Assembly: GCA_963675595.2 (NCBI GenBank)
Contig: CAXXLZ010000002.1
Span: 2,048,001-2,112,000 of the forward strand
Direction of reading: 5' to 3'
Origin: Thermodesulfobacteriota bacterium
GTDB lineage: Bacteria; Desulfobacterota; Desulfarculia; JACQYL01
Length of the DNA: 64,000 bases
Positions within the stretch are counted from its first letter, which is position 1. Each line of letters starts with the position of its first letter. Shown in pieces: positions 1 through 64,000 of this stretch. The notes beneath the pieces are model-generated. The model was given only the letters and a program-made list of their open reading frames with translations. It was not told the DNA's origin and searched no databases. The position numbers and the translations under genes were made by a program.

Positions 1-155
1 CTGGTGTTAAGGCATCTGCCCAGTCCCTTGGCCTGTGTCCTGAACTTCCTGCCCGACGAACCACCTTCCCCATCCAGGGAAAGTATTTCTTTGACTCTGT
101 GGGACACTACGTAATTACCGGGTTCGAGAAGAATGAGTCCTGGCGCCATGGTCAT
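1..155 (-). CDS. 5' part of an unidentified protein that runs off the window (MTMAPGLILLEPGNYVVSHRVKEILSLDGK...)
   Basis: ATG at 155 preceded by AGAGGA; frame open to the window edge; sigma70-like promoter at 265-293 points at it. Confidence 0.5.
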   Translation of the reverse strand, partial: MTMAPGLILLEPGNYVVSHRVKEILSLDGEGGSSGRKFRTQAKGLGRCLNT

Positions 156-264
156 AGGTGTCCTCTTAATATGGTTTACCGATAGGAAAATGGAGGTATC
201 CGGCCGGTTTTTCGATGAATGCTACCGAATGAAAAGGCAAAGTAGCCAAAGAGAAACAATCTTG

Positions 265-293
265 AGTATGTAACAAGAACCGTCGATCGTCAA
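265..293 (-). promoter_or_regulatory. sigma70-like promoter TTGACG-N17-CATACT
   Basis: Read on the minus strand; 17-nt spacer; upstream of the partial CDS. Confidence 0.5.
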
Positions 294-606
294 GGGGTTC
301 GCCGGGGGACCCTGGTCGTCATCGTTTCCTTTCGCTTAAAAACCGTGTTGAACTACGGCACTCGCCCTGCCCGCCGCTTTCTCGGTCGTCATCTTCCCGT
401 TTTCACTCGAGACCGAAGGTTCTCCCAACATGGCTCCAATTGATCCCGCCTCCTCGGCTTTGTCCGGGCGGACGCTCCCGACAACTCCCCAAGTATGCGC
501 CGTCTTCGAACGAATCGCCCCGTACCCATCTCATTTTTCGCGGTCGGTTGGTTTCAGACTTTATCTTCCGCTGAGCGGCCTTGAAGCTTGCACGTCGGGC
601 AAGCAT

Positions 607-635
607 TTGAAAGGCCTGGAGTGTTCTGACATAAT
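607..635 (+). promoter_or_regulatory. sigma70-like promoter TTGAAA-N17-CATAAT with extended -10 TG
   Basis: Consensus match and spacing, upstream of PBP1A. Confidence 0.5.
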
Positions 636-780
636 ATTCGGATTGTGATACGGGCCCACTCGGAACACCAACGAACGCACGAGCTTTCTTTTTAGTTCGT
701 CCTGTTCCGCATCGTGAGATGTCAATAATGCGAACGCCCGGTAAGAGTACGACTTCCTTCCTTTGTAAGGTGATCTGCAC

Positions 781-3201
781 ATGGAACCCAAACCTTCCGG
801 CCCCAAGGGCATAACTGTCGAGGAAATCAAGCGGCGAAAGTTACGCACGAGAAGATGGTGGGTCGTACCGGCAGTCTTGCTGTTTCTCCTGCTCTTTTCG
901 ATGGGCACCGCCTTGGTGGGCTACTTCTACATCACCTATGATCTTCCCAGTCTGTTCACCAAGGAGGATTACAATCCGCCTGTGGTGAGCCGAGTTTACG
1001 ACCGTAACGGGGAAGTCATTGGAGAATTTTTTCGCGAACGAAGGGAGCTTGTCCCACTTTCCAAAATGCCCGGAACGTTGATCCACGCGTTCGTTGCCGC
1101 GGAGGACGATCGATTCTTTGAACATCCCGGAATCGATGTCATGGGCATCCTTCGAGCTTTCGTAAAGAATATCAAGGCCGGCAAAAAGATTCAGGGTGGA
1201 AGCACCATCACTCAGCAGATCACTCGTTCCCTGCTGCTTACCCCTGAGAAGAGCTATCGACGAAAAATCAGAGAAGTCATCCTCGCCTATCGCCTTGAAA
1301 ACCGACTCAGCAAGGAAGACATCCTTTACATCTACCTGAATCAGATTTACCTAGGCCATGGCGCATACGGGGTTGAAGCGGCGAGCCGTGCCTATTTCGG
1401 AAAGTCCGTCAGTGATCTCAACCTTGCCGAGTGTGCAATGCTTGCAGGCTTACCCAGAGCTCCGAGCCGTTATTCTCCTTACGCCGACATTGAGAAGGCC
1501 CGTGAACGTCAGTCCTACGTGCTTCGCCGCATGGTCGAGGAAGGTTACATCTCCCCCGAAGAGGCCGAAAAGGCGCGGAGCTACGGCGTCCAACTCGGCG
1601 ACAACGACGAAGAGCCGTTTTACAAAGCGCCTTACTTCACCGAATACGTGCGCCAATACGTCGAAGCAACGTACGGAGCCGATGAACTGTACGAAGGCGG
1701 ACTCAGAATCTACACCACGGTTGACGCCGGACTTCAGAAAATCGCGCAACATGCCGTCGCACGCGGAATTGAGGAGCTCGATAAGCGCATCGGGTACAGG
1801 GGGCCGTTGGAACATCTCAAAAAATCGGAATGGGAACCTTTCTGTAAATCTTTGGCCGAACAAGAGCTCCAGGAAGGCAAGGTGGTCACCGGGTTGGTTA
1901 CCCGAGTGGACGACTCCTCCAAAACAGTGCATGTCTGCCTTGGATCCGATGAGGGGATCATCGAGCTCAAGCATATGGCCTGGGCTCGTCACCCCAATCC
2001 CAAGGTCGCCTCGGATTATGCCTCCATAAACGTCCCTTCCGATGCCCTCAAACCCGGTGATCGGATACAGGCTAAGATTCTCGCGATTCCCAAGAGGGAC
2101 ACACGAAAGGACGGAACGCCCGTCAAGGCGATCAAACTTGCTTTGGAACAGGAACCCGATGCACAGGCCGCTCTTCTGTGTATGGAGAACGATACCGGTT
2201 TCGTCCGTGCTTTGGTGGGCGGAAGCGATTTCCGGAAGAGTCAGTTCAACCGCGCGCTTCAGGCCAGGCGGCAGCCGGGTTCCGCCTTTAAACCCATCGT
2301 TTACGCGGCCGCCTTGGATAAGGGATTCACTCCGGTGAGCATCATTATAGATTCCCCGGTTGTGTACGATGACCCATCTCAAGGTGGAAAATGGAAACCG
2401 CAGAATTACGAAGAAGAGTTTTACGGACCCACCCTTCTCCGGGAAGCTCTGATCCACTCCCGAAATGTGGTTACGGTAAAGCTCCTCCAGGATATCGGCG
2501 TCGGATATGTGATCGATTACGCTCGTAAGCTTGGGATTCAGTCCGATCTCGTGCATAATCTTTCTCTTGGATTAGGCGCTTCAGACGTTACACTGTTGGA
2601 AATCGTACGCGCCTACACGGCCTTCGCTAATGGCGGAATGCTGGTCAAGCCTGTTTTTATCACCAAGGTGGTGGATAAGCGTGGACTCGTCCTCGAGGAA
2701 AGCGAAATTGAGAAGCAACGTGCGATGCACGAGGATACTTCTTTTTTAATGACCCATCTCCTTACCGAAGTGGTTCAATACGGCACGGGTAAAAGGGCCT
2801 TGAAGCTCAATCGCCCCGCAGCCGGAAAGACCGGTACTACGAATGATCTGAAGGACGCTTGGTTCATCGGATTTACCCCTGAACTTTGCGCCGGTGTGTG
2901 GGTGGGTTTCGACGATTTTCGGCCCATGGGAAGGTTTGAAACCGGTGCAAGGGCAGCCAGCCCAATCTGGGTCGATTTCATGAGAGGTGCCCTCACCGGA
3001 AAGAAAATTACGCCTTTCTCTCCGCCCGAGGGTGTCACCTTTGCCAAGATCGACCCTCAATCCGGGAAACTGGCCTCTTTTTCAACTGAGAATCCGGTTT
3101 TCGAATGTTTTAAAATGGGAACGGAGCCTACCGAATATGCGGAAGAGACGGACATGTTGACTCCGGATGTGCCCGTGGATTTCTTCAAGACCAATTTCTG
3201 A
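781..3201 (+). CDS. mrcA: Penicillin-binding protein 1A (transglycosylase/transpeptidase)
   Basis: N-terminal TM anchor; EDDRFFEHPG and GGSTITQQ glycosyltransferase motifs; SAFK, SRN and KTG transpeptidase motifs; OB-like insert. Confidence 0.95.
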   Translation: MEPKPSGPKGITVEEIKRRKLRTRRWWVVPAVLLFLLLFSMGTALVGYFYITYDLPSLFTKEDYNPPVVSRVYDRNGEVIGEFFRERRELVPLSKMPGTLIHAFVAAEDDRFFEHPGIDVMGILRAFVKNIKAGKKIQGGSTITQQITRSLLLTPEKSYRRKIREVILAYRLENRLSKEDILYIYLNQIYLGHGAYGVEAASRAYFGKSVSDLNLAECAMLAGLPRAPSRYSPYADIEKARERQSYVLRRMVEEGYISPEEAEKARSYGVQLGDNDEEPFYKAPYFTEYVRQYVEATYGADELYEGGLRIYTTVDAGLQKIAQHAVARGIEELDKRIGYRGPLEHLKKSEWEPFCKSLAEQELQEGKVVTGLVTRVDDSSKTVHVCLGSDEGIIELKHMAWARHPNPKVASDYASINVPSDALKPGDRIQAKILAIPKRDTRKDGTPVKAIKLALEQEPDAQAALLCMENDTGFVRALVGGSDFRKSQFNRALQARRQPGSAFKPIVYAAALDKGFTPVSIIIDSPVVYDDPSQGGKWKPQNYEEEFYGPTLLREALIHSRNVVTVKLLQDIGVGYVIDYARKLGIQSDLVHNLSLGLGASDVTLLEIVRAYTAFANGGMLVKPVFITKVVDKRGLVLEESEIEKQRAMHEDTSFLMTHLLTEVVQYGTGKRALKLNRPAAGKTGTTNDLKDAWFIGFTPELCAGVWVGFDDFRPMGRFETGARAASPIWVDFMRGALTGKKITPFSPPEGVTFAKIDPQSGKLASFSTENPVFECFKMGTEPTEYAEETDMLTPDVPVDFFKTNF

Positions 3202-3340
3202 ACGTATCCTCGACTGCCGTACAGGATTCGAGGAGGAAGCCATGCGGACGGACGCTCAAGTTGCGCTGTTCCCCGTGCCCGGTTCAAATCGGCATTTTGG
3301 TTGTCTCCCGGTTCGGGGCCGCACTGACTAAGGAAGGACC

Positions 3341-4759
3341 GTGGAGACATCGGAACCGAATACCTCTAAGCGGGTCGGCCCCTATTGCCGAGGTTACAAC
3401 CATCTATATCTCAAGGCCAACGGTGAAATCCCTTGCTGGTGCAGTACGGGCGAATCTGTAATCCTCCAAAACGAGCTGGCCTCTCTCGGCCGCGACTTCG
3501 GCCGCCGTGTGGTCAACGGAGATGCGCTGCGCCGTGTTCGAAGGAGTTTCCTTTCCGGCCGTGTGGCCTTCCCGCAATGCGGAACCTGCGAGCTTTTCCG
3601 TGAATCCACACCGAGTAATGCGTGGAGTGATCTCTCCGACGACGAATCCGGGGCGATTTCGGGTGTCCAAATTTTCCAGGTGGAATCGTCCTTTCTGTGT
3701 ACATTGGACTGTCCCATGTGCGTCGGAAAGAGCAGCAGAACCCGGCTCAAGGGCCCCCCATACAACCTTCCCTTTCCTCTATTCCAGAACGCCGTTACCG
3801 GATTGGCGGATGAGGAAATCTCCGTGCGTGAGCTGTCTTTCTGCGGTCGGGGCGAGCCTTTTCTAAATCCCGATTTGCTGCGCATGGTTGCATTTGCCAA
3901 GGAACGCCTGAAAACCCGCGCCACCATCATTACCAACGGTAATTGCGCCTTTGACCCGGACATGGTCAAGTCCGGTCTTGACCGGATCGAAATCTCTTGG
4001 GACGGTACCGACAAGGCGACCTACTCGAAGTATCGCATTCATGGCAGTTTTCAGAAAGTCCTGGACCTGACCTCCTCGTTGGCCGACTTCAAGAAGACTC
4101 TTGGCGCACCTAATCCCAGGATCATGGTGAAATACATCCTTTTCTCCTGGAACGACTCCGAAGAACAGCTGCTCCGGCTTTTCGACATGACGCGTGCTCT
4201 TTGTGTGGACGAGATTCTCTTTGTATTCACCGATACTTTGGGGAAATCTAAACGATTTCTCCATTCGGACCAAATTGAGGACCTGCTTTCACGCAAGGTT
4301 CGGGAGGGCTCCCTTTCCCTTCCTTCACGCTCTTATCTGAATACCAGAAGCACCGTTGCACAGGTGAGATTCTTCCATGAATGGTCTATCGAGGGAGACG
4401 CCGAAGGGCGATCGGTCAATATCCTAGGTTGGTTCGTAGATGCCAATGAAACCGAGAGAATGGAGTCCGGCATCGTTCTCATTAATGGAAACGAGAGCTA
4501 TCCGATGGAGGTGAACCTTCCCAGCATGGACCTCGTACGAGCACGCCACTGTGAAGCCATCTGGCCCGAAGATCCCCTCCTTCGCTTCCGCGCGACAATA
4601 CCATTATCATGTCTTGCAGGGGATGCCGCTGAAATCGAAGTGGTCGTACGCACCACAGAAGGCCGGACCGTATCCTTGGGCAAGAAGGCTTTCAAGCCGG
4701 CGGGCGTTTCCCGTTGGAGCAGATTGAAAGGTGCGCTTTTGCGGAGAACCCGGGCCTAA
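3341..4759 (+). CDS. Radical SAM protein with N-terminal SPASM/Twitch-like domain and C-terminal beta-rich domain
   Basis: GTG start with AAGGAAGG RBS; CTLDCPMC (CxxxCxxC), GRGEPFLNP and TNG motifs; N-terminal C...NGEIPCWC...CGTC. Confidence 0.85.
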   Translation: METSEPNTSKRVGPYCRGYNHLYLKANGEIPCWCSTGESVILQNELASLGRDFGRRVVNGDALRRVRRSFLSGRVAFPQCGTCELFRESTPSNAWSDLSDDESGAISGVQIFQVESSFLCTLDCPMCVGKSSRTRLKGPPYNLPFPLFQNAVTGLADEEISVRELSFCGRGEPFLNPDLLRMVAFAKERLKTRATIITNGNCAFDPDMVKSGLDRIEISWDGTDKATYSKYRIHGSFQKVLDLTSSLADFKKTLGAPNPRIMVKYILFSWNDSEEQLLRLFDMTRALCVDEILFVFTDTLGKSKRFLHSDQIEDLLSRKVREGSLSLPSRSYLNTRSTVAQVRFFHEWSIEGDAEGRSVNILGWFVDANETERMESGIVLINGNESYPMEVNLPSMDLVRARHCEAIWPEDPLLRFRATIPLSCLAGDAAEIEVVVRTTEGRTVSLGKKAFKPAGVSRWSRLKGALLRRTRA

Positions 4760-4779
4760 CCCCCCATACCGGACAGCAA

Positions 4780-4807
4780 AGGCTCATCGAACTTCTTCGA
4801 TGAGCCT
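4780..4807. terminator. Perfect 12-bp hairpin between convergent genes, probable terminator of the ribosomal cluster
   Basis: AGGCTCATCGAA-cttc-TTCGATGAGCCT; only a short T run on the minus strand. Confidence 0.6.
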
Positions 4808-4853
4808 CCGATTCCATACTATCATTCGGTGCGCCGAAGGCGCCCGGGTCGTA

Positions 4854-5510
4854 TTACTTTTTTTCTTCTTCGGCCTCCGCCTTCTCAGTGGTCTCAGTGG
4901 GGCCGGGTTCCGTCTCACTCTCGGTTGTCGCCTCCGTCGGAGCGGCTTCGGCGGCTTCCTCCGCGGCGGTCTCTTCCTTTTCGGGTTCGGGAGCTTCAGC
5001 CTTCACTTCTTCCTTAGGGGCTTCAGGTTTGGGCGTCTCCGCAGGAGCAGCCGAAGCTTCAGCCTTCTTTTTGGCTTTCGGCTTTTCTTCCTTCTTCTTT
5101 CCCAAACGATCCAGCAACCTGCCCTTTTTGGCCTTCTTCGGTTCGGCCTTATCGTCCTTAGCAACCAGTTCGACAATGGAAACCGGGGCTCCATCCCCAA
5201 CTCGGAACCCTTTCTTAACCACTCGGACGTATCCGCCGGGGCGGTCACTATACCGTTTACTCAACTCATCAAACAACTTAGCCACGACGGACTTGCTGCG
5301 AATGAAGGAAAGAGCTTGGCGTCGGGCGTGAAGGTCCCCCCGTTTTGCGAGAGTTACCATACGATCCGCGACGACCCGCAATTCCTTGGCACGTGCATCA
5401 GTGGTTTCGATTTTTTCATGCTCAAACAACGAAGTGACCATATTCCGCAACATTGCTTTTCGATGCGAAGTGGTAACACCCAGTTTGCGGCCTGCCATAC
5501 GATGTCTCAT
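4854..5510 (-). CDS. rplQ: 50S ribosomal protein L17 with ~100-aa K/E/A/P-rich C-terminal tail
   Basis: [33 protein letters not shown]; follows rpoA. Confidence 0.97.
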
Positions 5511-6520
5511 TGCTCCTGTTCCTTCCTCTTCTTTTCAAGGAGCTCCTTCGAGGGCCAATTGGGAAGCCTCATGCCCAAGGACAACCCCATGTCACTAAGA
5601 ATCTCTTTGATCTCGTTCAGAGATTTTCGGCCGAAGTTTTTCGTCTTCAGCATCTCGTTCTCGGACTTCTGCACCAATTCGCCGATATAGGTAATACTAG
5701 CGTTCTTGAGGCAGTTCGCTGAACGTACGGACAGCTCGAGCTCATCTACCGTGCGGTACAGATGCTCGTTCTCAATTTCCGTTTCCTCGACCTCTTCCTC
5801 TTCCTCAACTTCTTCTTCCTCTTCGAAGTTGATGAAAATACTGAGCTGCTCCTTCAGTATCTTGGCGGAGTAGGCCAATGCGTCCTCCGGCGTCACACTA
5901 CCGTTGGTCCAAATTTCAAGAACAAGTTTGTCGTAGTCCGTAATCTGTCCGACGCGCGTGTTTACTACCCGATAATTCACCTTTTCGATCGGAGAGAACA
6001 TGGCGTCGACTGCAATGGTACCGATAGGCGAGTCTTCTTGTTTGTTTCTCTCGGCCGGAACATATCCCTTGCCCATTCCGACGGTCATGACCATGTGAAG
6101 TGCGCCGTCCTTACCAATGGTGGCGATATGGGTATCGGGATTCAATATCTCAATGGTCCCGTCGGTTTTGATCTGCTCCGCAGTGACCTTGCCTTCTTCA
6201 ACGCAATCGAGGCTGATCTCTTTGGGGCCCTCACCATGCATCTTCAGACAAACTTGCTTAAGATTGAGAATAATATCCGTTACGTCTTCCACAACACCGG
6301 CAACGGTGGTGAATTCGTGCATAACGCCTTCAATGCGCACCGATGTGATCGCCGCACCTTGAAGGGAAGAGAGAATGATTCTCCTCAGCGCATTACCGAT
6401 GGTAAGCCCAAAACCACGTTCCATGGGCTCACACTCGAACTTTGCGTAGTACGGGCTATGCGACTCTTCCTCGATATCGAGGCGCCTGGGTCTGATGAGT
6501 TCTCTCCAGTTTTTCTGCAT
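5507..6520 (-). CDS. rpoA: RNA polymerase subunit alpha
   Basis: [39 protein letters not shown]. Confidence 0.99.
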
Positions 6521-6617
6521 ACATTCTCCTCGTAGAGGATTCCGGCCTATCGTAAGGAAAAGGCACGAAAACAGGGTCCCGTCCCACGATAAGGTCCGGA
6601 TGCGGCTCTCCTGGAGG

Positions 6618-7244
6618 TTATTTGGAGTAGAGCTCCACTATGAGCTGCTCCTGGATCGGCATCGTGATGTCGTCACGGCTCGGGAGTTCTCTCACTATTC
6701 CGCTGAAATTCTCAGAGTTGACTTCGATCCATTTGGGAACGCTACGCCTCGCCACCGCCTCCATAGCTGACAAAATCAGGGGATTCGTGCGACTCTTTTC
6801 AACGACGCTGATCGTATCTCCGACGGAAACCCGATACGAGGGGATGTTTACCTTGCGGCCGTTGACCAGAAAGTGGCTGTGTCGTGTGAACTGCCTACCC
6901 TGGTTCCGTGAGTCTGCGAAGCCCATACGGTAGACCACGTTGTCAAGACGCAATTCGAGAAGACGGAGCAGGTTTTCGCCGGTAATCCCCTTTTGCCTAT
7001 CCGCGTCGTGGAAGTACCTACGAAACTGATGCTCGAGTACGCCGTACATCCTACGCACCTTCTGCTTCTCCCTGAGCTGGACACCGTAGTCGGAAAACTT
7101 CCCACGTCTTTGTCCGTGCTGTCCGGGAGCGTAGCTTCGTCTTTCCCAGGCGCATTTGTCCGAGTAACAACGATCCCCTTTCAGGAAAAGCTTCATATTC
7201 TCACGTCGGCACAATCTGCAGACGGACTCTGTGTATCTGGCCAA
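6618..7244 (-). CDS. rpsD: 30S ribosomal protein S4 (Zn-binding Cys form, TTG start)
   Basis: [33 protein letters not shown]. Confidence 0.99.
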
Positions 7245-7262
7245 GCTGAACCTCCTCTTGGA

Positions 7263-7655
7263 TCAAACTCTCCGCCGCTTGGGAGGGCGGCAACCGTTGT
7301 GGGGAATGGGGGTAACGTCCCGAATCAAGGATACGGAAAAACCCGCAGCCTGCAATGCACGCAGAGCCGCCTCTCGCCCGGAACCGGGTCCCTTCACATA
7401 GACCTCGATGTTCCGCACCCCGTGTTCCATCGCCGCCTTGGCCGCCTTCTCCGCGGCAAGCTGCGCCGCGAAAGGGGTGCTTTTCCTGGACCCCTTGAAG
7501 CCCTGGGAACCAGCGCTAGACCATCCCAACGTATTGCCGCTGGGATCCGTAATCGTCACGATGGTGTTGTTGAATGTGGCATGGATGTGAGCAACGCCGT
7601 TCAGGACGTTTTTCTTTTCCTTTTTCTTCTTCGGGGATCTTTTGCTTACAGCCAT
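7263..7655 (-). CDS. rpsK: 30S ribosomal protein S11
   Basis: [38 protein letters not shown]. Confidence 0.99.
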
Positions 7656-7669
7656 CTCGTCTCAGCCTC

Positions 7670-8041
7670 TCATTTCTTTCTTCGCCCGATGGCGGCTCTT
7701 CGCGGGCCCTTTCGAGTCCTGGCATTGGTGCTCGTTCGCTGTCCGCGCACGGGCAGCCCCTTCCTATGCCGAAGCCCCCGATAACACCCAAGGTCCATGA
7801 GCCTTTTAATGCTCATGGCTACCTCACGGCGCTTGTCCCCTTCCACCTGGTACTCGCCGTCGATCACCTGCCGGATCGAGCGAACCTGATCGTCGCTCAG
7901 GTCATCGGATACAATGGCCCGATCCACACCGGCCTTGTCCAAAATCTCAACTGCCGTCGTTCGCCCGATACCGTAAATATACGTCAAAGCGAACTCAATC
8001 CGTTTGTTCTTAGGCAAATCGATGCCCGCAATTCTTGGCAA
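7670..8041 (-). CDS. rpsM: 30S ribosomal protein S13 (TTG start)
   Basis: [30 protein letters not shown]. Confidence 0.99.
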
Positions 8042-8221
8042 GTCCCTGTCCTCCTATGTGGTGGGAAAAGCTCTCACCCTACAGCCGGTTGATTTTCCTC
8101 CCGGCGGTTCGGCTCAATATGCCCGGGCTCCCGTTGGCCCGACACGAGAGCCGGTTTCGCAAGGGGTGACTCCGCAGATCCGTGCAAAACGGACCATTGA
8201 ACCGGCGCCCCCGCCTTCCGG

Positions 8222-8335
8222 CTATCCCTGACGCTGTTTATGGCGGGGGTTCTCACAGATAACCCGAAGAATCCCTTTACGCTTCACAATCTTGCATTTA
8301 TTGCAGACGCGCTTCACCGAAGCCCTTACTTTCAT
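8222..8335 (-). CDS. rpmJ: 50S ribosomal protein L36 (37 aa, below the ORF-track cutoff)
   Basis: Manual translation [37 protein letters not shown]. Confidence 0.98.
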
Positions 8336-8382
8336 GGCCTCGCTCCTTGTTCGCCCCTAACAACGCCCCAGGGACCGGAAAG

Positions 8383-9132
8383 TCACGCCGGTCCGCTCAG
8401 GATGTCGGGGCCGTTCTTGGTTACGGCAATCGAATGTTCGAAGTGTGCACTCAATCTCCGATCCCTGGTGACCGCAGTCCACCCGTCATCCAGGATATCG
8501 ACTTCGTAGGTTCCCTCGTTGACCATGGGCTCGATGGCGAGGACCATACCCTCGCGAAGGCGAATTCCCTTCCCGGGAGGGCCGAAATTGGGTACCTGTG
8601 GGTCTTCATGAAGCTCTCGACCGATTCCGTGACCCACGAAGTTTCTCACCACGCTGAAACCGTGCTGTTCGACCCACTCCTGCACTGCATGGGAAATGTC
8701 TGACAGTCGGTTTCCCTCCTGCGCCATCTCGATCCCTTTGAAGAGAGATTCCTTGGTCGCTTCCATCAACTTCCGGGCGTTTTCCTTAACTCGCCCGATG
8801 GGAACGGTGACCGCCGAGTCGCCGTAGAATCCCTCGAAGAGCACCCCGAAATCCATACTCAGGATGTCACCTTCCTTGAGGGTGCTCTTGTTCGGAAACC
8901 CGTGCACTACTTGTTCGTTCACAGAGGCGCACAGACTGAAGGGATATCCGCGGTAGCCTTTAAAAGCCGGCTTGGCCCCTCGAGTTCTGCAAATCTCCTC
9001 GCTGATACGATCCAATTCAAGAGTATTGGTCCCCGGCCCGGCCAATTCCGATAGCTTTTGCAGAACCTCCGCTACAATGGCGTTGGCCCTCCGCATGATC
9101 TCGATCTCTTTTGGGGACTTGATGTGAATCAT
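8383..9132 (-). CDS. map: Methionine aminopeptidase type I
   Basis: SVNEQVVHG, GHGIG, AIEPMV, SAHFEHS. Confidence 0.98.
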   Translation of the reverse strand: MIHIKSPKEIEIMRRANAIVAEVLQKLSELAGPGTNTLELDRISEEICRTRGAKPAFKGYRGYPFSLCASVNEQVVHGFPNKSTLKEGDILSMDFGVLFEGFYGDSAVTVPIGRVKENARKLMEATKESLFKGIEMAQEGNRLSDISHAVQEWVEQHGFSVVRNFVGHGIGRELHEDPQVPNFGPPGKGIRLREGMVLAIEPMVNEGTYEVDILDDGWTAVTRDRRLSAHFEHSIAVTKNGPDILSGPA

Positions 9133-9138
9133 CTATCT

Positions 9139-9783
9139 CTAGCTCTGGATCACCTTCTTGATTCGACCATAAATCTCGTCGATCGAGCCCGTACCTTCGA
9201 TTTCACGAAGCAGGCTTTGATTACGATAGTATTCGATCAGCGGGAAGGTCTGATCCGCGTACACCTTCAGACGGTTACGCACGGTCGTTTCATTATCGTC
9301 GTCCCGCTGGTACAGGTCCTCCCCGCATTTGTCGCAGACGCCCTCTTTCGCGGGAGGCGTGAACATCACATGGTACATCGCACCACAATCCTTGCAGGTA
9401 CGACGGCCGCTCAGCCGCTTAACGAGTTCTTCATTATCCACGTCGATGCTCAAAACATGGTCGATCTTCTGGCCCAGCTTCCCCAACACGCTGTCCAATG
9501 CCTCGGCCTGAGGAACCGTGCGTGGAAATCCGTCAAGAATGTATCCACTTGTAGCATCGGGCTTTGCAAGTCGTTCTTCGATCAAGCCGATCACGACCTC
9601 GTCAGGTACCAGCGCACCCTTGTCCATGTATTCCTTCGCTTTAAGTCCGAGCTCGGTCTTGTTCGCCAAAGCGGCTCTGAGCATATCGCCGGTGGATATC
9701 TGAGGAATTTTGAACTCTTCGATGAGCTTCTTCGCTTGAGTTCCCTTACCGGCTCCAGGACCTCCCAACAGAATCAGGTTCAT
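9139..9783 (-). CDS. adk: Adenylate kinase (Zn-binding lid)
   Basis: GGPGAGKGTQ, LDGFPR, CKDC...CDKC. Confidence 0.99.
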   Translation of the reverse strand: MNLILLGGPGAGKGTQAKKLIEEFKIPQISTGDMLRAALANKTELGLKAKEYMDKGALVPDEVVIGLIEERLAKPDATSGYILDGFPRTVPQAEALDSVLGKLGQKIDHVLSIDVDNEELVKRLSGRRTCKDCGAMYHVMFTPPAKEGVCDKCGEDLYQRDDDNETTVRNRLKVYADQTFPLIEYYRNQSLLREIEGTGSIDEIYGRIKKVIQS

Positions 9784-9849
9784 GAACTCCTCCTAATCTT
9801 TGTTGCTCCGAGACGGAGCAGTAATCATTAAGGAAACGAAGCGTCGGAT

Positions 9850-11157
9850 CTAACGACGACCCTTCAGAGCCCCCTTCTTAAGAAAACCCTCGTAATGACG
9901 GGTCACCAAGTGAGACTCGATCTGGGCCATGGTATCGATCGCCACGCCCACCACGATGAGCAGCGCAGTGCCGCCGAAATAGAACGGTACGTTTAATTCC
10001 CGAATCAATATCGTGGGCATGACGCATACGGCGGCGACATAGATCGCCCCGCCGAAGGTGATGCGGGTCAACACTTTATCGATGTAATCCGCTGTATTCT
10101 TTCCGGGACGGATTCCAGGAATGAATCCCCCGTATTTTCTCATGTTATCGGCGATATCGACCGGGTTGAACGTCACTGCCGTATAAAAATAGCAGAAAAA
10201 GAAAATAAAACCTACATATAGAAGATAATAAATCAGGCTCCCCGGACTCAGGGCCCGAGAGATACTCTGCATGATCGGCAGATCGATGAATTGGGCGATG
10301 GTCGCGGGAAACATGATGATCGAGGAGGCGAAGATCGGAGGAATCACGCCCGCCGTATTGATCTTCAACGGCAAATGAGTGCTTTGTCCTCCATACATCC
10401 GCCTGCCTACCACACGTTTGGCATATTGGACCGGGATTCTCCTTTGACCCCGCTCAACGTAGCAAATGGCACCCACCACCGCCACCATGCCCCCCAAAAG
10501 CACCAGGAGCAAAAACGGCGCGACTTCACCGGTCCGAAGCAACCGCATCGTGTTCATGATGGCGCCGGGCATTCCGGCCACGATACCCGAAAAAATGATC
10601 AGCGAGATTCCGTTTCCGATCCCGCGTTCCGTAATCTGTTCACCCAGCCACATCAGGAAAGCCGTACCAGCGGCAAGCGTGATAACGGCCATGAGACGAA
10701 AACCCCAACCGGGTTCCGTTACCACCAACGCTCCCCCGGGCCCCGTCATTCTTTCGAGACCCACGGCGATGCCGAAACCTTGTATCGCGCTGAGTACAAC
10801 CGTACCATACCGCGTATACTGGGTAATTTTCTTCCTTCCCTGCTCACCCTCTTTCTTGAGCTTCCCCAGATAGGGGATGACCACGGTAAGGAGCTCGAGG
10901 ATAATGGCTGCGCTAATGTAAGGCATGATCCCCAGGGCCATCACGGAGAAGTTCTGTAGGGCACCTCCGGAGAACATATTGAACAAACCGAAAAGAGTTC
11001 CCTGCGTCCGTTCAAAAAAGGCGGCCAACGCCGCTCCGTCCACTCCGGGAGTGGGTATATGGCAACCGAGTCGGTAAACCGCCAGCATCAGCAGGGTGAA
11101 CAGGATCCTTCGCTTGAGCTCCGGTATTTTAGCAATACTCTGAAAGCCGCCGATCAA
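9850..11157 (-). CDS. secY: Preprotein translocase subunit SecY (TTG start)
   Basis: [45 protein letters not shown]. Confidence 0.99.
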
Positions 11158-11158
11158 G

Positions 11159-11605
11159 CTAGATCACCTCGACCTTTCCGCCGGCCGCCTCAACTTTTTC
11201 CATCGCGCTTCGGCTTGCCTTGTGAACCATGATCGTCAGAGGCTTGCTCAGCTCACCTTGGCCGAGCAATTTCACTTTCCAGGAACCCTTGGACAGCATC
11301 CCTGCGGATTTCAGAGCTTCGAAATCTACAACGGTGCCAGCTTCAAACCGTTCAAGGTCTCTCACGTTGAAAATATTATACCGCTCCTTGAAGGGGAAGT
11401 TCTTAAAGCCTCCTTTGGGAAGCCTTCTGGACAACGGCATCTGGCCGCCCTCGAAATCGGGACGGACTTTGCCACCGGAACGGGATTTTTGTCCTTTCGA
11501 TCCGGCTCCCGCAGTCTTGCCCCATCCGGACCCCGGACCGCGCCCCACACGCTTGTTCTTTTTGTGGGCGCCTTCCGCGGGTTTCAGTTCGCTCAGCTTA
11601 ATCAT
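11159..11605 (-). CDS. rplO: 50S ribosomal protein L15
   Basis: [25 protein letters not shown]. Confidence 0.98.
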
Positions 11606-11610
11606 GGCTG

Positions 11611-11793
11611 TTACTCCAGGACTTCCACGAGATGGGAAACCTTCGCCACCATCCCGCGAGTCATCGGGGTGTCCTGCAACGTGACCGTGCGATTCAGTTT
11701 TCCAAGCCCCATGCCCTTGAGCACGGCCTTCTGCTTCTTGGGATACCCGATGGGGCTGCGCACCAATTTGATCGATATCTGCTTTGAGGTCAT
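11611..11793 (-). CDS. rpmD: 50S ribosomal protein L30
   Basis: IKLVRSPIG, GMVAKVSHLV; position in spc operon. Confidence 0.96.
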   Translation of the reverse strand: MTSKQISIKLVRSPIGYPKKQKAVLKGMGLGKLNRTVTLQDTPMTRGMVAKVSHLVEVLE

Positions 11794-11808
11794 GATCTCA
11801 CCCTGCGA

Positions 11809-12306
11809 TTATCGAATGTCTTCCAGCGATTTTCCACGCTTGCGAGCAATGGACTCGGGGCTCTCGAGTTTTCGAAGCCCGTCGAGGGTGGCCTTAACGA
11901 CATTGTGAGGGTTGTTGGTTCCCAGGCACTTGGTGAGGATGTCCTTGATCCCGGCCACTTCGAGCACGGCGCGCACGGCGCCTCCGGCGATCACTCCCGT
12001 ACCTTCCGAGGCCGGTTTGAGCATCACCGCCCCCGCGCCGTGGTTCCCGATCACTTCATAGGGAATGGTCGAGTCGATGATCGGAATGGGCGTCATATCC
12101 TTCTTAGCATTTTCAGTGGCTTTTCTGATGGCTTCCGGCACTTCGTTGGCCTTGCCGAGGCCCGCCCCGACATTGCCCTTGCCGTCACCCACCACAACGA
12201 TCGCGCTGAAGCTGAAACGACGACCACCCTTGACGACCTTGGCGACGCGACTGAGGTGGACCACCTTGTCGCTTAACTGAGATTCCGCGGCGGATTTCTC
12301 AAACAA
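11809..12306 (-). CDS. rpsE: 30S ribosomal protein S5
   Basis: [22 protein letters not shown]. Confidence 0.98.
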
Positions 12307-12419
12307 TGAACGTCCCCCTTGATGCTCTTGATCTTCTGTTTAGTTACGACCCGTCATTCCTATATTGAACTTGGGCATCGTCGACGCCCATCGGATCCAT
12401 ACAACGGGCCGCACCAGGC

Positions 12420-12785
12420 TCAAAAATCCAGCCCCGCCTCACGGGCGGCGTCACTGAGGGCCTTCACCCTCCCATGGTATCGGTAGCCGTTGGTGTCCAT
12501 GGCGACTTTTGAAATTCCCTTCACCTTGGCCTTTTCGGCAATCCGTTTACCGACGAGCTTGGCCATTCCGGTCTTGGCGCCTTCCGGCTTTTCGGAACGA
12601 GTTTCGCTCTCCACGCTGGATGCGCTCACTAAGGTCACCCCCAGGCCGTCGTCGATGATCTGAGCGTAAATGTGATTGGCCGAACGAAAAACCGTGAGCC
12701 TTGGACGCTCACTCGTGCCGTTAACCCTCGTCCGGACTCTTTTCTTGCGCTTTAGGTGCGCCGATCTCTTTTTGGACATCTTCAT
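12420..12785 (-). CDS. rplR: 50S ribosomal protein L18
   Basis: [23 protein letters not shown]. Confidence 0.98.
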
Positions 12786-12805
12786 GGTTAACCACTCCCT
12801 AGGGA

Positions 12806-13345
12806 TTACTTCGAGCCCGCCTTGCCGACTTTGCGTCTAACCCGCTCGTTCTTGTAGCGGATACCCTTCCCCTTATACGGTTCGGGAGGTCTCACGGATC
12901 GGATGTCTGCCGCCGTCTGTCCCAAGAGCTCTTTGTCGATGCCCTCCAGGGAAATGTTCACCTGCTTTTCCACTTTGGCGGTAACTCCGGAAGGCAGAGG
13001 AAAGGTAACAGGCTTGGAATAACCTACATTCAGCATGAGGTTGCTTCCCTGAACCTCGGCACGGTAGCCCACACCGACGATTTCAAGGTCCCGTACAAAT
13101 CCTTTACTCACCCCTTCGATCATGTTACCGATCAAGCTCGTGGTGAGCCCGTGCATGGATCTGGACTCTCGAGTCTCTTCGCGGGGAACCACATGCAGGA
13201 CGGAGTCCTCAATATTCACTTCCATCCGAGAATCGATCCCTCGATTGAGCTTTCCCTTGGGACCTTCCACATAAACCATTGTATCCTGCACCGATACTTT
13301 GACCCCACTGGGGAGCGGTACCGGTCTTCTTCCAACGCGCGACAT
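12806..13345 (-). CDS. rplF: 50S ribosomal protein L6
   Basis: [22 protein letters not shown]. Confidence 0.99.
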
Positions 13346-13366
13346 GTTAGAACTCCTTCTTAGGCC

Positions 13367-13765
13367 CTACCAGACCAGGCAAATAACCTCGCCCCCCACG
13401 CCGGCTTTGCGGGCCTCCCGATCCGTTATCACGCCCTTTGAGGTCGATACAACGGCGATCCCCAGGCCGTTTTGGACCTTAGGGATATTCTCGCAGCCCA
13501 CGTACATTCGGCGGCTGGGTTTGCTCACACGTTCAAGGCCGGAGATGATGCTCTTCTGGTTCTCGTCGTACCTCAGGAAAAGCCGCAATATGCCTTGACG
13601 CCTGTCCTTGATCACCTTGTAATTCTTGATGTACCCCTCGTCCTTCATGATCTTGGCCAGGCTGATCTTGATACCGGACGCCGGGATGTCCACCTTGGTG
13701 AACTTCGCCATAATACCGTTACGAATCCGGGTCAGCATGTCCGCCAACGGATCGGTCATACTCAT
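13367..13765 (-). CDS. rpsH: 30S ribosomal protein S8
   Basis: DPLADMLTRIRN, STSKG, GGEVIC; ATG at 13765 fits the RBS spacing. Confidence 0.98.
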   Translation of the reverse strand: MSMTDPLADMLTRIRNGIMAKFTKVDIPASGIKISLAKIMKDEGYIKNYKVIKDRRQGILRLFLRYDENQKSIISGLERVSKPSRRMYVGCENIPKVQNGLGIAVVSTSKGVITDREARKAGVGGEVICLVW

Positions 13766-13784
13766 AGTCACGACTCCTTGGAAC

Positions 13785-13970
13785 TTACCAGCTAGACTTG
13801 ATCACCCCGGGTATTTTCCCCCAGGAAGCCATTTGCCGGAAACAGATGCGACAGATTCCGAACTTCCGAAGGAAAGCCCTCGGACGTCCGCATCTCGGAC
13901 AGCGGTTGTATTCCCGGACCTTGAACTTTTTCGGCCTTCCGGCACTCACGATTTTCGATGTCTTCGCCAA
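13785..13970 (-). CDS. rpsN: 30S ribosomal protein S14, short Zn-binding type Z
   Basis: [22 protein letters not shown]. Confidence 0.98.
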
Positions 13971-14094
13971 CTTGGTCCTCCATCCCGCAGAAAATTTCTA
14001 CAATCGCACAGGCAAAGGTTTTCTAACGTCTCCTCGGTGTAACCGCATCGGGAGCCCAGGCGGCGCCCGGCGGATCAATCCCCGAAAAAAGACA

Positions 14095-14634
14095 TTACTT
14101 CCGGAAAGGCATACCCATGGCGCCGATGAGGAACCGAGCCTCCTGGTCCGTCTTCGCCGTAGTGGTGATACAGATATTCATGCCTTTGACCTTTTCCACC
14201 GTATCATACTCGATCTCGGGGAAAATGATCTGTTCTTTCAAACCCATGGAAAAATTGCCGCGACCGTCAAAGGATTTATTCGGAATCCCACGGAAATCCC
14301 TGACTCGAGGAAGTGCGATGTTCACGAGTTTTTCGAGAAAATCGTACATCCTTCCCCGGCGTAAAGTCACCATACACCCGATGGGCATCCCTTTGCGCAA
14401 CTTGAAGCTCGCGATGGATTTCCTGGCCTTGGTGATCACAGGACGCTGCCCGGTGATGGCTGCGATCTCATTCACCGTGGAGTCCAGCAATTTCACGTTT
14501 TGGATCGCCTCACCCAACCCGACGTTCACGGTGATCTTCACGATTTTGGGAACTTCCATGACGTTCTTGTATCCAAACTCTTTGGTAAGAGAAGGGATAA
14601 CCTCGTCTTGGTAGTACTCTTTCAGCTTAGACAT
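14095..14634 (-). CDS. rplE: 50S ribosomal protein L5
   Basis: [26 protein letters not shown]. Confidence 0.99.
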
Positions 14635-14663
14635 GGTGCATTACTCGCAATTCGTCGGGACGA

Positions 14664-14984
14664 TCAGGCGTCCACTTGTTCATTGCACTTCCGGCAGATA
14701 CGTACCCGTTTTCCGTCGTCCAGTTCTTTGTGCCCGATGCGCGTAACCTGGCCGCACTTGGAACAGACCAACATCAGGTTGGAGGCGTGCAGCGCGGCTT
14801 CCTTCTCAATGATGCCGCCCTTGCCCGTCTTCTGACCGCCCCGGGAATGACGCTTGACAAAGTTCACCTTCTCCACGATGACACGATCTTTTTCGCGAAT
14901 GACGTTCAGCACTTTGCCCGTCTTGCCTTTGTCCTTGCCGGCGATGACCTTCACTTGGTCGTTTTTCTTGAGCCCTAGTTTCAT
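14664..14984 (-). CDS. rplX: 50S ribosomal protein L24
   Basis: KOW motif VKVIAGKDKGKTGKV. Confidence 0.98.
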   Translation of the reverse strand: MKLGLKKNDQVKVIAGKDKGKTGKVLNVIREKDRVIVEKVNFVKRHSRGGQKTGKGGIIEKEAALHASNLMLVCSKCGQVTRIGHKELDDGKRVRICRKCNEQVDA

Positions 14985-14995
14985 CTCGTTCGCTC

Positions 14996-15364
14996 CTAGA
15001 TGACTTCCGGTGCGAGGGACACGATTTTCATGAAGTTCTTCGCCCGAAGTTCTCTCGCCACGGGACCGAAAATACGTGTACCGATAGGCTCCCTCTGATT
15101 GTTGATCAGCACCGCCGAATTTTTGTCGAACTTGATATAGCTCCCATCGGGGCGTCCCACTTCCTTGGCGGTGCGAACCACCACCGCCTTCATCACGTCG
15201 CCCTTCTTCACCTTGGAATTGGGAATCGCTTCCCGCACGGAAACCACGATGATATCACCCAAAGATGCGTAGCGCCTCTTAGAGCCGCCCAGCACTTTGA
15301 TGCAGAAGAGCTTTTTCGCGCCCGAGTTGTCCGCGGCGTCTAGAATGGTCTGCGACTGAACCAT
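14996..15364 (-). CDS. rplN: 50S ribosomal protein L14
   Basis: [19 protein letters not shown]. Confidence 0.99.
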
Positions 15365-15378
15365 GTTCCACTCTCCAC

Positions 15379-15642
15379 TTACAACACTTTTTCAAGAATC
15401 TTGCCGACGCGGAAATGCTTGTCCTTGCTGATGGGTCTGCATTCCACGATAAGAACGCGGTCTCCCACGGAACAGGCGTTACCCTCGTCGTGGGCTTTGT
15501 ACTTTTTCTGCGTCTTCACGTATTTCTTGTACATAGGATGCTGATACAACCGCGTGACGCTCACCACCGCAGTCTTATCCATTTTATTACTGACCACCAC
15601 ACCGGTCAGGGTTTTCTTCCTTCCAACGTTTTCCTCGCCCAT
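15379..15642 (-). CDS. rpsQ: 30S ribosomal protein S17
   Basis: [21 protein letters not shown]. Confidence 0.98.
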
Positions 15643-15660
15643 GACTTTCCCCGGTATCGC

Positions 15661-15855
15661 TTAACCTTCGCGCCGTTCGTTGAGAATGGTCTTGACCCGC
15701 GCAATGTCTCGTTTCGTGGCCTTAACCCGCATTACATTTTCCAATTGGCCCGTCGCATGCTGGAACTTCAGGTTAAACAGCTCCTCAGTAAGCTCACGCT
15801 CCTTTTGGACCAATTCTTCGCGGTTCAGGTCTTTCAGTTCGGATACCTTCATCAC
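15661..15855 (-). CDS. rpmC: 50S ribosomal protein L29
   Basis: ELFNLKFQHATGQLEN, IARVKT. Confidence 0.97.
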   Translation of the reverse strand: MMKVSELKDLNREELVQKERELTEELFNLKFQHATGQLENVMRVKATKRDIARVKTILNERREG

Positions 15856-16266
15856 CTACTCCTCCCGAACGACGATTTTGGTTCTTACGGGCAATTTCTG
15901 GGCGGCGAGCCGAAGCGCTTCCTTCATCACATCCAGCCTCACGCCGTCCATTTCATAAAGGATCCTTCCGGGCTTGATTACCGACACCCAGCCTTCCGGA
16001 GCCCCCTTACCTTTTCCCATGCGCGTTTCCGTAGGCTTCTTCGTGATCGGCTTGTCGGGAAAGATTCGAATCCAGATTTTCCCGCCCCTTTTTACGTGAC
16101 GGGTCATGGCGATACGAGCCGCCTCTATCTGCGGTGCCGTGATCCGGCCCATCTCCTGGGACTGAAGTCCAACACTTCCAAACTGAAGGCTCCCGCCGCG
16201 CCAGGAAAATCCTCGGATGCGCCCCTTCATTTGTTTACGATATTTGACCTTCTTGGGAGCTAGCAT
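15856..16266 (-). CDS. rplP: 50S ribosomal protein L16
   Basis: [22 protein letters not shown]. Confidence 0.99.
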
Positions 16267-16325
16267 GGCTCAGGATTCCTTGTTACCTCAAAAGATAATT
16301 CGTGTTTCGGCCCGCTCATCCTCTC

Positions 16326-16958
16326 CTAGGCTTCATCCAAGATTTCGCCTTTAAAAATGAGCACCTTTACGCCGATCACACCGTACGTGGTTCTCGCTTC
16401 CGTGAAACCGTAGTCGACATCCGCGCGCAATGTATGCAACGGTACGCGGCCCTCACGGTACCATTCCCTACGGGCCATTTCCGCTCCGGCCAACCGTCCG
16501 CCGCAGGCGATCTTGATCCCCTGGGCCCCCAGTTTCATAGCGCTGGTCACCGCCTTTTTCATGGCCCGACGAAAAGCGACCCGACGTTCCAATTGAGAAG
16601 CAACGGCTTCCGCGACCAACTGGGCGTCCACTTCGGGTTTTCGGACTTCTTGGATGTCGATCATAATGTCGCGGTGGATCAGATTGACCAATTCTTTTTT
16701 CAGGGCTTCGATTTCCTGCCCTTTTTTCCCAATCACAATTCCCGGACGGGATGTATGAATGATGAGCTTGACCTTGCTTGCGGCCCGTTCCACCTCAATC
16801 TTGGAAACCCCGGCGTGACTCAATTTCTTCTTAAGAAACTTCCGGAGCTTATCATCCTCGATGAGGAACTTGGGGAACTCTTTCGAAGCGAACCATCTCG
16901 AGTCCCACGTCCGGTTGACACCCAATCGGAAGCCTATCGGATTGACCTTCTGTCCCAA
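16326..16958 (-). CDS. rpsC: 30S ribosomal protein S3 (TTG start at 16958)
   Basis: [32 protein letters not shown]; GGGAGG RBS upstream of the TTG. Confidence 0.98.
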
Positions 16959-16978
16959 AGCAAACCTCCCAAGTCGGT

Positions 16979-17311
16979 TTATGACTCTTCCAAAATGATG
17001 GTGATGTGGCTCGTTCGTTTGCGAATTCGAGTAGCTCTCCCCATGGCCCGCGGTCTCCATCGCTTCAAGGTCGGTCCTTCATCCGCATAGGCGGTCTTGA
17101 CCACCAGGGTATCCACATCAATATTGGGATTCTGGTCCGCATTGGCAACCGCCGAGTTCAGAACTTTAAGAATAAGGTCGGCGGCTCGCTTGTCGGTGAA
17201 TCTCAGCACGTTCAAGGCGTCTTCCACCCTTTTGCCCCTGACCGTGTCAATAATCAGCCGGGCTTTTTGAGGGGACACCCTCAAATATTTCCCCTGAGCA
17301 CGTACTTGCAT
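16979..17311 (-). CDS. rplV: 50S ribosomal protein L22
   Basis: [20 protein letters not shown]. Confidence 0.98.
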
Positions 17312-17328
17312 AACTCATGATCTCCAGG

Positions 17329-17616
17329 CTATTTCTTGCCTTTGACACGGGCCTTCTTATCGCCCGCATGCCCGTAAAAGGTACGCGTGGGGGCGAATTC
17401 GCCCAGCTTGTGTCCCACCATGTTTTCCGTCACGAATACGGGAATGAACTTCTTTCCGTTGTGCACCGCGAAGGTCAGGCCGATAAATTCGGGAACGATG
17501 GTAGAACGCCTCGACCACGTCTGGATCACCTTGCGTGAGCCGGAGTCTTTGGACTGCATCGCCTTCCTCATCAAATGACCGTCGAGAAAGGGTCCTTTTT
17601 TCAGCGATCTGGGCAC
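17329..17616 (-). CDS. rpsS: 30S ribosomal protein S19
   Basis: [25 protein letters not shown]. Confidence 0.99.
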
Positions 17617-17625
17617 GTCTACCTC

Positions 17626-18453
17626 CTACTTCTTTGAACGCCTTTTCACGATAAAGTTGTCACTGAGCTTTCTCCGACGCGTCTTGTATCCCTTTGTCGG
17701 TTTACCCCAAGGCGTGACGGGATGGCGACCTCCGGAAGACTTGCCTTCACCACCGCCGTGCGGATGGTCGATCGGGTTCATGGCTACACCGCGCACCTTG
17801 GGCCTGAGTCCGAGCCAACGCTTTCGCCCGGCTTTGCCGATGGAGACGTTCTCGTGCTCCAGGTTGCCCAATTGCCCAATGCTGGCCTTGCAGTCGATCC
17901 TCACCATTCTTACTTCCCCGGAGGGAAGCTTCACCTGAGCGTAGGAGCCTTCCTTGGCCATAAGCTGTGCATAGCCTCCGGCCGAACGGACCATCTGCCC
18001 GCCACGACCGGGGTAAAGCTCAATATTATGAATATGAGTGCCCAGTGGAATATTTCGGATCGGAAGGCAGTTTCCCGGCTTAATATCTGCGCTGTCGCCG
18101 GAAATAACCATGTCGCCCACCCTGATCCTCAAGGGAGCCAGGATGTATCGCTTCTCACCATCCAAATAGTGCAGAAGGGCGATACGGGCGGATCGATTGG
18201 GGTCGTATTCGATGGTGGCCACTTTGGCGGGCACGCCGATCTTGTCTCGTTTGAAGTCGATGACGCGATAGCGCCGTTTGTGTCCACCGCCTCGATGCCG
18301 CGCCGTCACCCTGCCGTTGGCGTTCCTGCCACCGGACTTGCTGATGGGGCGGATCAGGCTTCTCTCCGGACTTGTCGTCGTGATCTCATCGAAGGTTGAA
18401 CTCGTCTGAAATCTTCGACCCGGAGACGTTGCATTACGTTTCTTGATCGCCAT
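17626..18453 (-). CDS. rplB: 50S ribosomal protein L2
   Basis: [25 protein letters not shown]. Confidence 0.99.
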
Positions 18454-18462
18454 GATACCCTC

Positions 18463-18753
18463 TTAAGCGCCTTCAAAGAAATCAACGTGTTCGCCGGGAG
18501 CCAAGGTAACGAGCGCCTTCTTCCAATCGGCTTTCTTGCCCGTGAATCTCCCCATGCGCTTCTTCTTCCCTTCCATGTTCATGGTGCGCACGTCAAGAAC
18601 CTTCACGTTGAACGCCTTCTCCACGGCCCGGCGAATTTCGATTTTGTTGGCCTTGGGGTTCACCGAGAAGGCAAGTTCGTTGTTTTCCTCTTTTTGGATA
18701 GTGCTCTTCTCCGTGATATGGGGCCTGAAGAGAATGTTATGCAGATCCTTCAT
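18463..18753 (-). CDS. rplW: 50S ribosomal protein L23
   Basis: [19 protein letters not shown]. Confidence 0.98.
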
Positions 18754-19375
18754 TGCGGGCCAACCTCTCTTTGATCGCCTCCATCGCCGGTTCCAGGACG
18801 ATCAAGTTCTCGTACTTCAGGATGTCGTAAACATTCAGTCCGTTGGTGTGCAGGACCTTTACGTGCGGCACGTTACGGGCCGACTTCATCAGAATCTCGT
18901 CATCTCTCGAAGTCAGGATCAAAGCGTTGGTAAAATCGAGTCCGGACAGCGCCTCGAAAAACAGCTTGGTCTTGATCTCGGAAAGCCCGAATTCATTCAG
19001 CACACACACTTTTTCACTTCTCCGCTTGTCGCTGAGCGCCATGCACAGCGCCAAACGCCGTACCTTTTTAGGAACCCTTTGCTCGTAGGATCGCGGCTTG
19101 GGAGCCAAAGCTCTACCGCCTCCCCGCCACACGGGGCTCGTACGAGTTCCGGCACGCGCTCTTCCCGTACCTTTTTGCCGGTAGGGTTTCTTTCCTCCGC
19201 CGCGCACTTCCGACCGAGTTTTGGTCGATGCAGTGCCTTGGCGTCTTGCGGCCAGCTGCGCACAAACCACCTGGTGCAACACTCCCAACGTCACCGGCAC
19301 ATCCCAAATAGCGTCGGGCGCGTCGATTTCGGAGACCTTTTCCTTCTTTACGTTGATAACATCCAGGACGGGCAT
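18737..19375 (-). CDS. rplD: 50S ribosomal protein L4
   Basis: [25 protein letters not shown]. Confidence 0.98.
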
Positions 19376-19384
19376 GACCTTACC

Positions 19385-20035
19385 TCACTCTTCCGATGCT
19401 TCCGCAGCAGGACCTTTTCTCACGATCACCAAGCCGTTGGTGCTGCCGGGCACCGCTCCCTTTACGATCAGGAGATTCTGATCCGGACGCACGTCCAGGA
19501 TCGTAAGATTCTTGACCGTCGTTTGCTTATTGCCATAGTGACCGGGCATCTTGCGCCCTTTCACGACACGAGCCGGATAGGCGCTCGATCCGATGGAACC
19601 AGGGGACCTATGAGTCTTGCAGCCGTGGCTGGCCTTGCCGCCCGCGAATCCGTGCCGCTTCATGACGCCGGCGAATCCGTGCCCTTTGGAAGTCCCGGTT
19701 ACATGAACCAAGTCACCCGGCGCAAAAAGACTTACGTCCACCGACTCTCCCACCTCGTACTCGTCGGGATTCTCAACAGGAAACTCTTTGAGATGAGCCA
19801 AAGGTTCGACGCCGGCGGCCTTGAAATGCCCCAAAACAGGTTTGGTCGTACGCTTCTCCTTTTTCGGCCGGAATCCCAACTGCACGGCGGAGTACCCTTC
19901 CCTGCCTTCGCTCTTCTTCTGAACGACGGTGCAGGGGCCCACCTGGAGGACGGTGGCCGGCACGGCCAATCCCTCTTCCAAAAAGAACCGGGTCATCCCT
20001 AATTTCAATCCCATCAAACCTGGCAGCATCGTCAT
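19385..20035 (-). CDS. rplC: 50S ribosomal protein L3
   Basis: [19 protein letters not shown]. Confidence 0.98.
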
Positions 20036-20126
20036 ATCCTCGACGCCCCCGTCCTCCCCGACGTTTCAATGATCAGCAACGATGGGGTCGCGACGGTCGA
20101 GCCTCTCGCTTTTCGTTTTGTTCAGG

Positions 20127-20438
20127 CTACAGCTTGATCTCGACGTCAACGCCGGCGGACAACTCCAACTTCATCAACGCATCCACCGTCTGTTGCGTAG
20201 GCTCAAGGATGTCCAGGAGCCTCTTGTGCGTGCGGATCTCAAACTGTTCCCGGGATTTCTTATCAATGTGCGGAGAACGCAACACCGTAAACTTGTTGAT
20301 CCGAGTGGGCAGAGGGATCGGACCCGCAACCCTCGCCCCAGTTCGCCGGGCGGTCTCAACGATCTCGCCCGCAGACAGGTCCAGAAGCTTATGATCATAG
20401 GCCTGCAGTCGGATCCTGATTTTCTGGTTTTCCATCAT
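20127..20438 (-). CDS. rpsJ: 30S ribosomal protein S10
   Basis: [28 protein letters not shown]. Confidence 0.99.
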
Positions 20439-20453
20439 GGGTCGACTACCCTT

Positions 20454-21647
<1,194 letters not shown>

Positions 21648-21666
21648 TTCCCGTATCCTCCTTCGC

Positions 21667-23754
21667 CTAATTGGAACTCTTCTTTGCCATGACTTCCTGG
21701 GCAATCGCGCTGGGCATTGGGTCGTAACGCAAGAAGTGCATGCTGTAGGTTGCCCGGCCGGTCGTCTTGCCTCTCAGGTCCGTCGCATATCCAAACATGT
21801 TCGACAACGGAACTTCCGCATCCACGATCTGCATGTTGGCGCGGGCTTCCATCCGGGTGATGCGCCCTCTTCTGGAGTTCAGATCGCCGACGACTTCTCC
21901 GATGAATTCTTCCGGGGTAACCACTTCAACCATCATGATGGGCTCCAGAAGTATCGGTCCGGCTTTCTTGGACCCGTCCCTCAATCCCATGGATCCGGCG
22001 ATCTGAAAGGCCCGATCCGACGAATCCACCTCATGATAGGACCCGTCCGTCAGGGTAACGCGGATATCGACCATGGGAAAACCCGCCAGAACCCCCTTTT
22101 TCGCCGCTTCTTCCACCCCTTTTTTCACCGACGGAATGAATTCCTTGGGAACGACGCCCCCAACTATCTGCGACAGGAATTCGAAACCCGATCCCTTCTC
22201 CAACGGCTCGATCTTTAAGACAACGTGGCCGTACTGCCCTCGCCCGCCACTTTGGTGCACGTACCGCGACTCCTGAGTGACTCCCTGGGTCAGAGTCTCA
22301 CGATAGCTGACCTCCGGTCGGCCAACTTTGGCCTTCACTTTGAATTCCCTGAAAACCCGGTCCACCAATACTTCCAGGTGAAGTTCACCCATCCCCGCCA
22401 CGATCGTCTGTCCGGTTTCTTCATTAAAGGACAATCGGCAGGAGGGGTCTTCCGCGGTGAGCTTATTGAGAGCCACACCGAGCTTTTCCCGATCATCCTT
22501 GGATTCCGGCTCAATAGCGATGGATATTACCGGCTCCGGCACATCAAGGGATTCGAGCAAAATCGGAAACTTTTCGTCACTGAGAGAATCTCCCGTGCCG
22601 GTATTCTTGAGGCCCACGGCGGCAACAATGTCACCGGCGCGGACTTCCTTGATTTCCTCGCGTTTGTCGGCGTGCATTCGCATCAGCCTGCCGATTTTCT
22701 CTCGACTATTCTTAGAGACGTTGAGCAACTGTGTGCCTGAAGCCATCGTCCCCGAATAGACTCGGAGGAAAGTCAACTGCCCGACATAGGGGTCCGTCAT
22801 CACTTTGAAGGCCAGTGCGCTGACGGGTGCGTCATCCGAGGCATCCCGAGTTTCGGGGCCTCCTTCCGGGTTCAACCCGTTGGTCGGAGAAACGTCCAGA
22901 GGAGAGGGCAGATAATCCACCACGCCGTCGAGCAAAGGCTGAATCCCTTTATTCTTAAAGGCGGAGCCGCAGAATACGGGGATCAGATCAAGACCCACCG
23001 TCGCCTTGCGTATGGCCGCTTTCAGTCGTGCGGTTTCTATGGGATTACCTTCCAAATAACTTTCCATAACGGACTCGTCAAAGTCGGCCACCTGCTCGAT
23101 GAGGGTGTCTCTTCTGGCTTCGAATTCCTCTCTCAGATCATCCGGAACAGCTTCGGTGCTGAACTGTGCTCCCAGTTCCGACCCATCCCACACCACAGCT
23201 TGTCCGGACACTAAATCCACTATGCCCCGAAAATCCCGTTCGCTTCCGATGGGAAACTGGAGCAGAAGCGGAGCGGCACCCAAACGTGTTCGCATCATCT
23301 CGACACAACGATCCACATCGGCACCGGTGCGGTCCACCTTATTGATGAAGGCCAGCCTCGGAATTCGGTAACGGTCCGCTTGTCTCCACACCGTTTCCGA
23401 TTGTGGCTCGACCCCTCCCACAGCGCAGAAAACCGCAATTACCCCATCCAACACACGAAGGCTGCGTTCCACTTCGATGGTAAAGTCCACGTGACCCGGC
23501 GTGTCGATGATATTGACTCGATGGTTTTTCCAGGAGCAGCTCGTCGCGGCGGACGTAATCGTAATTCCGCGCTCCCTCTCCTGTTCCATCCAGTCCATCG
23601 TGGTCGTGCCGTCGTGTACTTCTCCGATCTTGTACGAAACCCCCGTATAGTACAGGATACGTTCCGTGGTGGTGGTCTTTCCCGCGTCAATATGGGCCAT
23701 CAACCCAATATTTCGCATCCGCTCCAAAGCGGTGCTTCTAACCGGCTTGGGCAC
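21667..23754 (-). CDS. fusA: Elongation factor G
   Basis: [32 protein letters not shown]. Confidence 0.98.
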
Positions 23755-23826
23755 TACGCGACCCTATCTCAAAAAAGAAAAAAGGGAGCTCTAAAATCGT
23801 ATCGGAAACTCCCCGTATGTTCGGCT

Positions 23827-24297
23827 CTACCAACGATAATGAGCGAAAGCCTTGTTGGCCTCCGCCATCTTATGCGTGTCTTCCCTCTTCTTCACCGAAG
23901 CACCGCGATTGCCGGCCGCATCCATCAGCTCCGCGGCCAACTTATTCCACATTCCCTTTTCTCCACGCTTAACCGAAAAGGAAATAATCCAGCGAATGGC
24001 CAAAGCCGTCCGGCGGGCCCCGCGGATCTCAACGGGCACCTGGTATGTGGAACCACCAACTCGACGCGATTTGACTTCGAGGAGAGGTTTCACGTTGTCC
24101 ATGGCCTTTTCGAACACCTTGAGAGGATCTTCCTTGGTACGCTCGGCAATCCGGTCTAGGGCGTCGTACATGATTCGTTCGGAGACGCTCTTCTTACCGT
24201 CCTGCATCAGGCCGTTCACGAACTGGGAAATAAGTCGACTCCCGAACTTGGGATCGGGCAGAACTTCCCTCTTGCTGATTTCACGTCTTCTGGGCAT
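23827..24297 (-). CDS. rpsG: 30S ribosomal protein S7
   Basis: [24 protein letters not shown]. Confidence 0.99.
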
Positions 24298-24314
24298 GGA
24301 TACCTCGACTCACT

Positions 24315-24686
24315 CTACTTGGGCCGCTTGGCGCCGTACTTGGAGCGCCCCTGCCTGCGGTTCTGTACACCCAACGTGTCCAATGTCCCGCGGATGATAT
24401 GATAACGAACACCCGGCAAGTCCTTTACACGACCTCCCCGAATGAGCACCACGGAGTGTTCCTGCAGGTTATGCCCTTCCCCGGGAATATAGGCCGTTAC
24501 TTCCATGGCGTTGGTGAGACGCACCCTGGCGACCTTTCGTAACGCCGAATTTGGTTTCTTAGGCGTCGCGGTGTAGACGCGCGTGCACACACCGCGTTTC
24601 TGGGGTGATCCTTTCAACGCGGGAGTCGATGAGGATTTCTTCACCCGCTTCCTCGCCTTGCGCACGAGCTGGTTAATCGTCGGCAT
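24315..24686 (-). CDS. rpsL: 30S ribosomal protein S12 (start at 24686)
   Basis: [29 protein letters not shown]. Confidence 0.99.
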
Positions 24687-24772
24687 AAACAATTCCCTGC
24701 TTGAACATGTAGGAGATGATCCCGAATTCTTCGGGGTGAAACGCTCTTCGAGCGGAAGCGTCAAAAAGGTGA

Positions 24773-24801
24773 TTTTTACTACGCAATTCCAAGCGTGTCA
24801 A
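24773..24801 (-). promoter_or_regulatory. sigma70 promoter of the str operon, TTGACA-N17-TAAAAA
   Basis: Perfect -35, 17-nt spacer, T-rich UP-like tract upstream. Confidence 0.65.
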
Positions 24802-24834
24802 GGTAAAAAATAATTCACCGGGTTCCTTTGCCGA

Positions 24835-24867
24835 GGAGGCCGGCGAGTTCTCCTTCGTCCGGCCTCC
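24835..24867. other. GC-rich hairpin just after rpoC, without a U-tract
   Basis: GGAGGCCGG...CCGGCCTCC 9-bp stem. Confidence 0.45.
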
Positions 24868-24880
24868 AATCCACCCTTTA

Positions 24881-27800
24881 TCAGAACCTTACCATCCGTC
24901 TGTAGCGCTCCAGTCCCGTGCCCGCAGGGATCAACCGCCCCATGATGACGTTTTCCTTTAGTCCCCTCAGGTAATCCACCTTTCCGGCGATGCTGGCATC
25001 CGTCAGCACGCGGGTGGTTTCCTGAAAGGAAGCGGCGGAAATGAAGCTCTCCGTACTGAGGGAAGCTTTGGTGATTCCCACCAGCATGGGCTCACCTGCG
25101 GCGGGCTTGGCTCCCGCAGACATCACGCGCTCATTTTCAATCTGGAACTTCTGACGTTCGACCTGCTCGCCGATCAGGAAGCTCGTATCACCGGGATCTT
25201 TGACCCGAACCCGACGCAACATCTGCCGGACAATGACCTCGATATGTTTATCATTGATCCGTACCCCCTGAAGACGATAGACCTGCTGCACCTCGTTGAC
25301 CAGGTACTTGGCCAGTTCCTTCACTCCCAGCACGGTGAGGATGTCATGGGGATTCGCGGATCCGTCCATCAGAGGTTCCCCGGCGCGGACGAAATCCCCT
25401 TCATGCACACTGATGTGCTTGCCTTTCGGAATCAGGTATTCTTTGGCCTCTCCCACTTCGGGCGTGATAACGACCTTCCGTTTACCTTTGGTCTGCTTTC
25501 CGAAGACCACCTCACCATCGATCTCACTGACGATGGCGTGCTCCTTGGGCTTCCTGACCTCGAACAATTCGGCCACCCTGGGAAGTCCGCCGGTGATGTC
25601 CTTGGTTTTCGTGGTTTCCCTCGGAATCTTTGCGACTACGTCACCCGCCGATATCGTATCCCCCTCGTTTACCGTGATGATGGCACCGACGGGTAGAGAG
25701 TACCGCGCCACGGCATTGCCCCCCGGAACCTTGGCGGTCTTGCCTTCTTCGTCCTTGATGGAAATACGAGGTCGCGTATCCGTGTGCTTGAACTCGAGGG
25801 TCACTTTACTCGCTTTGCCGGTCACCTCGTCGACCTTTTCCTTCATGGTCTTGCCGGCCACGAGGTCCCCGAACTTAACCCGTCCGGAAACCGCGGTGAT
25901 AATGGGGGTCGTGAACGGATCCCACTCGGCGATAATGTCTCCCGGTTTTACCTCGCTGCCTTCCTTCACCCGCAGCATGGCTCCGTAAATAATCGGATGT
26001 TTTTCCCTCTCATGGCCTTTATCGCTCACCACGGCCAGCGCGCCGTTACGGTTCATCACCACTTCCACGCCGTCCTTGTTGGTCACCGTGCTCAGATTGA
26101 CATAGCGTATCCGGCCCTCGCTCTTGGCCGCGATGTTCGTGGTCTCAATCCGTCGACTCGCCGTACCACCGATGTGGAATGTACGCATGGTCAGCTGGGT
26201 GCCGGGTTCTCCGATGGACTGCGCCGCAATGATCCCGACCGCCTCTCCGATTTCAACCCGTTTGCCGTGAGCCAGGTCGCGCCCGTAGCAGTTGGCGCAG
26301 ACCCCTCGTTCCGATTCGCAAGTCAGCACGCTCCGGATTCTCACTCGCTCGACGCCGGCATCTTCGATGGTGTGCGCCAGAACCTCGTCGATCTCCTGGT
26401 TCCGCTTGGCGATGACCTGCCCGCTGAAAGGATCGATTACGCTTTCGGCAGCCAATCTTCCAATGATGCGCTCACTCAGGGGTTCTATGACCTCACCGGC
26501 CTCACGCAGCGCGTCCACCTCTATCCCGTCAAGCGTCCCACAGTCGTTTTCCGAGATGATGGTATCCTGCGCCACATCCACCAACCTCCGTGTAAGATAC
26601 CCGGAGTTGGCCGTCTTAAGAGCCGTATCCGCGAGTCCTTTGCGAGCGCCGTGAGTTGAAATGAAGTACTGAAGCACGGTGAGGCCTTCTCGAAAGTTGG
26701 CCGTAATGGGCGTTTCGATGATCTCACCGGAAGGTTTGGCCATGAGTCCGCGCATACCGGCAAGCTGCCGAATCTGGTCCTTGCTTCCGCGACTTCCCGA
26801 GTCCGCCATCATGAAGATGGGGTTAAAACTGGCCATCCCTTCCTTGTTGCCTTTTCCATCTTCCACCATGTCGGTGGATATTTCACTCATCATCTCCCGG
26901 GCGACCTGATCGGTGGCCTTGGCCCAGACGTCCACCACCTTGTTGTACTTCTCTCCGTGAGTAATGACACCATCAATGTATTGCCCCTCGATGGTGCGCA
27001 CTTCGTCAGCCGCCCGACCGATGATTTCCTCTTTACGGTGAGGAATCACCATGTCTTTGATGGATATGGAAACACCGGATTTTGTTGCGAAGGAATAACC
27101 AAGGTCCTTAAGCCGGTCGGAAAGAATAACCGTGGCCTTGATCCCCCGTCTTCGGTAACAAACGCCGACCAGGTTCCGAAGCTCTTTCTTGTTCATCACA
27201 CGGTTGACGGCCTCGAAGGGGATTTCCGGAGGTACGATTTCGTACAAGATCACCCGGCCCACCGTGGTGTCGACCATACGGCTCTCACCGCCGCCGTTCA
27301 TTCTGACTTTGATCAGCGCGTGAAGATCCACCTCTCCCGAATCATAAGCCACCCTGACTTCTTTGGGGCTCGAAAAGACGCCGCCTTCACCACGCGCAAA
27401 AGGACGTTCCCTGGTCAGGTAGTAAATGCCCAGCACGATATCCTGGGAAGGCACGATGTTGGGGTCGCCGTTGGCCGGGCTCAGAATGTTGTTCGTGGAC
27501 ATCATGAGCACTCGGGCCTCGATCTGAGCCTCAATGCTCAGAGGAACGTGGACCGCCATCTGGTCGCCGTCGAAATCCGCGTTGTAGGCGCTGCAGACGA
27601 GAGGATGAAGCTGGATCGCTTTACCCTCGATCAGCACCGGCTCAAAAGCTTGAATACCCAATCGGTGCAGCGTGGGGGCACGATTCAGCAGGATGGGATA
27701 CTCGCGGACCACCTCGTCGAGGGTATCCCAGACTTCCGGCGTCTCCCGCTCCACCATCTTTTTGGCGCTCTTGATCGTGGTAACGAGACTCTTCTTTTCC

Positions 27801-28957
27801 AGCCGGTTGTAGATGAACGGCTTGAACAGCTCCAGGGCCATTTTCTTGGGCAAACCACATTGGTGAAGCCGAAGGTCGGGACCCACCACGATCACCGAAC
27901 GACCCGAATAGTCGACACGCTTGCCCAGGAGGTTCTGCCGAAACCGTCCCTGCTTGCCTTTCAACATGTCGCTCAAGGATTTCAGGGGGCGCTTGTTGGG
28001 TCCCGTGATCGTCTTGCCCCGCCGCCCGTTGTCGAACAACACGTCCACCGCTTCCTGAAGCATGCGCTTTTCATTCCGGATGATGATATCCGGCGCACTG
28101 AGCTCCTGGAGTCGTTTCAACCGATTGTTTCTATTGATCACCCGTCGATACAGGTCGTTCAGGTCGGAAGTGGCGAAACGGCCTCCCTCCAAGGGAACCA
28201 GAGGGCGCAGGTCGGGAGGAAGCACCGGGACTACGTCCAGAATCATCCATTCCGGCTTGTTTCCGGAGTCTCTGAACGCCTCCACCACTCGGAGTCGTTT
28301 GGCCAATTTCTTGCGTTTTGTTTCCGATCCGGTGCTCAGCATCTCCTCGCGGAGCGTTACGGATTCTTCCTCCAGTCGGAGCCCGATCAGAATCTCTCTG
28401 ATGGCTTCCGCGCCGATCCCCGCTTTGAATGCGTCCGGCCCATACTCCTCCCTCGCCTGGCGATACTTCTCTTCGGAAAGCAATCCGCCGGCTTCAAGGG
28501 GGGATTCACCGGGATCCAGAACAATGTATGACTCGAAATACAGGACTTTTTCGAGGTCTTTCAGGGTCATGTCCAGCAAGACGCCCACTTTGCTGGGCAG
28601 ACTTTTCATGAACCAGATGTGCGCCACCGGCGTGGCGAGCTGGATATGTCCCATCCGCTCCCGGCGAACCTTGGACTGGATAACCTCGACGCCGCACTTC
28701 TCGCAGATCACCCCTCGGTGCTTCATCCGCTTGTATTTGCCACAATTGCACTCGTAGTCCTTGGTCGGGCCGAAAATCTTCGCGCAGAACAACCCGTCCC
28801 GCTCCGGCTTGAATGTTCTGTAATTGATCGTTTCCGGTTTCTTGACCTCCCCGTGAGACCATTCGAGAATCTTCTCGGGTGACGTCAACGCGATACGAAT
28901 CGCGTTATAGTGCAACGGGTCCTTGGGCTTTGCAAAAAAGCTGTAAACGTCTTCCAT
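24881..28957 (-). CDS. rpoC: RNA polymerase subunit beta'
   Basis: [11 protein letters not shown]-terminal Zn finger, [13 protein letters not shown]. Confidence 0.99.
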
Positions 28958-28971
28958 AGTTGTCCTCCGGG

Positions 28972-31900
28972 CTAGACTTCCGAATCCTCAATCAACTCCA
29001 CGTCCAGGCAAAGGCTTTTCAGCTCCTTCACCAACACGTTGAATGATTCGGGCAATCCGGCCTCGAGTACGTTGTCGCCCTTGACGATCTTCTCATACAT
29101 TCTTGTCCGGCCGGCCACGTCGTCCGATTTGACCGTGAGAAATTCCTGCAGGCTGTAGGCCGCGCCGTAGGATTCCATCGCCCAGACCTCCATCTCGCCC
29201 AATCGCTGTCCACCGAATTGAGCCTTACCGCCGAGAGGTTGTTGGGTGACCAGAGAGTAAGGACCGATGGAACGTGCATGGAGCTTGTCGTCCACCAAGT
29301 GGTGGAGCTTCAGGATATACATCATACCCACGGTTACTTCCCGGTCGAACTCCTCCCCCGAACGTCCGTCTCGGAGGCGGCACCGGCCGGTGAGCGGAAG
29401 ACCGGCTTCCTCGAGGCACTCTTCGATTTCGTCCTCAGTGGCTCGATCGAAAACCGGAGTGGCCAATTTGACCCCTCGTTTTGCGCGCTTGGCGAACTCC
29501 ACCAGCTCGTCATCTGTGAAATCTCCGAAAAAGCGCTTATATTCGTCTTCAGAAAAGACCTTCTGAAGTTTCTTCCTTATTATCTGGGGAGCATTGACCT
29601 GCTTGACCGTTTCGTAGATCTGATTGCCCAAGGCATGAGCGCACCACCCCAGATGCGTCTCGAGAACTTGGCCCACGTTCATACGTGAAGGGACGCCCAG
29701 CGGATTGAGGACCACGTCCACCGGCGTACCGTCCTCGAAGAAAGGCATATCCTCCACCGGTAGAATTCTGGAAACAACGCCCTTATTGCCGTGACGGCCG
29801 GCCATCTTGTCGCCTACCGAAAGCTTTCGCTTGATCGCAATATACACCTTGATCATGCGGATCACGCCCGGGGGTAGTTCATCACCTTTCTTCAGCTTGC
29901 TGATCTTTTCCTCGAACAGCATCTTAATGATGGCCACCTGCTCCGTGTATCGATCGAGAAGCTCTTCGATTCGCGGTCGGATTTTCTCTTCGTTCTTAAA
30001 GAGGACCGTCTTCCAGAGCTGGATCGGCACCGTTTCGGCCAACTCCCGCGTCACCTTCTGTTTCGGAGCCAGCAGTTGTCTCCCCCTCATATCGGCCAGT
30101 TCCGTTTCCACATCCTCACCGACGATCACGGGTGCGAGACGATCCAAGATGTTCTTACGGATGACCTCGATCTCGTCCTGCTGGTCCTTTCTGAGACGCT
30201 CCACTTCCTTGTCTTCGATGATCTTGGCTCTTCCGTCCTTTTCAACTCCTCTGCGCGAGAAGATGCGGGCGTCGATCACGATCCCCTCGACCCCGGGAGG
30301 TACCCTCAGGGACGTATCCTTCACATCCCCGGCCTTCTCGCCGAAAATGGCGCGCAGCAGCTTTTCCTCGGGGGACAACATGGTTTCGCCTTTGGGCGTC
30401 ACCTTCCCAACGAGAATATCACCGGGTTTCACCTCGGCACCGACGCGAATGATGCCGCTTTCGTCCAGGTTCTTCAGGGCCTCTTCCCCCACATTGGGAA
30501 TGTCCCTGGTGATCTCTTCTTCACCAAGCTTGGTGTCGCGGGCGAGCACCTCGAATTCCTCAATGTGTATGGAAGTGTACACGTCTTCCATCACCAACCG
30601 CTCGCTCACCAGGATCGAGTCTTCGAAATTGTACCCTCCCCAACTCATGAAGGCGACCATGGCGTTTCGTCCCAGGGCGAGCTCGCCTCCCGCGGTGGCG
30701 GGGCCGTCCGCGATGATCTGACCGGGATACACCTGATCACCCTTGCCCACGATAGGTTTCTGGTTGATGCAGGTATTCTGGTTGGATCTTTGGTATTTCG
30801 TCAGCTTGAAGATTTCCACCTTGGACGCCAGATCTTCGCCCTGGCCACGATCACCGTCGTCCTCGTACCGCAGGACGATTCTGGTGGCATCCACATCCTC
30901 GACGTAGGCGCGGCGAGGCGCGGCGATGCTGACACCCGAGTCTTTGGCCACCACGTTTTCCATCCCGGTGCCCACCAAGGGTGCTTCGCTCCGCAATAGA
31001 GGAACGGCCTGACGTTGCATGTTGGAACCCATCAGGGCCCGGTTGGCGTCGTCGTTTTCCAGGAACGGAATCAGGGATGCGGCCACACTCACGAGCTGGT
31101 TTGGAGACACGTCCATATACCGAACGTACTCCGGCGCAACCATGGTGAGTTCACCCGTGACCCGGCATGAAACTTGAGGACGAGTGAAGCGACCTTCTTC
31201 GTCGAGCGGAGCGTTCGCCTGCGCAATGGGGTAGTCTCTTTCCTCCAGCGCGGTGAGAAATACCACCTCGGAGGTCACCCGGCCGTTTTCCACGACGCGG
31301 TTCGGCGTTTCTATGAACCCGAACTCATTGACCCTGGCGTAGGTGGACAAGGAAACGATCAGCCCGATGTTCGGTCCTTCAGGGGTTTCGATGGGACAAA
31401 TCCGTCCGTAATGGGTCGGATGAACGTCGCGGACCTCGAAACCGGCTCGTTCGCGGGTCAAGCCTCCCGGTCCCAAAGCGCTGAGCCTCCGTTTGTGGGT
31501 CACCTCGCTGAGGGGGTTGGTTTGATCCATGAATTGAGAGAGCTGACTTGTGCCGAAGAACTCCTTCACCACCGCGGAAACCGGCTTCGGGTTCACCAGG
31601 TCGTGGGGCATCAGAGTCTCGATCTCCTGAAGACTCATGCGCTCCTTAATCGCCCTCTCCATACGCACCAAGCCGATGCGATACTGGTTTTCCAGCAGCT
31701 CGCCCACGGCGCGCACTCTCCGGTTGCCCAGGTGATCGATGTCGTCGGGCTGGCCTTCCTTCTCTTTCAGAGCGATCAGGTGCTTGACGGCAAGAATGAT
31801 GTCTTCCCGCCTCAGAGTCCGCAAGGACAGCGGAACCTCTTCCGTTTCCAGTTTGAGGTTCAGCTTCATGCGTCCCACTGTGGACAAATCATAATGCTCG

Positions 31901-33102
31901 GGGTCGGAGAACAAATTGTCAAAGAATCGAGTGGCGAATCGGGCCGCAATCTCTTGCGTCGGAGGATTGCTCGGCCGAAGTTTCCGGTAAATCTCAATGA
32001 GGGCCTCTTCTCGATCCTTCACCTTATCCAAGGCCAGTGTGTCCCTGAGGGCGGTGGATTGATCCGGTCGATTCACATAGAGAAGCCTCAATTCCCGTAC
32101 TCCGGCTCCCAGTACCTTCTCTAGAAGCTCCGGCGTGAGCTCGTCATTGGTCTCGGCAACCACTTCCCCTGTTGAATCATCCACCGCGTCCCGCGCGAGA
32201 TAGCGGCCGATGAGATCCTCAAGACGGCCTTCCACCTTACGCACACCCGCCGCCTCCAGCTTGGACAGCGCTGATTTGGTGAAACGTCTGTCCTTGGCCA
32301 GAATCACTTCGTTGGACTCGGGATCCGTGACGTCGGCGGCAGCCTTGTCTCCTAAGAGTACCGCGGGATTAACCTCCCTCCATACCTGTTCCCCCTCCAG
32401 GAGCACGTCTTCTTGAAGATAGAACGTATCGAGGAGACTCTCTTTGTCATAACCCAGCGCTTTGAGGAACAACGTCACCGGGAACTTGCGCCTTCGATCG
32501 ATGCGGACGTACAAAATGTCTTTGGCATCGAATTCGAGATCGATCCAGGAACCCCGCAAAGGAATGATGCGCGCGGAGTAGAGTAGTTTTCCACTCGAAT
32601 GCGTCTTTCCTCGATCATGATCGAAGAATATACCCGGGCTTCGATGAAGCTGGCTGACGATCACTCTTTCGGTTCCGTTCACAATGAACGTCCCGTTTTC
32701 GGTCATCAACGGGATGGTACCGAAGTAAATTTCTTGTTCCTTGATGTCCCGGATGCTGTGGGATCCGGTTTCCTTATCCACATCATAGACGGTCAGCCGA
32801 ACCGTGAGTTTCACGGGGGCTTCATACGTCATACCGCGGGTAAGGCATTCGGACTTATCGTACTTCACATCCCCGAACTGGTACTTCACAAAATCCAAGG
32901 ACGAAGTATTGCCGAAATCCCGGATGGGAAAAACGCTTTTAAACGCTCCCTGAAGACCTATGTCGTCGCGCTCATCCGGCGGTACATCTTTCTGCAGAAA
33001 TCGTTCGTACGAATCCCTCTGCATGTCGATGAGGTTGGGTATGTCAATTATCTTACTGATTTTACCGAAACTTTTACGGACCAGACGGCCATCAAGTGCC
33101 AT
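28972..33102 (-). CDS. rpoB: RNA polymerase subunit beta
   Basis: [31 protein letters not shown]. Confidence 0.99.
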
Positions 33103-33455
33103 AGTTCGGTACCCTCTTAAAAGGCTGATCGGAGTTCTTGTTTTCTGGTGACAAGAAGGCCCTTAATCCCTAAGGAATGAAGAGGCTTTGAGTGATGGAA
33201 ACGACGTGCCGGCCTGTGCGGGCGTAGGAAAGGGAAAAAGACGTTCGACCGTGCACAAACCATGATCGAGGCTGTCGGAAGTCGAGAACGATCGGCGTAT
33301 CGGACAGGAACGGAAAACCACGGCCAACCTCACGGCGCACTGTTCCCTTTCTCCCGACGGAAGCGACAACCATCGTTTCACTTTCGTCGCGGATCCATGA
33401 ACACTGTGTCCGTGAGGTCTTCACCCGACGATCCGGCGTGCGGCGGGGAATAAGA

Positions 33456-33848
33456 CTACTTAATCTCCACCGAAGCACCGGCTTCTTCCAATTGCTTCTT
33501 GATGTCTTCCGCTTCTTCTTTGACCACGCCTTCCTTGATCGGACCGGGAATCTTTTCAACCATTTCCTTGGCTTCCTTCAAGCCGAGTCCGGTGATGGCG
33601 CGCACCACCTTGATCACCTGAATCTTCTGCGAACCGAAGCTGGTGAGAATTACGTCAAACTCGGTCTTCTCTTCGACTTCCGCGGCAGCCTCTCCGCCGG
33701 CCACTCCGGGCATGGCGGCCATAGCCACGGGCGCCGCAGCCGTTACACCGAATTTTTCTTCCAACTCCTTAATCATTTCCGACAGGTCAAGCACCGTCAT
33801 GTTGGAAATGAAGTCGATTACGTCTTCTTTGGTTATATTAGCTGCCAT
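33456..33848 (-). CDS. rplL: 50S ribosomal protein L7/L12
   Basis: [22 protein letters not shown]. Confidence 0.99.
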
Positions 33849-33927
33849 CGCTATGCCCTCCTTAAGTTAGATCCTGACCAATACCGATGGGGTTCGGGAT
33901 ACGGCGCACAACTCGATGTCCCGAGGA

Positions 33928-34455
33928 TCAGGAGCTCTCGCCTTCCTTCTTGTCCCTGACCGCAACCAGGGTCCCCATAAATTTCTGCAAAACCCCCGCG
34001 AGTACCCGTACAAAACCGGTCGGCACTGCGTTCATCGCCGACAACATCTGGGCGAGCAGCACATCTCTCTCCGGCAGCTTGCCCAACTCGCCGACATCCT
34101 TTTCCGAAAGAACCCGATCCGAAAGGATTCCCCCCTTGACCTGAAGGTGCTGATTCTTCTTCATAAACTCAGTAATCACCTTCGCGGTCGAGGCGGCGTC
34201 CTTGTACACCAGCGCCAGCGCCACGGGCCCCTTAAACAAGTCCCTCATCTTGTCCTGCGGGGTGTCTTGACTGGCCAGTCTCAAAAGGGTGTTTTTGACT
34301 ACCTTGAACTCCGTGCCCGTCTCACGCAGATCGGCGCGCAGCCGATTCATGGCATCGACGGTGAGCCCCTTGTAGTCCGTAACTACCGTCATGCGGCTCC
34401 TCGAAAGCCGTTCTTTCAGGTCCTCGACGACCTGTGCTTTCTCTTGTCGATTCAA
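33928..34455 (-). CDS. rplJ: 50S ribosomal protein L10 (TTG start)
   Basis: DYKGLTV, VVKNTL; lies between rplA and rplL. Confidence 0.97.
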   Translation of the reverse strand: MNRQEKAQVVEDLKERLSRSRMTVVTDYKGLTVDAMNRLRADLRETGTEFKVVKNTLLRLASQDTPQDKMRDLFKGPVALALVYKDAASTAKVITEFMKKNQHLQVKGGILSDRVLSEKDVGELGKLPERDVLLAQMLSAMNAVPTGFVRVLAGVLQKFMGTLVAVRDKKEGESS

Positions 34456-34481
34456 AGCTCCATCCCTCCTTCCCCGAACGG

Positions 34482-35189
34482 CTACTGCCTTGCGAGGGCA
34501 CGCACTTCGTTGGGGTCGATCTTCACGCCGGGGCCCATAGTGGTCGAGATGGCGATGCCCCGGAGGTAGGTACCTTTGCTGGTCGTCGGTTTGGCTCGGA
34601 CGATGACGTCAAAGAAAGAGGCCAGATTCTCGATGAGTTTCTCCGATCCGAAAGACACCTTGCCCATGGGAGCATGAACGACGCCGGTACGGTCGACGCG
34701 GAACTCGATCTTCCCCGCCTTGAGTTCACGCACGGCTTTGGCCACTTCGAAAGTCACCGTCCCCACTTTGGCATTGGGCATCAAACCACGAGGGCCCAAC
34801 AGCCTCCCCAGCTTCCCGACCATACCCATGACATCCGGCGTTGCCACGGCCTTGTCGAATTCCAGCCAGCCCCCCTGGACTTTTTCCACCAGTTCTTCCG
34901 CACCCGCATAGTCGGCGCCGGCGTCCATGGCTTCCTTTTCTTTTTCGCCCTTGGCGAACACCAGGACTCGAGCGGTTCTTCCCGTGCCGTGCGGCAGCAC
35001 TACGGTGCCTCGAACCATCTGGTCCGCGTGCCTAGGATCCACGCCCAACCGCACGGCAACGTCCACGGATTCATCAAATTTGGCGAAGGAGCTTACCAGT
35101 GCCAGAGCCACTCCCTCCTCGAAGGAATATTTCTTCAACCGGTCCAGCTTTTCTCTCGCGTTCCGAAGGTTTTTTCCTCTTGTCGGCAT
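34482..35189 (-). CDS. rplA: 50S ribosomal protein L1
   Basis: [22 protein letters not shown]. Confidence 0.99.
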
Positions 35190-35213
35190 AGCCTTGACTC
35201 CGTCGTCCCCTGT

Positions 35214-35636
35214 TTAGATCACTTCGATACCCATGCTGCGGGCCGTGCCACTCACGATATTGACCGCGCCGGCCAGATCGACGGCGTTCAGGTCCGGCAT
35301 TTTCAGCTTGGCGATGTCTTCCACCTGCGATTTCGTGACTTTGGCAACCTTCACCCGATTGGGTTCGGACGAGCCTTTCGTTATGTTGGCGGCCTGCTTG
35401 AGCAGAATGCTCACCGGCGGCGTTTTCGTAATGAAGGTGAAGGACCGGTCGGCGTAAACCGTAATCACCACCGGAGTAATGGTTCCGTCCTGGTCCTTGG
35501 TCCTGGCGTTGAACGCCTTGCAGAAGTCCATGATGTTCACGCCGTGCTGACCTAATGCGGGCCCAATCGGTGGGGACGGATTCGCCTGCCCCGCAGGGAC
35601 TTGAAGCTTGATATTTGCAACCACTTTTTTGGCCAT
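35214..35636 (-). CDS. rplK: 50S ribosomal protein L11
   Basis: [27 protein letters not shown]. Confidence 0.99.
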
Positions 35637-35762
35637 TCGTTATGCTCCTTCTTCGCCCTCACCCATCCTCAACCTGCCCCTTGGGAATTTGGAGGCACGG
35701 ACATTGACGAACCCGAATTCACCGCCGTCGAAATTTCTTACGCCGGTCACCCTCCATCGGAA

Positions 35763-36293
35763 TCACATGCCGGTCACTTGGATGAAGTCCAGCTCCACGG
35801 GTGTGGACCTTCCAAAAATACTGATCAAAACTCGCAGCTTACCCTTTTCGGGTTTCACTTCTTCCACGACGCCCGTGAAATTGGAGAACGGTCCGTCAAT
35901 CACCCGCACTTCATCGCCCTCGGCAAAGGCATACTTAGGTTTGGGCTGTACCGTACCCGTTTCAATCTGCGAAATAATCGCCTTTGCCTCTTCATCCGGA
36001 ATCGGAATAGGTAAAGTGCCGTCTCCGATGAACCCCGTAATCTTCGGGGTTTCCTGCACGAGGTGCCACGAATCCTCGTTCATAACCATTCGAACCAGTA
36101 CATAACCGGGATAGAACTTCCTTGAAGAAGTCTTTCTTTCTCCCTTTACCAGTTCAACGACTTGTTCCGTGGGAACCAGAACCCCCTCGAAATACTCTTC
36201 CATGTGGTGAGATCGAATGCGCTCTTCCAGGGCGTTTTTCACCTTGTTCTCGTAGCCCGAATAGGTATGAATGATGTACCACTTCATATCCAT
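35763..36293 (-). CDS. nusG: Transcription elongation factor NusG
   Basis: WYIIHTYSGYE, YPGYVLV, KOW, IFGRSTPVEL. Confidence 0.99.
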   Translation of the reverse strand: MDMKWYIIHTYSGYENKVKNALEERIRSHHMEEYFEGVLVPTEQVVELVKGERKTSSRKFYPGYVLVRMVMNEDSWHLVQETPKITGFIGDGTLPIPIPDEEAKAIISQIETGTVQPKPKYAFAEGDEVRVIDGPFSNFTGVVEEVKPEKGKLRVLISIFGRSTPVELDFIQVTGM

Positions 36294-36302
36294 GCGAATT
36301 TC

Positions 36303-36683
36303 CTAGCGCATCACGGTGGTGAGAGCTTTTGTGAGGCCGGCATCCACCAATCCCAAATAAAGAGCCAGAATTCCCACGAGGACCAGCACCACCGCCGTGG
36401 TACCCATCGCTTCTTTTCTGGAAGGCCAAGTCACCTTCCGCAATTCGACCTTCACTTCCCTCAAGAACTGCCGAGCCTTATCAATCCATTGTACCTTTTC
36501 GGCTCCGTTCTTGGATTTCTTGCCCGAAGGTTTCTGCGACCCCTTATCCTTCTTCGCCTTCGCGGGACCGGTCTTCTGAGCCTTCCCCACGTCGGCGGAC
36601 TTATTCTTCCCGGAGTTGCGAACTCCGGCCGCCTTTGCGGGTTTTGCCGCGACGTTTTCGCTCTGTCTTTCCGGTTTCGCCAT
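36303..36683 (-). CDS. secE: Preprotein translocase subunit SecE with long Lys-rich N-terminus (start 36683)
   Basis: FLREVKVELRKVTWPSR plus one TM helix; the longer ORF-track start lies inside tRNA-Trp. Confidence 0.93.
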   Translation of the reverse strand: MAKPERQSENVAAKPAKAAGVRNSGKNKSADVGKAQKTGPAKAKKDKGSQKPSGKKSKNGAEKVQWIDKARQFLREVKVELRKVTWPSRKEAMGTTAVVLVLVGILALYLGLVDAGLTKALTTVMR

Positions 36684-36719
36684 TTGTGCGCGTCTCACGG
36701 TCGTATAAGGGTATAAAAA

Positions 36720-36796
36720 TGGCAGGCCAGGAGGGATTCGAACCCCCATCACCCGGATTTGGAGTCCGGTGCTCTAGCCGTTAGAGCTACTGGCCT
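36720..36796 (-). tRNA. tRNA-Trp (CCA)
   Basis: Cloverleaf; anticodon loop CTCCAAA; GTTCGAAT T-loop; encoded CCA end. Confidence 0.97.
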
Positions 36797-36828
36797 GCAA
36801 AGAAAACCCGCAATCACCCAACAGGCGC

Positions 36829-36978
36829 TTACTTCGCTTCTTTATGCACGGTGTGCGTATGGCAGAAGCGGCAGTACTTTTTGAACTCGAGTTTGTCGGG
36901 GGTCCGTCTCTTATTCTTCGTCGTCGTGTAGTTCCGCTGCTTGCATTCCGTACAGCGCAGGGTGACGATGTCTCTCAT
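36829..36978 (-). CDS. rpmG: 50S ribosomal protein L33 (49 aa, Zn-binding form; absent from ORF track)
   Basis: Manual translation [49 protein letters not shown]. Confidence 0.97.
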
Positions 36979-36997
36979 GGCCGAACTCCAAATCCTT

Positions 36998-38191
<1,194 letters not shown>

Positions 38192-38232
38192 GACGGTTCC
38201 TCCTTAAAGCCTTGTACACTCGAAAAGTATAA

Positions 38233-38309
38233 TGGAGCCCACGACCGGGCTCGAACCGGTGAACCTCTTCCTTACCAAGGAAGTGCTCTACCTACTGAGC
38301 TACGTGGGC
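38233..38309 (-). tRNA. tRNA-Thr (GGT)
   Basis: Cloverleaf GCCCACG...CGTGGGC-TCCA; anticodon loop TTGGTAA. Confidence 0.97.
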
Positions 38310-38318
38310 TTAAAAGTT

Positions 38319-38395
38319 TGGAGCGGGAAACGGGACTCGAACCCGCGACCCTCAGCTTGGAAGGCTGACGCTCTAGCCGACTGAGCTATTCCCGC
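38319..38395 (-). tRNA. tRNA-Gly (TCC)
   Basis: GCGGGAA acceptor stem; loop CTTCCAA; CCA end. Confidence 0.97.
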
Positions 38396-38470
38396 TTACG
38401 TGTCGACCTTGAGGTTTCCAAGGATTGTAGTATGCGATGATTCATCTCCTACACGCCTCGAATCTGTTAG

Positions 38471-38555
38471 TGGTGGAGAGGGGAGGATTCGAACCTCCGA
38501 AGGCTGAGCCGACAGATTTACAGTCTGTTCCCTTTGGCCGCTCGGGAACCTCTCC
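38471..38555 (-). tRNA. tRNA-Tyr (GTA)
   Basis: Long variable arm; loop CTGTAAA; CCA end. Confidence 0.97.
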
Positions 38556-38626
38556 ACGGAAAAGGTGGGTTTATGACGGGTACGGGTGCTACTCGATCAT
38601 CAACCTACTCATTGATGTTTCATTCA

Positions 38627-38702
38627 TGGAGCTGGCGATGGGACTCGAACCCGCAACCGGCTGATTACAAATCAGCTGCTCTGCCATTTGAGCTACGCCA
38701 GC
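38627..38702 (-). tRNA. tRNA-Thr (TGT)
   Basis: GCTGGCG acceptor stem; loop TTTGTAA; CCA end. Confidence 0.97.
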
Positions 38703-38842
38703 GAGTATGTTGAGAACCTCACCATACCGTAGGGTCGGGCGACTCCGGTTGACCGCTCCGCCCGAGCAATAAAGGAGGAGTGCTCCCCTCCCTCACTTTC
38801 GGAGTGAGTGTTCTAAATATCCATATCCAAAACGAAAGTAGA

Positions 38843-38872
38843 CTTATACCTACCTGAGAAGCAGCAAGTCAA
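38843..38872 (-). promoter_or_regulatory. sigma70-like promoter of the tRNA-tuf operon, TTGACT-N18-TATAAG
   Basis: Near-consensus boxes, T-tract upstream, ~140 bp before the first tRNA. Confidence 0.55.
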
Positions 38873-39012
38873 GAAAAAAATGCTCCGCCGTATTCATGAC
38901 TTCAAAATTTCATCTAGCCTCACCCATGAATCACGCATGGGACGGGGCCCCTCTCGGGCAACCTTTTGCCCCCGTCCCCGGTCGCACGCATCCCACCGCC
39001 GTAAGCTTCCCC

Positions 39013-40572
39013 TCAGGAGCGAGCAGCCGATGGGAAAAGGCTCGGGTCCGTATGCGGAATGAACTTGGCCGCGCTGAATAGACCCATGAAATGGGCGTTC
39101 ACGTTCAACTCCAGGTAGGTCACTTTTTCCGCGATACTCTCCACCTCCCCCATAAGCCTTCTGTCGGACAAAAACAAAGCCGCGCCCGCCAGCGAGCTGT
39201 TTCCCAAGGGAGTGTATCGTTCAAGGGGCAGGTCAGGAATCATTCCGATGCGTATGGCCATGGAAGGATCGATATAGGTGCCGAAAGTCCCCGCCACGAA
39301 AAACTTGTCCACGTCCCCGAATCCAAGCCCCACTTCCTCCACGATGGTGGTGAGGATGGTATACATCGCGGCCTTGGATCGGAGCAGGATATCCAAGTCC
39401 ACTTGGCTCAGACTCACATCACGGCCGTGGGCGGTCCCTGCTCCCGGAACAATAACGAACGCCCGGCCCTCATCGGTTTCCAGAATTCGTTCGTGATCCA
39501 TGCCCCGGATCTTGCCTCTCTGATCAATAACGTCGGAAGCGAACAGCTCGGCCACCAGATCGATGAGGCCCGAACCACAAATACCCGAGGGAAGCTCTCC
39601 GCCGATCACGGAAAACCGGGTTTCCAAAGTCTCCCGATCAATGCGTACGTGGTCGATGGCTCCCTCACCCGCCAACATGCCCATCTTGGCCACGCCGCCT
39701 TCCAAAGCAGGCCCCGCAGCCCCGGCACACGCGAGCAACCATTCCGAATTCCCCAGCACCACCTCCGCATTGGTACCTACATCCACCAGGAAGCACACAT
39801 CCGGACTCTTATGCAGCCCGGAAGAGAGAATCCCGGCGATCAGGTCGCCGCCGAAATAGCTCCCCACATTGGGAAACACGAACAACTCGGCGTTTGGATG
39901 AATGCCCAAACCGTGCACGGGTGCGGGCACCCAACCGGGACGGTTCACCACCGGGATATAGGGTTCCTTCCTGATATTGGAAGGATCAAGACCTAGAAGG
40001 AAATGAGTCATGGTGGTATTCCCCGCCACCGCGGCAACCCCGATGGAGCTCGGAGAAATGCCCAACTCACCACACATGGTATCCAGCGCGCCGTTGAAGC
40101 CGTCTCGCACCCGGCGCTGCAATGATTCCAACCCTCCGGGTCCTCCGGCGGACTGGATTCTCGACAAAATATCCGCGCCGGCTTCCGCCTGTGGGTTGGG
40201 AACCGTGCATTCACCGACCACCTCCCCGGTATCGCAATCCGTCAGGCGGCATACCAGAGTGGTTGTGCCTAAATCCATGGCGAGAGACAAATTCGGGGGT
40301 TTTGAGTCGTCGGAATACAGGTCGAGGAGCCTCCAGACTCCCTTCCTCCGGAAAAGCCTGGCGGACACACGGAAGTTCGACCTCCGGAGCAGCCCCGGTA
40401 TGCGCCCCCATGAGGAGCAGGGAATCTCCACCGGTTCCTGCAGAACTCGCGACAACTCCCGGCCGAGCCGCTCGACGTCGGCCGTGTTATCGCTCAAAGA
40501 CGGCGGCTCAAGCGCCGCCGCGCAATCGATCACCCATGCCTTTTCGTTCAGCGCGTCTGAAATCGCCTGCAT
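39013..40572 (-). CDS. ASKHA/DUF4445 protein of the RACo family (corrinoid reductive activator-like), with no N-terminal [2Fe-2S] domain
   Basis: AMDLGTTT, AGNTTMTH, GGDL.AG, DVGTNAE, AAGPALEG, GICGSG, LGNSSLAGA. Confidence 0.88.
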   Translation of the reverse strand: MQAISDALNEKAWVIDCAAALEPPSLSDNTADVERLGRELSRVLQEPVEIPCSSWGRIPGLLRRSNFRVSARLFRRKGVWRLLDLYSDDSKPPNLSLAMDLGTTTLVCRLTDCDTGEVVGECTVPNPQAEAGADILSRIQSAGGPGGLESLQRRVRDGFNGALDTMCGELGISPSSIGVAAVAGNTTMTHFLLGLDPSNIRKEPYIPVVNRPGWVPAPVHGLGIHPNAELFVFPNVGSYFGGDLIAGILSSGLHKSPDVCFLVDVGTNAEVVLGNSEWLLACAGAAGPALEGGVAKMGMLAGEGAIDHVRIDRETLETRFSVIGGELPSGICGSGLIDLVAELFASDVIDQRGKIRGMDHERILETDEGRAFVIVPGAGTAHGRDVSLSQVDLDILLRSKAAMYTILTTIVEEVGLGFGDVDKFFVAGTFGTYIDPSMAIRIGMIPDLPLERYTPLGNSSLAGAALFLSDRRLMGEVESIAEKVTYLELNVNAHFMGLFSAAKFIPHTDPSLFPSAARS

Positions 40573-40654
40573 ATTCCCCGTCCTTTCATGGGTTTCTTCG
40601 CTGCTGTGCGCGTGTACCAATCAGTCCATCAGGGTGTCAAGCCCCCGGCCCGTG

Positions 40655-40683
40655 TTGACCGCTTCGTTTCCTTATGCGACAAT
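40655..40683 (+). promoter_or_regulatory. sigma70-like promoter TTGACC-N17-GACAAT for mqnD
   Basis: Spacing and extended -10 TG; a divergent TTGACA lies on the minus strand ~15 bp away. Confidence 0.4.
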
Positions 40684-40734
40684 CCCCTATGGGTTGATTT
40701 TCTTTGCTTATCCCGAATCCTTCTCTTCCCGATA

Positions 40735-41580
40735 ATGGATCAGCCGGTGAAAACGGAACTTCGACTGGGCTTCTCCGGATGCCCCAACGACACGGCGATC
40801 TTCTTCGCCCTGATCACCGGAAGGGTCCCTTTTCCGGGCCCCCGTCTCCGTGAAACCATCCAGGACGTCGAGGCGTTGAATCAGTTGTGCCTCAATGGAA
40901 TCCTCGACGCGAGCAAGGTGTCCTTCCACGCGGCCGGGAGACTTCTGCGAGATTACGCCCTACTGCGCTCCGGGTCCGCCCTTGGGCGCGGATGCGGACC
41001 ACTCATCACGGCTCGTCCGGGGCGTTCCCTTCACGATCTCGCCTCGGGAAGCGTGGGTGTTCCCGGCAGATATACCACGGCTCAGCTCCTGCTGAATCTC
41101 TATTCCCCCGCTCCCTGTCGGGAAGTCCCCATGCTGTTCAGCGAAATCATGCCGGCGGTGGCGGACGGCCGGTTGGATTTCGGTTTGGTCATTCACGAAG
41201 GAAGATTCACCCTCTCTCGTTACGGCTTGGTCGCCCTGCTGGACCTTGGGGATTGGTGGGAAAGGAAGACCGGTTTACCCATCCCCTTGGGAGGGATTGT
41301 GATCAAGCGGTCCCTAGCGCATCTTGCCGCGTCCCTGGAAACGGCCATCCGAGAGAGCCTTCTTTACTACCGCGCTCACCCCGAAGCCGCGGCCCCTTTC
41401 ATCAAGATGCACGCCCAAGAATTGGACGCGGAGGTGATCCGAAGCCACATCGAACTCTATGTGAACGAGGAAACTCTTGGATTCAGCCGAGAAGGAGAAG
41501 AATCCGTTCGCACTCTGTTCCGGCTCGCTTCGGAACGAGGGCTGATTCCTGCGGTGGAAGACCCGTTGTTTTCGACCTGA
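40735..41580 (+). CDS. mqnD: 1,4-dihydroxy-6-naphthoate synthase (futalosine menaquinone pathway)
   Basis: GFSGCPNDT, DVEALN, ALGRGCGP, IHEGRFT, DLGDWW, PIPLGG, HIELYVN. Confidence 0.93.
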   Translation: MDQPVKTELRLGFSGCPNDTAIFFALITGRVPFPGPRLRETIQDVEALNQLCLNGILDASKVSFHAAGRLLRDYALLRSGSALGRGCGPLITARPGRSLHDLASGSVGVPGRYTTAQLLLNLYSPAPCREVPMLFSEIMPAVADGRLDFGLVIHEGRFTLSRYGLVALLDLGDWWERKTGLPIPLGGIVIKRSLAHLAASLETAIRESLLYYRAHPEAAAPFIKMHAQELDAEVIRSHIELYVNEETLGFSREGEESVRTLFRLASERGLIPAVEDPLFST

Positions 41581-41716
41581 AGCCGGAAGTCCGCTCTGAA
41601 CGCCCGGCGGCGCTCTTGATCGTCCGGAACAAATCCATCGGCGCTTCGATTTCCAAGTTGCCTTGTGAACCAAAGCATGATATCAGAAAATAGACGTATA
41701 AGGATCTTGAAATTCT

Positions 41717-42274
41717 ATGCATTTCAATCTGCTTGACATCGTCATCCTTCTGATCTTGGTGATCCTGGTCTTTCGTGGAATCCAGAAAGGATTCCTCCGG
41801 GACGTCTTTTCCGCTCTCGCCCTGATCGCCGCCTTCATGGGGGCTTCTTACCTCAGCAATGATATTGAGGAACTGCTCAAAGAGTTTCTCAAGTTCGAAT
41901 ACCTGAATTTTGTTTCCTACGGCATCGCGTTCATCGTGATTTACTGCGGCGTCGCCTTAGCCGGCTACTCCCTGAGACGGGCCCTGAACTTCGGTTTTTT
42001 CGGCTCTTTGGATCGGATTCTCGGCGCGGTCCTGGGAGGATTGAAGGCGGTATTGGTGGTTTCTTTCCTCCTTATTCTCCTCACCGCCTTCCTGGACAAG
42101 GATTCCCAGATCATACGCAAGTCCGGGCTCGCCAAATACGGACTCATGGTATCCAACCAAATCGTCAAGATGCTGCCCGACAAGTTCAGACAGCAATTCC
42201 AGGAGGGCATGGACGCGACCAGGCAGTACCGGAATATGATGGAGAAGAACCTGGATAAGCTGAAAGAACTCTGA
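41717..42274 (+). CDS. cvpA: CvpA family membrane protein
   Basis: LDIVIL, RGIQKGFLR, LDRILGAVLGGLK; hydrophobic pattern. Confidence 0.88.
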   Translation: MHFNLLDIVILLILVILVFRGIQKGFLRDVFSALALIAAFMGASYLSNDIEELLKEFLKFEYLNFVSYGIAFIVIYCGVALAGYSLRRALNFGFFGSLDRILGAVLGGLKAVLVVSFLLILLTAFLDKDSQIIRKSGLAKYGLMVSNQIVKMLPDKFRQQFQEGMDATRQYRNMMEKNLDKLKEL

Positions 42275-42467
42275 TCATCGTCGATGGGATGAACCCTCAC
42301 AAGACTTCGGCGGCGAGCCGTCGGAGCCGTTTCACCTCGGAGACTTCCCAACCAAGCCCCTCACCCCGGCATCGGACGATCGTTCCGGACCTCTTTGGAC
42401 GCTGTAAGGGGAGCCGGTTTCTTTTTTCCGGGAGGCGGAGGGGGCTTTTGGAATCACTCGTAAGATC

Positions 42468-43982
42468 ATGAACTCCCTACAGTCGGAACACCCTTTTTCA
42501 AGGTTGCTGGAATTGATCCGAACCCTACGCGGGGAAAACGGATGTCCCTGGGACCGTATCCAGACCCCCGGTACCGTGATTCCCTACCTCCTTGAGGAAA
42601 CCTTTGAAGCTTTGGACGCCTTCGAAAAAGGCGACCCTCAAGAGTTCAAATCGGAACTAGGCGACCTCCTTTTTCAGATTCTCTTCCTGGCGGAAATGGA
42701 AAGCGAATCCAAGCGCTTTTCCATCGAGGATGTTTTGTCCTCCATTACAGAGAAGATGATCCGCCGACATCCACACGTCTTCGGCACGGATCAGGTTTCC
42801 GAAGTATCCCAAGTGGTGGAGGCTTGGCATCGGATCAAACAGGAAGAACGACGTGAAAAATCAGCCGGGCTCCTCGACTCCGTACCTCGAAACCTGCCCG
42901 CTCTGATGTTTGCTCACCGCGTGGGCCGGAAAGCCTCCAAAGCGGGATTCGATTGGCAGGACGTGGAAGGCGTCCTGGAAAAGATTGAGGAAGAGCTCGG
43001 AGAACTGCGCGAATCCATCCGCATCCACGGCACGGAGCACCCCTCGGTGAGGGAGGAATTGGGGGACCTGCTGTTCGCCGCGGCCAATCTTTCCAGGTTC
43101 CTGAATGTTCCGGCGGAATTCGCACTGCGCAACGCGGTTCGGAAATTCATCCGCAGATTCGAGCAGGCTTCGGCCGACCTCGAATCCGCCCATACGGAAC
43201 CTGAGTCCATTTCCGCTGAAGCTCTCGACGCCGTGTGGGAGAAAAGCAAGGCCTCGGAACAGGCTCAAATTTCTCGGGATCCGGAGTGGATCGCCCGAGC
43301 GGAGGAAAAGCTCGGGTATCGTTTCTCACAGCCCGATCTGTTGCGCCGAGCCTTCTGTCACGATTCCTACGCCAACGAGCACCCCGAAGAATTCAAGCAA
43401 AGCAACGAGCGGCTAGAATTTCTGGGAGATGCCGTGCTCTCTTTATTGACCTCGACCAGGCTTTATCATCGCTTCCCGGAGGCCCCGGAGGGCGACCTCT
43501 CCAAAAGGAGAGCGTCCCTGGTGAACGCCCAATCCTTGGCACGAGCCGCATCTGCGCTCGGTCTGGATGAGTTTGTTTTGCTGGGACGGGGAGAGGAAGC
43601 TTCCGGCGGACGGCGGAAAGACTCCATCCTTTCCGACGTCATGGAATCCGTTTTGGGAGCGCTCTATTTGGACGGAGGGACGGAAGCTGCGGCCACTCTG
43701 GTGGAAAGGGCGCTTGGGGAGAAGATTCGTTCCGGCGACGCGGAACCCGGGAATCCGGACTACAAGAGCCGTCTCCAGGAAACCACCTACGCGCTCTTCA
43801 AACTTCTGCCCGAGTATCTACTTATTGATGAACAGGGACCGGACCACGACAAGACCTTCTGGGTGGAATCGCAGCTGGACGGCCGCTCCCTGGCGGTGGG
43901 GGCCGGACGAACCAAGAAGGACGCGGCGCAGCAGGCGGCTCGCGCAGCCCTCAGGAGGATCGAAAGCGGTTGGCGCCCTTAA
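42468..43982 (+). CDS. mazG-rnc: Fused MazG nucleoside-triphosphate pyrophosphohydrolase / ribonuclease III
   Basis: aa 1-~262: GCPWDR.QT, EETFE, ELGDLLFQ, RRHPHVF, GFDW, EELGDLLF; aa ~275-504: NERLEFLGDAVL, DYKSRLQE, GPDHDKTF, TKKDAAQQAA; one uninterrupted frame. Confidence 0.93.
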   Translation: MNSLQSEHPFSRLLELIRTLRGENGCPWDRIQTPGTVIPYLLEETFEALDAFEKGDPQEFKSELGDLLFQILFLAEMESESKRFSIEDVLSSITEKMIRRHPHVFGTDQVSEVSQVVEAWHRIKQEERREKSAGLLDSVPRNLPALMFAHRVGRKASKAGFDWQDVEGVLEKIEEELGELRESIRIHGTEHPSVREELGDLLFAAANLSRFLNVPAEFALRNAVRKFIRRFEQASADLESAHTEPESISAEALDAVWEKSKASEQAQISRDPEWIARAEEKLGYRFSQPDLLRRAFCHDSYANEHPEEFKQSNERLEFLGDAVLSLLTSTRLYHRFPEAPEGDLSKRRASLVNAQSLARAASALGLDEFVLLGRGEEASGGRRKDSILSDVMESVLGALYLDGGTEAAATLVERALGEKIRSGDAEPGNPDYKSRLQETTYALFKLLPEYLLIDEQGPDHDKTFWVESQLDGRSLAVGAGRTKKDAAQQAARAALRRIESGWRP

Positions 43983-44986
43983 GCCCTTTCATCATTCCTC
44001 TTTTCATCCCCCATCTCGGTTGTCCCCACAGGTGCGTTTTCTGCAACCAACACGCCATCACGGGAGCCTCCAATGATATTTCTCTTTTCGCCGACTTCTT
44101 AAGGACCGGCCTGGAATCCCCCAAGGCGCGCGGAAGAAGCGTTCAAGCCGCCTTTTACGGAGGGAATTTTTCCTCCCTCTCCCCATCATTGAAAGACTCG
44201 TTGCTCGGTCTATGCCGGCCTCACCTGGATAAGGGCCTCATCGACTCCATCCGCATTTCCACGCGCCCGGACACCATTAACGAGGACGAAATCCGCTATC
44301 TGGTCGGTCACGGCGTTCGCACGGTGGAATTGGGTGTGCAAAGCATGGACGACCAAGTCCTGGCCGCCGCGCAAAGGGGACATGACGCCCGCTCGGTGGA
44401 ACACGCCGTTTCCCTCCTTCGGAAAGCCAACCTCACCGTGGGCGTACAACTGATGCCCGGCCTGCCGGGGGATACCCGAGAAAAAACCGTGCGCTCCGCC
44501 CGCCTGGCGGCACGCTTGCGACCTCACCTGGCGCGCATTTATCCCACTCTGGTTCTCCGTGACAGCGTTTTGGCCGACCTTCATCAAAAAGGCGCCTATG
44601 TACCCTTGAGTCTGGAGGAGGCCGTGGATTGGACTTCGGAAGTGCTCGACATTTTTGAAACCGCCGGAGTTCGAGTCATCAGGATGGGCCTCCAGGACTC
44701 TCCCTCTCTCCATGCCGAGGGGGAGCTCATTGCAGGCCCGTTTCATCCGGCCTTCGGGGACCTTGTGCGCGCGGCACGCCGTCGGTCCCGTATCGATGCG
44801 CTCCTGGCCGCTCGAAAAGGCGCGGCAGCCGTTCGAATTCGAGTACATCCCAACCTCGCCCACCATGTACGAGGCCGCGGCAGTCGAAATCTGGATGCTT
44901 TCAGGAATCGATGGGACATCGACGAACTTACGCTGGAAACCGACGACGCACTGAACAAGGACGAAATCCGTGTCGAAACGGCCTGA
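43970..44986 (+). CDS. Radical SAM protein (Elp3-like core of the type often found next to rnc)
   Basis: IPLFIPHLGCPHRCVFCNQ, AFYGG, IRISTRPD, ELGVQS, RIYPT, AGPFHPAFG. Confidence 0.88.
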   Translation: MAPLSPFIIPLFIPHLGCPHRCVFCNQHAITGASNDISLFADFLRTGLESPKARGRSVQAAFYGGNFSSLSPSLKDSLLGLCRPHLDKGLIDSIRISTRPDTINEDEIRYLVGHGVRTVELGVQSMDDQVLAAAQRGHDARSVEHAVSLLRKANLTVGVQLMPGLPGDTREKTVRSARLAARLRPHLARIYPTLVLRDSVLADLHQKGAYVPLSLEEAVDWTSEVLDIFETAGVRVIRMGLQDSPSLHAEGELIAGPFHPAFGDLVRAARRRSRIDALLAARKGAAAVRIRVHPNLAHHVRGRGSRNLDAFRNRWDIDELTLETDDALNKDEIRVETA

Positions 44987-45869
44987 GATATACAAGTCCG
45001 GCTTTATCGCCCTCATCGGGGCGCCCAATGTGGGTAAGTCCACCTTGCTCAACCGTATTTTGGGCCAGAAGGTTTCCATCACCTCGGCCAAGCCTCAGAC
45101 CACCCGCAACCGGATACTAGGGGTCCGACATTTTCCCGGGGGTCAGATGGTTTTCTTGGATACTCCGGGCATCCATGTCGCCCGCTCCAAGTTAAACCGG
45201 CGTTTGGTCACCACCGCCCACTCCACGCTCAACGAAGTGGATGCCGTGTTCTGGGTTGTGGATGCCTGCCATGCGTGGGGCGAGTCGGAAGCCCTGATCC
45301 TCAGCCTCCTCGAACGTCTAACCACTCCCGTATTCCTGTGCGTCAACAAAATAGACTTGGTGGACGCGCAGACCGTTTCCCGAATCAAAGAAGAATTCGC
45401 GGCCCGAAGACCCTTTCAAGCAATCGCGGCGGTTTCCGCCTTGCGGGGTCCCGGCGTCGAGGGCTTGCTCAAAGAGACCGAAAAAGTGTTGGCGGAAGGG
45501 CCTCCGTACTTCCCCCAGGAGATGATCACCGATCTTTCGGAACGCTTTCTCGCCGGCGAAATCGTGCGGGAAAAAGCCATGAGACTTCTCGGCGAGGAAA
45601 TTCCTTATGCGGTGGCCGTCACCGTGGAAGGATTCAAGGAAAAGCCGGATGGGGGCATGGTGGTCATCCAGACCACCATTCACGTGGAAAGGGATTCCCA
45701 GAAAAGCATCGTCATTGGGAAAAAGGGGAGCATGCTCAAACGAATCGGTACGGATGCGAGAAAAGACCTGGAGAAACTCCTGGGGACCAGAGTCTATCTC
45801 GAGCTGTTCGTACGCGTGCAGGATAAGTGGAGACAAAAAGACCCGCTGATGGATGAATTCGGATACTGA
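44970..45869 (+). CDS. era: GTPase Era
   Basis: GAPNVGKST, QTTR, DTPG, NKID, EEIPY, KH domain VIGKKG. Confidence 0.98.
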   Translation: MSKRPEIYKSGFIALIGAPNVGKSTLLNRILGQKVSITSAKPQTTRNRILGVRHFPGGQMVFLDTPGIHVARSKLNRRLVTTAHSTLNEVDAVFWVVDACHAWGESEALILSLLERLTTPVFLCVNKIDLVDAQTVSRIKEEFAARRPFQAIAAVSALRGPGVEGLLKETEKVLAEGPPYFPQEMITDLSERFLAGEIVREKAMRLLGEEIPYAVAVTVEGFKEKPDGGMVVIQTTIHVERDSQKSIVIGKKGSMLKRIGTDARKDLEKLLGTRVYLELFVRVQDKWRQKDPLMDEFGY

Positions 45870-45874
45870 AGCCC

Positions 45875-45959
45875 CATTGGACGACTTCATCAAGGCGGTC
45901 GACGGGGGCCGGCTCAAAAAACGCGTCTGCGGACGCCTCTTTGTGAAGCGGCGTCAATG
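45875..45959. repeat. Degenerate inverted repeat, possible MITE remnant
   Basis: CATTGGACGACTTCATCAAGGCG ... CGCCTCTTTGTGAAGCGGCGTCAATG are imperfectly complementary. Confidence 0.35.
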
Positions 45960-46118
45960 TTTGTTTCGTGGACGGTCATCCCCGCCGCCGGCAGGTCGGG
46001 TCGGGCACTGATGCCTTCCCTCAAGCCGGATGCGCCGGCCCCTTTCACCAGTCTGAAAAATCCTCCCCGAGATCACGAATTGTGTTACATTCCAAGGATC
46101 ACATTACGACAGCGGGCC

Positions 46119-47069
46119 ATGCGTCAAGTGCAAGAAATCCAAAGTAAATATGATCCTTCAGCAACCATCGTGGTCCATCCCGGAAAGTGCCTGGACTTTC
46201 TACGAACCGTGCCGGACGCGGTTTTTCAACTCATCATCACGTCCCCGCCCTACAACATCGGCAAGGAATACGAGCGAAGGCTCGACCTCCGTGCCTACCT
46301 GGATCAACAGGCCTCCGTGATCCGAGAATGCGTCCGATGCCTCAAGCCGGAAGGGAGTATCTGCTGGCAGGTGGGAAACTACGTGGAGGGAGGGGCGGTA
46401 GTACCCCTGGATACGGTGCTTTACCCCATTTTTACCGACCTGGGGTTACGCATGCGCAATCGCATCGTTTGGCATTTTGAACACGGTCTCCATTGCAGCC
46501 GTCGGTTCTCCGGACGCTACGAAACCGTCATGTGGTTCACCGCCGGCGACGATTATGTGTTCAATCTAGACCCGGTGCGCGTTCCCCAAAAGTATCCCGG
46601 CAAGAAGCACTTCAAAGGGCCCCGGGCGGGGGAATACTCCTGCAACCCGTTGGGCAAGAACCCGGGGGACCTTTGGATCATCCCCAACGTCAAATGCAAC
46701 CACGTGGAAAAGACGGAGCACCCCTGCCAGTTCCCCGTGGAACTCATCGAACGTTTTGTCTTATCCTTGACCCACGAGGGGGATATGGTCTTCGACCCGT
46801 TCCTGGGCGTGGGAACCACGATCATTGCCGCCATTCGGCACGGTCGCCGCGGCCTGGGAACGGAAACCGAATCCAAATACGTCCGACTTGCCCAAGACCG
46901 GATCCGCAGCCAACTCTCGGGCACCCTCCGCACCCGTCCCATGTACAAACCGGTTTACAATCCCAGGACCGCCGGAAATCAGCTCATCCGAGCTCCATGG
47001 AATCCCGATCCAACTTCGCTGGAGGCGCCCCCGTCCGATCGCAGGGAACCGGATGACGGACAACCGTGA
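46119..47069 (+). CDS. Orphan beta-class amino-DNA methyltransferase (probably N4-cytosine)
   Basis: Motif IV ITSPPY precedes HPCQFP and motif I DPFLGVGTT; start uncertain. Confidence 0.9.
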   Translation: MRQVQEIQSKYDPSATIVVHPGKCLDFLRTVPDAVFQLIITSPPYNIGKEYERRLDLRAYLDQQASVIRECVRCLKPEGSICWQVGNYVEGGAVVPLDTVLYPIFTDLGLRMRNRIVWHFEHGLHCSRRFSGRYETVMWFTAGDDYVFNLDPVRVPQKYPGKKHFKGPRAGEYSCNPLGKNPGDLWIIPNVKCNHVEKTEHPCQFPVELIERFVLSLTHEGDMVFDPFLGVGTTIIAAIRHGRRGLGTETESKYVRLAQDRIRSQLSGTLRTRPMYKPVYNPRTAGNQLIRAPWNPDPTSLEAPPSDRREPDDGQP

Positions 47070-47816
47070 AGACGCTCCGGGCTCTGTGGAATGAAAAAGC
47101 CCGGCGGACAATGTCGCCCGACACAGATATAAACCAAACACATCGTGGCTTTTTCCTTGACTCCGCTCAAGCATGCGCCGTTGACCGCTCAAATCGGATA
47201 AACTCGAGGCACCCACGCATTTCTTCATCGTCTCCGAGACCATGATAACGGCCTACTCCCGGTGATCTTCTTCCGACGGGGAGGCTGTACGCCGCGTGCC
47301 CTCTCCTCCCACCAGTGATATCAACCCTTCCAGGTAACCCGACATCCGCACCGATTGTGCGTTCATCTCCTCCGAAGCCCCGGCGTTCTCTTCGGCATTG
47401 GCCGCGTTCCGTTGAACGATCTTGTCTATTTCAGTGATGGCTCCGTTGACCTGTCCGATGCCCCGTACCAGTTCGTTGGAACCCGCGGCGATCTCACCCA
47501 CCAATTGTTCCACCTTTGTGGAGATATCGGATACCTGCATGAAATCGCCATTGGTCCTGGTCACTAATTCCGTACCCTCTTTGACCTTTTTGACCGTGCT
47601 CTCGATAAGAGCGGCCGTGCTTTTGGCCGCGTCCGCGGCCCTCATGGCCAGATTGCGCACTTCGTCGGCCACCACGGCGAATCCGGCGCCCGCCTCTCCC
47701 GCACGAGCGGCTTCAACCGCGGCGTTCAGAGCTAGAAGGTTGGTTTGGAAAGCAACTTCATCAATGTTCTTCACGATCTTCTGAGTCTCTTCGCTCGCTT
47801 TGAAGATATCCTCCAT

Positions 47817-49094
47817 CACAACTGTCCGGTTAAGCGAACAAAAATAGGCCTGAAACAGCCCTTTCGTGCTATATTAGTTTTGCCTGTAACTAATTGAAGC
47901 GAAAGGAGAATCAGGCCATGGCACATGTTAATACTATATTCGCTCAGCTGCTTCAACTGGTTGATAGACATGATTTTCGACGCATTGAGAACCAAGGTTA
48001 TCGGCCTATACAAAAGTATCGAACGCTTGACCGCTGGGAACAGTTTGTTGTGATGATGTTTGCTCAAATCACCACAAGATGTGGCGTTCGGGATATCGTG
48101 AATCAATTCAGGTTTCAGTCGAGAAGGCTTTATCATTTGGGTGCGCGTACGGTGAAGCGTTCCACTCTCGCGGACGCGAACAGCAGCCGTGACGCCGGAT
48201 TTTTCGAAGCCGTTTTCCATCATCAGTACAAAAAGTGCGCGTCCGTAGCCCCGAGGAAGCGATTTCGCTTCAAGAACAAGCTGTACTCCCTGGACGCATC
48301 GGTGGTGGATTTATGCCTGTCGCTCTTTGATTGGGCCAAGTTTCGGACCACCAAGGGCGGCATCAAACTACACACGCTCTTGGACCACGATGGGTACATT
48401 CCCGCTTTCGTACAAGTCTCCGAGGCCAAGAAAGCGGACCTCACCGTAGCCAAGTTGCTTCGGCTGCCTTCGGGCTCCATCGTGGCCATGGATCGCGCAT
48501 ACGTTGATTTCGCCTGGTTTCGGGATCTCAACGAGAACAACATCTCCTTCGTGACTCGGATGAAAAAGAACATCAAGTACCAGGTCGTAAAACGTCATAG
48601 GGTCCTCAAATCCAAAGGAGTAACCTCGGATCAGACTATTATCCTTACCGGCACGAAGGCCAAAGAGTGCCCCATCCCACTGCGACGGGTGGGATATCGG
48701 GATCCTGAAACGAAAAAACATTATGTCTATCTAACCAATATCTTTCGGCTTTCATCAAAAACCATCGCAGATATCTACCGGGACCGGTGGCAGATAGAGC
48801 TGTTTTTCAAGTGGATCAAACAGAACCTTAAGGTCAAAACCTTCTTCGGGACTACTAAAAACGCCGTACTCACTCAGCTCTGGATCGCCCTGATCACCAT
48901 GCTTCTGCTGGCCTACTACAAATTCCTGGCCCGCTTGGGGAACAGTCTCTCTCAAATACTCCGTCTACTCCAATTGAACCTCTTCAACCGACGAAACATA
49001 TGGTGCTTATTTGATCCAGGAACACTAAAACAAACATCTTCACATCAGCAACAATTAACCCTTAATTTCAACTAGTTATAACCGGACAGTAGTG
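47817..49094 (+). mobile_element. IS4-family insertion sequence, 1278 bp
   Basis: 16-bp TIRs CACAACTGTCCGGTTA / TAACCGGACAGTAGTG (1 mismatch); 9-bp TSD ATCCTCCAT at 47808-47816 and 49095-49103. Confidence 0.96.
47918..49075 (+). CDS. IS4-family DDE transposase (DUF4372-like N-terminus)
   Basis: RSTLADAN, SLDAS, KLHTLLD, MDRAY, YRDRWQIELFFKWIKQ (YREK-type motif); AAGGAG RBS. Confidence 0.95.
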   Translation: MAHVNTIFAQLLQLVDRHDFRRIENQGYRPIQKYRTLDRWEQFVVMMFAQITTRCGVRDIVNQFRFQSRRLYHLGARTVKRSTLADANSSRDAGFFEAVFHHQYKKCASVAPRKRFRFKNKLYSLDASVVDLCLSLFDWAKFRTTKGGIKLHTLLDHDGYIPAFVQVSEAKKADLTVAKLLRLPSGSIVAMDRAYVDFAWFRDLNENNISFVTRMKKNIKYQVVKRHRVLKSKGVTSDQTIILTGTKAKECPIPLRRVGYRDPETKKHYVYLTNIFRLSSKTIADIYRDRWQIELFFKWIKQNLKVKTFFGTTKNAVLTQLWIALITMLLLAYYKFLARLGNSLSQILRLLQLNLFNRRNIWCLFDPGTLKQTSSHQQQLTLNFN

Positions 49095-51169
49095 ATCCTC
49101 CATGCCTTGCGTCAGTTCCAACATGGATTGGTTGGCCTGAACCACGATCCGGTTGGCTTCCTTCATGATGGTGTCGGCCTGTTGCGCATGTTCCGAGTTC
49201 TGTTTCGTCATGGAGGAAATCTCCTCAATGGATGAGGAGGCCTCCTGAATCGCCGCAGCCTGCTGTGACGTTCCCTCCGCCAGAGACTGCCCTGCCGACG
49301 ACACCTGATCGGAGGAAGACGACACCTGTCCCACACTTTCGGCGAAGCCGGCAATGATGCGGCCGATGGGCCCCGTGATGGAGCGGACGGTATACATGCC
49401 CATCAGAACACCGATCGCAACGGCGGCGATCAAAATATAGAGGAATATGGAAAGGCTGGACACCGCTTTGTTGATGTTACGGTCGATGCTCTCATAGGCG
49501 GCTTGCCTGAATGTCTCCGCTTGCTGACCCAGTTTGGCCGCATCCCGATCCATCTCCTGCACGGCCGAACTTATTTTGTCGTTGATACCAACGATGGCCG
49601 ACACTCCTTGATAATATTCCGATAATAATGTCCCAAGTTCCTCCCTTTTGGAAGCAGGTAATCCGAACGACTCCATTTCATCTTGAAACTCTTCTATTCG
49701 CTTAGCGATTGCTTCCACGTACTTCTTATCACCACGCAAAAGATAATCCTTCTCATGTCGTCGGCACATAAGAATCAATACATGCAACTCGGCGATTCCA
49801 AAGGTCTCGATCAGTTCTTCCACACGATGAGATGCCTCCCTCAGGCTACCTTGTATGCCTTCATTGTATTTCAGTCCGCGCTGCGTCCACAGCTCCACCA
49901 CCTTGCTCAGGTTGGCTCGGTAGTCGTCGATCAACTTAATCGCGGTTTGACATTGACCGCGGAGCTCTTCTTCCCTGGTCTCATCGTGTATATTCATCAG
50001 TAAGGTACTCGCTTCATCCAGATGCCGGTTCGCGATATCGAGAGCCTCCGGATTTTTGTCCAACAGGAACCCCTTTTCCTCCAAACGTGCATTTTTCAAG
50101 TCGGCGAAGATTTGGTTCACCTTTTTCAGGAGCGGAACATCCGTCGTTGAAATCAACGTGGTTCGTTGTGCGGCCTCACGTGACACATACCAACCTACTC
50201 CGGTGGCCAGAGCAGTGACGACGATCATTACACCGAATCCCGCAATCAGCCTTTGTGTGATATTCATCTTGTCCTCTTCCCTGTCCCGGTTCATCGTTGA
50301 CCCACACGCACAAGAAATCGTGGAATTCTTGTTCCGTGCTCGAAATGCCGCCCTTCCGCCGTCCGATCTCAGCTCGCGAGATCAACCCCCGAATGAACGG
50401 TGCCTTTGAATTGGAGAAATGATGATGCCAAGAGGTGATTTGAACGACCGATAAGCACGCCCTCAACCGATCATGAGTTTCACAGCGGGCTCATCCGGCA
50501 GTCGAATCGCCCGTGATCCGTTCCGAAATGGAATCATCATGGGCAAAGGGAAGAAACGATCAGATGCAACTTGAAGCGGTGGTTTACGAGAGGAGCGTGA
50601 GTCTGAACAATCCGGCCCGGGCGTCTTCATGGTCCCGACACCACGACGATGGTCCGTCGAGCATTCGGCCACGTCCGTCCTAATACAACTTTTGTGAATG
50701 GTGGAAATTCCCTTCCGAAACCAACCCCGGCCGGTTCGTCCGGGAACGGCCCGGAATGCTCGGATACCGAAAGCCGCCGATGTACTCCGGCATGGCTTCA
50801 ACTTCCCCCCGTTGTTCTCCTATCTGAAGTCCGGCGCAATTTCCAGGCGTTACTGCCGGAAATTGTGTATGAAAGCCAAGAAGATAATGCCGTTTCCATT
50901 AAACGCCGCGTCTGGGAAAATTTCAACTCAAAATTGCATTACCCCATAGGGAAAAGGGCGGCGGGAAGGCAAGATTGCAGGCAAGAAAACGATAGACAGG
51001 CAAAAGGGAAAATCGAAGGCCCGCCCGGAGGGCATATTCCAGAAAACACGCCGGGCGACTATCGGTGGGTTTACAGGCGGGCGGCTTTCCGGCCGTTGCC
51101 GCAACAGTCTCCAAATCGGCCCGCCGTCTCGTGTCGCCACAAACAAGGCGGGCCCGATGGTCGAAATCC

Positions 51170-51295
51170 AACGGCCCGTTGAAAATGTCGGATTATTGCA
51201 GTCTGTTGAGAAATGACGAGATGCAAGGGCGCACATCCCGAGAAACGAGGCGTACATGGAAGTACGTCGCAAACCGCGTCTTTCAACGGTCTGCT
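51170..51295. repeat. ~125-bp MITE-like element with terminal inverted repeats
   Basis: AACGGCCCGTTGAAAA ... CTTTCAACGGTCTGCT; internal GCGTAC-N-GTACGT hairpin; related ends at 57331 and 58689. Confidence 0.55.
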
Positions 51296-52022
51296 AAGCG
51301 GCCTTTCCACCCCTCCTCAAGAAGAAGACACCCGCCGCGCCCAGCAGCAGCGCGAAGCAACCCACCCCCCACGGTGTCACCGTGGGCACGGTTGCGGGCA
51401 CGAACTTCTCCGCCGCCACGCTTGCAGGGGGTTCGTAATCCCGGACCGCCCAGACATAATCCGGACCGCCGGTCTTGTCCTCGTGGTCCAGACTGCAGCT
51501 TCCGATGCTGACATCCCAGGCTTGAGTCGTGTCATTAGCGTACGTGGAGGACGACCAGTACCAATTCGTGGCCACATTGGTGAACGGATGTCCGGACGGC
51601 AAGGCCGGGTTGATCTCACCGTAATCGAGCAGGCTGATCAGTTCCTTGCGGTTGGGAAGCCGCCAATCGGTGTGATGAGAGCCTTCGTTGCCCACGTCCT
51701 CGCAGTCGTTTCCGTTCATGGTGCCGGTGGTGTTCAGCTCATCGATGTAGGTGAAGGCCCCCAACCAATCCACTTGGTTTTGGGCGCAGTCGGCGTTCCT
51801 GAGCCACATCAGGTTCGTCAGATGATCGATAATCGTGCCGTCGCCGTTGTCCGTGAATCTGGGAGACGGCCACGCTTTCCCCAGCTGATTGTCGCCGTCG
51901 TCTCCGCTCGTATAGACCGTGCTTTGCCCCGTCTTCCAGAGATCGACGGCCGCATGGGAGTCAATCGAAAATGAGCAAAGCATCAAACCGCAAATGAGTA
52001 CCGCCGGAAACGTTCTCAGCAT
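51294..52022 (-). CDS. Secreted DUF1566 (Lcl C-terminal-like) protein with IPTL-CTERM-like sorting tail
   Basis: Signal peptide; RFTDNGDGTIIDHLTNLMW, DWRLPN..EL, YWSSS, YVWAVR; tail VPTVTPWG + TM + RR. Confidence 0.85.
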   Translation of the reverse strand: MLRTFPAVLICGLMLCSFSIDSHAAVDLWKTGQSTVYTSGDDGDNQLGKAWPSPRFTDNGDGTIIDHLTNLMWLRNADCAQNQVDWLGAFTYIDELNTTGTMNGNDCEDVGNEGSHHTDWRLPNRKELISLLDYGEINPALPSGHPFTNVATNWYWSSSTYANDTTQAWDVSIGSCSLDHEDKTGGPDYVWAVRDYEPPASVAAEKFVPATVPTVTPWGVGCFALLLGAAGVFFLRRGGKAA

Positions 52023-52142
52023 CTCCCTCTCCTTGTCTTGTATCCTTCTCCTCCGGTCTGATCGGACCGTCGAAAATGCAGTCCGCAGCGTCGCGCTTCA
52101 GTCCCCGCCCGTCATCAAGGTGCGTAATGTCCGTGCGCGCGA

Positions 52143-52781
52143 CTATTGTCCGCCGCCCCGCACCGCCCAATAGTATCGTGAGGTGGACGCCTTGTCCTCA
52201 TGGCGAATACGGCCCTCGGTGATCTGCACCGTCCAGGCGTGCTCCCGGTCGTCGCCCGCGTCCGTCTGATAGGTGGTGGACGACCAGTAGCGCTCAACGA
52301 AACCGCCCACGTTATAGGGCACGTTGGTGAAGCCCCGGGTGTTGAGCCATTGACCGATATTGGGTTGGCTCAAGTCGAGCAGGCTTACCAGTTCGAGCAC
52401 ATTGGGAACGCGCCAGTCGGTTTGATGGGAGCCCCCGTTACTGGTGTCGTTGCAGTTGTTCCCGTTCATGGTGCCCGACGTGTTCAACTCATTGACATAG
52501 GTAAAAGCCGTCGGCCAGTCTCCGGTGGACTGCGCGCAATTTCCGTTTTTCAGCCAGATGCGGTTGGTCAGGTTGTCGGTGACGGTACCGTTCAAGTTGT
52601 CGGTAAAGCGTGGAGAGGGCCAAGCCACGCCTTTCTGCAGTGCGCCGTCGTCGCCCGTGGTGTAGGACTGGGTCTGGCCGGTGGCGGGGAGTTGGATCGA
52701 ATCCTGCGCCCAAAGCGGTGAAGCCAACAAAAGAACAGCCAGTGAAACGATCGGAAAAAGCATCCGGATTCGTAGATTCAT
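52143..52781 (-). CDS. Secreted DUF1566 protein, paralogue without an anchor
   Basis: Signal peptide ending PLWA; TGQ..GDDG, RFTDNLNGTVTDNLT, DWRVPN, YWSSTT, YWAVR. Confidence 0.85.
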   Translation of the reverse strand: MNLRIRMLFPIVSLAVLLLASPLWAQDSIQLPATGQTQSYTTGDDGALQKGVAWPSPRFTDNLNGTVTDNLTNRIWLKNGNCAQSTGDWPTAFTYVNELNTSGTMNGNNCNDTSNGGSHQTDWRVPNVLELVSLLDLSQPNIGQWLNTRGFTNVPYNVGGFVERYWSSTTYQTDAGDDREHAWTVQITEGRIRHEDKASTSRYYWAVRGGGQ

Positions 52782-53102
52782 TGTTCTCCTCGCCGTTGAA
52801 GTTGAAAGCAGCATCGGTCCGGTTATGGAGTTCCCGGAGAACCGTCGAAACGATCGGCCGACTAAAGGGACAACTGGGCAGTACTATGGATAATTTCGAT
52901 CATCATTGGTCCGGGAAGGCGGTACGGCATCAAATAATAGACAAGAAAGGCGAGGAAGTCCAAGGAAATATAGGGAAGCAATGCCGATGATGGGAAAACG
53001 TTTTTCGCGTCCCGCCGGATTCGGGAGCACTCACCCCTCACAGCCGGCGGATCGACCGGGGCGCCGGATTTCGGGCCGGCGATTGTCAAAAAGAATTCTC
53101 TT

Positions 53103-54467
53103 TTATGCCTTACGCATTTTCCTTGCCGAGCCCCATGCCTGAGCGGCGGCTTGGGCCGGGTCCCAGGGAGCGCCCAAGGGAGGCGTGTAGCTCAAATCCA
53201 GGTCGTTGAGCGCCTCCACATCCATTCCGTGAAACAGGCACGCGGCGAACACGTCGATACGCTTGGCGATTTCACTCTCCCGACGGCCCAAGAGCTGTAC
53301 GCCCAACAACCGGCCGGTTTCCCGGTCCCCCGTCAACCGGATCTGCAGATTCCGGGCTCCCGGATAATACGCTTTGTGGTCCGGGCATTCGGTTTCCACG
53401 GTCAACGGGCGCCAACCGGCCACCGATGCCTCGGATTCCATCAGTCCGGTTCGGGCGGCCACCAGGTCGAACACCTGCACTACCTGGGTCCCCAGGGACC
53501 CCGCGAATTCACGGGCGCCTCCGGCGGCGTTCTCCCCGGCCACCCGACCCTGCTTATGGGCCGTGGTCCCCAAAGGCAGATACACGGGCTTTTCCAGTAT
53601 TCGGTGATACGCCTCCACACAGTCGCCCGCGGCGTAGACTCCGGGTAGTCCGGTCTCCATACGTCGATTCACGCGAACCGCCTTCGCCGCTCCCAAATCC
53701 GCACCGGCTTGGGCCGCCAATTCGCTGTTGGGACGAGCGCCCACGGCGACCAGGACCATGTCCGCTTCCACGCGCCTGTTCCGTTCGTCCAATACCACGA
53801 GCCTCTCTCCGGAGCGTTCCACCCCTTTGGGCGTCATCCCTTGGACCGGCCGCACGCCGTGCTTTTCCAATTCTTCATCCACCAGACGGGACAGAGACGG
53901 GTCCAGGGTTTTTCTCAAGGTCCCGGAACGCTGAATCAACGTGACTTGAATGCCTCTGCGCGTCAGGGCGTCGGCGGTCTCCAGGCCGATATAGCCCGAA
54001 CCGATAACCGCCGCGGAACGGGGAGAGCGTTCCTTCAGAAAGTTCAGACAGGCAAGGCCGTCTTCCATCCATCGCAGAAAAAAGACGCCGGGCAGATCGA
54101 GGCCTTCCACGGGCGGTTTCACGGAGAGGGCCCCGGTGGCCAGGATAAGCCGATCATAGGGCAGGTCGAAGTTCCCTCCGTCCGCGTCGGACACCGTCAC
54201 GGTTCGGCGCGTCGCGTCCACCGACCGGGCTTTGCACCCGAGACGCAAACGCATCCCGGTGGCCTCGAGTTCCTCCCGGGTGCGGTGCGCCAATGACCTC
54301 CAGTCGGTCACCTCTCCGCTGAGCAGAAACGGCAATCCGCAAATACTGAAATTGGGGAACCGGTCCGACACCAGGACCGTGACTTCCATATCCGGACGAA
54401 GCTCCAGACTACGCAACGCCGCGCTGATGCCGGCGTCGCTTCCTCCGATGACCACGAGTCGATCCAT
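53103..54467 (-). CDS. CoA-disulfide reductase / NADH oxidase-like flavoprotein
   Basis: IGGSDAG, single-Cys NFSICGLP, ATGA, GSGYIGLE, YAAGDC, DLSYTPP. Confidence 0.88.
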   Translation of the reverse strand: MDRLVVIGGSDAGISAALRSLELRPDMEVTVLVSDRFPNFSICGLPFLLSGEVTDWRSLAHRTREELEATGMRLRLGCKARSVDATRRTVTVSDADGGNFDLPYDRLILATGALSVKPPVEGLDLPGVFFLRWMEDGLACLNFLKERSPRSAAVIGSGYIGLETADALTRRGIQVTLIQRSGTLRKTLDPSLSRLVDEELEKHGVRPVQGMTPKGVERSGERLVVLDERNRRVEADMVLVAVGARPNSELAAQAGADLGAAKAVRVNRRMETGLPGVYAAGDCVEAYHRILEKPVYLPLGTTAHKQGRVAGENAAGGAREFAGSLGTQVVQVFDLVAARTGLMESEASVAGWRPLTVETECPDHKAYYPGARNLQIRLTGDRETGRLLGVQLLGRRESEIAKRIDVFAACLFHGMDVEALNDLDLSYTPPLGAPWDPAQAAAQAWGSARKMRKA

Positions 54468-54487
54468 GCCTCACTCCGGCCCACGGT

Positions 54488-54940
54488 TTACTTCAGGGTT
54501 TCAACCCACTCTTCCACCCGGGCCTTGATTTCGTCCCTGACGTGCCGGGTCTGTTCCAACACCTCTTCATGGGTGCCTTGAAACCTGGAGGGGTCGGCAA
54601 AGGATCGATGAATCCTCGAGGCGATGCCGGGAAATACGGGGCACTCCCCCTCCGCTCCGTCATCGCATACCGTGATCACGTGGTCGAAGAGCCTGCCCTG
54701 CTTGAAGAACTCGAAAACGCTTTTTGATCTGTTTTTCGACAAGTCGTATCCGATTTCCTTCATGACCTCGATGACTACCGGATTCACGGGGCCGGGTTCG
54801 AAACCCGCGCTCTCCGCCACAAACCTCCCTTTCCCGAGGGCGTTCATGAACGCTTCCCCCATCTGGCTCCTGGCCGAGTTGTGCGTGCAGATGAACAATA
54901 CCCGAACTCCGTCTTTCATGCGTTCCTCCACAATATCCAC
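54488..54940 (-). CDS. arsC: Thioredoxin-coupled arsenate reductase (LMW-PTP fold)
   Basis: P-loop CTHNSARSQ, TVCDD...ECPVFPG, FADP; start may be 54919. Confidence 0.88.
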   Translation of the reverse strand: MDIVEERMKDGVRVLFICTHNSARSQMGEAFMNALGKGRFVAESAGFEPGPVNPVVIEVMKEIGYDLSKNRSKSVFEFFKQGRLFDHVITVCDDGAEGECPVFPGIASRIHRSFADPSRFQGTHEEVLEQTRHVRDEIKARVEEWVETLK

Positions 54941-54980
54941 GTTTCAATAGAGAAGACCGGCGCCGGCTTTTGAAGGGTTT

Positions 54981-55484
54981 TTATCGGCCTCGGTCTTTCG
55001 CCTGCATCAACCACTCTTTGATCTTGGCTTTGGTGGGCGCTCGTCCCACGCACATCACCTTTCCGTCGACGACCAGAGCCGGCGTTCCCATAACCCCGTA
55101 ACGGGCGATCTCACGGATGTCCCGCACGTGATCGACCGACGCCTCGATCCCCAATTCCTGAACCACTTCCATGACGTCGCGTTCGATCCGATCGCATTGC
55201 GCACACCCTTGTCCCAGGACTTCCACCACCGGATGCCCCGACAACGCATCCTCGCAAGATTCCCCGTGGAATTTCAGAAATTCCCGGTAAACGGCGTCTC
55301 GGTATTCCTCCTCGGCCGCCGCCGGGACATAGTTCTTCTCCTTCAGCGCGGCCAACAGGGCCGATTCGATTTCCGATCGTGGGCTTTCCTTCAGGGAGGG
55401 GCCCAGAGACTCCAGAATTTCCGTGAAGCCGGTCAGTCCCACGACGGCGTTTCCAATGCGTACCCGTTTCACCGACAAGGCCAA
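54981..55484 (-). CDS. Two-domain protein with a C-terminal MTH895-like thioredoxin domain (TTG start)
   Basis: EVLGQGCAQC...YGVMGTPALVVDG; GAGGGAG RBS before TTG 55484. Confidence 0.8.
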   Translation of the reverse strand: MALSVKRVRIGNAVVGLTGFTEILESLGPSLKESPRSEIESALLAALKEKNYVPAAAEEEYRDAVYREFLKFHGESCEDALSGHPVVEVLGQGCAQCDRIERDVMEVVQELGIEASVDHVRDIREIARYGVMGTPALVVDGKVMCVGRAPTKAKIKEWLMQAKDRGR

Positions 55485-55530
55485 GTACGATCTCCCTCTG
55501 AAGCTAATAGTTGCGGAGTGCAGCCTAATC

Positions 55531-55559
55531 TTGTCACAAACTCGTCTTTTTTGTGACAA
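55531..55559. promoter_or_regulatory. Perfect 10-bp inverted repeat, candidate operator
   Basis: TTGTCACAAA-N9-TTTGTGACAA ~45 bp upstream of the 55484 start. Confidence 0.45.
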
Positions 55560-55656
55560 AGTCCCCTTTTCTTCCCACAATCGGACCTTCGCCGCGTGGC
55601 CGCGTCCCACAGGGCCGCCCGGGGATCGAACTCGCCCGGTCGGCCTCAATCGGTCG

Positions 55657-56052
55657 TCATTTCAGGCCCATTTCCCGCAGCTTCTTCTCGATGAAATACC
55701 GGTCCAGGAAGCCTTCAAACCGGTAACGTTCCTTTCCCGAAGCATCGAAAAAAACCAGCGTGGGAATCGTACGGATACGGTACTCTTTCGCGAGATTCCG
55801 ATGCTTGCCCACGTGCACGAAATCGATGAAGGCCCGGTCCTTGTATTTTTCCTTCAGGTCGCGGATGACGGGTCGGAGCATCTTGCAGGGTATGCAGTTG
55901 TCGGCCCCGAAATCCAGCAGCGTCACCATGCCGGGAACCGGAAGTTCGGGCGGATTTTCTTGGGCACCGGAGCCGGACACCTGCAGGAACAGAACAAAAC
56001 AAACCCACAGAAAGATCGTGACCGGCCGTTTCGGATTCTTATTCCCACGCAT
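55657..56052 (-). CDS. Exported thioredoxin-family protein
   Basis: Signal-like N-terminus; DFGADNCIPCK; IRTIPT cis-Pro loop. Confidence 0.87.
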   Translation of the reverse strand: MRGNKNPKRPVTIFLWVCFVLFLQVSGSGAQENPPELPVPGMVTLLDFGADNCIPCKMLRPVIRDLKEKYKDRAFIDFVHVGKHRNLAKEYRIRTIPTLVFFDASGKERYRFEGFLDRYFIEKKLREMGLK

Positions 56053-56064
56053 GTCGGGTCCTCG

Positions 56065-56784
56065 TCAGGGTTCGAACCCTCCGTCCACAAAAGGCCGTGC
56101 AATGAAGTAGATGCCCATGATCCCGATGACCACCCCGGCCAGTCGCCGAAACCAAATACCGGCGGTGATGAAACGCTCGCTTTCCAGCAGCCGCCCGACC
56201 CCGGCGGTGAAGCTGCCCGCCACGGCAATGGGGATGCAATGGCCGATGCCGAACAGAAGGATCAGGACCAGTCCCGTGACAATCTTCTCCTGGACCGTAA
56301 TGACCGCCAGAATGGGCGCGATGAAACCGAAGGTGCACGTGCCCGACAGGACACCATAGGCCAGCCCCAGCAGGAAGGCGCCTCCCATCCCCCGAAACCG
56401 AAGCGATCCCATCCGGTTGCCGCTCATCAGGGACCCCGTCAAACCAAGCATGTCCAGGGCGATCCACACGAGTAAGGCCCCCAGGAGAAGGGTCCAGTAG
56501 GGGCTCACTTCGCCCAGCATACGGCCCAGCACAGAACAGATCACCCCCACCACGGCAATGGTGATGAAGAGGCCTACGGTGAACACGCCGGCGTAACCGG
56601 CGGCTTTCCTCGCGTCGGGAATTCTTTCCTGCCCGGCCACATAGGTCACGATGAGAGGAATGGAGGCCAGATGGCAGGGGCTGAGCACCACGCTGATGAC
56701 TCCCCACAGAAAGCATCCCAGGGCCGCGGCAAGGGTGCCGCCGGTCATCCACTGGTGCACCGTCAAAAAAAACGATTCAAACAT
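56065..56784 (-). CDS. CcdA-type transmembrane electron carrier
   Basis: LSPCHLASIP, GTCTFGF, multiple TM helices. Confidence 0.87.
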   Translation of the reverse strand: MFESFFLTVHQWMTGGTLAAALGCFLWGVISVVLSPCHLASIPLIVTYVAGQERIPDARKAAGYAGVFTVGLFITIAVVGVICSVLGRMLGEVSPYWTLLLGALLVWIALDMLGLTGSLMSGNRMGSLRFRGMGGAFLLGLAYGVLSGTCTFGFIAPILAVITVQEKIVTGLVLILLFGIGHCIPIAVAGSFTAGVGRLLESERFITAGIWFRRLAGVVIGIMGIYFIARPFVDGGFEP

Positions 56785-56841
56785 GGGCGGCCCTTTCAAG
56801 GAGACAATTCACCGCCGGCTTTTCGCCGTAGTCCGCCGCGA

Positions 56842-57261
56842 TCACTTCGCATTCTCCGCGGTCGAGGAGTCCGGACGCGGGACGCCCATGTCGTCCAGAC
56901 GCTTGACGATGCTTTCCTTGTCCATGAAACCCACATGACGATAGACTTCATTCCCGTCTTTGTCGAAAAAGACCTGGGTCGGAATCCCACGAATTCTGTA
57001 TTGACGCGCCAAGTCCGAATTGTAGCGAATGTCAACCAGAATGACGGCGGCCCTGCCCTTGTATTCGGCGTGAAGCTCTTTCATGATGGGCTCCATCATT
57101 TTACAGGGAATACAGGTCGCGGCGCCGAAGTCGATCATGTTCACGGTGCCTTTGATGGGCAATTCGTCGAAGCAAAAAGCTTGATCCCATGAAATCAGGA
57201 ATCCGGCCAATATCAGCATGAAGACGAGGCCCAGTTTGCTTCTATTGGATTGAAACACCAC
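56842..57261 (-). CDS. Exported thioredoxin-family protein (start uncertain)
   Basis: Signal-like stretch; DFGAATCIPCK; IRGIPT; GTG after AAGGAAGGGG. Confidence 0.85.
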   Translation of the reverse strand: MVFQSNRSKLGLVFMLILAGFLISWDQAFCFDELPIKGTVNMIDFGAATCIPCKMMEPIMKELHAEYKGRAAVILVDIRYNSDLARQYRIRGIPTQVFFDKDGNEVYRHVGFMDKESIVKRLDDMGVPRPDSSTAENAK

Positions 57262-57457
57262 TTCCCCTTCCTTTCTTTTTCGATTCGTCATGTAGGGTTC
57301 GTTACGTTCATCTTGAGCCGGCAACCGGCCTTTTTCAACGGGCCGCGAAGTTTTCACGATCGACTTGTTGTCCTTCAAGCCCACGTGCGGCGGACTTCTT
57401 CCGCGGAATGATGAGAAAACCGGACTCCCTGCCTTCCGCGGCGAAGGTCCTTTTCCC

Positions 57458-58663
57458 TCATGCAGGGGCTTTCCCGCGAAACCAGTGGGGAGTCGCCAGG
57501 CAGATTTTCACCAGCATGAGCATGACCGGCACCTCGATGAGCACCCCCACCACCGTGGCCAAGGCCGCGCCGGAAGAAAGCCCGAAAAGCATCACCGCCG
57601 TGGCGATGGCCACCTCGAAATGATTCGACGCTCCAATCATGGCCGAGGGGGCCGCGTCTTCATAGGTCAGCCCCAACCATTTGGCCAAGCCGTAAGCCAG
57701 CCAGAAGATCAGATTGGTCTGAATGAACAGAGGAACGGCGATCCACAGAATGGTTAAAGGATTGGCGGTAATCACGTCGCCCTTGAAGGAGAAGAGCAAC
57801 ACAAGGGTGATGAGCAGGGCCGTGATGGTGACGGGGGTGAGGATGTGAAGGAACTTCTCCTTGAACCAGGTTTCTCCTTTGGCCGCGATGATCCACTTAC
57901 GCGATAGGTAACCCGCGGCCAAAGGCAACGCGACGTAGGCGCCGATGGACAACAGCAGCGCTTCCCAGGGTACCGGAAGACGACCCACCCCCAGAAGAAA
58001 GCCGCCCAACAGACCGTAGAGAAAAAGCATGGTCAAGGAGTTGATGGCTACCATGACCAGTGTGTGACCGTCGTTCCCACGAGCAAGGAACCCCCATACC
58101 AGGACCATGGCCGTACAGGGGGCGATACCCAGCAGGATGCAACCGGCCAGGTAACTCCGCCATAGAGGGACTTGCAGCATCTTCATGCCGTCCACCATTA
58201 CAACCGTCCCCGAGCCGTGCTCAGCTCCCACCGGAAGGTCGAGCCCGAACGGCATTTTCACGTAATCCACCGCTTCGGGGCCGATGAAAGAGTAAAACAG
58301 CGTTCCAAGAAAAAACAACCCAATGGCGTACATGGTGAAGGGTTTGATGAGCCAGTTCACCACCAGGGTCAGTCCCACCGGCTTCACGCTTTTCCCCGCC
58401 CGGATCACTTCCGAGAAATCGATCTTGACCATGATGGGGTACATCATGAAGAACAAGCAGACGGCGATGGGGATGGATACCACGGGAGCCTCCCCCACAC
58501 GAACGGTCAGGCCGTCCAGAAAGCGGGCCACGCCGGGAGCCGATCGGCCGAGCAGGATGCCCCCGAGGATGCACAAAGCCACCCACACGTAAAGGTACCG
58601 TTCGAAAAACGAAAGACCCTTTCCTTTGAGGGATTCGGTGTTACGCCCCGTTTCTCCCGCCAT
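57458..58663 (-). CDS. acr3: Acr3 arsenite efflux transporter
   Basis: [56 protein letters not shown]. Confidence 0.95.
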
Positions 58664-58786
58664 TTCCCTTCCTCCCGGCGTAACAGGCTTTTTTAAACGG
58701 GCTGGTAAGACCATGTGAGGGGTTCCGCTCAGGCCCTACATGGCCGCCATACGAAATGGTTCCCTAAGAGGCCTGCAATCCCGCCG

Positions 58787-59311
58787 TCAATCGTCGAATT
58801 GAAACTTCGCCAAATAAGCCTCCAACCGATTCCGTCGATCGCCGTCAATTGGAGGACAATCCTGAGCCCCCTTGACGCCCTCGGCGGCACGCACGGCAAA
58901 CACCATGCAGGTAGGCTGACCGCATTCCCCGCAGTTGGTGCCCGGCAGCAGCTTTAGGATATCCAACACCTTGGGCCTGCCGGCCGCCGTAGTGCTGGGT
59001 TCAATTTCAGCGCGCTGATCCCAGGTTTCGTTGATTTCTCTGCGAAGCCACTCCAGGATTCGATCGGCTTCCTCTTCGTCCTTCAACGCGTTGATGGCGA
59101 TTTCCCGGGCGTGAACCGTAATCAATCTGCCTTGGACGCGGAAAGTGACCGACGGAGGACTCTGGGTATACTGGAATCCTCCCAGCCTGGAGTTCAGATA
59201 GGGGAGAACTTCGGCCACGTCCTCCTCCAGATGGGCCACGCAATGTACGGATTGGAAACTCGGATTGCATTTGGGCCGGAAGATGTCCTTCCGGTAGGAC
59301 TTGAGCAGCAT
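58787..59311 (-). CDS. Fe-S cluster domain protein (C-terminal CxxCxxxxC...C)
   Basis: LPYLN; LLPGTNCGECGQPTCMVFA...DCPP; AAGGAGG RBS before ATG 59311. Confidence 0.85.
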   Translation of the reverse strand: MLLKSYRKDIFRPKCNPSFQSVHCVAHLEEDVAEVLPYLNSRLGGFQYTQSPPSVTFRVQGRLITVHAREIAINALKDEEEADRILEWLRREINETWDQRAEIEPSTTAAGRPKVLDILKLLPGTNCGECGQPTCMVFAVRAAEGVKGAQDCPPIDGDRRNRLEAYLAKFQFDD

Positions 59312-59444
59312 ATCTTTCCTCCTTTCCCTCCCCCGACGAACGGGACGCGCGACTCGGCGGCACTCCGGCGTCCGCCTGAGGCGGATTTCCGGAAACGTAC
59401 CCGAGATAAGGAATCCGTACAGATAAGGATGAGTGCCCGGAGGC

Positions 59445-59867
59445 TCAGGCGCAGCAGGAGGAAGCACCCCCGGAAGGGTCGGTTCCCGCCGGCGAGGTCG
59501 AAGCCGTCTCTCGGGCCGCGTTTTTCACTCGCTCGATTTCTTCCTCGACCAAGTCGAAATTCTTGTTCTTCTCGATTCCCAGATCCGTGATCACCAGATA
59601 ACCCCGCAAAGGCACGCCCGCTTTCTCAAAAATGGCCTTGGCACACCCCACGGAACAACCGTCGATGACCACCAGCCCGGAAACGTCTTTCGCGGATTGA
59701 ACGAAACCGCTGAGTTCCCCGCCGATACCGGCAAGACAAAACATGCGACCAAAGCCCTCCCGCGTCAATTCCACGGCCGCCCGGTTGGACAACTGACCTA
59801 CGTTGGAGCCTCCCGAACACGACAGAATCATGGTGCTCGAGCCTTGGGCGCAGCATTCCGAACTCAT
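59445..59867 (-). CDS. DGC-domain putative zinc/metal-binding protein
   Basis: SCSGGSNVGQ, CLAGIG, IDGCSVGCAK. Confidence 0.88.
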   Translation of the reverse strand: MSSECCAQGSSTMILSCSGGSNVGQLSNRAAVELTREGFGRMFCLAGIGGELSGFVQSAKDVSGLVVIDGCSVGCAKAIFEKAGVPLRGYLVITDLGIEKNKNFDLVEEEIERVKNAARETASTSPAGTDPSGGASSCCA

Positions 59868-59892
59868 GGCATTTCCTCCTTTGGACGTTTGC

Positions 59893-60132
59893 TCAATTCG
59901 CCTCTGAGATCCAGGTCTTCACCTGGTCTATGGTGGGAACTTTGCCCGAAATCTTCACCTTACCGTCCACAACCACACCGGGGGTGGCGAAGATGCCGAA
60001 CTTGGCGATGTCCAACGGGTTTCCAACCTTTTCTATATGAGCATCCACTCCCGTCTCCGCTACGGCCTCGGCCACCACCTTCTCCGTCTGCTTACATTTG
60101 GCGCATCCGGGTCCCAACACTTTGATATCCAT
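59893..60132 (-). CDS. Small redox-active disulfide protein (MTH895-like thioredoxin)
   Basis: IKVLGPGCAKC, TPGVVVDGKVK.SGKVP. Confidence 0.9.
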   Translation of the reverse strand: MDIKVLGPGCAKCKQTEKVVAEAVAETGVDAHIEKVGNPLDIAKFGIFATPGVVVDGKVKISGKVPTIDQVKTWISEAN

Positions 60133-60194
60133 CTGAACCTCTCCTTAAGTTTATCATTTATCGGCTTCGTTGTTTCTTTTCACGATGAATCCGA

Positions 60195-61370
60195 TCACGC
60201 TCCCACCAGCGCACCGTAGACAATCCCGGCGATGGTCGACAAAATCACGATGATTCCACAGAACACGACCGTCTTTTTCGCCCCCATGACTCCCGCGATG
60301 ACCAGCATGTTGGGTAGAGAAAGCGCCGGCCCCGCCAGCAAGAGCGCCAGCGCCGGCCCCTTCCCCATGCCGGCTCCCAGCAATCCCTGAAGGATGGGAA
60401 CCTCCGTCAAGGTGGCGAAGTACATGAAGGCTCCGGCCACGGCCGCGAACAGGTTCGCCCAGATTGAATTTCCTCCCACCAAGGTCTGTACGTAGGCTTC
60501 CGGAATCAGGGCCGGGTGCCCCGGACGCCCCAACAGAAATCCGGCCACCAGGACCCCCGCTCCCAGCAAAGGGAAGATCTGTTTCATGAATCCCCAGGAG
60601 GAGTCCACCCAATCGATCCGTTCCTCTTTGGAGAACCATTTCATCAGCATCAGAAACATCACCCCCAGAAACACGGCGGTCAGCACCCATTTGACCCTGA
60701 AGATCGCGGCCCACAGACCGCCCTCACCGGGGGCAGGCTGTGCAAAAGCGGCAAACACCAGGATCAACACGAGAGACAATACGAAGAGGGCGTCCTGCGT
60801 GAGCGTTCGCCCTTTCTCTTCCTCGTCGGGAAGGACAATGTCGCCTGCGAGGCGCGCGGCATCGTCTTTCCTGAAAATGAGAGCCATGAGCAATCCCGTG
60901 ACCACGGCGAAGATCACCGCGCCTATGGCTCGGGCGAGGCCCAATTGCCATCCCAGGACCCGGGCCGTAAGCACAATGGCCAGCACGTTGATGGCCGGTC
61001 CCGAGTAGAGGAAGGCCGTTGCCGGTCCGATGCCCGCGCCTCGGGTGAAGATGCCGGCGAACAAGGGGAGAACGGTGCAGGAGCAAACGGCCAGAATGGT
61101 TCCGGAAACCGACGCCACCGAATAGGACACGAACTTGTTGGCCTGAGCCCCGAAGTATTTGAGCACCGACGCCTGGGACACGAAAACCGCAATGGCCCCG
61201 GCGATGAAGAAAGCGGGAATCAGGCAGGTGAGCACGTGCCGGCGGGCGTAGTCCTGGAGCATGAGAAAGGCTTCCAGTCCCGATTGCCTGATTACGGGGG
61301 AACTCCAGGGCACGAAGTACGCGGCGGCGAACACGGAAACAATGAGCAACAGCTTGGACTTTTCGGACAT
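60195..61370 (-). CDS. DUF318 / ArsP-like permease
   Basis: LAVCSCTVLPLF, FLYSGPAIN, MYFATLTEVP, LAGPALSLP. Confidence 0.9.
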   Translation of the reverse strand: MSEKSKLLLIVSVFAAAYFVPWSSPVIRQSGLEAFLMLQDYARRHVLTCLIPAFFIAGAIAVFVSQASVLKYFGAQANKFVSYSVASVSGTILAVCSCTVLPLFAGIFTRGAGIGPATAFLYSGPAINVLAIVLTARVLGWQLGLARAIGAVIFAVVTGLLMALIFRKDDAARLAGDIVLPDEEEKGRTLTQDALFVLSLVLILVFAAFAQPAPGEGGLWAAIFRVKWVLTAVFLGVMFLMLMKWFSKEERIDWVDSSWGFMKQIFPLLGAGVLVAGFLLGRPGHPALIPEAYVQTLVGGNSIWANLFAAVAGAFMYFATLTEVPILQGLLGAGMGKGPALALLLAGPALSLPNMLVIAGVMGAKKTVVFCGIIVILSTIAGIVYGALVGA

Positions 61371-61384
61371 GGGCTTATCTTCCT

Positions 61385-61404
61385 ATATACCAATATTGGA
61401 ATAT
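61385..61404. promoter_or_regulatory. Palindrome, candidate ArsR operator 2
   Basis: ATATACCAATATTGGAATAT; resembles the 61758-61775 palindrome. Confidence 0.55.
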
Positions 61405-61418
61405 TATGGCCAAAACTT

Positions 61419-61748
61419 TCATCCCAACACTTTGAACGCCCGGCTTCGCTGCTGAATCACTTCCAAGGCGCAATTAAAAAAATTCAACACGCAAGGAGTC
61501 TCCAAATGATAGAAGATTTTGGCGCCGTCTTTGCGGTCGTCGACGATCCCGGCGTTCTTGAGCACGGATAAATGTTTGGACACCGTGGGTTGGCCGACGC
61601 CCAGCCTCTCGGCCAGCTCCCCCACGCACAAATCCTTTTCTCGCAGCGCATCCACGAGCATCAGCCGGGTTTCGTGTGCCAAAGCTTTGGCCACCTGTGC
61701 CCTCAATCGAAAAAGCGCCAATGATTCCGCATTGATTTCGTTTCCCAT
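61419..61748 (-). CDS. ArsR/SmtB-family transcriptional repressor
   Basis: KALAHETRL, LCVGEL, QPTVSKHLSVLKNAGIV. Confidence 0.93.
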   Translation of the reverse strand: MGNEINAESLALFRLRAQVAKALAHETRLMLVDALREKDLCVGELAERLGVGQPTVSKHLSVLKNAGIVDDRKDGAKIFYHLETPCVLNFFNCALEVIQQRSRAFKVLG

Positions 61749-61755
61749 GTTTTTT

Positions 61756-61784
61756 ATTATTCACATATGGGAATATAATGTCAA
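61756..61784 (-). promoter_or_regulatory. Promoter TTGACA-N17-AATAAT overlapped by a palindromic operator (61758-61775)
   Basis: Perfect -35; TATTCCCATATGTGAATA dyad in the spacer; ATG 7 nt after -10 and no SD. Confidence 0.65.
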
Positions 61785-62012
61785 GAGCAAAACAGCGCCC
61801 ACGGGAGGCTTCCTTCCCCTGGAAATTTCAGAGCTCGTGCCGTCCGCGCTTCTGCAACTCAATGCCGACCCACCTCGTATCAGCGGGCGGAAGCCTGAAA
61901 ACAGACTCCCGCCGAAGACTCTTCCGCTGCTGCTCCTGAAACGCTCAGGCCGGCCTTTTCCGAAAGCCCCTCCAAATGAGGCCGAGCACGACGAGACCGT
62001 GGTGTCGCACCG

Positions 62013-62327
62013 TCAGTTAAAAATTTTGCCCAACAGCCCCTTCTTCCTAGTTTCAGGAACGGGCATGCCCAATTCCCTGCAAATCGCAGTCTCAAGGACA
62101 TTCTCCTCCACGTCCGATCCTTCCACCACGATCTTGTCTCCTACCATGACGGCCGGAGCCACCGGCAAATCCAGTTCAAAATATTCGTCGGTGTTGTACG
62201 CCGCTTTGGGCTTGGATATGGTTTCGATTTCGATTTGGTATTTTCCGCCCAACCTGGGCATCATTTCTTTGAAATGCCTTCAGGGCCTTCCGTTGGGTTC
62301 GTTGAGAAAAAACCTGACCTTTAACAT
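62013..62327 (-). CDS. Putative selenoprotein with NEPxGxxU motif, thioredoxin-like fold, 104 aa (Sec at codon 16)
   Basis: AAGGAG RBS + ATG 62327; MLKVRFFLNEPNGRP-TGA(62280-62282)-RHFKEMMPRLGG continues in frame into ORF 62013..62264; SECIS-like hairpin downstream. Confidence 0.82.
62247..62282 (-). promoter_or_regulatory. Candidate bacterial SECIS element
   Basis: UGA + 20 nt + GCCCA-GGU-UGGGC stem-loop with G,G,U in the apical loop. Confidence 0.6.
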
Positions 62328-62441
62328 GTTGGCTCTCCTTACCTGATGAACTGCTTAGGCTCCGGTCTTCTGGCAGCCGAATTCCGCGGAGCGGGATCGG
62401 GCCGGAGCCGGTTTTCCCATAGCCTGAATGCCCCCACCAAG

Positions 62442-62948
62442 TTAGAATTTCTGGGTCTTGATGCTGTGGTAGACCGCCTTGCACATGCTGGAAGATCCGC
62501 CCGCAACACCTTCGCGATTCTTGAACCCTTCCGTTTGCTTCAGACTCTCCAGATACGTCTCCGGGTCATCCAGCTCTACCCACGCCTGTTCCACAGGCAC
62601 CTCCGGTCTAATACGGAAAAGCAGGCCGTCCCCGTACGGGTCTTTCACGACCACCCCAGGGTCCTCGGACACGGCCCTGTTGAATCGGATGGTCCCCGCC
62701 ACGGGAGCTTCCAGGTATTTCAGTTTCGTGGTAATGGCCACCCCTATCGCCCGGCCTTTCTCCACCGACTCACCCTCGTTCACCAACTCGCTCAAGTCGA
62801 CAAAGGCGCCTACCAGTACGAGGGTGGGTTCTGCCAGGCCGAAAACCAGCTCCGCGCCTTCCCGGCGTCCCCACAGGCCCTGCTTGGCGTCGTATTTCAA
62901 GTCTTCCGGGATTTCCACCGTTCTCCCTAAAAACTTATCGATGATCAT
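62442..62948 (-). CDS. Glycine-cleavage-H-like (lipoyl carrier-like) protein with C-terminal extension
   Basis: IPEDLKY, GVAITTK (Lys at the lipoyl position), APVAGTI, DPYGDG.LFRI; ATG 62948. Confidence 0.78.
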   Translation of the reverse strand: MIIDKFLGRTVEIPEDLKYDAKQGLWGRREGAELVFGLAEPTLVLVGAFVDLSELVNEGESVEKGRAIGVAITTKLKYLEAPVAGTIRFNRAVSEDPGVVVKDPYGDGLLFRIRPEVPVEQAWVELDDPETYLESLKQTEGFKNREGVAGGSSSMCKAVYHSIKTQKF

Positions 62949-62970
62949 GACGATTCCCCGCCGTCTCCTT

Positions 62971-64000
62971 TCATTCCGGTTTGTGCGTGCCCCCCGCTCT
63001 CCTTGCCGCTCTTGGCTCGGGAGCCGAAACAACCGCATCCATCAACTCCAGGAACCTCGAAGGCGGCACGAAGTCCACCAACCTGAGGTCCCTCCTTTCC
63101 TTTCCATGCCCGTCCAGGAAGACCACCGTGGGAACACCCTTGATTCCGTATTCCCTCAACAGCCGTTCGTTCAGTGGATTTCCACTCTTGGTCACGTCGA
63201 TCTTGACCATGACGACTTCCTCATCTCCCCGCTTCACGATCCGAGGATCATGGAACACTTCCTCATCGAGAGCTCGGCAGGGAGAACACCAATCCGCGTA
63301 GAAGTCCATGATGACGGGCTTGTCGGCTTCCACCGCTTGGCGAAGCAGATCGTCCGAGTAGGCGTGCCAAGAAACGCCGGGACCTCTGACGGCCCATTCC
63401 CCCACCAGAAGGCAGGACACCAGCACACCCAGGATGAGGACTCCTCGTTTCATCCAAACGAAAGCCGAAAAGGCGGCCCTGGTCTTGTCCAACAAGCCCA
63501 GGTGAACGCCGGCCGCCAAAGCGACGCCGGCTGAGAGAAAGACGAAAGTCGTTTCCGACAGAAGCGGCTGAAGGAAGTAGGCCGCCATGCCCACCAGAAT
63601 CCAGCCCATGAGCTTGCGCACCCACACCATCCATTCCCCGGACCGGGGCAGGCGCTCGATCTTTCCTGAGAACAACGCCAGAAGGAACAGCGGAAGGCCG
63701 AGACCGAGGCTTAGGGTGAAAAACACCAGGAATCCCATCCAGGCCGATCCGGTGCTCGCCACCCAGGTGAGCAGTCCCAGAACAAAGGGACCAATGCATG
63801 GGGCGGCCACCACCCCCAGGGTGATCCCCATGAACAGGGATCCGAACCACCCCGCATGCGGTTTGGAGGCGGCTTGCGTCAAGAATCCGGGCAAGCGAAG
63901 CTCCCAGAATCCGAACATGCTGCTCGCGAAAACCAGCAACACCACGGCCACCGTGACAAGCACCGCCGGATTCTGCAGCAATGCTCCTAAAAGACCGCCG
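62971..64000 (-). CDS. DsbD-type thiol:disulfide interchange protein, 5' end outside the window
   Basis: VAAPCIGP TM motif, LPRSGEWM, DFYADWCSPC thioredoxin domain, GVPT; frame open to the window edge. Confidence 0.9.
   Translation of the reverse strand, partial: GGLLGALLQNPAVLVTVAVVLLVFASSMFGFWELRLPGFLTQAASKPHAGWFGSLFMGITLGVVAAPCIGPFVLGLLTWVASTGSAWMGFLVFFTLSLGLGLPLFLLALFSGKIERLPRSGEWMVWVRKLMGWILVGMAAYFLQPLLSETTFVFLSAGVALAAGVHLGLLDKTRAAFSAFVWMKRGVLILGVLVSCLLVGEWAVRGPGVSWHAYSDDLLRQAVEADKPVIMDFYADWCSPCRALDEEVFHDPRIVKRGDEEVVMVKIDVTKSGNPLNERLLREYGIKGVPTVVFLDGHGKERRDLRLVDFVPPSRFLELMDAVVSAPEPRAARRAGGTHKPE

What the first reader, a model, noticed from the sequence alone, without database searches (positions are those of the whole stretch)
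42468..43982. MazG fused in frame to RNase III inside a rnc-radical SAM-era operon
Seen: one 504-aa ORF holds a full tandem-domain MazG followed, after a ~12-aa linker (ASEQAQISRDPEW, about 43250-43290), by a complete RNase III (catalytic ERLEFLGD plus dsRBD). There is no stop, in-frame ATG/GTG or convincing RBS at the junction, so RNase III appears to be made only as a fusion. Established: rnc and era are commonly linked, MazG has been reported to interact with Era in E. coli, and both MazG and RNase III are homodimers. Inference: a Rosetta-stone link between nucleotide sanitising/alarmone control and rRNA maturation. Two independent dimerisation interfaces could also drive higher-order assembly. 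I do not know this as a common architecture.
Basis: partly seen in the sequence, partly recalled or inferred. Interest (0 to 1): 0.7.

Follow-up and report, generated by a model that had tools for sequence, protein, structure and literature searches.

The report
Conserved MazG–RNase III fusion gene
This bacterium and its whole small order make their only RNase III as the tail of a single protein whose head is the nucleotide-cleaning enzyme MazG, a real, inherited and very rare gene fusion whose functional meaning is still unproven.

Summary
Window 42468-43982 (+) is one uninterrupted 504-codon ORF. It holds a complete two-domain MazG (aa 10-262), a 16-18 aa linker and a complete RNase III with dsRBD (aa 279-497). 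It is the genome's only mazG and only rnc.

It is not an assembly error. Contigs from three studies cross the junction without indels. All 5 of 5 species genomes of the order carry the fusion at 48-63% identity. None of the other 90 genomes of the class does.

Among 1.84 billion representative proteins, only three clusters among the best 150 show this architecture.

Gene order suggests how it arose: a cvpA-mazG pair was joined to an rnc-radical SAM-era cluster and the mazG stop was lost. Catalytic residues of both enzymes are intact in the window's protein.

The Rosetta-stone reading (MazG-RNase III-Era coupling) is plausible but untested. It is weakened by a control found here: a sister family repeatedly fuses RNase III to its unrelated upstream neighbour, an Mpl-type Mur ligase.

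Verdict: a real, new domain architecture of known enzymes, of moderate interest.

The parts
41717..42274 (+). cvpA (Colicin V production protein family), upstream neighbour. cvpA-mazG is a conserved pair in this class.
   Evidence: Pfam PF02674 E 2.8e-26. cvpA lies directly upstream of the fusion in 4 of 4 fused relatives and upstream of stand-alone mazG in 6 of 8 split relatives.
42275..42467 (+). 193-nt spacer between cvpA and the fusion gene. No recognised element.
   Evidence: RNA fold z-score 0.26. No Rfam hit. No promoter or terminator match here above chance.
42468..43982 (+). mazG::rnc fusion ORF, 504 aa, the only MazG and the only RNase III of the genome.
   Evidence: Full-length single-frame homologues in G001-G004.
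42495..43253 (+). MazG module (aa 10-262) with two tandem MazG domains, collinear with E. coli MazG.
   Evidence: NF007113 283.2 bits vs 208, and TIGR00444 259.6 vs 148.3. Aligns to PDB 3CRA residues 6-261 of 265. The acidic residues E43 E44 E47 E63 D66 and E175 E176 E179 E196 E197 D200 are present.
43254..43301 (+). Linker (aa 263-278), variable in sequence but constant in length among relatives.
   Evidence: The K261..L280 spacer is 18 aa in 13 of 15 fused proteins, 16 in P0014 and 33 in P0015, with no conserved residue. Model pLDDT is 57 for residues 261-270.
43302..43958 (+). RNase III module (aa 279-497): catalytic domain at aa 289-416 (43332-43715), ERLEFLGD at 43407-43430, dsRBD at aa 432-497 (43761-43958).
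   Evidence: TIGR02191 243.6 bits vs 166.25. PF14622, PF00636 and PF00035. Aligns to solved RNase III chains 1O0W, 3N3W and 7R97. E314 E317 D321 D390 E393 present.
43970..44986 (+). Radical SAM protein (Radical_SAM + Radical_SAM_C, ELP3-like core without GNAT). TTG start overlaps the fusion's end by 13 nt.
   Evidence: Pfam. Below the cut-offs of ELP3 and MnmL/YtqA. Present between the fusion and era in 4 of 4 fused relatives, and between rnc and era in G014.
44970..45869 (+). era (GTPase + KH domain). GTG start overlaps the radical SAM end by 17 nt.
   Evidence: PF01926 and PF07650. Conserved position in all fused relatives.

Best explanation
The ORF is a genuine, vertically inherited gene fusion. 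It encodes one polypeptide with a complete MazG-type nucleoside-triphosphate pyrophosphohydrolase at the N-terminus and a complete class-1 RNase III (catalytic domain plus dsRBD) at the C-terminus. It arose in or before the common ancestor of this small order, when a cvpA-mazG pair came to lie directly upstream of an rnc-radical SAM-era cluster and the mazG stop codon was lost. The former short intergenic spacer became an 18-aa linker. Because the genome has no other mazG or rnc and there is no credible internal start, all RNase III is made as this ~56-kDa fusion, translationally coupled to the radical SAM enzyme and Era. Inferred, not shown: both enzymes are active; the protein dimerises through both modules; the two modules work largely independently. 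On that reading the main consequence is obligatory 1:1 co-production and co-localisation rather than a new chemistry. RNase III in this class tolerates, and repeatedly acquires, N-terminal fusion partners.
For: One frame, with both families above curated cut-offs. The genome has one rnc and one mazG hit, both in this ORF. Contigs from runs of three studies cross the junction with no inserted or deleted letters. A ~97% identical strain (X5 record 24) has 53 substitutions and 0 gaps. Of its 37 listed differences inside the ORF, 33 are at third codon positions, 3 change an amino acid and none makes a stop. Full-length single-frame matches occur in 5 of 5 genomes of the order at 48-63% identity, each with a single match. 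Among the 90 other genomes of the class, no match spans both halves; of the 36 examined, 33 had the halves at separate places and 3 had only one half. 15 of the best 120 protein clusters are fused, at 497-514 aa. The nearest unfused RNase III is at most 53% identical. Gene order is cvpA-fusion-rSAM-era in 4 of 4 fused relatives. Among split relatives, cvpA-mazG is adjacent in 6 of 8 and rnc-era in 5 of 8. G014 has cvpA-mazG and rnc-rSAM-era on the same strand 19 kb apart. In the MazG tree the 14 order-type fusions form one clade (SH-aLRT 86). One clade is not rejected for the RNase III half (p-AU 0.369). All six acidic residues named for the E. coli MazG active site (PMC10014863, passage read) align to E175 E176 E179 E196 E197 D200 here. 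The RNase III acidic residues are intact. An AF2 model has confident domains (mean pLDDT 81.6) but pTM 0.45 and a low-confidence linker, which fits two modules without a fixed mutual packing. Parallel Mpl::RNase III fusions in sister family f3 show the same route, stop loss between adjacent co-directional genes.
Against: No activity, protein or RNA data exist for this gene. No RNA run was available, so translation as one chain is inferred from sequence only. The strictly conserved linker length (18 aa in 13 of 15) and the absence of any reversion to split genes across deep divergence could mean the fusion is selected for a coupled function, not merely tolerated. One member, P0014 (the protein of G003), has lost three of the six C-domain acidic residues, including two of the three said to bind Mg (E-Q-N-E-A-D). 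MazG catalysis is therefore not maintained everywhere, which fits a structural role better than plain bifunctionality. The deletion or juxtaposition scenario rests on unrooted comparisons of a few genomes.
Confidence: 0.8

Rival explanations
1. Functional Rosetta stone. The fusion records a real physical or functional coupling of MazG with the RNase III-Era machinery of early 30S and rRNA maturation. MazG might dock Era, or sense or trim the local NTP and alarmone pool, while RNase III cuts the pre-rRNA. The fusion would then be kept by selection for that coupling.
For: An E. coli MazG-Era interaction is reported (Zhang and Inouye 2002, seen only as cited in review PMC10582724, passages read). 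The same review says rnc commonly precedes era and that Era-RNase III fusions occur in some Rickettsia. Here the fusion is translationally linked to era through overlapping ORFs. It is fixed in 5 of 5 genomes of the order with constant linker length.
Against: mazG is never next to rnc in 160 unfused mazG loci from other genomes and metagenomes, nor in the 36 split class relatives, so no wider gene-order link exists. A sister family fuses RNase III to an unrelated Mur ligase, so fusion to rnc does not need shared function. The review calls the significance of MazG-Era unknown and says MazG does not affect Era's GTPase. The linker sequence is unconserved, and the model shows no confident inter-domain packing (pTM 0.45).
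Confidence: 0.2
2. The MazG module is mainly a non-catalytic scaffold or regulatory head for RNase III (an extra dimerisation clamp, or a nucleotide sensor), with pyrophosphohydrolase activity dispensable.
For: P0014 (G003) has lost three of the six C-domain acidic residues yet keeps the fusion and an intact RNase III. P0015 has R at one of these positions.
Against: 13 of 15 fused proteins keep all six C-domain acidic residues, and 15 of 15 keep the five N-domain ones. It is the genome's only MazG. Substitutions in the ~97% strain are mostly at third codon positions (33 of 37), with only 3 amino-acid changes, in both halves.
Confidence: 0.1
3. RNase III is also produced separately, by internal translation initiation or by proteolytic cleavage in the linker, so the fusion is only formal.
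For: In-frame GTG at codon 256 and TTG at codon 292. The linker is modelled with low confidence and is likely exposed.
Against: Neither codon has a Shine-Dalgarno-like stretch in the 20 nt upstream. Codon 292 lies inside the RNase III domain. No start codon or cleavage motif is conserved in the linker of 15 homologues.
Confidence: 0.07
4. Assembly or sequencing artefact that removed a stop or shifted the frame between two separate genes.
For: None found.
Against: Contigs from three studies cover the junction with 0 gaps. The fusion is conserved in 5 of 5 genomes of the order and in 15 distinct protein clusters from several sources. The halves are in the same frame in all four relatives.
Confidence: 0.01

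Closest known systems
E. coli MazG (PDB 3CRA/3CRC), tandem-domain all-alpha NTP pyrophosphohydrolase
   Same: aa 10-263 align end to end with residues 6-261 of the 265-residue chain (E 8e-64). The six active-site acidic residues are conserved. NCBIfam MazG equivalog is above cut-off.
   Different: Here the C-terminus continues, after about 16-18 residues, into a full RNase III. In E. coli mazG stands alone (that it sits in the relA-mazEF-mazG cluster is recalled, not tested).
Bacterial class-1 RNase III (Rnc; e.g. PDB 1O0W, 3N3W, 7R97)
   Same: Catalytic domain plus one dsRBD, ERLEFLGD signature, TIGR02191 above cut-off. Placed upstream of era, as in many bacteria.
   Different: It has a 278-residue N-terminal extension that is a second enzyme. 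A radical SAM gene is inserted between rnc and era.
YabN (tetrapyrrole methylase fused to MazG, Bacillus type) and nitroreductase-MazG fusions
   Same: Other examples of MazG as one module of a two-enzyme chain. Many such proteins appear among the hits (PF00590+PF03819 and PF00881+PF03819).
   Different: In those, MazG is the C-terminal module and the partner is a methylase or nitroreductase. Here MazG is N-terminal and the partner is a ribonuclease. NF052436 scores 295.8 against a cut-off of 525 and matches only model positions 226-485.
Era-RNase III fusions (some Rickettsia) and YbeY-Era fusions (review PMC10582724)
   Same: Fusions among neighbouring genes of the rnc/era ribosome-biogenesis cluster.
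   Different: Those join two ribosome-biogenesis factors. Here Era stays separate and the partner is a nucleotide pyrophosphohydrolase.
Mpl(Mur ligase)::RNase III fusions in sister family f3 of the same class (found here)
   Same: RNase III is the C-terminal module of the gene that lies directly upstream, with era downstream. The route is stop loss between adjacent genes.
   Different: The partner is a murein peptide ligase. The fusion is sporadic (5 of 10 loci looked at, 4 genera, both states within one genus) rather than fixed in a whole order.

Membership tests
MazG (NTP pyrophosphohydrolase, NCBIfam NF007113 / TIGR00444) | Whole-protein score above the curated cut-off | tested here: met
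   NF007113 283.2 bits vs 208. TIGR00444 259.6 vs 148.3. aa 10-262.
MazG (NTP pyrophosphohydrolase, NCBIfam NF007113 / TIGR00444) | Two tandem MazG domains collinear with E. coli MazG | tested here: met
   Pfam PF03819 in 2 stretches. Alignment to 3CRA residues 6-261.
MazG (NTP pyrophosphohydrolase, NCBIfam NF007113 / TIGR00444) | Six acidic active-site residues of the C-terminal domain (EcMazG E171 E172 E175 E192 E193 D196, per PMC10014863) | tested here: met
   E175 E176 E179 E196 E197 D200 in the window's protein. 13 of 15 fused homologues keep all six.
MazG (NTP pyrophosphohydrolase, NCBIfam NF007113 / TIGR00444) | NTP to NMP + PPi activity; homodimer | not testable with these tools
   Needs purified protein.
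Bacterial RNase III (TIGR02191) | Whole-protein score above the curated cut-off | tested here: met
   243.6 bits vs 166.25, aa 279-497, model positions 2-218 of 219.
Bacterial RNase III (TIGR02191) | Signature ERLEFLGD and the later D/E pair (catalytic carboxylates; their roles are recalled from E. coli and Aquifex work) | tested here: met
   E314 E317 D321 D390 E393 present. Invariant in 15 of 15, except D390 (14 of 15; N in P0010).
Bacterial RNase III (TIGR02191) | C-terminal dsRNA-binding domain | tested here: met
   PF00035 47.9 bits vs 23, aa 432-497. Modelled as alpha-beta-beta-beta-alpha.
Bacterial RNase III (TIGR02191) | dsRNA cleavage; homodimer | not testable with these tools
   Needs an assay.
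YabN bifunctional methyltransferase/pyrophosphohydrolase (NF052436) | Score above cut-off and an N-terminal tetrapyrrole methylase domain | tested here: not met
   295.8 bits vs 525. Only model positions 226-485 matched. No PF00590.
rnc-era operon | rnc upstream of era on the same strand, with coupled expression | tested here: met
   Order is fusion - radical SAM - era, with 13-nt and 17-nt ORF overlaps. Same order in 4 of 4 fused relatives. Co-transcription was not tested.

The most novel reading that the evidence does not exclude
The fusion is a selected, physically coupled machine. The MazG head, a nucleotide-binding dimer held at a fixed 18-residue distance from RNase III, would gate or target RNase III and dock Era. 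This would tie NTP-pool quality or alarmone state directly to pre-rRNA cleavage and 30S assembly. A bolder variant: brought to RNA by the dsRBD, MazG removes pyrophosphate from 5'-triphosphate RNA ends (RppH-like chemistry) next to the RNase III cut.
Probability: 0.15. Interest if true: 0.65.

Novelty: new variant of a known kind. Interest (0 to 1): 0.37.

Why it matters
It is a natural experiment on two open points. First, the E. coli MazG-Era interaction has stood for over twenty years without a known meaning (review PMC10582724). Here is a lineage in which MazG is covalently tied to RNase III and co-translated with Era, which gives a clean system to test for a real MazG link to ribosome biogenesis. 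Second, it shows, together with the Mpl::RNase III fusions of a sister family, that bacterial RNase III tolerates large N-terminal partners. It also shows that fusion-based 'guilt by association' must be checked against such controls. Practically, public annotation names these proteins by one half only, so rnc or mazG will look absent in these genomes.

Tried and rejected
I reused those 160 loci as a control set.
- cvpA-fusion spacer. I looked for an rncO-like autoregulatory hairpin or any known RNA there. The fold z-score was 0.26. Rfam found only five tRNAs elsewhere in the window. The promoter and terminator scan was not above shuffles: 3 vs 2.2 and 12 vs 8.5.
- Expression. No RNA holder is listed among the runs, so nothing can be said about expression or an internal transcript start.
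- MazG-Era complex. Complex prediction of the MazG module (A1 residues 1-265) with Era (A2) gave a verdict of 'no answer' and the controls were not run. This is not evidence either way.
- Second origin for P0015. The quick MazG tree placed its MazG half with family f4 (SH-aLRT 95). The AU test did not reject all 15 fusions as one clade, and the constrained tree even scored higher (p 0.61). Whether there were one or two origins stays open.
- Reverse-order fusions. P0121, P0122, P0161 and P0195 looked like possible rnc-mazG fusions but are tandem RNase III duplications.
- Zhang and Inouye 2002 is not held, so it is cited only through the review.
- The search of earlier findings returned nothing for this place.
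- Literature. The terms 'MazG'+'RNase III'+'fusion' gave 6 papers, of which 5 were listed and none concerns this fusion by title or abstract. 'MazG'+'ribonuclease III'+'fused' gave 0 papers. A broader architecture search listed nothing relevant. InterPro could not be queried. Supplements are closed.

Full report
**What is there**

Window 42468-43982 (+) is one ATG-started ORF of 504 codons without a stop.
- Pfam places two MazG repeats in the first half, then an RNase III catalytic domain (aa 289-416) and a dsRBD (aa 432-497).
- NCBIfam's curated models agree, and both exceed their cut-offs: the MazG equivalog NF007113 over aa 10-262 (283.2 bits vs 208) and RNase III TIGR02191 over aa 279-497 (243.6 vs 166.25).
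- The MazG half is collinear with E. coli MazG (PDB 3CRA, residues 6-261 of 265). The RNase III half is collinear with solved bacterial RNase III chains. No solved chain covers both.
By profile boundaries the spacer is aa 263-278.
- The downstream radical SAM ORF (43970-44986) and era (44970-45869) overlap their predecessors by 13 and 17 nt. The 'rnc-radical SAM-era operon' description is therefore correct as far as sequence can show.

**It is not an artefact**

The genome (6.79 Mb, 3 contigs, 98% complete) has exactly one RNase III hit and one MazG hit, both in this ORF. Contigs of public runs from three studies cover the junction:
- X1 record 1 is identical and is possibly the source.
- X3 record 14 covers 42891-43656 with 0 gaps.
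- X4 record 20 covers 43219-43369 with 0 differences.
- X5 record 24 covers the whole stretch with 53 substitutions and 0 gaps.

No inserted or deleted letters were listed in any run. Of the 37 listed X5 differences inside the ORF, 33 fall on third codon positions, 3 change an amino acid and none creates a stop. Both halves and the linker are therefore under purifying selection as one frame.

**Distribution**
- Order: all 5 of 5 species genomes (two families, five genera) have a single, full-length, stop-free match at 48-63% identity and no second match. The two halves lie in the same frame in all four relatives.
- Class: among the other 90 genomes, no match spans both halves. Of the 36 looked at in detail, 33 have the two halves at separate places and 3 show only one half.
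- 5.8-billion-protein collection: 15 of the best 120 clusters are fused (497-514 aa, 41-100% identity); the rest are MazG without RNase III.
- 1.84 billion 50%-identity representatives: only three of the best 150 (P0004, P0013, P0015) match over the full length in one stretch. Four other two-stretch hits are tandem RNase III duplications, not MazG fusions.
- The closest stand-alone RNase III is at most 53% identical, so no close relative has split genes.
- Public names for the fused proteins give only one half, for example 'nucleoside triphosphate pyrophosphohydrolase', 'ribonuclease III' or 'tetrapyrrole methylase family protein/MazG family protein'.

**Origin**
- In 4 of 4 fused relatives the order is cvpA - fusion - radical SAM - era on one strand.
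- In eight split relatives of the class, cvpA sits directly upstream of stand-alone mazG in 6 of 8. Era follows rnc in 5 of 8. The radical SAM gene lies between rnc and era in one, G014.
- In G014 both clusters are on the same strand, 19 kb apart, in the order seen in the fusion.
- The simplest history is that two conserved clusters were joined, for instance by deletion of the interval, and that the mazG stop was lost.
- mazG is not otherwise a neighbour of rnc: 0 of 160 unfused mazG loci from other genomes and metagenomes hold an RNase III.
- In the MazG tree the 14 order-type fusions form one clade (SH-aLRT 86). In the RNase III tree they form two well-supported clades on an unresolved backbone, and holding them together is not rejected (p-AU 0.369).
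- The divergent P0015, from a lineage not among the 95 class genomes, looked like a second origin in the quick tree. The AU test does not support that (p 0.61, with the constrained tree scoring higher). One or two origins remains open.

**Are both enzymes intact?**
- The five acidic residues of the N-terminal MazG repeat are invariant in 15 of 15 fused proteins.
- The six acidic residues given for the E. coli MazG active site (E171, E172, E175, E192, E193, D196; PMC10014863, passage read) correspond to E175, E176, E179, E196, E197 and D200 here. They are complete in 13 of 15.
- P0014, the protein of G003, reads E-Q-N-E-A-D. It has lost two of the three residues said to coordinate Mg. P0015 has one R. 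MazG catalysis is therefore probably not maintained in every member.
- The RNase III carboxylates (E314, E317, D321, D390, E393) are invariant, except D390N in P0010.

**Linker and fold**
- The spacer between K261 and L280 has no conserved residue but is 18 aa in 13 of 15 proteins, 16 in P0014 and 33 in P0015.
- Indels are rare throughout this alignment, so the constant length is only a weak hint of a geometric constraint.
- An AlphaFold2 model on the 15-row alignment has mean pLDDT 81.6 but pTM 0.45. Residues 261-270 score 57. The picture is two well-folded modules without a confidently fixed mutual position.

**Separate RNase III?**

The only in-frame start-type codons near the junction are GTG at codon 256 and TTG at codon 292. 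Neither has a Shine-Dalgarno-like stretch upstream, and codon 292 lies inside the RNase III domain. Nothing start-like is conserved in the linker. I put internal initiation or processing at about 7%.

**What the fusion means**

The Era review (PMC10582724, passages read) confirms several points:
- The report exists (Zhang and Inouye 2002; the paper itself is not held).
- Its significance is unknown.
- MazG does not change Era's GTPase activity.
- rnc often precedes era.
- Era-RNase III fusions occur in some Rickettsia.

That makes the idea reasonable. A control found here cuts against reading much into the fusion itself. In sister family f3 the cluster is mpl-rnc-era. In five loci from four genera (G018, G026, G028, G034, G036) the Mpl-type Mur ligase and RNase III lie in the same frame. 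ORF listing and Pfam confirmed single ORFs of 708-853 aa for three of them (G018, G034, G036). Four other genomes, two of them from the same genus as a fused one, keep separate genes. 13 of the best 120 clusters found with one such protein carry Mur ligase plus RNase III.

RNase III in this class thus repeatedly becomes the tail of whatever gene lies upstream, including one with no link to RNA. The MazG fusion differs in being fixed across a whole order. That could reflect selection, or simply the difficulty of regaining a start site for an essential-like gene.

My reading:
- A real, old, probably bifunctional fusion whose main effect is obligatory co-production (confidence 0.8).
- A genuine MazG-RNase III-Era functional module (about 0.2).
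- A mainly structural MazG head (about 0.1).

**Novelty and score**

Both enzymes, the rnc-era linkage and MazG-containing fusions (YabN type, nitroreductase type) are known. The MazG-then-RNase III architecture was not found in the literature searched (InterPro not available). It is confined to one small uncultured lineage whose near relatives are labelled 'Deltaproteobacteria bacterium'. I class it as a new variant of a known kind, with interest 0.37. It is a tidy, testable curiosity rather than a surprise, made more useful by the Mpl::RNase III comparison.

Noticed in passing
L200:2505-4871 (-), L201:2446-5004 (-), L202:2520-4643 (-); also L203, L204: In sister family f3 of the same class, RNase III is fused in frame to the C-terminus of an Mpl-type Mur ligase (708-853 aa; Mur_ligase, Mur_ligase_M, Mur_ligase_C + RNase III + dsrm), with era downstream. 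Four other f3 genomes (L205-L208) keep mpl, rnc and era as separate adjacent genes. 13 of the best 120 clusters in the global search carry this architecture.
   Followed up: partly
window 43970-44986 (+): A radical SAM protein with an ELP3-like core (Radical_SAM + Radical_SAM_C, no GNAT domain) sits between rnc and era. It scores below the cut-offs of ELP3 and MnmL/YtqA. It is conserved at this place in all four fused relatives and in G014. A role in RNA modification is a guess.
   Followed up: partly
L098 (G003), protein P0014: This member of the fused family has lost three of the six acidic residues of the C-terminal MazG active site (E-Q-N-E-A-D) and is a long branch in the MazG tree. Its RNase III half is intact.
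   Followed up: partly
L097:4696-5695 (-) (G004): The radical SAM gene matches in two adjoining pieces in different frames (-1, then -2). This is a frameshift or an assembly error in this 71%-complete genome.
   Followed up: no
proteins P0121 (480 aa), P0122 (605 aa), P0161 (544 aa), P0195 (439 aa): These are single chains with two or three tandem RNase III catalytic domains (with dsRBDs), found among the best hits of the representative search. Their sources were not examined. They may be intramolecular pseudo-dimers or fused tandem duplicates. P0162 (2391 aa) holds an RNase III at 1424-1642 and was not examined.
   Followed up: no
L107, L110-L114 vs window 41717-42274: cvpA directly upstream of mazG is a class-typical pair: 6 of 8 split relatives and 4 of 4 fused ones. 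It is rare elsewhere: 5 of 160 mazG loci have a CvpA match within 400 nt.
   Followed up: partly
protein P0010: One fused homologue has N in place of the RNase III carboxylate D390. It comes from a single short contig, so this could be a sequencing error or a real variant.
   Followed up: no
window 36723-38702 (-): A cluster of five tRNA genes lies a few kb upstream of the operon.
   Followed up: no
window 45957-47069 (+): An N6/N4 DNA methyltransferase (PF01555) lies directly after era. No partner restriction enzyme was looked for.
   Followed up: no

Follow-up and report, generated by a model that had tools for sequence, protein, structure and literature searches.

The three genes at the end of the analysed DNA (a stretch of 64,000 nucleotides, referred to below as the window) are the distal end of the Tso cluster, a selenoprotein system that has already been named. 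In our joint reading, to which we give a probability of roughly 55%, TsoB would be an electron conduit in the membrane, TsoC an oxidoreductase and the GcvH-related protein an optional carrier with a cysteine arm, and the adjoining ACR3 operon would be a separate unit. An earlier note on this DNA had proposed an undescribed redox system beside an arsenic operon. It had correctly rediscovered a system that was already described, in an arsenic setting that is local. Few known loci are as dense in selenoproteins as the Tso cluster, and any handle on its mechanism is useful. Beyond the family names, we add that the GcvH-related member is optional, that its tail cysteine is invariant and the lysine at the lipoyl position is not, that its neighbour alternates between TsoC and a thioredoxin of the MTH895/ArsE type, and that the second cysteine of TsoC moves between lineages. 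The features discussed are the following.

62971 to 64000, minus strand: 3' part of tsoB, truncated at the end of the window (encodes residues 253-594 of 594; TGA stop codon 62971-62973)
62442 to 62948, minus strand: GcvH-related gene, 168 amino acids, no signal peptide
62724 to 62726, minus strand: codon of K75, the lipoyl-lysine position (phmmer against 1ONL, 1HPC and 3A8I)
62481 to 62483, minus strand: codon of C156, the protein's sole cysteine, which lies in the Gly-rich arm GGSSSMCKAVY
62013 to 62327, minus strand: tsoC, 104 amino acids plus TGA stop
62280 to 62282, minus strand: conserved in-frame TGA, Sec16 of TsoC
62247 to 62259, minus strand: apical hairpin of the TsoC SECIS, GCCCA-GGU-UGGGC, beginning 21 nt after the UGA
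61756 to 61784, minus strand: candidate sigma-70-like promoter, TTGACA-17-AATAAT (11/12), outside the module and taken as a boundary marker

Identity and layout of the cluster

The tsoB stop and the GcvH-related gene are 22 bp apart (62949-62970), and 114 bp (62328-62441) separate the latter from tsoC. The co-orientation of the three genes, both gaps, the motifs and the in-frame TGA of the earlier note were all found again, on the minus strand. The system is not an undescribed one, since curated NCBIfam models exist for all three proteins and the Tso operon is already in print. The matches are above the cut-offs for TsoB (rhodanese/DsbD fusion-like double selenoprotein), for the GcvH-related protein (NF045810) and for TsoC (NEPxGxxU selenoprotein); when the DNA beyond the window end is included, the same holds for TsoA, TsoR and the ArsM/AhpD protein. 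The NCBIfam model of TsoR takes its name from the locus tag Dbac_1936. The "Tso (three selenoprotein operon)" is listed in a 2026 review (PMC13188914) that cites Haft & Tolstoy 2025 (mSystems 10:e0141724), and the table of that review gives the Tso motifs as LULAxC, UxxxxU and NEPxGxxU, which are the motifs of the present locus. The review was the sole match of our literature search on the Tso proteins and the GcvH-related member, a search that did not extend to the primary text of Haft & Tolstoy 2025.

The guess that further selenoprotein genes might lie upstream of the dsbD-like gene proved right, as several were found past the window end. The DNA there contains the rest of TsoB with its U-x4-U motif, an ArsM/AhpD double selenoprotein, two IS4 copies and a Trx-like gene, followed by an HMA protein with a UxxU motif, a DsrE-like selenoprotein, TsoA and TsoR. 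The locus counts six selenoprotein genes and nine Sec codons in about 9 kb. The genes of the regulator TsoR and of the selenoproteins TsoA, TsoB and TsoC are on one strand and span 9.2 kb, interrupted by five other genes and the two IS copies. Compared with the Tso operon, TsoR, TsoA, TsoB, TsoC and the GcvH-related protein all pass their NCBIfam cut-offs here, but the order is rearranged, i.e. the DsrE-like, HMA and Trx-like genes split TsoR-TsoA from the block of TsoB, the GcvH-related gene and TsoC. Two tandem IS4 copies and the ArsM/AhpD gene are also inside the split, and the ACR3 operon follows directly. The more general idea of a Sec-containing thiol/selenol redox module around a DsbD-type protein was upheld.

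A search against Rfam gave no match at 57000-64000. TsoY had no match in the genome, a negative of little weight, as the control genomes were blank as well. We also considered TsoR as a Cys-based sensor, an idea that was dropped because TsoR lacks a conserved Cys.

TsoB and TsoC

The part of TsoB in the window scored 555.9 bits with NF045694 and the full protein, completed with the DNA beyond the window, 954.8 bits (cut-off 805). Rhodanese, DsbD_TM and Thioredoxin domains were found with Pfam, the last two in the window part, which comprises the DsbD transmembrane core with C320 and a C-terminal thioredoxin domain with C490-x-x-C493. According to Pfam, hydropathy and the map of Cys and Sec residues, the 5' part past the window end encodes a signal or anchor segment, the rhodanese domain and C204. 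The rhodanese domain carries U120 and U125 in the sequence FYUAGLTUVRS and occupies the place of the Ig-like alpha domain of DsbD; the UU motif is present in 60 of 61 motif matches, and the TsoB SECIS hairpin shows a compensatory change of G-C to A-U. The model of DsbD proper (NF001419) gave 261.1 bits, i.e. below its cut-off of 330, with a match that begins at residue 184. With both transmembrane cysteines and the thioredoxin CxxC retained, TsoB is clearly predicted to be a DsbD-class membrane conduit for thiol:disulfide electron transfer, and its N-terminal, substrate-facing domain is a rhodanese with two selenocysteines (U-x4-U) in the active-site loop.

According to the published account of the DsbD family (PMC3322552), electrons are given by the cytoplasmic thioredoxin and the N-terminal domain sets the substrate. 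TsoB has in common with the DsbD/ScsB proteins described there the DsbD_TM core with two membrane cysteines and the C-terminal thioredoxin CxxC, and it differs from them in having a rhodanese with two Sec residues at the N terminus and in falling below the DsbD subfamily cut-off. Since the N-terminal domain is different, different substrates are implied, as in ScsB.

TsoC matched NF045708 with 150.9 bits (cut-off 45). It is evident from the alignment that this small protein has a single, invariant Sec: U16 is the last residue of the motif NEPNGRPU, and 29 sequences all share N9, E10, P11, G13 and U16. The second cysteine is more mobile. Among 72 unique sequences it is found at position 83 in 54 and at position 6 in 14, at position 56, 12 or 85 in a few, and it is absent in one.

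The TGA of TsoC is more than a chance stop codon, because both the codon and the hairpin are conserved and the genome has tRNA-SeC and SelB. Among the 41 TsoC matches above the cut-off in 401 genomes of the phylum, 39 had one in-frame TGA, and in 115 loci the TGA was present in all 77 NEPxGxx[U/C] matches. The consensus hairpin GCCCA-GGY-UGGGC has five almost invariant pairs and frozen synonymous sites with no covariation (RNAalifold, 26 sequences), and the same hairpin appears in the single-sequence fold. It could be argued that there is no real selenoprotein here, i.e. that the TGA ends a pseudogene or parts two small ORFs, all the more as the Met that follows the TGA is the start chosen for this family by standard gene callers and by most database gene calls. 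We consider that there is virtually no chance of this being so: NEPxG stands upstream and in frame in all 77 cases, rare forms with Cys at the Sec position exist (P0125, P0174), and the conserved TGA, the SECIS hairpin and the Sec machinery refute both variants. The one "terminator" inside tsoC was likewise rejected, as it corresponds to the SECIS hairpin in the opposite reading direction. Besides the promoter-like site upstream of arsR, the promoter and terminator scans gave nothing usable.

Judged from its sequence, TsoC is a small cytoplasmic selenoprotein, and its fold is probably a divergent one of the Thioredoxin_3 (MTH895) type, with UxxF in the place of CxxC. It resembles the MTH895/ArsE proteins in size and in the predicted beta-alpha-beta...cis-Pro layout, and PF13192 is its commonest weak Pfam match (11 of 29 members, best E value 0.0027, which is sub-threshold). 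Both types of protein adjoin the GcvH-related gene, as mutually exclusive alternatives. TsoC differs in having U-x-x-F rather than C-x-x-C and an invariant NEPxG lead, and there is no significant sequence match between the two. In hhalign alignments U16 is matched to the leading Cys of CxxC in the MTH895-type proteins at a probability of only 2% (2-4% across runs), and the TsoC profile had only chance-level matches in the PDB.

The GcvH-related protein and the lipoylation question

The GcvH-related protein consists of a GcvH fold core (residues 11-137, pI 4.57) and a basic C-terminal extension of 28 residues (pI 9.87). It scored 213.6 bits with NF045810 (cut-off 150) and 37.2 bits with PF01597 (cut-off 22.2), and only 40.2 bits with the GcvH equivalog TIGR00527, the cut-off of which is 115.85. 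GCV_T had no match anywhere in the genome, which is 98% complete. With the equivalog score below the cut-off and no GcvT partner, the protein falls outside the canonical GcvH group.

In the phmmer alignments with GcvH structures K75, the first K of TTKLK, aligns with the lipoyl-lysine and is followed by a one-residue deletion. The lysine at the lipoylation position within AITTKLK and the tail GGSSSMCKAVY with the sole cysteine are as the earlier note had described them, and the tail cysteine proved to be conserved. Lysine occupies the lipoyl position in 108 of 116 homologues and in 80/80 genome loci (188/196 in total), and the remaining 8 of the 116 homologues have Arg. The Arg forms belong to at least three lineages and retain CKAVY. 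Cys156 (KGGVSGICKAVY) is found in 116/116 homologues and in 80/80 loci, C156-K157-A158-V159 is invariant in the 116 homologues, and the motif occurs once in the genome itself. The alignment is therefore unequivocal in that the one invariant, presumably reactive residue of the family is the cysteine on the Gly-rich C-terminal arm. The protein seems to rely on this cysteine, which sits on a flexible tail, and nothing points to a need for lipoic acid.

As had been stated, gcvT and genes for a lipoate ligase or a 2-oxoacid dehydrogenase are absent from the window. LipA and three genes of the LplA type are encoded elsewhere in the genome, the sole E2 of which is on contig C1. LplA, LipB and LipA homologues were absent from the flanks of the 80 loci with homologues of the GcvH-related gene (H-like loci) and of 35 TsoC loci, whereas both ordinary GcvH-like paralogues of the genome have an LplA-type gene within 2 kb. 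The lipoyl-lysine is strictly conserved in the 95 LbpA proteins and the GcvH proteins treated in PMC6067878 and in a preprint (10.64898/2026.10.01.755906), a strictness that the present family as a whole lacks. Lipoylation of K75 is possible, but it would not be an obligate feature of the family.

The protein may be compared with LbpA, the lipoate-binding protein of the sHdr system of sulfur oxidation. Both are stand-alone proteins of the GcvH fold outside glycine cleavage, both have a conserved, Gly-flanked cysteine near the C terminus, and rhodanese, DsrE-like and ArsR-type genes are found nearby in both cases, as far as LbpA is described in the above two sources. In the GcvH-related family, in contrast to the LbpA proteins described there, the lysine is not strict, there is no N-terminal Cys partner and no adjacent ligase of the sLpl type, and the cysteine is part of an invariant CKAVY motif peculiar to the 28-residue extension. 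Of the traits that mark LbpA, i.e. two conserved cysteines and an adjacent sLpl ligase, we found the C-terminal cysteine only, and no LplA-type gene in the flanks.

Genomic neighbours and alternative explanations

The neighbourhood was surveyed at the 80 H-like loci, with a reach of 4 kb for TsoB and TsoC, and separately at 34 fetched TsoC loci. TsoC was found within 4 kb of the H-like gene in 43/80 loci and TsoB in 41/80, so the co-occurrence of the three genes, which the earlier note had put forward, is a recurrent one. The order of the present locus, with the H-like gene between TsoB and TsoC, is confined to 7 of the 80 loci. Of the TsoC loci, 25/34 have TsoB next to TsoC and 22/34 show the complete R-A-B-C order; the same-strand gaps of the recurrence survey have medians of 47 bp (n=30) and 21 bp (n=7). 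Since the H-like gene is carried by only 8 of 31 sampled TsoC-bearing genomes, it is dispensable, i.e. accessory, for Tso. Nor is the carrier tied to TsoC, because 16 of the 35 genomes in which it stands apart from Tso are without detectable TsoC. At least one thiol-redox neighbour is present in 71/80 H-like loci. Either TsoC (43) or an MTH895/ArsE thioredoxin (14) is present in 57/80, and the two never occur together.

The proposed link to arsenic is a local one, because ACR3 and ArsR adjoin only 1/80 H-like and 0/34 TsoC loci and the ars operon has a promoter-like site of its own, a short way upstream of arsR (61419-61748), with which the ACR3 operon begins. We infer that this operon is a separate, lineage-specific neighbour of the Tso genes. 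The adjacency itself is real, being seen in contigs of three studies, with one strain about 3% divergent.

These data bear directly on the reading of the earlier note, i.e. that the dihydrolipoyl arm of a lipoylated H-like carrier, together with the tail Cys, passes electrons to DsbD and the Sec protein or serves as an arsenite-trapping decoy, which would make the module an arsenic-defence adjunct of the ACR3 operon. Conservation of K75 and its hairpin is high and enzymes of the LipA and LplA types are encoded in the genome, so lipoylation is conceivable, and residues flanking the lysine are not the main determinant of lipoylation according to the preprint (10.64898/2026.10.01.755906). The genes are moreover flanked by ACR3, ArsR and the ArsM/AhpD selenoprotein, and ArsM-like genes are near the H-like gene in 12/80 loci. 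Support for the lipoyl idea is nevertheless weak, because the lysine is not invariant, unlike that of the LbpA and GcvH proteins in PMC6067878 and the preprint, and no lipoate ligase is near the 80 homologue loci; together with the rarity of the ACR3/ArsR adjacency this makes the relay or decoy unlikely. A rather unlikely alternative is the transfer of sulfane sulfur or selenium, as persulfide or perselenide, from the TsoB rhodanese by way of the DsrE-like protein to the H-like protein with its Cys arm. Such a route would mirror the rhodanese-DsrE-TusA-LbpA cascade that feeds the sHdr complex, or the swinging arm of SoxY. Its appeal lies in the fact that a GcvH-like protein, a rhodanese, an ArsR-type regulator and a DsrE-like selenoprotein are found together both at this locus and in the cluster's long form, and in the C-terminal cysteine of LbpA, which is described as strictly conserved, often Gly-flanked and comparable to the GGCGG arm of SoxY (PMC6067878). 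Only 9/80 H-like loci have the DsrE-like gene nearby, however, and an informal look at the flanks noticed no sHdr genes. The missing N-terminal Cys partner and the lack of a conserved Cys in TsoR, in contrast to two-Cys persulfide sensors, also speak against such a relay, and electron transfer is favoured by the DsbD core, which is intact and retains both its Cys pair and the thioredoxin CxxC.

It may also be asked whether the proteins supply reductant to methyl-transfer enzymes for soft metals and metalloids, with TsoC, the H-like protein and the Trx-like proteins re-reducing ArsM-like SAM methyltransferase selenoproteins or corrinoid methyltransferase systems after every turnover. ArsM forms a disulfide during turnover, which has to be reduced by thioredoxin. 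The ArsM/AhpD double selenoprotein adjoins here, the ArsM-like adjacency in the 12 loci points the same way, and the other main setting of the H-like gene, that with a TrxR-like flavoprotein and the MTH895/ArsE thioredoxin, also contains B12-binding, URO-D (MtaA-like), MeaB, CobW and SMC_N genes. There is also a methyltransferase::TsoC-like fusion (P0133), which is a single cluster of the non-Sec C12/S16 subfamily. We regard this explanation as quite unlikely, given that about 31 of 34 Tso loci have no methyltransferase nearby and that it leaves no role for the periplasm-facing TsoB.

In the preferred reading, TsoB would carry reducing equivalents from the cytoplasm to the diselenide of the periplasmic rhodanese, which might act on a thiophilic substrate; a soft metal, a metalloid or some reactive species of a chalcogen would be a guess at its nature. 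TsoC would be a cytoplasmic oxidoreductase of the Thioredoxin_3 type with Sec in the position of the nucleophilic Cys, to be resolved by the second cysteine, whose position differs among lineages. The GcvH-related protein would be an optional cytoplasmic carrier whose Cys arm exchanges with small thioredoxin-like proteins, i.e. with TsoC here and with an MTH895/ArsE-type protein elsewhere, where the TrxR-like flavoprotein may recycle it. The TrxR-like gene is present in 27/80 H-like loci and was a top neighbour in unbiased clustering, at a median distance of 59 bp; many of these TrxR-like neighbours are on the opposite strand. It also speaks against this reading that a carrier with a single Cys cannot pass two electrons by itself.

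A stronger version of the proposal would make the GcvH-related protein a lipoate-independent Cys swinging-arm carrier that is paired with mini-oxidoreductases of the Thioredoxin_3 type, either TsoC with Sec or MTH895/ArsE with Cys, and the TrxR-like flavoprotein and feeds TsoB as well as the metalloid methyltransferase selenoproteins. This is tentative and somewhat doubtful. If true, it would mean that a GcvH scaffold has swapped the lipoyl-lysine for a Cys arm, as part of a so far uncharacterised cytoplasmic thiol/selenol relay.

The Tso locus and its extension past the window end

The genes at the right end of the window match the earlier note's account, i.e. three co-oriented minus-strand genes with gaps of 22 bp (DsbD-like to GcvH-like) and 114 bp (GcvH-like to a 104-aa ORF) and an in-frame TGA. 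NCBIfam models name all three products; Pfam matched no domain in that of the 104-aa ORF (TsoC).

From 62971, running out of the window, minus strand: DsbD-like gene (3' part of tsoB), Pfam DsbD_TM and thioredoxin domains; NF045694 (TsoB), 555.9 for this part
62442-62948, minus strand: GcvH-like ("H-like") gene, 168 aa, Pfam GCV_H; NF045810 'GcvH-related protein', 213.6 vs cut-off 150
62013-62327, minus strand: tsoC ORF, 104 aa, TGA stop; NF045708 'NEPxGxxU motif selenoprotein TsoC', 150.9 vs cut-off 45
62280-62282, minus strand: in-frame TGA of tsoC (NEPNGRPU)

The earlier note's observation was correct and careful, but the redox system it proposed as a candidate undescribed one has already been described by comparative genomics as Tso, the three selenoprotein operon. 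A review (PMC13188914) lists TsoA, TsoB, TsoC, TsoX and TsoY with these motifs; our literature search on Tso found only this review and no bench data on the module. The system was named in 2025, and the locus is a new, rearranged member carrying an optional GcvH-related gene.

The genome DNA was examined for 18 kb beyond the window end (sequence L001). The guess that further selenoprotein genes lie upstream of dsbD proved right: ArsM/AhpD, HMA, DsrE and TsoA genes were found there, which brings the locus to six selenoprotein genes with nine Sec codons within about 9 kb. Upstream of tsoB, in order (genes on the same strand):

1: ArsM/AhpD double selenoprotein (NF041537, 515.7 vs 510)
2: two tandem, nearly identical IS4-family copies, L001 4159-5543 and 5556-6940 (window 66159-68940, past its end)
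3: Cys-type Trx-like gene
4: HMA-domain protein with MEULTUEG
5: DsrE-family selenoprotein (VGVUIPC)
6: TsoA, HRULAEC (NF045695, 195.2 vs 170)
7: TsoR (NF045707, 143.3 vs 115)

The IS4 copies, 1385 bp each with 22-bp inverted repeats and 12 bp apart, separate the ArsM/AhpD gene from the Trx-like gene. A winged helix (PF13412, 24.1 vs 21.9) is present at the C terminus of TsoA (L001 7085-9175 region). No Cys is conserved across the TsoR family; TsoA, which bears Sec and Cys, may serve this regulator as its sensing partner. A stand-alone TsoX selenoprotein (HSGNARUIAC, 109.4 bits vs cut-off 52) is encoded in the same genome at C2:2475728-2475973, 365 kb from the tso locus, adjoining a long ORF that by eye resembles a transposase gene; TsoY was detected neither in this genome nor in the control genomes.

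Full-length TsoB has 594 aa (954.8 bits vs cut-off 805). Its N-terminal hydrophobic anchor is followed by a rhodanese domain, whose FYUAGLTUVRS motif holds U120 and U125; then come the DsbD membrane core, containing C204 and C320, and a thioredoxin domain with C490-x-x-C493. The strain of run X4, which is about 3% divergent, carries two single-base indels in the TsoB C-terminal tail, one deletion and one insertion, at window 62990 and 63012 (22 bp apart); a few residues are recoded, after which the frame is restored.

Selenocysteine decoding and the TsoC protein

Judged from the sequences, Sec decoding of the TGA is real. One in-frame TGA is present in 39 of 41 over-cut-off TsoC matches from 401 genomes of the phylum, and the two without it are partial matches from one genome. 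The codon is TGA in all 77 NEPxGxx[U/C] matches (115 loci). The TsoC hairpin GCCCA-GGY-UGGGC, 21 nt 3' of the UGA, is almost invariant in 26 sequences, synonymous positions included, with no covariation among them; a compensatory change from G-C to A-U is present in the TsoB hairpin. The genome has both SelB and tRNA-SeC (C1:971408-971505, ARAGORN). ARAGORN also placed a tRNA-Pyl (anticodon cta) outside the window, at C2:125847-125918.

Searching 1.84 billion representatives with a profile gave 211 TsoC clusters, most of which begin at the Met after the UGA, a start typical of mis-called selenoproteins. Cys forms are rare (P0125, P0174). A TsoC-like subfamily (P0122, P0132, P0133, P0137) carries EPxCxxS, with Cys12 and Ser16, where TsoC has Sec16, and its basic tail is longer. 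One of its proteins, P0133 (396 aa), is a fusion with a class I SAM methyltransferase.

N9, E10, P11, G13 and U16 of TsoC are invariant. One further Cys occurs in 71 of 72 unique sequences, at position 83 in 54, at 6 in 14 and at 56, 12 or 85 in a few; such shifting positions are the pattern expected of a resolving Cys. The commonest sub-threshold Pfam match was Thioredoxin_3 (11/29 members), and hhalign matched U16 to the leading Cys of the MTH895-type CxxC with the cis-Pro region aligned, at a probability of only 2-4%. Since this probability is low and the PDB holds no sequence relative of TsoC, we only infer a thioredoxin-type fold.

Neighbourhoods and the arsenic setting

Among the 401 genomes, TsoC exceeded the cut-off in 31 and the GcvH-related model in 8, all eight of which have TsoC. 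In 34 fetched TsoC flanks, TsoB adjoins in 25, the order TsoR-TsoA-TsoB-TsoC is complete in 22 and the H-like gene occurs in 6. The neighbourhood check proposed in the earlier note bore out the association, with TsoC and TsoB as the leading neighbours. It covered 80 loci found by H-like alignment, scored 4 kb each way, 22 of them with a flank below 2 kb on one side.

Table. Neighbours within 4 kb of the H-like gene (loci of 80)
TsoC: 43
TsoB: 41
TrxR-like flavoprotein: 27
HUIPC-type Trx-like gene: 25
MTH895/ArsE thioredoxin: 14
ArsM-like gene: 12
DsrE-like selenoprotein: 9
ACR3: 1

Unbiased ORF clustering of the flanks left the top neighbours unchanged and added CobW-type GTPases and B12-binding, URO-D, MeaB and SMC_N genes. 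Median same-strand gaps are 47 bp from TsoC to H (n=30) and 21 bp from H to TsoC (n=7). A recurrent long form, TsoR-TsoA-TsoB-TsoC-H-TrxL-HMA-DsrE-ArsM/AhpD, has the gene set of this locus in a different order.

TsoC or the MTH895/ArsE thioredoxin occurs in 57/80 loci, the two together in none. In the non-Tso setting (loci L085-L162) the H-like gene lies with the TrxR-like flavoprotein (CxxC kept), the MTH895/ArsE thioredoxin and CobW-type GTPases, as well as B12-binding, URO-D (MtaA-like), MeaB, DUF2284 and SMC_N genes, a cluster that probably supports corrinoid methyl transfer. Where the H-like gene is away from Tso (35 genomes), TsoC is found elsewhere in 19 and was not detected in 16, which include the isolate Desulfatitalea alkaliphila. 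A quick tree built from 81 H-like proteins nests the TrxR setting among rows of the Tso setting, with only 3 changes required; the protein encoded in the window has a long branch.

The arsenic operon noted beside the module is present in the window (57458-61784), but its adjacency is not conserved elsewhere, i.e. in the 34 TsoC flanks or, judged by ACR3, around the H-like loci. Its unusual passengers are the DGC-domain, 4Fe-4S, MTH895/ArsE and permease genes.

61756-61784: strong sigma-70-like promoter-like site (11/12), directly upstream of arsR
First gene downstream of tsoC: ArsR/SmtB regulator
60195-61370: COG0701-type permease, weakly similar to SO_0444/SaoE
59893-60132: MTH895/ArsE thioredoxin
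59445-59867: DGC-domain protein
58787-59314: 4Fe-4S-type domain protein
Within 57458-61784: ACR3 (374.9 bits vs cut-off 282.8)

The tso-ars junction is bridged in contigs of three studies, including the strain about 3% divergent, and is therefore not an assembly artefact.

The H-like protein and a proposed mechanism

The H-like protein could act as a lipoyl carrier, modified at K75, the Lys at the lipoyl position, or through C156, its sole Cys. In alignments with solved GcvH structures K75 falls on the lipoyl-lysine, within a strongly conserved hairpin, and Lys occupies this position in 108/116 protein clusters and 80/80 loci; the genome encodes LipA and three LplA-type proteins, and a preprint reports that flanking residues affect ligase recognition little. 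However, Arg replaces it in 8/116 homologues, from at least three lineages and otherwise intact, whereas the Lys is strictly conserved in GcvH and in 95 LbpA proteins. No fetched flank holds an LplA, LipB or LipA homologue, while each of the two ordinary GcvH-like paralogues of the genome has an LplA-type gene within 2 kb, and GCV_T has no match anywhere in the genome. We give lipoylation roughly one chance in three.

The tail Cys is kept in all homologues: C156-K-A-V is unchanged in 116/116 sequences, as is C156 in 80/80 loci, and it follows a Gly-rich stretch within a basic 28-residue extension. LbpA likewise has a conserved C-terminal Cys flanked by Gly, which its authors liken to the sulfur-carrying GGCGG arm of SoxY. 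Because of this invariance and the parallel with the LbpA/SoxY arm, we read C156 as the putative working group; the lipoyl/arsenite interpretation is the weaker reading.

Domain anatomy, Sec codons, conserved residues and neighbourhoods were observed; the scheme that follows is proposed. By analogy with DsbD and ScsB (PMC3322552), electrons would enter TsoB from a cytoplasmic donor and pass via the Cys pair in the membrane and the thioredoxin domain to the periplasmic rhodanese U-x4-U; TsoC and the H-like protein would form a Sec/Cys exchange pair on the cytoplasmic side. Soft metal(loid)s are the kind of substrate suggested by the metalloregulator-type TsoR, the HMA UxxU protein, CobW GTPases and ArsM-like enzymes; the rhodanese, DsrE and LbpA-like arm together suggest that sulfur or selenium is transferred.

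The two ordinary paralogues lie outside the window at C2:297628-299914 (VESGKW) and C2:2788941-2790033 (IQSRKW), each with its neighbour of the LplA/LipB catalytic-domain type. Because the genome lacks GCV_T, they may be LbpA/sLpl-like pairs.
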